A stretch of DNA of 4,718 nucleotides, from IMG/VR virus record IMGVR_UViG_2778261352_000002. One strand, given 5' to 3'. The DNA comes from a virus. Its lineage: Duplodnaviria; Heunggongvirae; Uroviricota; Caudoviricetes. The notes beneath the pieces were generated by a model. It was not told the DNA's origin. It saw only the letters and a program-made list of their open reading frames with translations, and ran no database searches. The position numbers and the translations under genes were made by a program. Positions within the stretch are counted from its first letter, which is position 1. The number at the start of each line of letters is the position of its first letter. Positions 1 through 4,718 of the stretch are shown here, piece by piece.

Positions 1-435
1 CGAACTGCTTCCGTGGCGCATAGCACTGCCAGATGAATAACACATCCCCGTCAATACGGCCCTCGCTGTACGCTTACCTTTGTTGCAATGAGGGCAGATC
101 AAAAGGGCACCTTTTTGTACTCTTGAAAAACTGTGTTCTGACTCTTGGGTGCAGTTTGGGCAGGAACATTTAACGAGATAATTACGGCGTGATTTTGAGT
201 TTTTACGTTCTGACATAGGCTTTTCCTGTATAAATGGCCGTATACAGTACACTAAATATGAAAACATTTCTCGTATTATTATTTTATATATGACTTTCTT
301 TCAAAATAATTACCCACATTTTTAATGTGTATGTTTTTTTAGCGCCGTTGAGAACAACGTGTGCTGTCAAAACTACCCCGTAGACTCCGATCTTTTCAAA
401 CATATTGCACCATCCGTGTACATCGGGGTGAGGAT

Positions 436-651
436 ATGAAATCAATGGATAAGTTAACAACAGGTGTTGCCTATGGCACATCGGCGGGTAATGCTGGTTT
501 CTGGGCATTGCAGTTACTCGATAAAGTAACTCCGTCACAGTGGGCTGCAATCGGTGTGCTGGGTAGCCTGGTTTTTGGCCTGCTGACGTATCTGACAAAT
601 CTTTATTTCAAGATTAAAGAAGACAGGCGTAAGGCTGCGAGAGGAGAGTAA
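436..651 (+). CDS. essQ: Class II pinholin (phage 21 S21-type), 71 aa, with dual-start motif Met1-Lys2-Ser3-Met4
   Basis: ORF in the 361..651 frame; the likely start is ATG 436, preceded by GGGGTGAGGA (SD-like), with a second in-frame ATG at 445. The protein [71 protein letters not shown] has two TMDs (Gly/Ala-rich SAR-like TMD1) and a basic C-terminus, as in S21 68/71. Sits directly upstream of a SAR endolysin. Confidence 0.9.
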
Positions 652-655
652 TCCA

Positions 656-963
656 ATGACTCAAGACTATGAACTGGTTGTGAAAGGAGTCCGTAATTTT
701 GAGAATAAAGTTACGGTAACTGTAGCCTTACAGGACAAAGAACGCTTTGACGGTGAAATTTTTGACCTGGATGTCGCCATGGACCGTGTTGAAGGAGCTG
801 CGCTGGAGTTTTATGAGGCAGCAGCCAGAAGGAGCGTCCGGCAAGTCTTCCTGGAAGTAGCAGAAAAATTGTCAGAAAAAGTTGAGTCTTATCTGCAGCA
901 TCAGTACTCCTTTAAGATTGAAAATCCTGCCAATAAGCACGAGCGTCCTCATCATAAATATAT

Positions 964-967
<4 letters not shown>
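656..967 (+). CDS. ydfR: DUF1327-family small protein (YdfR-like, 103 aa) between holin and endolysin; function unknown
   Basis: ORF 656..967 starts 5 nt after the holin stop, with GAGGAGAG SD upstream. Its TGA stop overlaps the endolysin ATG (ATATGA at 962-967), consistent with translational coupling. Length and position match ydfR of Qin-type prophages as recalled. Confidence 0.8.
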
Positions 968-1991
<1,024 letters not shown>

Positions 1992-2174
1992 GGTAATATT
2001 AAATCGGAACATTTACATCGCGGAATGTAAAATTTAAATAAAAAGGACTCTTCCATGAGCCAAAATTCCTGAAATCTTAAGGGTAAGATAAAAGGTCTTA
2101 ATCAGAATGACACGTTATTATTAATAAATAAAGCTATTCTTTCATTGCTGTGTTTTTCTTTACAAAAGTAATCC

Positions 2175-2203
2175 TTGCTATGGGTGGTTAATCATGCGTT
2201 AAT
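2175..2203 (+). promoter_or_regulatory. cspA-type sigma70 promoter for the cold-shock gene (-35 TTGCTA, 17-bp spacer, -10 GTTAAT), preceded by an A+T-rich UP-like tract (about 2116-2174)
   Basis: TTGCTA at 2175-2180 and GTTAAT at 2198-2203 resemble the cspA promoter (-35 TTGCAT, -10 CTTAAT, as recalled). The predicted start near 2210 gives a 5' UTR of about 145 nt, in line with the long leaders of cold-inducible csp genes. Confidence 0.45.
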
Positions 2204-2209
2204 GGTGTT

Positions 2210-2354
2210 CTGGTTTGTTACAAATTTATCTGAAGCAGTCATTGTTATAATTTTATTATTTGTATCTCTTGAGATTTCCTTGTTGGTTTTTCTCTCTGAT
2301 ATTTTTTTTCGGACCATTCTGCCCAAGGGCTAATTTCTTCAAAAGGTAATAATT
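2210..2354 (+). promoter_or_regulatory. Long 5' untranslated leader of the cold-shock gene (likely cold-responsive mRNA structure)
   Basis: About 145 nt between the predicted transcription start and ATG 2355. SD region AAAAGGTAATAATTATG resembles the cspA leader/RBS, and the coding start ATGTCTAACAAAATGACTGG contains a downstream-box-like sequence. Confidence 0.4.
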
Positions 2355-2567
2355 ATGTCTAACAAAATGACTGGTTTAGTGAAATGGTTTAACCCTGAAA
2401 AAGGTTTTGGTTTCATCACGCCGAAAGATGGCAGCAAAGATGTGTTTGTCCATTTCTCAGCAATTCAGAGCAACGATTTCAAAACATTAACTGAGAATCA
2501 GGAAGTTGAATTTGGTATTGAGAACGGACCTAAAGGTCCTGCCGCTGTTCATGTAGTGGCGCTTTGA
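2355..2567 (+). CDS. cspI: Cold-shock protein, CspA family (CspI-like), 70 aa
   Basis: ORF 2355..2567. [70 protein letters not shown] contains the RNP1 (KGFGFI) and RNP2 (VFVHF) motifs of the cold-shock domain. AAGG SD sits 8 nt upstream. Confidence 0.95.
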
Positions 2568-2600
2568 GGTAGACAATATTACAAACCATATTCACTTTAG

Positions 2601-2766
2601 ATGCCCGTGTTGTCATGGTTCCCAGTATAGAACATCATCTTTTGATGTTTCTGACATGAATCCTTTCGGGGCAAAATGTATCTTTTGTAAATCAATGATG
2701 ATTACATTTGATAATATTTCACAATACTTAAATGCCAGCCGTCTGTCGTTGGATTTAAAAAAGTGA
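2601..2766 (+). CDS. Possible small Cys-rich (zinc-ribbon-like) ORF downstream of cspI; start codon unresolved (possible frameshift at CCC 2604-2606), may be a pseudogene or unannotated small protein
   Basis: The frame beginning with codon TGC 2602 reads RCPCCHGSQYRTSSFDVSDMNPFGAKCIFCKSMMITFDNISQYLNASRLSLDLKK and stops at TGA 2764-2766, 6 nt before a strong intrinsic terminator. It has no in-frame ATG/GTG/TTG before the Cys cluster; the first in-frame ATG is 2656. An ATG at 2601 sits one base out of frame, and deleting one C from the CCC run would give a 55-aa ORF, MPCCHGS... No convincing SD. Confidence 0.25.
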
Positions 2767-2771
2767 AAATG

Positions 2772-2794
2772 AAGGCTCCTTCGGGAGCTTTTTT
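2772..2794 (+). terminator. Rho-independent terminator (GCTCC-UUCG-GGAGC stem-loop followed by a T6 tract)
   Basis: Stem 2775-2779 pairs with 2784-2788 around a TTCG tetraloop, extendable by flanking A/T pairs. T-run at 2789-2794. Lies 200 nt downstream of the cspI stop and directly after the small Cys-rich ORF. Confidence 0.65.
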
Positions 2795-2838
2795 GCTTGG
2801 TATCTATTCGATGGATACTCACATACTACGGTAACATC

Positions 2839-3069
2839 ATGAAAAAAATCATAGTTTTTTTTAACTCTGAACCTGCAGTGGTAGTGCCAGCGATGACTGG
2901 AGTTAACACCATCATGCGTGAATATCCAAATGGCGAAAAAACACACCTTACTGTAATGGCCGCAGGGTTTCCATCTCTGACCGGAGATCATAAAGTCATT
3001 TATGTAGCCGCGGATCGACATGTTACTTCAGAAGAAATTCTGGAAGCAGCAATAAGGCTCTTGAGTTGA
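2839..3069 (+). CDS. ynfN: Small hypothetical protein (up to 76 aa); positional equivalent of ynfN between cspI and gnsB; alternative starts at 2893 and 2914 (51-aa version)
   Basis: ORF in the 2797..3069 frame. The TTG at 2797 is unlikely; the first ATG is 2839 (no clear SD), and ATG 2914 has GGAG 11 nt upstream. The protein (MKKIIVFFNSEPAVVVPAMTGVNTIMREYPNGEKTHLTVMAAGFPSLTGDHKVIYVAADRHVTSEEILEAAIRLLS) is soluble-looking with no recognisable motif. Symbol assigned only by synteny. Confidence 0.5.
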   Translation: MKKIIVFFNSEPAVVVPAMTGVNTIMREYPNGEKTHLTVMAAGFPSLTGDHKVIYVAADRHVTSEEILEAAIRLLS

Positions 3070-3185
3070 TTTGATGCTATTGTATTGATAATTCAGGAAA
3101 ATTTTCTTTGTCTGTTTGTGTAAAATTTAGACTATCGTATGTTGATTATTGCGATGTTTCATCTTATCTTTTACACGTTTGCACC

Positions 3186-3191
3186 ATATAA
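3186..3191 (+). promoter_or_regulatory. Candidate -10 hexamer (TATAAT) for the gnsB-like gene; no good -35 identified
   Basis: Perfect TATAAT at 3186-3191, about 50 nt upstream of ATG 3241. The upstream -35 region matches the consensus poorly. Confidence 0.25.
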
Positions 3192-3240
3192 TCGACTTAC
3201 TGTGTAACTGGAAAGTCATAACAGACTAAAAGAGGAAATG

Positions 3241-3414
3241 ATGAATATTGAAAACTTAAAAACAAAAGCAGAAGCAGATATTTCTGAATATATAACAAAA
3301 AAAATTATTGAACTTAAGAAAAAGACCGGGAAAGAAGTTACCAGTATTCAGTTTACCGCACGGGAAAAAATGACGGGTCTTGAAAGCTATGATGTCAAGA
3401 TTAATTTAATCTGA
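3241..3414 (+). CDS. gnsB: GnsA/GnsB-family small protein (57 aa)
   Basis: Not in the ORF track because it is short. ATG 3241 (a second ATG lies at 3238), AGAGGA SD at 3231-3236, stop TGA 3412-3414. Translation MNIENLKTKAEADISEYITKKIIELKKKTGKEVTSIQFTAREKMTGLESYDVKINLI closely resembles E. coli GnsB/GnsA as recalled. Confidence 0.85.
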   Translation: MNIENLKTKAEADISEYITKKIIELKKKTGKEVTSIQFTAREKMTGLESYDVKINLI

Positions 3415-3440
3415 TGTATTCAATAATAAAATTTATCCAT

Positions 3441-3466
3441 AAACCTCGTTTTTACGGGGTTTTGTT
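3441..3466 (+). terminator. Probable intrinsic terminator downstream of gnsB (short G/C stem with G-U pair, then T-tract)
   Basis: CCTCG (3444-3448) pairs with CGGGG (3455-3459) around a TTTTTA loop, followed by TTTTGTT (3460-3466). Lies 27 nt after the gnsB stop. Confidence 0.4.
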
Positions 3467-3528
3467 ATATTTGAATGGTTCCGAATATCTAAATCACAAT
3501 TGTTGATGGTTTTTATTAAACCAATGCA

Positions 3529-3557
3529 GTCCGGCTCAGGAGTGAGAGAAGCCGGAC
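3529..3557 (-). other. Stable stem-loop immediately 3' of the ydfO-like gene on the minus strand (possible transcript 3'-end structure or weak terminator)
   Basis: 8-bp G/C-rich inverted repeat GTCCGGCT (3529-3536) and AGCCGGAC (3550-3557) with a 13-nt loop, 9 nt beyond the minus-strand stop at 3566-3568. No clean U-tract on either strand, so terminator function is uncertain. Confidence 0.3.
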
Positions 3558-3565
3558 GTTATGGT

Positions 3566-3976
3566 TTAGCGTGGTAAGATCTGTGTAGTTTTCTGGATGC
3601 TTTCAGTAAATAGTAATGAATTATCAAAGGTATAGTAATATCTTTTTTGTTCGTGGATATTTGTAACCCACCGAAAAACTCCTGCTTTAGCAAGGTTTCT
3701 TCTGTATTCCTGAAATGTGATCTCTCTGGATTTCAGCTTATTAGAGGTCGTTTCTATAAGATGCCTATCCTTTGAAAATTTGACAGACACAATGTTTTTT
3801 AGGCCCTTTAATAACACTGTATTATCATTTTTTAATACAATATGAACATTCTCTGTGGCTAAATAGTAAATGTAATGTGAGACATTGTGACGTTTTAGCT
3901 CAGAATAAAACCATTGATAGTTTAAATCGTTTCGAACTTTATCAAATATTTGTTTAAAAATGACTACCTGATCCAT
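3566..3976 (-). CDS. ydfO: DUF1398-family protein (YdfO/YbcV-like), 136 aa, function unknown
   Basis: Minus-strand ORF 3566..3991. Preferred start is ATG 3976 ([14 protein letters not shown]...) because GGAAGG SD lies 7 nt upstream, whereas the ATG at 3991 has none. Length and sequence match the YdfO/YbcV family as recalled; a homologous gene occupies the same position left of cos in phage lambda. Confidence 0.85.
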
Positions 3977-4033
3977 AGATAAACCTTCCATGTGATATGA
4001 GGGGGCGTAGTCTGCACGATTATCTAAATTGCT

Positions 4034-4267
4034 TCAATCTGGTCTGACCTGTTTTCTGAGCAATTCAGTAATGTCACTCTTTTCTTTGTTTGCTTCAGAA
4101 GAAACTCTTTTTTCTGAGCACAGTCTCCGGCGGCAGGCTTCAATGACCCAGGCTGAGAAATTCCCGGACCCTTTTTGCTCAAGAGCGATGTTAATTTGTT
4201 CAATCATTTGGTTAGGAAAGCGGATGTTGCGGGTTGTTGTTCTGCGGGTTCTGTTCTTCGTTGACAT
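4034..4267 (-). CDS. ynfO: Small basic protein with ribbon-helix-helix-like motif (YnfO-like, 77 aa); putative DNA-binding protein
   Basis: Minus-strand ORF 4034..4267. MSTKNRTRRTTTRNIRFPNQMIEQINIALEQKGSGNFSAWVIEACRRRL has a basic N-terminal tail, then a beta-strand (RNIRF), helix A (NQMIEQINIALEQ), a Gly-containing turn (KGSGN) and helix B (FSAWVIEACRRRL), the Arc/MetJ/CopG pattern. The overlapping plus-strand ORF 4029..4295 looks like antisense noise. Confidence 0.7.
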   Translation of the reverse strand: MSTKNRTRRTTTRNIRFPNQMIEQINIALEQKGSGNFSAWVIEACRRRLCSEKRVSSEANKEKSDITELLRKQVRPD

Positions 4268-4436
4268 GAGGTTGTCCCGTATTCAGTGTCGCTGATTTGT
4301 ATTGTCTGAAGTTGTTTTTACGTTAAGTTGATGCAGATCAATTAATACGATATCTGCGTCATAATTGATTATTTGACGTGGTTTGATTGCGTAGATGCAC
4401 GTTGTGACATGCAGATGATAATTATTATCATTTTGC

Positions 4437-4443
4437 GGGTCCT
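4437..4443 (+). promoter_or_regulatory. cosQ-like element (GGGTCCT) upstream of cosN
   Basis: GGGTCCT lies about 24-30 bp upstream of the cohesive-end sequence, at the spacing where cosQ sits in phage lambda (recalled, not verified). Confidence 0.45.
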
Positions 4444-4466
4444 TTCCGGCGATCCGACAGGTTACG

Positions 4467-4478
4467 GGGCGGCGACCT
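4467..4478 (+). other. cosN: lambda-type 12-nt cohesive-end sequence GGGCGGCGACCT (terminase nicking site)
   Basis: Exact match to the lambda cohesive end, flanked by GATCCGACAGGTTACG (lambda right end) and CGCGGGTTTTCGCTATTTATGAAAATTTTCCGG (lambda left end). Right-arm and left-arm sequence are contiguous, as in a prophage or circular/concatemeric genome. Confidence 0.85.
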
Positions 4479-4514
4479 CGCGGGTTTTCGCTATTTATGA
4501 AAATTTTCCGGTTT

Positions 4515-4631
4515 AAGGCATTTCCGTTCTTCTTCGTCGTAACTTAATGTTTTTATTTAAAATACCCCCTGAAAAGAAAGGAAACGACAGGTGCTGAAAA
4601 CGAGCTTTTGGGCCTCTGTCGTTTCCTTTCT
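4515..4631 (+). promoter_or_regulatory. cosB: terminase small-subunit binding sites R3 (4519-4530), R2 (4575-4590, inverted) and R1 (4616-4631), with an A+T-rich IHF-site region (about 4540-4570) between R3 and R2
   Basis: R1 CTGTCGTTTCCTTTCT and R2 AGAAAGGAAACGACAG form a perfect 16-bp inverted repeat. R3 CATTTCCGTTCT shares the core. Arrangement and spacing to the Nu1 start (about 190 bp from cosN) match lambda cosB. Confidence 0.7.
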
Positions 4632-4655
4632 CTGTTTTTGGCCGTGGAATGAACA

Positions 4656-4718
4656 ATGGAAGTCAACAAAAAGCAGCTGGCTGACATTTTCGGCGCGAGT
4701 ATCCGTACCATTCAGAAC
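4656..4718 (+). CDS. nohA: Terminase small subunit (Nu1/NohA-type), 5' end only (first 21 codons; continues beyond the window)
   Basis: ATG 4656; translation MEVNKKQLADIFGASIRTIQN is identical to the N-terminus of lambda gpNu1 (winged-helix DNA-binding region) as recalled. Sits the expected distance downstream of cosN/cosB. Confidence 0.9.
   Translation, partial: MEVNKKQLADIFGASIRTIQN

Follow-up and report, generated by a model that had tools for sequence, protein, structure and literature searches.

The DUF1327 gene ydfR of the Qin prophage: an endolysin overlap left by a deletion, relatives in tail modules, and a recurrent convergent partner gene

Results

Gene content of the locus

We analyzed a stretch of 4,718 nt of phage DNA (IMG/VR record IMGVR_UViG_2778261352_000002), referred to here as the window. 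Positions 78 to 4718 are 99.9% identical to many Escherichia coli chromosomes, and nucleotides 1 to 77 differ from the best-matching E. coli genomes. Judged by its sequence, the window corresponds to the late part of Qin, a cryptic prophage of E. coli. The RefSeq gene order at one such E. coli locus is ynfU, essD (holin), ydfR, rrrQ, rzpQ (frameshifted), cspI, ynfQ, and ynfR, continuing with ynfN, gnsB, ydfO, ynfO, and nohA. Our own list of open reading frames (ORFs) and a Pfam scan match this order, and the downstream part of the window encodes CspI, GnsB, DUF1398, and DUF3950 proteins according to Pfam.

Pfam matches to all three genes confirmed that a DUF1327 gene lies between an S21-type holin gene and a gene for a SAR-type endolysin (Table 1). 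This gene is already known as ydfR, and its arrangement is very common. YdfR of E. coli K-12 (P76160, from Qin; PF07041; PHROGs 34145, 2735, 2091, 406, and 1085) is the same gene product with the same neighbors, and there is no structural difference between the two loci. The holin gene has Met codons at 436 and 445 (MKSM), which is compatible with a dual-start motif. The endolysin aligns from residue 9 onward to the phage 21 lysozyme (3hde) and to RrrD (4zpu), and the SAR label therefore fits.

Table 1. Features of the lysis region in the window
Feature	Position	Strand	Evidence
S21-type (class II/pinholin-family) holin gene essQ/essD	436..651	+	PF04971 Phage_holin_2_1, E = 4.4e-34; RefSeq: phage lysis protein
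Shine-Dalgarno sequence GAGGAGAG for ydfR, within the final holin codons	641..648	+	Predicted anti-SD duplex, -9.5 kcal/mol
ydfR, DUF1327/YdfR, 103 aa	656..967	+	PF07041, E = 1.1e-53; phrog_34145 and phrog_2735, function unknown
Conserved core of ydfR, codons 1-72	656..871	+	Family alignments, AF2, dN/dS
Allele-specific tail of ydfR, codons 73-103, predicted disordered	872..967	+	pLDDT <50 at residues 79-103
Approximate junction of the ~580-bp deletion	953..958		L038 2871-3450 missing between collinear blocks
rrrQ, SAR-type endolysin of the T4-lysozyme family, 177 aa	964..1497	+	PF00959; alignment to 3hde/4zpu
rzpQ, Rz-like spanin gene, frameshifted	1494..1991	+	Alignment to Tritos; ORF in three pieces

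Compared with its counterpart in phage Tritos, rzpQ has two compensating 1-nt indels: the A run at 1573 to 1579 contains seven instead of eight A residues, and there is an extra A at 1718/1719. The lysis cassette is decaying at this locus, with rzpQ inactivated and listed in RefSeq as a pseudogene. Over ydfR, the window is 100% identical to Tritos, a viable phage with an intact Rz gene.

Gene junctions and translation signals

The holin stop codon (TAA, 649 to 651) is separated from the ydfR start codon at 656 by a 4-nt spacer (TCCA, 652 to 655). The original prediction had placed the start 5 nt after the holin stop; the close junction is real, but the actual gap is 4 nt. The strong Shine-Dalgarno (SD) sequence expected upstream of ydfR was also found, embedded in the 3' end of the holin gene. 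At the other end, the predicted overlap of the ydfR stop with the endolysin start is present as ATGA at 964 to 967 (endolysin ATG, 964 to 966; ydfR TGA, 965 to 967). The endolysin gene rrrQ lacks an SD of its own (anti-SD energy, +1.1 kcal/mol). We found no promoter-like or terminator-like site between the three genes in the window, and neither a promoter nor a terminator belonging to ydfR itself. The proposed cotranslation with the lysis proteins is correct.

In phage 933W, only 4 nt separate the holin gene (S) from an endolysin gene (R) of the same 177-aa type, with no DUF1327 gene between them, and there the holin-embedded SD drives R instead (predicted anti-SD duplex, -8.5 kcal/mol). All DUF1327 genes have a good SD and start 4 to 29 nt after the preceding late gene, and the R genes that follow them have essentially zero anti-SD complementarity upstream in every DUF1327 cassette scored. 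One side effect of the DUF1327 cassette is thus that R is separated from the holin-embedded SD. Since R has no SD of its own, ribosome reinitiation on R after translation of ydfR is plausible for the Qin allele.

A conserved core with allele-specific tails

YdfR matches PF07041 over the entire profile (positions 1 to 93 of 93; 179.9 bits against a cutoff of 25), which argues that ydfR is not a chance ORF, and its two PHROG matches have E values of 4e-58 and 6e-45. As proposed, the protein is acidic and appears soluble (pI 5.56; net charge, -4; no hydrophobic segment). Its maximum Kyte-Doolittle value over a 19-residue window is 0.67, and neither a transmembrane (TM) segment nor a signal peptide is present. 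Conservation is limited to residues 1 to ~72, beyond which family members have unrelated tails of 0 to ~250 aa (total lengths, 72 to 328 aa). This core is more acidic than the whole protein (pI 4.6). Among 28 sequences, including those from Serratia, Sodalis, Pantoea, and Yersinia, M1, Y53, and E54 never vary, and Y5 is almost invariant. The dN/dS values of the core range from 0.16 to 0.44 between diverged alleles, which indicates purifying selection.

AlphaFold2 (AF2) modeled full-length YdfR with a pLDDT of 68. For the core, with a deeper alignment that included distant members, the model reached a pLDDT of 90 and a pTM of 0.77. The predicted fold is beta-beta-beta-alpha, with a meander of three strands (residues 5 to 14, 18 to 27, and 34 to 43) followed by a 22-residue helix (50 to 71). 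Foldseek searches of the PDB and BFVD returned no match at an E value of <0.001, and a PDB sequence search returned none either. The top Foldseek matches (tyrosine phosphatases, endonuclease V, de novo beta-sheet designs, and uncharacterized phage proteins) were partial and were dismissed as meaningless.

NCBIfam and PADLOC gave zero matches for YdfR, PADLOC gave zero for the long alleles as well, and a Pfam scan of the long C-terminal extensions found nothing above the threshold. The earlier statement that DUF1327 has no assigned function agrees with Pfam, PHROGs, NCBIfam, and PADLOC, none of which assigns one. Across the Pfam, PHROG, NCBIfam, and structure searches and the hydropathy analysis, YdfR showed no homology to lysis proteins and no membrane or periplasmic targeting. 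We also considered, and rejected, ydfR as the gene for a membrane protein, as an Rz1-like embedded gene, and as a known defense gene. In the literature, the name DUF1327 turns up in a single paper, and text matches to ydfR mostly concern the name of a melanoma cell line.

Alleles and the origin of the endolysin overlap

Long alleles with a C-terminal extension encode 174 to 243 aa, and the allele of locus L122 encodes 328 aa. We compared the window by blastn with locus L038, which carries a 174-aa allele. Positions 410 to 953 of the window correspond to 2326 to 2870 of L038 and positions 958 to 1497 to 3451 to 3990. The L038 segment that is missing from the window contains the rest of the C-terminal extension, a convergent gene of 93 aa, and the spacer before R. 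Because the two blocks are collinear and ~580 bp of L038 is absent between them, the ATGA overlap is a deletion scar. The Qin tail is a stub; in P0023 and P0217, it runs on into a longer domain.

How far the DUF1327 stop lies from the start of R depends on the allele. The two overlap (-4 nt) in Qin and Tritos and are 36 nt apart in L122, 55 nt in mEp460, and 50 nt in both BP-4795 and YYZ-2008. In Evi, 2H10, PhiR12_2, Stx2-86, and the long IMG/VR alleles the distance ranges from ~130 to ~450 nt, and a gene on the reverse strand typically occupies the gap. Taken together, mEp460, BP-4795, 2H10, Evi, PhiR12_2, Stx2-86, and L122 span 36 to 360 nt. Other long forms seem to have been truncated independently to give the BP-4795 and mEp460 alleles. 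Counting the Qin, BP-4795, and mEp460 types, the core has been retained through at least three independent truncations.

Truncation raises the question of whether ydfR still has a function. The ORF could have been retained only as a translational leader for the endolysin, or only for lack of time in a young prophage. In favor of this, ydfR arose by truncation and lies in a cryptic prophage with a frameshifted Rz gene. It is almost silent in standard K-12 culture, and its overproduction alters few transcripts and allows growth to continue (PMC13232886). Disrupted alleles also exist, by frameshift or nonsense mutation in P0041 and P0013 and as a single 25-aa allele in IMG/VR. Against this, the identical allele occurs in the viable phage Tritos with its intact Rz gene, 74 of 80 IMG/VR loci have an intact 103-aa ORF, and the core has outlasted its truncations with dN/dS values below 0.45. 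We therefore regard a functionless remnant as very unlikely.

Distribution in Escherichia

DNA similar to ydfR is present in 3,647 of 5,426 complete E. coli genomes, and 1,789 of the 5,426 have the full Qin-type allele. In many E. coli genomes, the blastn similarity ends at nucleotide 206 of the gene (approximately codon 69). By tblastn, DUF1327 was found in 100 phage records, all of them from E. coli lambdoid or Stx phages. We inspected eight annotated phages (Tritos, mEp460, 2H10, Evi, PhiR12_2, Stx2-86, BP-4795, and YYZ-2008), and in all eight the DUF1327 gene lies 4 nt after an S21-type holin gene and ahead of a 534-bp endolysin gene. The same slot between S and R was occupied in 80 of the 80 loci retrieved from IMG/VR, always with a 4-nt holin junction. 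A pattern-based scan of genome contigs, which underreports the family, found DUF1327 genes in Escherichia and Shigella only, apart from two metagenome-assembled genome (MAG) contigs that are (near-)identical to E. coli and probably misbinned.

The holin family is much more widespread than DUF1327. It occurs in 441 phage records, of which 341 (approximately three-quarters) have no DUF1327 gene. These include 933W as well as SfI and ev243, in which S overlaps the gene for an R21-type endolysin. Going by these occurrences, DUF1327 is dispensable for the S21-type lysis system.

Distant relatives in tail modules

An exhaustive profile search of 1.84 billion representatives yielded only 86 DUF1327 clusters. 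Members of 72 to 76 aa align without gaps to YdfR residues 1 to 72, have precomputed PF07041 matches, and belong to the same PHROGs. In NCBI, distant members are named as DUF1327 proteins of Sodalis ligni, Serratia sp., Pantoea piersonii, and Yersinia rohdei. In all eight non-Escherichia clusters with a readable context, the gene lies in a lambda-like tail module and in none of them in a lysis cassette (contexts on the short contigs L021, L022, L028, L029, and L036 were not assignable to a phage module). The gene is located between gpM-like and gpL-like genes in P0252, P0273, and P0269, immediately 5' of gpL in P0263, between gpL and a gpK-like gene (L and K) in P0255, and between G/T and H in P0265 (tail assembly chaperone and tape measure genes). 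Accessory genes of lambdoid phages are classically inserted at such joints between tail genes. Used as single queries, the distant proteins retrieved few IMG/VR loci, among them L122, which is an Escherichia-type cassette with the gene between S and R. The slot that the original prediction proposed to survey is thus invariant in Escherichia phages, but the non-Escherichia relatives with a readable context are all in tail modules. Measured by family diversity, DUF1327 genes therefore lie mostly outside lysis cassettes; measured by the number of Escherichia copies, they do not.

A recurrent convergent partner gene

A convergent gene on the reverse strand, with 70 to 182 codons, follows DUF1327 after 9 to 41 nt in 11 of the 12 non-Escherichia clusters that we looked up, and ~130 to 175 nt separate this partner gene from the next late gene. 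The same layout occurs in Escherichia (Evi, PhiR12_2, Stx2-86, L038/L039, 2H10, and PhiR63_1; the partner gene is unannotated in 2H10 and PhiR63_1). The partners can be sorted into at least five groups, between which no sequence similarity is detectable. Partner A is 61 to 76% identical between Evi, where the pair occupies the lysis slot, and L037 (tail slot), L021, and L028. The DUF1327 cores beside partner A are just 31 to 47% identical and are thus diverging faster than the partner. Every match to partners A and B in the phage database adjoins a DUF1327 gene, and DUF1327 cores group loosely by partner family. In Evi and L025, the convergent genes are separated by GC-rich hairpins. The partner proteins had no Pfam match above the threshold and no match to PADLOC or to an annotated PHROG; a PADLOC run on four of them gave one match with an E value of 0.014, which is not significant. 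A simple consensus scan detected no promoters for the partner genes. We conclude that the ancestral unit comprised both genes and that only its forward half survives, as an orphan, in the Qin allele.

One way to read such pairs is as antagonists. The partner would be expressed from the prophage by its own promoter (as an exclusion, defense, or toxic protein, for example) and be neutralized by the late DUF1327 protein, which would make Qin ydfR a functionless or repurposed orphan. The frequency of the convergent gene in non-Escherichia clusters and its recurrence in five Escherichia phage types are consistent with this, as are the exclusive association of families A and B with DUF1327, the presence of the pair as a unit in both lysis and tail slots (partner A in Evi and L037), the loose clustering of cores by partner, the intervening hairpins, and the faster divergence of the core. 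However, one conserved core is combined with at least five dissimilar partner families, none of which matches PADLOC or Pfam, and promoters for prophage expression were not detected by the consensus scan. In addition, the commonest alleles (the Qin, BP-4795/Stx, and mEp460 types) have lost the partner and still retain an intact core under selection. Antagonism between the two genes is therefore an unlikely explanation for ydfR.

Published interactions and phenotypes of YdfR

A bacterial two-hybrid screen with RNase G yielded codons 1 to 72 of ydfR three times, and YdfR(1-72) also interacted with RNase E constructs that contain the catalytic half (PMC13232886, 2026). In the same study, full-length YdfR was positive with Rne1-597 in the two-hybrid assay, and Strep-YdfR copurified Rne1-598-FLAG together with much DNase-resistant nucleic acid; this evidence comes from overexpression, two-hybrid assays, and copurification from lysates without nuclease treatment (PMC13232886). 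The interacting fragment coincides with the conserved core that we delimited. We note that an acidic domain is an unusual RNA binder, which speaks against the RNase E/RNA reading.

The supplement of a chlorophenol red-beta-D-galactopyranoside (CPRG) screen lists the Keio ydfR mutant as envelope defective (PMC3879167); this screen is cited in the RNase E study (PMC13232886). The deletion cassette in this mutant lies directly upstream of a SAR endolysin gene that lacks an SD, and a polar effect on rrrQ is therefore a simple alternative to an effect of YdfR. In our reading, expression of the downstream endolysin from the resistance cassette can account for the phenotype.

The CPRG phenotype, if not polar, would fit the role originally proposed for the gene, that of a factor that regulates lysis timing or the endolysin. 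In such a scheme, acidic YdfR, produced in the cytoplasm in step with the holin, would bind the basic cytoplasmic C-terminal tail of the pinholin or the unreleased SAR endolysin and thereby delay or sharpen triggering. The slot between S and R with its 4-nt junction, found in all 80 IMG/VR loci and all eight inspected phages, points in the same direction, as do the overlap of the ydfR SD with the holin 3' end and the pI of the core, which complements the charge of the holin tail. On the other hand, coupling to R is the scar of a deletion in one allele only, about three-quarters of the phages with the same holin lack the gene (933W has the same S and R types without it), and relatives reside in the tail modules of other Enterobacterales prophages. 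Neither the C-terminal extensions nor the convergent partner has an obvious place in lysis, and overexpression in K-12 caused no growth or lysis phenotype (PMC13232886). With the CPRG result explicable by cassette-driven endolysin and the experimental data pointing to RNase E and RNA, we found the proposed regulatory role to be unsupported and consider it quite unlikely. Because the slot is invariant in Escherichia phages, some link of the gene to lysis may nevertheless exist.

Discussion

We propose that ydfR is probably the truncated and orphaned half of an accessory unit and that it encodes a late, soluble protein that acts on a host target in the cytoplasm rather than a lysis protein. The full unit would consist of a DUF1327 gene in the late direction (a core of ~72 aa, often with a variable extension), a short hairpin, and a convergent gene for a small helical protein. 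It would be inserted, in the manner of a moron, at differing joints of the late operon in lambdoid phages of Enterobacterales: exactly between S and R in Escherichia phages and between tail genes in prophages of Serratia, Sodalis, Pantoea, and Yersinia. A deletion of ~580 bp in the Qin/Tritos lineage removed both extension and partner, joined the ORF to the start of the endolysin gene, and so created the ATGA. A separate observation bears on the accessory reading: the constant slot between S and R in Escherichia, 4 nt behind the holin gene, could mean a link to lysis and not coinheritance.

YdfR would be made late, from the Q-dependent transcript and by way of the holin-embedded SD, and would act in the cytoplasm on a host factor. 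The best candidate target is RNase E/RNase G, bound at its catalytic N-terminal half and possibly along with RNA, and such binding would tune RNA turnover late in infection. The sole lysis-related effect of the Qin allele would be exerted in cis: ribosomes that terminate on ydfR would probably reinitiate on R, which lacks an SD and is moved by the cassette away from the one in the holin gene.

Phage morons are accessory genes located between the late genes of lambdoid phages, such as bor and lom of lambda and gp15 of HK97. DUF1327 genes resemble them as small cargo at late-gene boundaries, with presence/absence polymorphism and variable slots (between S and R, M and L, L and K, or G/T and H). 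The convergent partner gene with its hairpin terminator resembles a classical reverse-oriented moron. Unlike morons, the DUF1327 gene has no detectable promoter or terminator of its own; it is read as part of the late operon, to which a tight SD junction links it, and it is therefore not a textbook autonomous moron.

Phages are also known to modulate RNase E, as do T4 Srd, T7 gp0.7, and phiKZ Dip. Like these, YdfR is small and a reported RNase E binder, with the N-terminal catalytic half as its target (PMC13232886). Unlike them, YdfR would be a late and not an early protein, and it showed no sequence or fold similarity to any solved structure in our searches. Regulators encoded in lysis cassettes include the antiholins S107/S21-71 and T4 RI and the endolysin chaperone Gp1 of Ms6. 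With these, ydfR shares its location in the cassette, its small size, its start beside the holin gene, and, in the Qin allele, the overlap with the endolysin gene. It differs from them in that YdfR has no membrane segment or signal peptide and showed no similarity to them in the searches run, and in that DUF1327 is missing from most cassettes of the same type and has relatives outside lysis cassettes.

In colicin operons, a convergent immunity gene lies ahead of the lysis gene. The long alleles recall this layout in having a forward gene whose N-terminal part is constant and whose C-terminal part varies, then a small convergent gene, and then lysis genes. Unlike in colicin operons, DUF1327 partners have no TM segments, 72-aa DUF1327 proteins that lack a C-terminal domain are also paired, and the pair also occurs among tail genes. 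A more speculative possibility, which we consider doubtful, is that the core, the swappable extension, and the convergent gene form an undescribed two-gene phage conflict module that moves between lysis and tail joints. [quoted passage not shown]

The modestly new elements of this analysis are the deletion origin of the overlap, the relatives in tail modules, and the recurrent convergent partner. They concern an uncharacterized y-gene of E. coli K-12, with similar DNA in about two-thirds of complete genomes of the species; many Stx phages carry the gene. Constructs for further work are informative if built on the 72-aa core or on the intact two-gene units of phages such as Evi, 2H10, or Stx2-86 and not on the Qin allele, and phenotypes of ydfR knockouts need a control for the downstream SAR endolysin, whose translation context depends on ydfR. 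The reported RNase E interaction gains a plausible setting in late phage gene expression, and the recurring convergent pairing provides a testable lead to a possible new phage accessory module.

Endolysin starts and surroundings of DUF1327 genes

At the endolysin starts 3′ of DUF1327 cassettes, namely at position 964 of the window and at the R genes of the compared loci L002, L003, L004, L007, and L038, we found no Shine-Dalgarno sequence (duplex energy of about 0). The leader of these six R genes is AT-rich and conserved among them (...TGATAAATATCC-ATG). Phage 933W joins S directly to R, and a Shine-Dalgarno sequence within the end of its holin gene serves the same endolysin type.

The small convergent genes found 3′ of DUF1327 genes belong to at least five unrelated families, and such genes occur in lysis as well as in tail slots. 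The record of phage 2H10 carries no annotation of its convergent partner gene.

Some Stx-type alleles have 200 to 250 aa of added sequence fused to the DUF1327 core, and in L122 and L006 this addition had no Pfam match. Several DUF1327 alleles share a C-terminal block (…ECNRPSFVV.GD.GKITISENGK.TPPSHQHSE…). E. coli-type ydfR loci were also present in the MAG contigs L009 and L012, labelled Veillonella parvula and Bacillota (100% and 84% identity, respectively); mis-binning of Escherichia phage DNA is the most likely explanation.

Coordinates of features in the window and in the compared loci
Feature	Locus	Position	Strand	Remark
Small convergent partner gene	L003	~3012-3260	-	
Small convergent partner gene	L004	2744-3040	-	
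Small convergent partner gene	L005	2958-3218	-	
Small convergent partner gene	L006	4317-4631	-	
Small convergent partner gene	L038	3039-3320	-	
DUF1327 core plus extension, Stx-type	L006	3501-4307		268 aa in total
DUF1327 core plus extension, Stx-type	L122	2501-3487		328 aa in total
ynfU-like zinc-ribbon ORF (MSERKNSKSRRNYLVKCSCPNCTQ...)	Window	1-216	-	Extends past window edge
rzpQ, Rz-like, inactivated	Window	1494-1991		Compared with phage Tritos
Cold-shock and small-protein cargo (cspI, ynfQ/ynfR/ynfN-like ORFs, gnsB)	Window	2355-3414		

Other features of the window

Relative to the Tritos reference, rzpQ carries two compensating 1-nt indels: the A-run at 1573-1579 counts 7 A instead of 8, and one additional A is present at 1718/1719. 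This shifts the frame of about 49 codons, and a stop codon lies within this stretch (1617-1619).

Positions 78-4718 are 99.9% identical to many E. coli genomes. The same genomes have no match to the first 77 nt, which places a rearrangement breakpoint near position 77, within the ynfU-like ORF. The cargo cluster has the lysis genes on one side and the terminase end of the prophage on the other, and it shows that the late region is heavily loaded with accessory genes.

What the first reader, a model, noticed from the sequence alone, without database searches (positions are those of the whole stretch)
2557..2766. Small Cys-rich (zinc-ribbon-like) ORF with no canonical start, between cspI and a strong terminator
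An open frame encodes ...RCPCCHGSQYRTSSFDVSDMNPFGAKCIFCKSMMITFDNISQYLNASRLSLDLKK, with a CxCC...CxxC arrangement typical of small zinc-ribbon proteins. It ends 6 nt before a GC-rich tetraloop terminator (2772-2794), the layout of a real terminal gene in an operon. The frame has no ATG/GTG/TTG upstream of the Cys cluster, while an ATG at 2601 is one base out of frame next to a CCC run. It is therefore a frameshifted pseudogene, a non-canonically initiated small protein, or a short 36-aa product from ATG 2656. Cotranscription from the cspI promoter would make it cold-inducible.
Basis: seen in the sequence. Interest (0 to 1): 0.5.

Follow-up and report, generated by a model that had tools for sequence, protein, structure and literature searches.

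The report
Known cold-shock small gene ynfQ
The Cys-rich open frame is the already annotated E. coli Qin-prophage gene ynfQ (YmcF family, 62 aa); it looks start-less only because it begins at a rare ATT codon just after the cold-shock gene cspI.

Summary
A frame open from 2557 to 2766 encodes a CxxC…CxxC peptide, has no ATG/GTG/TTG ahead of the cysteines, and ends 5 nt before a hairpin with a U-tract.

It is not new. Window 2540-2800 is 100% identical to E. coli K-12. There the CDS at window 2578-2766 is ynfQ (b4724; UniProt YNFQ_ECOLI; RefSeq "cold shock small protein YmcF"). It matches Pfam PF23641 end to end (E 1.7e-32).

The start is ATT at 2578, with GAGGT 8-12 nt upstream overlapping the cspI stop codon. 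In 76 loci from other enterobacterial species the homologous codon is ATT (51), ATC (4) or ATG (21), and the AGG of the ribosome-binding site sits at -11 or -10 in every one. Third-codon-position diversity is 0.49, against 0.14 and 0.07 at positions 1 and 2.

The frameshifted-pseudogene and 36-aa readings are rejected. The non-canonical-start reading is correct.

Function is still unknown. The protein is probably a small zinc-ribbon-like metal binder made from the cspI cold-shock transcript.

One side result may be new. ATT/ATC occurs in all 45 loci with an intact csp gene 9-10 nt upstream. ATG occurs only where that csp gene is lost or decayed.

The parts
2209..2594 (+). cspA-type thermoregulator mRNA element (5' UTR plus the cspI coding region); its 3' end overlaps the first 17 nt of ynfQ
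   Evidence: Rfam RF01766, 108.7 bits against a gathering score of 78, E 5.4e-28, model positions 1-428 of 428. The cspI 5' UTR is reported as an experimentally characterised RNA thermometer in PMC13271884.
2355..2567 (+). cspI CDS (70 aa cold-shock protein), the upstream cistron
   Evidence: ORF list; annotated as cspI in RefSeq genomes and in K-12.
2566..2570 (+). Shine-Dalgarno GAGGT of ynfQ, overlapping the cspI stop codon TGA (2565-2567)
   Evidence: Read from the sequence. The AGG lies at -11 (70 loci) or -10 (6 loci) from the homologous start in all 76 loci. The csp stop lies 9-10 nt before the start in all 45 loci with an intact csp.
2578..2580 (+). ATT initiation codon of ynfQ
   Evidence: The annotated CDS start in EC11, IAI1 and K-12 maps here, and the K-12 CDS translates mechanically as ITNHIHF.... 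The homologous codon is ATT 51, ATC 4, ATG 21 in 76 loci.
2578..2766 (+). ynfQ CDS (62 aa; YmcF-like family)
   Evidence: Pfam PF23641, E 1.7e-32, positions 1-62 of 62. The exact protein is named YNFQ_ECOLI and seen on at least 1000 contigs. 132 homologues found. Purifying selection shown.
2602..2613 (+). First Cys knuckle, C9-P-C11-C12
   Evidence: C9 and C12 invariant, C11 nearly invariant in the 23-sequence alignment.
2677..2688 (+). Second Cys knuckle, C34-I-F-C37
   Evidence: C37 invariant, C34 nearly invariant. The AF2 model places beta strands just before both knuckles.
2771..2795 (+). GC-rich UUCG-loop hairpin plus U-tract (intrinsic-terminator-like)
   Evidence: -14.9 kcal/mol, z = -3.2. 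Different hairpin sequences followed by T-runs sit after the stop codon in Escherichia, Citrobacter, Salmonella, Klebsiella and Kosakonia loci. A crude test passes in 40 of 76 loci.
2769..2834 (+). ynfR (21 aa), starting 2 nt after the ynfQ stop; its coding sequence runs through the hairpin
   Evidence: Annotated in RefSeq and K-12. YnfR-SPA is reported to rise strongly after cold shock in PMC6001520.
2839..3069 (+). ynfN (76 aa in PGAP genomes; 51 aa from ATG 2914 in K-12)
   Evidence: It is co-induced with cspI and ynfQ in PMC11228462.

Best explanation
Window 2578-2766 is ynfQ, a real and already catalogued 62-aa protein gene of the YmcF-like family. It lies in a Qin-type lambdoid prophage and is the paralogue of chromosomal ymcF, which follows cspG.

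Shown here:
- It is under strong purifying selection in this frame.
- It starts at ATT 2578. A fixed-distance Shine-Dalgarno sequence overlaps the cspI stop codon 10 nt upstream.
- It lies on the same strand, downstream of a cspA-type thermosensor leader and cspI, and upstream of a hairpin with a U-tract.

Inferred:
- It is transcribed with cspI from the cold-shock promoter and leader, so it is made mainly after a temperature downshift.
- Ribosomes finishing cspI reinitiate, or are recruited locally, at the weak AUU. This would tie YnfQ output to CspI translation and keep it sub-stoichiometric.
- C9/C12 and C34/C37 form a four-Cys zinc-ribbon or rubredoxin-like metal site. This site holds a small beta core that displays conserved aromatic and basic residues (Y17, R18, K33, F36, K38). 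A poorly conserved C-terminal helix follows.
- The protein acts by binding a nucleic acid or a larger protein partner during cold adaptation. The target is unknown.
For: Identity: window 2540-2800 is 100% identical to K-12. K-12 annotates ynfQ b4724 at the corresponding coordinates, and that CDS translates to the same peptide starting with ATT. RefSeq genomes call it 'cold shock small protein YmcF'. Pfam PF23641 matches at E 1.7e-32. The exact sequence is named YNFQ_ECOLI.

Coding: nucleotide diversity by codon position is 0.137/0.072/0.487 in the core. pN is 0.05-0.15 against pS 0.6-1.0.

Start: ATT/ATC/ATG alternate at one homologous codon, and the AGG is fixed at -11 or -10. Twenty-six ATT loci, this window included, have no in-frame canonical start before the upstream stop.

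Operon: the cspI-ynfQ-ynfR-ynfN-gnsB layout parallels cspG-ymcF-ymcE-gnsA. The Rfam cspA thermoregulator matches 2209-2594. cspI, ynfQ and ynfN show near-identical fold changes in PMC11228462. cspG, cspH, cspI, ymcF and ynfQ are co-repressed in PMC11728337.

Coupling: all 45 loci with an intact csp have ATT/ATC and none has ATG. ATG appears only where csp is absent or decayed.

Against: I could not read any primary experimental paper that shows N-terminal mapping or ribosome footprints at the ATT. The start rests on the curated annotation plus the comparative evidence gathered here.

The csp/ATT association is phylogenetically clustered, representing perhaps five independent csp losses. It has exceptions: Pseudescherichia and Atlantibacter keep ATT without an intact csp.

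No conserved RNA structure sequesters the SD or start region, so coupling by helix unwinding is unsupported.

In vitro, AUU mRNAs compete worse at low temperature (PMC5499595). This argues against AUU itself being a cold-favouring signal.

The hairpin may terminate only partially, because ynfR and ynfN downstream are co-induced.
Confidence: 0.9

Rival explanations
1. Frameshifted pseudogene: the ancestral gene began at ATG 2601 and a 1-nt indel near the CCC run put the Cys cluster out of frame.
For: ATG 2601 is one base out of frame and sits next to CCC.
Against: Residues 2-8, encoded upstream of 2601, are conserved as protein (H6 nearly invariant, F7 invariant). The trinucleotide is NTG across species (ATG 22, CTG 22, TTG 10, GTG 10). 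That is simply the wobble base of Arg8 plus the TG of Cys9. Of 76 loci, 69 keep a 62-codon frame from the homologous start. In the window the ATG 2601 frame stops after 9 codons.
Confidence: 0.01
2. Only the 36-aa ORF from ATG 2656 is translated, and the upstream Cys knuckle is untranslated.
For: It is the only canonical-start ORF in this frame.
Against: Codon 27 is ATG in 1 of 64 distinct sequences and is usually AAA. The most conserved segment, residues 5-40, starts upstream of it. Purifying selection covers codons 2-46. There is no SD-like motif in front of 2656.
Confidence: 0.03
3. Initiation occurs at the second ATT (2590, codon 5) or at another near-cognate codon rather than at 2578.
For: ATT 2590 is also in frame and downstream of the SD.
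Against: Codon 5 is CTC in ymcF and is never ATG in other genera. The codon that becomes ATG in Klebsiella, Raoultella, Enterobacter, Leclercia, Silvania and Shimwellia aligns with 2578. The SD spacing fits 2578 (AGG at -11) and not 2590.
Confidence: 0.03
4. A CspI-YnfQ fusion is made by a +1 ribosomal frameshift at the end of cspI, so that no separate start is needed.
For: ynfQ is in the +1 frame relative to cspI. In some species the ymcF frame stays open for 29-94 codons upstream, across the csp gene.
Against: In the window the ynfQ frame is closed by TAG 2554-2556, leaving only three codons in which to shift. The upstream open length varies from 3 to 94 codons without conservation. Orthologues without any csp use ATG at the same codon.
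Confidence: 0.02
5. The ORF is non-coding cspI 3' UTR and the open frame is chance.
For: None beyond the missing canonical start.
Against: Pfam E 1.7e-32; 132 homologues; the codon-position substitution pattern.
Confidence: 0.005

Closest known systems
YnfQ (b4724, UniProt YNFQ_ECOLI) of E. coli K-12 cryptic prophage Qin
   Same: Identical DNA over window 2540-2800 and an identical 62-aa protein. Same neighbours: cspI upstream, ynfR, ynfN and gnsB downstream.
   Different: Nothing within the gene. Elsewhere the window's source genome differs from K-12: an ISEc8 end at 1-77 interrupts ynfU.
YmcF (chromosomal paralogue downstream of cspG; Pfam PF23641 YmcF-like)
   Same: 62 aa, about 65% identity. 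Same ATT start with an AAGGT SD overlapping the csp stop. A hairpin plus U-tract follows, and gnsA/gnsB lie further downstream.
   Different: ymcF is present in 5414 of 5426 E. coli genomes. The Qin copy is present in about 2150. The C-terminal 15 residues differ. ymcE overlaps the 3' end of ymcF, whereas ynfR follows ynfQ.
infC (IF3) and pcnB, the classical AUU-initiated E. coli genes
   Same: A conserved AUU/AUC start. infC also lies a few nt after the stop of an upstream cistron and is cold-induced (PMC5499595, PMC3592434).
   Different: There is no evidence that ynfQ is repressed by IF3. The proteins are unrelated. PMC5499595 still lists AUU as used by only two E. coli genes, so ynfQ and ymcF are additional annotated cases.
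Small zinc-ribbon domains (TFIIE-alpha, TFIIB, eL43, the MqsA N-domain, NrdR) and rubredoxin
   Same: Two CxxC knuckles separated by about 21 residues on short beta hairpins. These domains are the only folds recovered. PMC13348028 describes a rubredoxin-like topology.
YnfU, the other small Cys-rich 'putative zinc-binding' protein of Qin (window 46-216, minus strand)
   Same: A small CxxC…CxxC protein in the same prophage, found through small-protein screens.
   Different: No detectable sequence similarity to YnfQ. It has a canonical ATG start, lies on the opposite strand and is not linked to a csp gene.

Membership tests
YmcF-like small proteins (Pfam PF23641) / YnfQ | Full-length match to the family HMM above the gathering score | tested here: met
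   111.8 bits against a cutoff of 27, E 1.7e-32, protein 1-62 aligned to profile 1-62.
YmcF-like small proteins (Pfam PF23641) / YnfQ | Sequence identity to the reference protein YNFQ_ECOLI / b4724 | tested here: met
   The exact-sequence look-up returns 'Protein YnfQ … RepID=YNFQ_ECOLI'. The K-12 CDS translates identically.
YmcF-like small proteins (Pfam PF23641) / YnfQ | Conserved Cys pattern C9-x-x-C12 … C34-x-x-C37 | tested here: met
   C9, C12 and C37 invariant; C11 and C34 at least 90% conserved in 23 sequences.
YmcF-like small proteins (Pfam PF23641) / YnfQ | Position immediately downstream of a CspA-family gene | tested here: met
   The cspI stop lies 10 nt before the start. The same holds in 45 of 76 loci from other species.
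YmcF-like small proteins (Pfam PF23641) / YnfQ | Cold-shock induction of the protein | not testable with these tools
   Indirect evidence only: the RefSeq product name, the cspA-type thermoregulator upstream, and transcript co-regulation with cspI.
Zinc-ribbon / rubredoxin-like metal-binding fold | Two CxxC knuckles on beta hairpins forming one tetrahedral site | tested here: inconclusive
Zinc-ribbon / rubredoxin-like metal-binding fold | Bound Zn2+ or Fe | not testable with these tools
   Requires purified protein and metal analysis.
ECs_2282 family putative zinc-binding protein (NCBIfam NF047912) | Score above the curated cutoff | tested here: not met
   17.8 bits against a cutoff of 37.
AUU/AUC-initiated, IF3-discriminated genes (infC type) | Phylogenetically conserved AUU/AUC at the initiation position | tested here: met
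   ATT 51, ATC 4, ATG 21 at the homologous codon.
AUU/AUC-initiated, IF3-discriminated genes (infC type) | Expression repressed by IF3 through the start codon | not testable with these tools
   Needs ATT-to-ATG reporters with altered IF3 levels.
Frameshifted pseudogene | Disrupted frame relative to intact orthologues | tested here: not met
   The frame is intact and 62 codons long in 69 of 76 loci. The window's sequence is identical to the K-12 functional annotation.

The most novel reading that the evidence does not exclude
In this family the AUU/AUC start may be a maintained regulatory device rather than an accident. It is kept wherever the gene sits 9-10 nt behind an intact csp cistron (45 of 45 loci). 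It is replaced by AUG in three of about five lineages where that csp gene was lost or decayed. This suggests that YnfQ/YmcF synthesis depends on reinitiation by ribosomes terminating on the Csp cistron. It may also be gated by the temperature-sensitive discrimination of AUU by IF3. If so, protein output would track Csp translation in the cold. That would make ynfQ and ymcF the third and fourth functional AUU genes of E. coli, with a cold-shock logic parallel to infC.
Probability: 0.3. Interest if true: 0.45.

Novelty: already known. Interest (0 to 1): 0.15.

Why it matters
The finding matters little as a discovery. The gene is in the K-12 reference annotation, in UniProt and in Pfam.

It has practical value as a worked example of how ATT-initiated small genes escape ORF finders. 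Six of nine phage records that carry the gene leave it unannotated, and the ORF listing misses it.

The gene's function is also still open. It is a conserved, probably metal-binding 62-aa protein co-expressed with cold-shock RNA chaperones. The link between start codon and upstream csp seen here gives a testable hypothesis about how its expression is controlled.

Tried and rejected
- **Primary literature on the ATT start.** I looked for a paper documenting the ATT start or the discovery of the gene. Nakahigashi 2016 (PMC4909307) and the Weaver 2019 preprint do not mention cspI, cspG or this gene. Zhang 2018 (PMC5910227) and Wang 1999 (PMC93551) are not held. VanOrsdel 2018 has no supplementary files held. 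The 'ynfQ' in its Table 1 is a different 37-aa protein, now named ynfT.
- **NCBIfam.** Only a sub-threshold ECs_2282 hit was found.
- **RNA structure around the start.** I tested whether a conserved structure hides the SD and ATT, which would explain translational coupling. The single-sequence fold has z = -1.55. The 15-species consensus fold shows no pairing across the SD or start. This idea is rejected as unsupported.
- **Relation to YnfU.** No alignment was found between YnfQ and YnfU.
- **Terminator scan.** The consensus scan did not list the + strand hairpin. I relied on the fold and on the conservation of hairpins after the stop codon.
- **Rejected readings.** The pseudogene, 36-aa, second-ATT and CspI-fusion readings were each considered and rejected; see the rival explanations.

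Full report
**1. What is in the sequence**

Translating window 2554-2766 on the + strand gives [69 protein letters not shown]. The frame is open from 2557 to the TGA at 2764-2766. It contains no ATG, GTG or TTG before the first Cys codon at 2602. The mechanical ORF list reports only the 36-aa piece from ATG 2656.

ATG 2601 exists one base out of frame. Five nucleotides after the stop codon there is a hairpin, GAAGGCUCC-UUCG-GGAGCUUUU, followed by more U residues. It folds at -14.9 kcal/mol with z = -3.2.

**2. What it is**

The window is a Qin-type lambdoid prophage of E. coli. Window 2300-3100 matches 2112 E. coli genomes over at least 80% of its length, many of them at 100% identity. Window 2540-2800 is 100% identical to K-12.

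In RefSeq genomes the CDS at window 2578-2766 is annotated ynfQ or ymcF, 'cold shock small protein YmcF'. It lies between cspI (2355-2567) and ynfR (2769-2834), and ynfN and gnsB follow. In K-12 MG1655 it is ynfQ, b4724, 'protein YnfQ'. That annotated CDS begins with ATT and otherwise translates to exactly the window's peptide.

The 62-aa protein matches Pfam PF23641 'YmcF-like' from end to end (E 1.7e-32). The exact sequence is in the protein collection under the name YNFQ_ECOLI, on at least 1000 contigs.

The paralogue ymcF sits in the same arrangement behind cspG: cspG-ymcF-ymcE-gnsA. It is present in 5414 of 5426 complete E. coli genomes.

One naming trap needs noting. The 'ynfQ' in Table 1 of VanOrsdel et al. 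2018 is a 37-aa protein between ydfJ and ydfK. It is now called ynfT.

**3. Independent test of the start codon**

I retrieved 80 loci, one genome per species, and located the conserved F-R-C-P-C-C-H-G-S-Q motif in 76 of them. The codon six positions upstream of the conserved Phe is homologous to window 2578. It is distributed as follows:

- ATT in 51 loci: Escherichia, Citrobacter, Kosakonia, Scandinavium, Yokenella, Trabulsiella, Pseudescherichia and Atlantibacter.
- ATC in 4 loci: Salmonella and Siccibacter.
- ATG in 21 loci: Klebsiella, Raoultella, Enterobacter, Leclercia, Silvania, Shimwellia and C. sedlakii.

A codon that alternates between ATG and ATT/ATC is what a start codon looks like. 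An AGG sits exactly 11 nt (70 loci) or 10 nt (6 loci) upstream of it. Twenty-six of the ATT loci, this window included, have an in-frame stop 3-21 codons upstream with no canonical start in between.

In the window the Shine-Dalgarno sequence is GAGGT at 2566-2570. It overlaps the cspI stop codon TGA at 2565-2567.

**4. Independent test of coding**

Across 64 distinct 62-codon sequences, nucleotide diversity at codon positions 1, 2 and 3 is 0.228, 0.152 and 0.534. In codons 2-46 it is 0.137, 0.072 and 0.487. Pairwise pN is 0.05-0.15 in the core, while pS is 0.6-1.0, which is saturated.

C9, C12 and C37 are invariant, and C11 and C34 are nearly so. The segment IHFRCPCCHGSQYRTSxFD…NPxGAKCIFCK is almost unchanged from Escherichia to Dickeya.

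**5.

- *Pseudogene.* This fails. Conserved residues 2-8 are encoded upstream of ATG 2601. That triplet is NTG across species (ATG 22, CTG 22, TTG 10, GTG 10). It is the wobble base of Arg8 followed by the TG of Cys9.
- *36-aa product.* This fails. Met27 is unique to the Qin copy (1 of 64 distinct sequences, usually Lys), and the conserved core lies upstream of it.
- *Non-canonical start.* This is correct.

I also considered a start at the second ATT (2590). That codon is CTC in ymcF and is never ATG elsewhere. A +1 frameshift fusion with CspI is also unlikely, because the frame is closed by TAG 2554 and the upstream open length varies from 3 to 94 codons.

**6. Expression context**

Rfam's cspA thermoregulator model matches 2209-2594 at 108.7 bits against a gathering score of 78. 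The cspI 5' UTR has been characterised experimentally as an RNA thermometer (PMC13271884).

Transcriptome tables show cspI, ynfQ and ynfN moving together: 6.5/4.3/38, 5.9/4.0/42 and 5.8/9.9/51 (PMC11228462). cspG, cspH, cspI, ymcF and ynfQ are co-repressed by butanol (PMC11728337). YnfR-SPA, encoded immediately downstream, rises strongly after cold shock (PMC6001520).

Co-transcription with cspI, and therefore cold induction, is thus well supported. It remains an inference here, because I saw no transcript mapping.

The hairpin after the stop codon recurs with different stem sequences in many genera. A crude test for it passes in 40 of 76 loci. The ynfR coding sequence runs straight through it, and ynfN beyond it is co-induced, so termination there is probably partial. 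From general knowledge, CspA-family proteins have been reported to act as antiterminators at intrinsic terminators. That could apply here but was not tested.

**7. How it probably works**

An AlphaFold2 model built from a 23-sequence alignment has mean pLDDT 73, rising to 86-90 for residues 11-40. It shows short strands before each CxxC knuckle and a low-confidence C-terminal helix.

My best reading is a four-Cys (C9, C12, C34, C37) metal-stabilised mini-domain. It exposes conserved aromatic and basic side chains and binds RNA, DNA or a larger protein during cold adaptation. The fold assignment is probable. The target is unknown.

**8. A side result that may be new**

All 45 loci in which an intact csp gene ends 9-10 nt before the start use ATT or ATC, and none uses ATG. 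Among the 31 loci without an intact csp, 21 use ATG and 10 use ATT.

- The 21 ATG loci are Klebsiella, Raoultella and Shimwellia, which carry visibly decayed csp remnants; Enterobacter, Leclercia and Silvania, which have none; and C. sedlakii, which has a fused or frameshifted csp.
- The 10 ATT loci are Pseudescherichia and Atlantibacter.

These represent only about five independent losses, so the association is suggestive and not proven. It fits reinitiation-dependent use of a weak AUU. Reinitiation and de novo initiation contribute roughly equally at infC-like UAA-GGU-AUU junctions (PMC3592434).

IF3 discriminates against AUU, and that discrimination is reported to weaken in the cold. However, AUU mRNAs compete poorly at 20 °C in vitro (PMC5499595). 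The direction of any temperature effect is therefore open. I found no conserved RNA structure masking the start. PMC5499595 still lists infC and pcnB as the only AUU-initiated E. coli genes.

**9. Verdict**

The feature is the already known gene ynfQ. Interest is low. The residual value lies in the start-codon and csp correlation and in the gene's unknown function.

Noticed in passing
window 1-77 (junction near 78), affecting ynfU at 46-216 minus strand: The left end of the window is not Qin sequence. Bases 1-77 match the end of an IS66-family ISEc8 element, with up to 19 copies per genome and many on plasmids. Homology to K-12 and EC11 starts at about 78, inside the 3' end of ynfU. The window's YnfU therefore loses its normal C-terminus (…CNKVFQTNLKAVA*) and reads on as …CNKGKRTARAVLTG… with no stop inside the window.
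   Followed up: yes
window 2769-2834 versus hairpin 2771-2795: The annotated 21-aa gene ynfR starts 2 nt after the ynfQ stop, and its first nine codons encode the terminator-like hairpin. YnfR is reported as cold-shock induced, so the hairpin must be read through at least partly in the cold. Csp-mediated antitermination is a possible explanation but was not tested.
   Followed up: partly
L006-L085, codon homologous to window 2578: The start codon correlates with the state of the upstream gene. An intact csp 9-10 nt upstream goes with ATT/ATC in 45 of 45 loci. A lost or decayed csp goes with ATG in 21 loci and ATT in 10. The loci are phylogenetically clustered, so there are only about five independent events.
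   Followed up: partly
L022, L026, L035, L039-L041, L043, L054, L077 (about 330 nt upstream of the match): Klebsiella, Raoultella and Shimwellia ymcF homologues are preceded by a recognisable but stop-riddled remnant of a csp gene (…PAVVNVVAKRG*). The small Cys-rich gene has outlived its csp partner and carries an ATG start there.
   Followed up: partly
L021, L023, L024, L027, L029, L031, L055 (Pseudescherichia), positions 1976-2003: These copies keep an ATT start (ACT ATT ATT ACA) without any csp upstream. They have a short out-of-frame ATG-AAA-AAA-GG ORF starting 19 nt upstream that overlaps the SD and the start. It might be a leader ORF that substitutes for csp coupling. This was not examined further.
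   Followed up: no
phage records H72-H75, H77, H79: Six of nine phage records holding a ynfQ-like gene, among them Escherichia phages PhiR42_1, PhiR63_1, 2H10 and mEp460_ev081, have no feature annotated over it. The likely reason is that gene callers do not consider ATT starts.
   Followed up: no
window 2839-3069 versus 2914-3069: ynfN is annotated as 76 aa (from ATG 2839) in PGAP genomes but as 51 aa (from ATG 2914) in K-12 MG1655. The true start is unsettled.
   Followed up: no
NC_000913.3 1632890-1633003 (L005 591-704): There is a naming conflict. The 37-aa protein called YnfQ in VanOrsdel et al. 2018 Table 1 is now ynfT (b4748), and ynfQ (b4724) is the 62-aa Cys-rich protein. Literature searches on 'YnfQ' mix the two.
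   Followed up: yes
L007 and L061: Contigs binned as 'MAG: Veillonella parvula' and 'MAG: Mucilaginibacter sp.' carry ynfQ or ymcF loci that encode the same proteins as the E. coli copies. They are almost certainly Enterobacteriaceae contigs mis-binned into those MAGs.
   Followed up: no
P0118 (Shimwellia blattae) and P0115, alignment A2: One homologue has Tyr in place of Cys34 and another has Arg in place of Cys11. If they are functional, the extra Cys11 may serve as an alternative metal ligand.
   Followed up: no

Follow-up and report, generated by a model that had tools for sequence, protein, structure and literature searches.

The minus strand of a 4,718-nucleotide stretch of Caudoviricetes DNA (IMG/VR record IMGVR_UViG_2778261352_000002; the whole stretch is called the window below) carries two small genes, ynfO and ydfO, immediately to the left of a lambda-type cos site. 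The initial annotation of this locus read them as a unit of the toxin–antitoxin (TA) or exclusion type, in which a ribbon-helix-helix (RHH) DNA-binding protein precedes an effector. The locus thus raises the question of whether the two genes form an obligate pair or are separable neighbors, and of what each might do in front of the packaging genes.

Identity and layout of the locus

The features of the locus are summarized in Table 1. The coordinates, protein lengths, gene spacing, ydfO Shine-Dalgarno sequence, and adjacency to cos given in the initial annotation all agreed with our ORF and sequence reads. The Shine-Dalgarno sequence of ydfO, GGAAGG, occupies positions 3984–3989, 7 nt 5' of the ATG at 3976; use of an alternative in-frame start (ATG 3991) would give a protein of 141 aa. 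A 199-nt spacer lies between the ynfO start and cosN, and the succession of cosN and nu1 that characterizes a lambda-type cos region is present in the window. Related records label the start region of nu1 as Nu1 or nohA. From the positions and strands of cosN, nu1, and the two ORFs, ynfO and ydfO are oriented away from cos and nu1.

Table 1. Coordinates of the genes, protein segments, and candidate signals of the ynfO–ydfO locus in the window.
Feature	Position	Strand	Description
G+C-rich hairpin just past the ydfO stop	3529-3557	(-)	-21.9 kcal/mol, z -5.6; 0/200 shuffles fold as well
ydfO CDS	3566-3976	(-)	136 aa from ATG 3976; DUF1398; AT-rich, 29-33% G+C
ynfO-ydfO spacer	3977-4033	(-)	57 nt; holds the ydfO Shine-Dalgarno sequence, no stable hairpin
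ynfO CDS	4034-4267	(-)	77 aa, protein starts MSTKNRTRRTTTRNIRF; DUF3950, YlcI/YnfO family
PdhR genomic-SELEX box AACAGGTCAGACCAGAT	4037-4053	(-)	last ynfO codons, just upstream of ydfO; sequence present in the window
YnfO hypervariable C-terminal tail, aa 51-77	4037-4117	(-)	at least 6 unrelated tails behind an identical N-domain
YnfO conserved N-terminal 50 aa	4118-4267	(-)	basic arm aa 1-12 and putative ribbon-helix-helix core aa 13-50
Inverted repeat ATCAATTAATACG-N7-CGTCATAATTGAT	4337-4369	.	70-100 bp upstream of the ynfO start; candidate operator
cosN cohesive-end sequence GGGCGGCGACCT (12 nt, lambda)	4467-4478	(+)	direct read; lambda cos annotated in related records
nu1/nohA start (terminase small subunit)	4656-4718	(+)	ATG 4656, translation MEVNKKQLADIFGASIRTIQN; divergent from ynfO

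The 702 bp of the pair, including the gap between the genes, were 100% identical to ynfO (b4533) and ydfO (b1549) of the Qin prophage in Escherichia coli K-12 MG1655. The K-12 Qin neighbors nohA and gnsB likewise flank the pair in the window, and the pair is no different from that of Qin. Over 4642 bp, the whole window was 99.4% identical to MG1655 Qin, and the region 3400–4718, which contains cos, the nu1 start, and both genes, was 99.6% identical to phage PhiR42_1 and 88.7–99.6% identical to lambdoid phage records in general. The window represents the right-hand end of a lambdoid prophage of the Qin type. Both ynfO and ydfO are already annotated E. coli prophage genes, and the pair is therefore not a new feature.

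From left to right, the window contains essQ, ydfR, rrrQ, and rzpQ-like lysis genes; cspI, with a cspA-type 5' thermoregulator (Rfam RF01766); a ynfN-like ORF; and gnsB, followed by ydfO and ynfO on the minus strand. The plus-strand genes cspI, the ynfN-like ORF, and gnsB are morons that read toward cos. An accessory-gene hotspot between the lysis genes and cos had been proposed, and the comparison confirmed it: these three genes occupy it here and bor occupies it in lambda, where bor lies just left of lambdap78.

YnfO is a member of the DUF3950 or YlcI-YnfO family by the curated cut-offs, with 75.6 bits against PF13132 (E = 2.7e-21; cut-off 25) and 36.6 bits against the NCBIfam model NF041551, YlcI_YnfO_N (cut-off 30). 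This family is small, with only 120 representatives at 50% clustering and E 0.001 among 1.8 billion proteins. YdfO is a member of DUF1398, matching PF07166 over profile positions 1–119 of 119 (E = 1.5e-46, 157.7 bits), and the family has a solved member in the NMR structure PDB 2HH8 (“hypothetical protein ydfO”), with which 135 of the 136 residues of YdfO match. The name of entry 2HH8 mentions only YdfO, which suggests that the protein was expressed without YnfO. In PHROGs, YdfO belongs to phrog_413, labeled “head protein,” and lambda records label the protein “putative envelope protein”; we found no evidence for either label. YdfO matched no toxin family in Pfam, NCBIfam, or PADLOC, and the defense models of PADLOC-DB 2.0 gave no match at E up to 1 for YnfO, YdfO, GnsB, or the ynfN-like ORF. 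A pattern scan of genome contigs for DUF1398 used patterns specific to the Escherichia phage subfamily and returned mostly phage-lambda spike-in contamination.

The initial statement that neither gene has an assigned function held up: we found no paper with a function for ynfO/ylcI or ydfO/ybcV. Two published claims about ydfO were set aside. The TraDIS call of ydfO as essential (PMC5821084) does not seem to reflect real essentiality, because the entire Qin prophage can be deleted (PMC3105296). The effect of YdfO overexpression against oxidative stress mentioned in PMC4077768 is a mix-up, since its source, Wang et al. 2010 (PMC3105296), names YfdO of CPS-53 and never ydfO.

Conservation, predicted fold, and placement of YnfO

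The first 50 residues of YnfO were near-invariant across homologs, and the mosaic junction with the hypervariable tail falls at about codon 50. The 27-aa tail of Qin-type YnfO is the longest seen. Within the first 50 codons, Qin-type copies differed from HK97/Stx-type copies at 19–22 synonymous and 4–6 non-synonymous codons. Because synonymous changes dominate, conservation of the N-domain acts at the level of the protein and not of the cos-proximal DNA. On the basis of this synonymous excess, we judge that the ORFs are real genes and not chance ones, and the N-domain is under strong purifying selection. The Shine-Dalgarno sequence of ynfO in the window phage is weak, and the HK97-type copy has a good one, GAGGAAAG.

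The family consensus consists of K-x-I-R-F-P-h-x-L-I-E-x-I, about eight variable residues, and N-F-S-A-W-V-x-E-A-C-x-x-K-L, and it was kept in homologs down to 32% identity, as was the RHH-compatible pattern hRhP-helix-G-x-N-F-S-helix. In an AlphaFold2 model of the YnfO monomer built from a 19-sequence alignment, residues 1–18 were coil and helices extended over residues 19–32 and from residue 34 onward. The model reaches only a modest confidence, with a pLDDT of 67 overall that rises to about 80 in the core, and it represents a monomer, whereas the ribbon of an RHH protein forms only in the dimer. The predicted secondary structure fits an RHH monomer.

Profile comparisons pointed in the same direction at low scores. 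The family HMM aligned with the CopG-family RHH structure 9kkd in the expected register at a non-significant E of 0.53, the domain-only HMM found no RHH match in the PDB, and no PDB entry reached significance when HMMER was run with profiles of the full or the domain-only alignment. In Pfam, RHH_6 was touched at E 0.092 by one of 24 family members. With hhalign, the domain alignment matched Arc (1.6e-3), AmrZ (7.7e-3), and NikR (0.031), all in register, and it aligned with CopG, RelB, and ParD no better than with non-RHH controls (0.095 or worse); these values are a lead and not a test. No single RHH match in Pfam, the PDB, or hhalign was statistically significant. The RHH reading of the initial annotation is accordingly kept as plausible: the sequence pattern and the predicted secondary structure fit it, whereas the similarities to Arc, AmrZ, NikR, and the CopG family are weak. 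Overall, we consider it fairly probable that YnfO has the RHH fold.

YnfO is a small basic protein whose working part would be the conserved N-terminal domain. Most likely, this domain forms an Arc/Mnt-like RHH dimer that would bind DNA and act as a transcriptional regulator, and YnfO probably regulates its own leftward promoter. The inverted repeat in Table 1 is a candidate operator. Among the loci that we fetched, those of the lambda/Qin type had its core, ATCAATTA-N17-TAATTGAT, and those of the HK97 type (L084–L163) did not; persistence of the repeat proves little, because the entire spacer is 92% conserved among the near-identical lambda/Qin sequences. Promoter scans of the minus strand upstream of ynfO detected no convincing sigma-70 promoter, and the best candidate matched 8 of 12 positions.

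In all the loci that we compared, no gene stands between ynfO and the packaging module, and ynfO runs antisense to the late operon. This placement is the same with two unrelated packaging modules, the Nu1/A module of lambda and the HK97-like HNH-TerS-TerL module, and in the HK97-type phages only 41 bp separate the ynfO start from the HNH start. Distant relatives of YnfO (32–50% identity) also occur in the regulatory zone of PICI-like satellites, between unrelated flanks. One is an unannotated ORF of Pasteurella Pmp7; in two IMG/VR satellites, the relative lies between Bro-N or AntA genes and the primase. Others belong to an E. coli satellite of the helper-embedded type described previously (bioRxiv 10.1101/2022.07.18.500453), which is inserted in terL of a prophage that has its own ynfO-HNH-terS. 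Here, a DUF3950 gene for a 60-aa protein and the replication operon point away from each other. Ahead of the gene, two perfect GGTACGTACC palindromes flank a TATAAT, an arrangement expected of an autoregulated repressor. Another gene of this satellite encodes a fusion protein, P0328, composed of a YnfO domain and a TerS N-terminal DNA-binding domain, the latter 64–66% identical to that of the helper. Locus searches with divergent members found nothing for P0328 and two loci for a further member, P0345. As judged from gene context, the satellites support a DNA-binding regulatory role for the YnfO family, and they are silent on YdfO. A relationship between YnfO and Rpp, the PICI protein that redirects packaging, was considered and rejected, because Rpp is a winged-helix protein of 135–153 aa (PMC9026076).

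Linkage and transcription of ynfO and ydfO

If ynfO and ydfO were two parts of one system, they would be expected to be inherited together. Among 50,697 phage records searched by tblastn, the YnfO N-domain was present in 153 and DUF1398 in only 43, all of them lambda-like; 110 of the 153 records with YnfO had no DUF1398. Similarly, ynfO was present and DUF1398 absent within 3.5 kb in all 80 HK97-type lambdoid loci from IMG/VR, where the layout is lysis genes, opposite-strand ynfO, HNH endonuclease, TerS, and TerL; the curated record of phage BP-4795 has this layout too. Conversely, the third DUF1398 gene of K-12, ycgX, adjoins bluR, as also reported in PMC3509220, and has no DUF3950 partner.

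The initial annotation further held that the same two genes are conserved left of cos in lambda. Both are indeed present in lambda-type phages, but not side by side: there and in DLP12 of K-12, the order is bor(-), DUF1398(-), gp79/ybcW(+), ylcI(-), and cos, and an inserted segment of about 560 bp, with gp79/ybcW on the opposite strand, separates the DUF1398 gene from ylcI. In the Qin-type arrangement of the window, the genes are neighbors on one strand, with no hairpin between them and a hairpin after ydfO, and ydfO lies directly beside a long-tailed ynfO in 79 of the 80 Qin-type loci. RHH antitoxins hold their toxins by the C-terminal tail. The DUF1398 protein of the lambda type is 79% identical to YdfO, and the YlcI with which it is paired has a 15-residue tail that is unrelated to the 27-residue Qin tail; closely similar DUF1398 proteins therefore sit with YnfO/YlcI tails that differ in sequence and length. 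These comparisons show that ynfO and ydfO are separable neighbors, which appear to evolve separately, and they do not support a TA pair or any other obligate two-part system.

The base composition is consistent with this picture. The G+C content drops from 45–47% in ynfO to 29–33% in ydfO, which fits a mosaic joint near ynfO codon 50 and ydfO as imported cargo.

In the Qin-type arrangement, the two genes are probably co-transcribed, given that the 57-nt spacer holds no terminator, ydfO has its own Shine-Dalgarno sequence, and a strong hairpin follows the ydfO stop. The fold of the spacer region (3970–4045) had an energy of -7.5 kcal/mol and a z of +1.6. The hairpin is likely to end the leftward transcript and to be shared with the convergent gnsB; as it has no clean U-run, a terminator is the probable rather than the evident role of this element. 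The PdhR box in Table 1 matches a site published in PMC7660256, and a weak -10-like GATAAT lies downstream of it, at 4019–4024.

Several studies report changes in the expression of ydfO or of its DLP12 counterpart. Ionic liquid induced ydfO 12-fold by microarray and 117-fold by qPCR (PMC4077768), and overexpression of DicC changed four Qin genes, ydfO among them (PMC11430063). For DLP12, DNase intoxication raised ybcVW in 5 minutes or less (bioRxiv 10.1101/2024.12.20.629666), the 24 genes with the strongest copper regulation picked for testing, 12 of them up and 12 down, included ybcV (PMC13618251), and the mRNAs of ybcV and ybcW were down about 10-fold in a pdhR mutant (PMC7660256). Based on the PdhR box and the reported stress induction, ydfO probably also takes host input.

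Explanations of the locus and comparison with known systems

We propose that ynfO encodes an Arc/Mnt-like regulator and that ydfO is a swappable, AT-rich cargo gene, probably co-transcribed with it and not its partner in a TA pair; we regard this explanation as moderately probable. In this view, the two are accessory genes that evolve independently in a Qin/lambda-type prophage; they are situated in the variable region between lysis genes and cos and transcribed against the late operon, with the cargo downstream of ynfO in some phages only. Most likely, both are moron-style genes.

The alternatives were weighed against the same evidence. That the locus is a type II TA or abortive-infection pair, in which YnfO as an RHH antitoxin represses the operon and neutralizes a YdfO toxin through its C-terminal tail, seems very improbable to us. 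The order and sizes in the window are right for such a pair, as a small DNA-binding-like protein precedes a larger one with no terminator between, and the longest YnfO tail goes with a directly adjacent ydfO. This does not extend beyond the Qin type: most phages with YnfO, including every HK97-type locus, have no DUF1398, a gene on the other strand divides the two in lambda and DLP12, ycgX has no partner, the tail is hypervariable and is short and unrelated beside the lambda-type DUF1398, neither a toxin family nor a PADLOC model was matched, and the 2HH8 entry names YdfO by itself. In addition, lambdap78 is dispensable for lytic growth by CRISPRi (PMC10695390). We regard as close to negligible the chance that ynfO makes no functional protein and owes its conservation to a cis-acting DNA element beside cos. 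The extreme conservation of the cos–ynfO spacer and the ynfO 5' end among lambda, DLP12, and Qin would agree with such an element, as would the weak Shine-Dalgarno sequence and the lack of a clear promoter in the window; against it stand the dominance of synonymous differences between Qin-type and HK97-type copies, the persistence of the protein pattern at 32–50% identity in satellites with unrelated flanks, and the good Shine-Dalgarno sequence of the HK97-type copy.

Two other alternatives accept YnfO as a regulator and differ in its target. YnfO might be a boundary or immunity-type repressor of the phage late region, like P22 Mnt/Arc, which in the lysogen keeps cos-ward genes (terminase, HNH, ant) silent or insulated from moron promoters, with ydfO as irrelevant cargo. 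The constant antisense position of ynfO before both kinds of packaging module, its close spacing to HNH in HK97-type phages, and the plus-strand morons cspI, ynfN-like, and gnsB that read toward cos are in its favor, as are the profile matches, which were best for Arc and had Mnt in register, and the Ant, Bro-N, or KilA-N genes near ynfO in Stx-type phages and satellites (PMC13612085). We nevertheless consider this repressor unlikely: an ant gene is missing from this place in lambda and Qin, an operator shared with the late region did not turn up, the layout differs from that of the divergent mnt/arc-ant, the idea starts from position alone, and we found no published ylcI deletion or knockdown, the CRISPRi result on lytic growth (PMC10695390) concerning a different gene, lambdap78. 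YnfO-family proteins might instead mediate cross-talk between lambdoid helpers and PICI-like or helper-embedded satellites, through mixed dimers or shared operators, and the YnfO-TerS fusion could disturb helper packaging. YnfO relatives in the regulatory zone of several satellites, one of them inside terL of a prophage with its own ynfO-HNH-terS, and the similarity of the TerS domain of P0328 to that of the helper would be compatible with this. The YnfO domains of helper and satellite are, however, just 41–47% identical, the satellite palindrome was absent from all phage loci fetched, and the known packaging hijackers (Rpp) are winged-helix and not RHH proteins (PMC9026076), so that we hold cross-talk to be improbable.

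In a broader form, the 50-residue domain of YnfO could be a dedicated DNA-binding gatekeeper at the entry to the packaging module of lambdoid phages, irrespective of the type of module. PICI-like and helper-embedded satellites would have adopted the domain as well, once in fusion with a helper-type TerS domain, and helpers and satellites might use it to sense or block one another's control of late genes or packaging. We offer this as speculation that is quite unlikely to be correct as it stands.

The best-studied bacterial genome carries both genes, as does phage lambda, and ylcI is among the last unassigned conserved genes of lambda. The exclusion of a TA pairing spares a misdirected experiment. 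The useful lead is the N-domain of YnfO, with its strong selection, its fixed place before two unrelated packaging types, and its recurrence in satellite control regions.

Among known systems, ynfO/ydfO of K-12 Qin is like the present locus in everything, namely, the 702 bp, the spacing, and the neighbors. The DLP12 and lambda counterparts, ylcI and ybcV/lambdap78, differ by the intervening ybcW/gp79 and by a YlcI tail that is shorter and different. YnfO resembles P22 Arc and Mnt, CopG, AmrZ, and the N-domain of NikR in size and in the basic N-terminal arm, and shares with short RHH repressors the N-h-R-h-P strand motif and two predicted helices joined by a G-x-x-x-S turn. With P22 Arc it gives a nearly gapless 35-residue alignment, in which the similarity is below significance; the genomic layout differs from that of P22 immI. 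RHH-type TA loci (RelBE, ParDE, and KacAT) are similar in that a small, putatively RHH gene precedes a larger one on the same strand, apparently in one transcript, but ynfO and ydfO are 57 nt apart where an overlap or a short gap is usual, are not conserved as a unit, include no known toxin fold or family, and have a tail that does not track the putative toxin. The general moron principle has been described (PMC7067206), and it is the lambda morons bor and lom that ynfO and ydfO resemble in their region, their orientation opposite to late transcription, their AT-richness, their variability, and their dispensability for lytic growth.

YdfO labels and the lambda-type homologue

Resistance to oxidative stress is stated in one paper (PMC4077768) to be raised by YdfO overexpression, with Wang et al. 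(2010) given as the source. The gene named in that source (PMC3105296) is YfdO of the CPS-53 prophage, and ydfO is nowhere mentioned in it; therefore, the claim is a gene-name mix-up and we reject it. The DUF1398 proteins, represented here by YdfO (window 3566–3976, minus strand), are also labeled "head protein" (PHROG 413 and RefSeq phage records) or, in the case of lambda lambdap78, "putative envelope protein," and we looked for support for these two labels and found none. The lambdap78 annotation begins at an upstream GTG and gives 177 aa; in most homologues, the protein begins at the conserved MAQV/MDQV and is 136 aa long.

A scan of genome contigs (L175–L206) located the DUF1398 gene of the lambda type, which shares 79% identity with YdfO, in assemblies of unrelated taxa, including Pseudomonas, Kitasatospora, Brevibacillus and Flavobacterium. 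In ENA, the metagenome contigs that carry the lambda right end number in the hundreds, each about 3.5 kb long. We suspect that these sequences are lambda control or spike-in DNA; such noisy reads inflate the apparent diversity of both the YnfO and DUF1398 families.

Neighboring signals and genes

The features are summarized in the table below. The RF01766 match spans the 5′ UTR and the coding region of the cspI-like gene, and the YnfN-like ORF lies directly upstream of gnsB on the same strand. A toxin–antitoxin-type annotation, if any pair in the window has one, belongs to these two genes rather than to ynfO–ydfO, for which the initial annotation had suggested such an architecture. The sole sigma-70-like match near cos is directed at cosN and nu1. 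Only 41 bp separate the ynfO-like start codon of HK97/Stx-type lambdoid phages from the start of the divergently oriented HNH endonuclease gene (L087 5301–5343 and L165 3459–3501), and any ynfO promoter in these phages must be located within the HNH gene.

Features in the window and in other loci
Feature	Location	Strand	Detail
cspA thermoregulator RF01766	window 2209–2594	+	Rfam, 108.7 bits, E 5e-28
cspI-like cold-shock CDS	window 2355–2567	+	
YnfN-like ORF	window 2797–3069	+	phrog_3425
gnsB	window 3238–3414	+	Pfam PF08178 "GnsA/GnsB toxin of bacterial toxin-antitoxin system," 3.3e-35
Sigma-70-like match	window 4404–4431	+	GTGACA-16-TATCAT, 10/12 positions
Inverted repeat	window 4575–4631		26 nt, 85% complementary, 5-nt loop; between cos and nu1 start
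YnfO-family ORF	L164 4853–5032	+	Pasteurella phage Pmp7; clear, unannotated
YnfO-family ORFs	L082 and L083, about 6001–6200	+	IMG/VR satellites; clear, unannotated

YnfO-family genes in other phages and satellites

Each YnfO-family ORF of Pmp7 and the two IMG/VR satellites is nested antisense in an ORF of 224–257 aa. These long ORFs have no Pfam match, and the one in Pmp7 bears the label "transcriptional repressor." The long ORFs may be mis-calls; otherwise, the YnfO-family ORFs would be genes that overlap them in antisense.

A PICI-like, helper-embedded satellite interrupts prophage terL after codon 93 in Escherichia coli (L166 6380–7420, CP027459.1; also L167 and L168), and two YnfO-family genes adjoin its integrase. 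In the preprint describing helper-embedded satellites (bioRxiv 10.1101/2022.07.18.500453), the terms DUF3950, ynfO and ylcI do not occur. The first gene encodes 60 aa and is preceded by two perfect GGTACGTACC palindromes, one on either side of TATAAT. The second encodes 120 aa, in which the YnfO domain is fused to a TerS N-terminal DNA-binding domain that is 64–66% identical to the helper's TerS.
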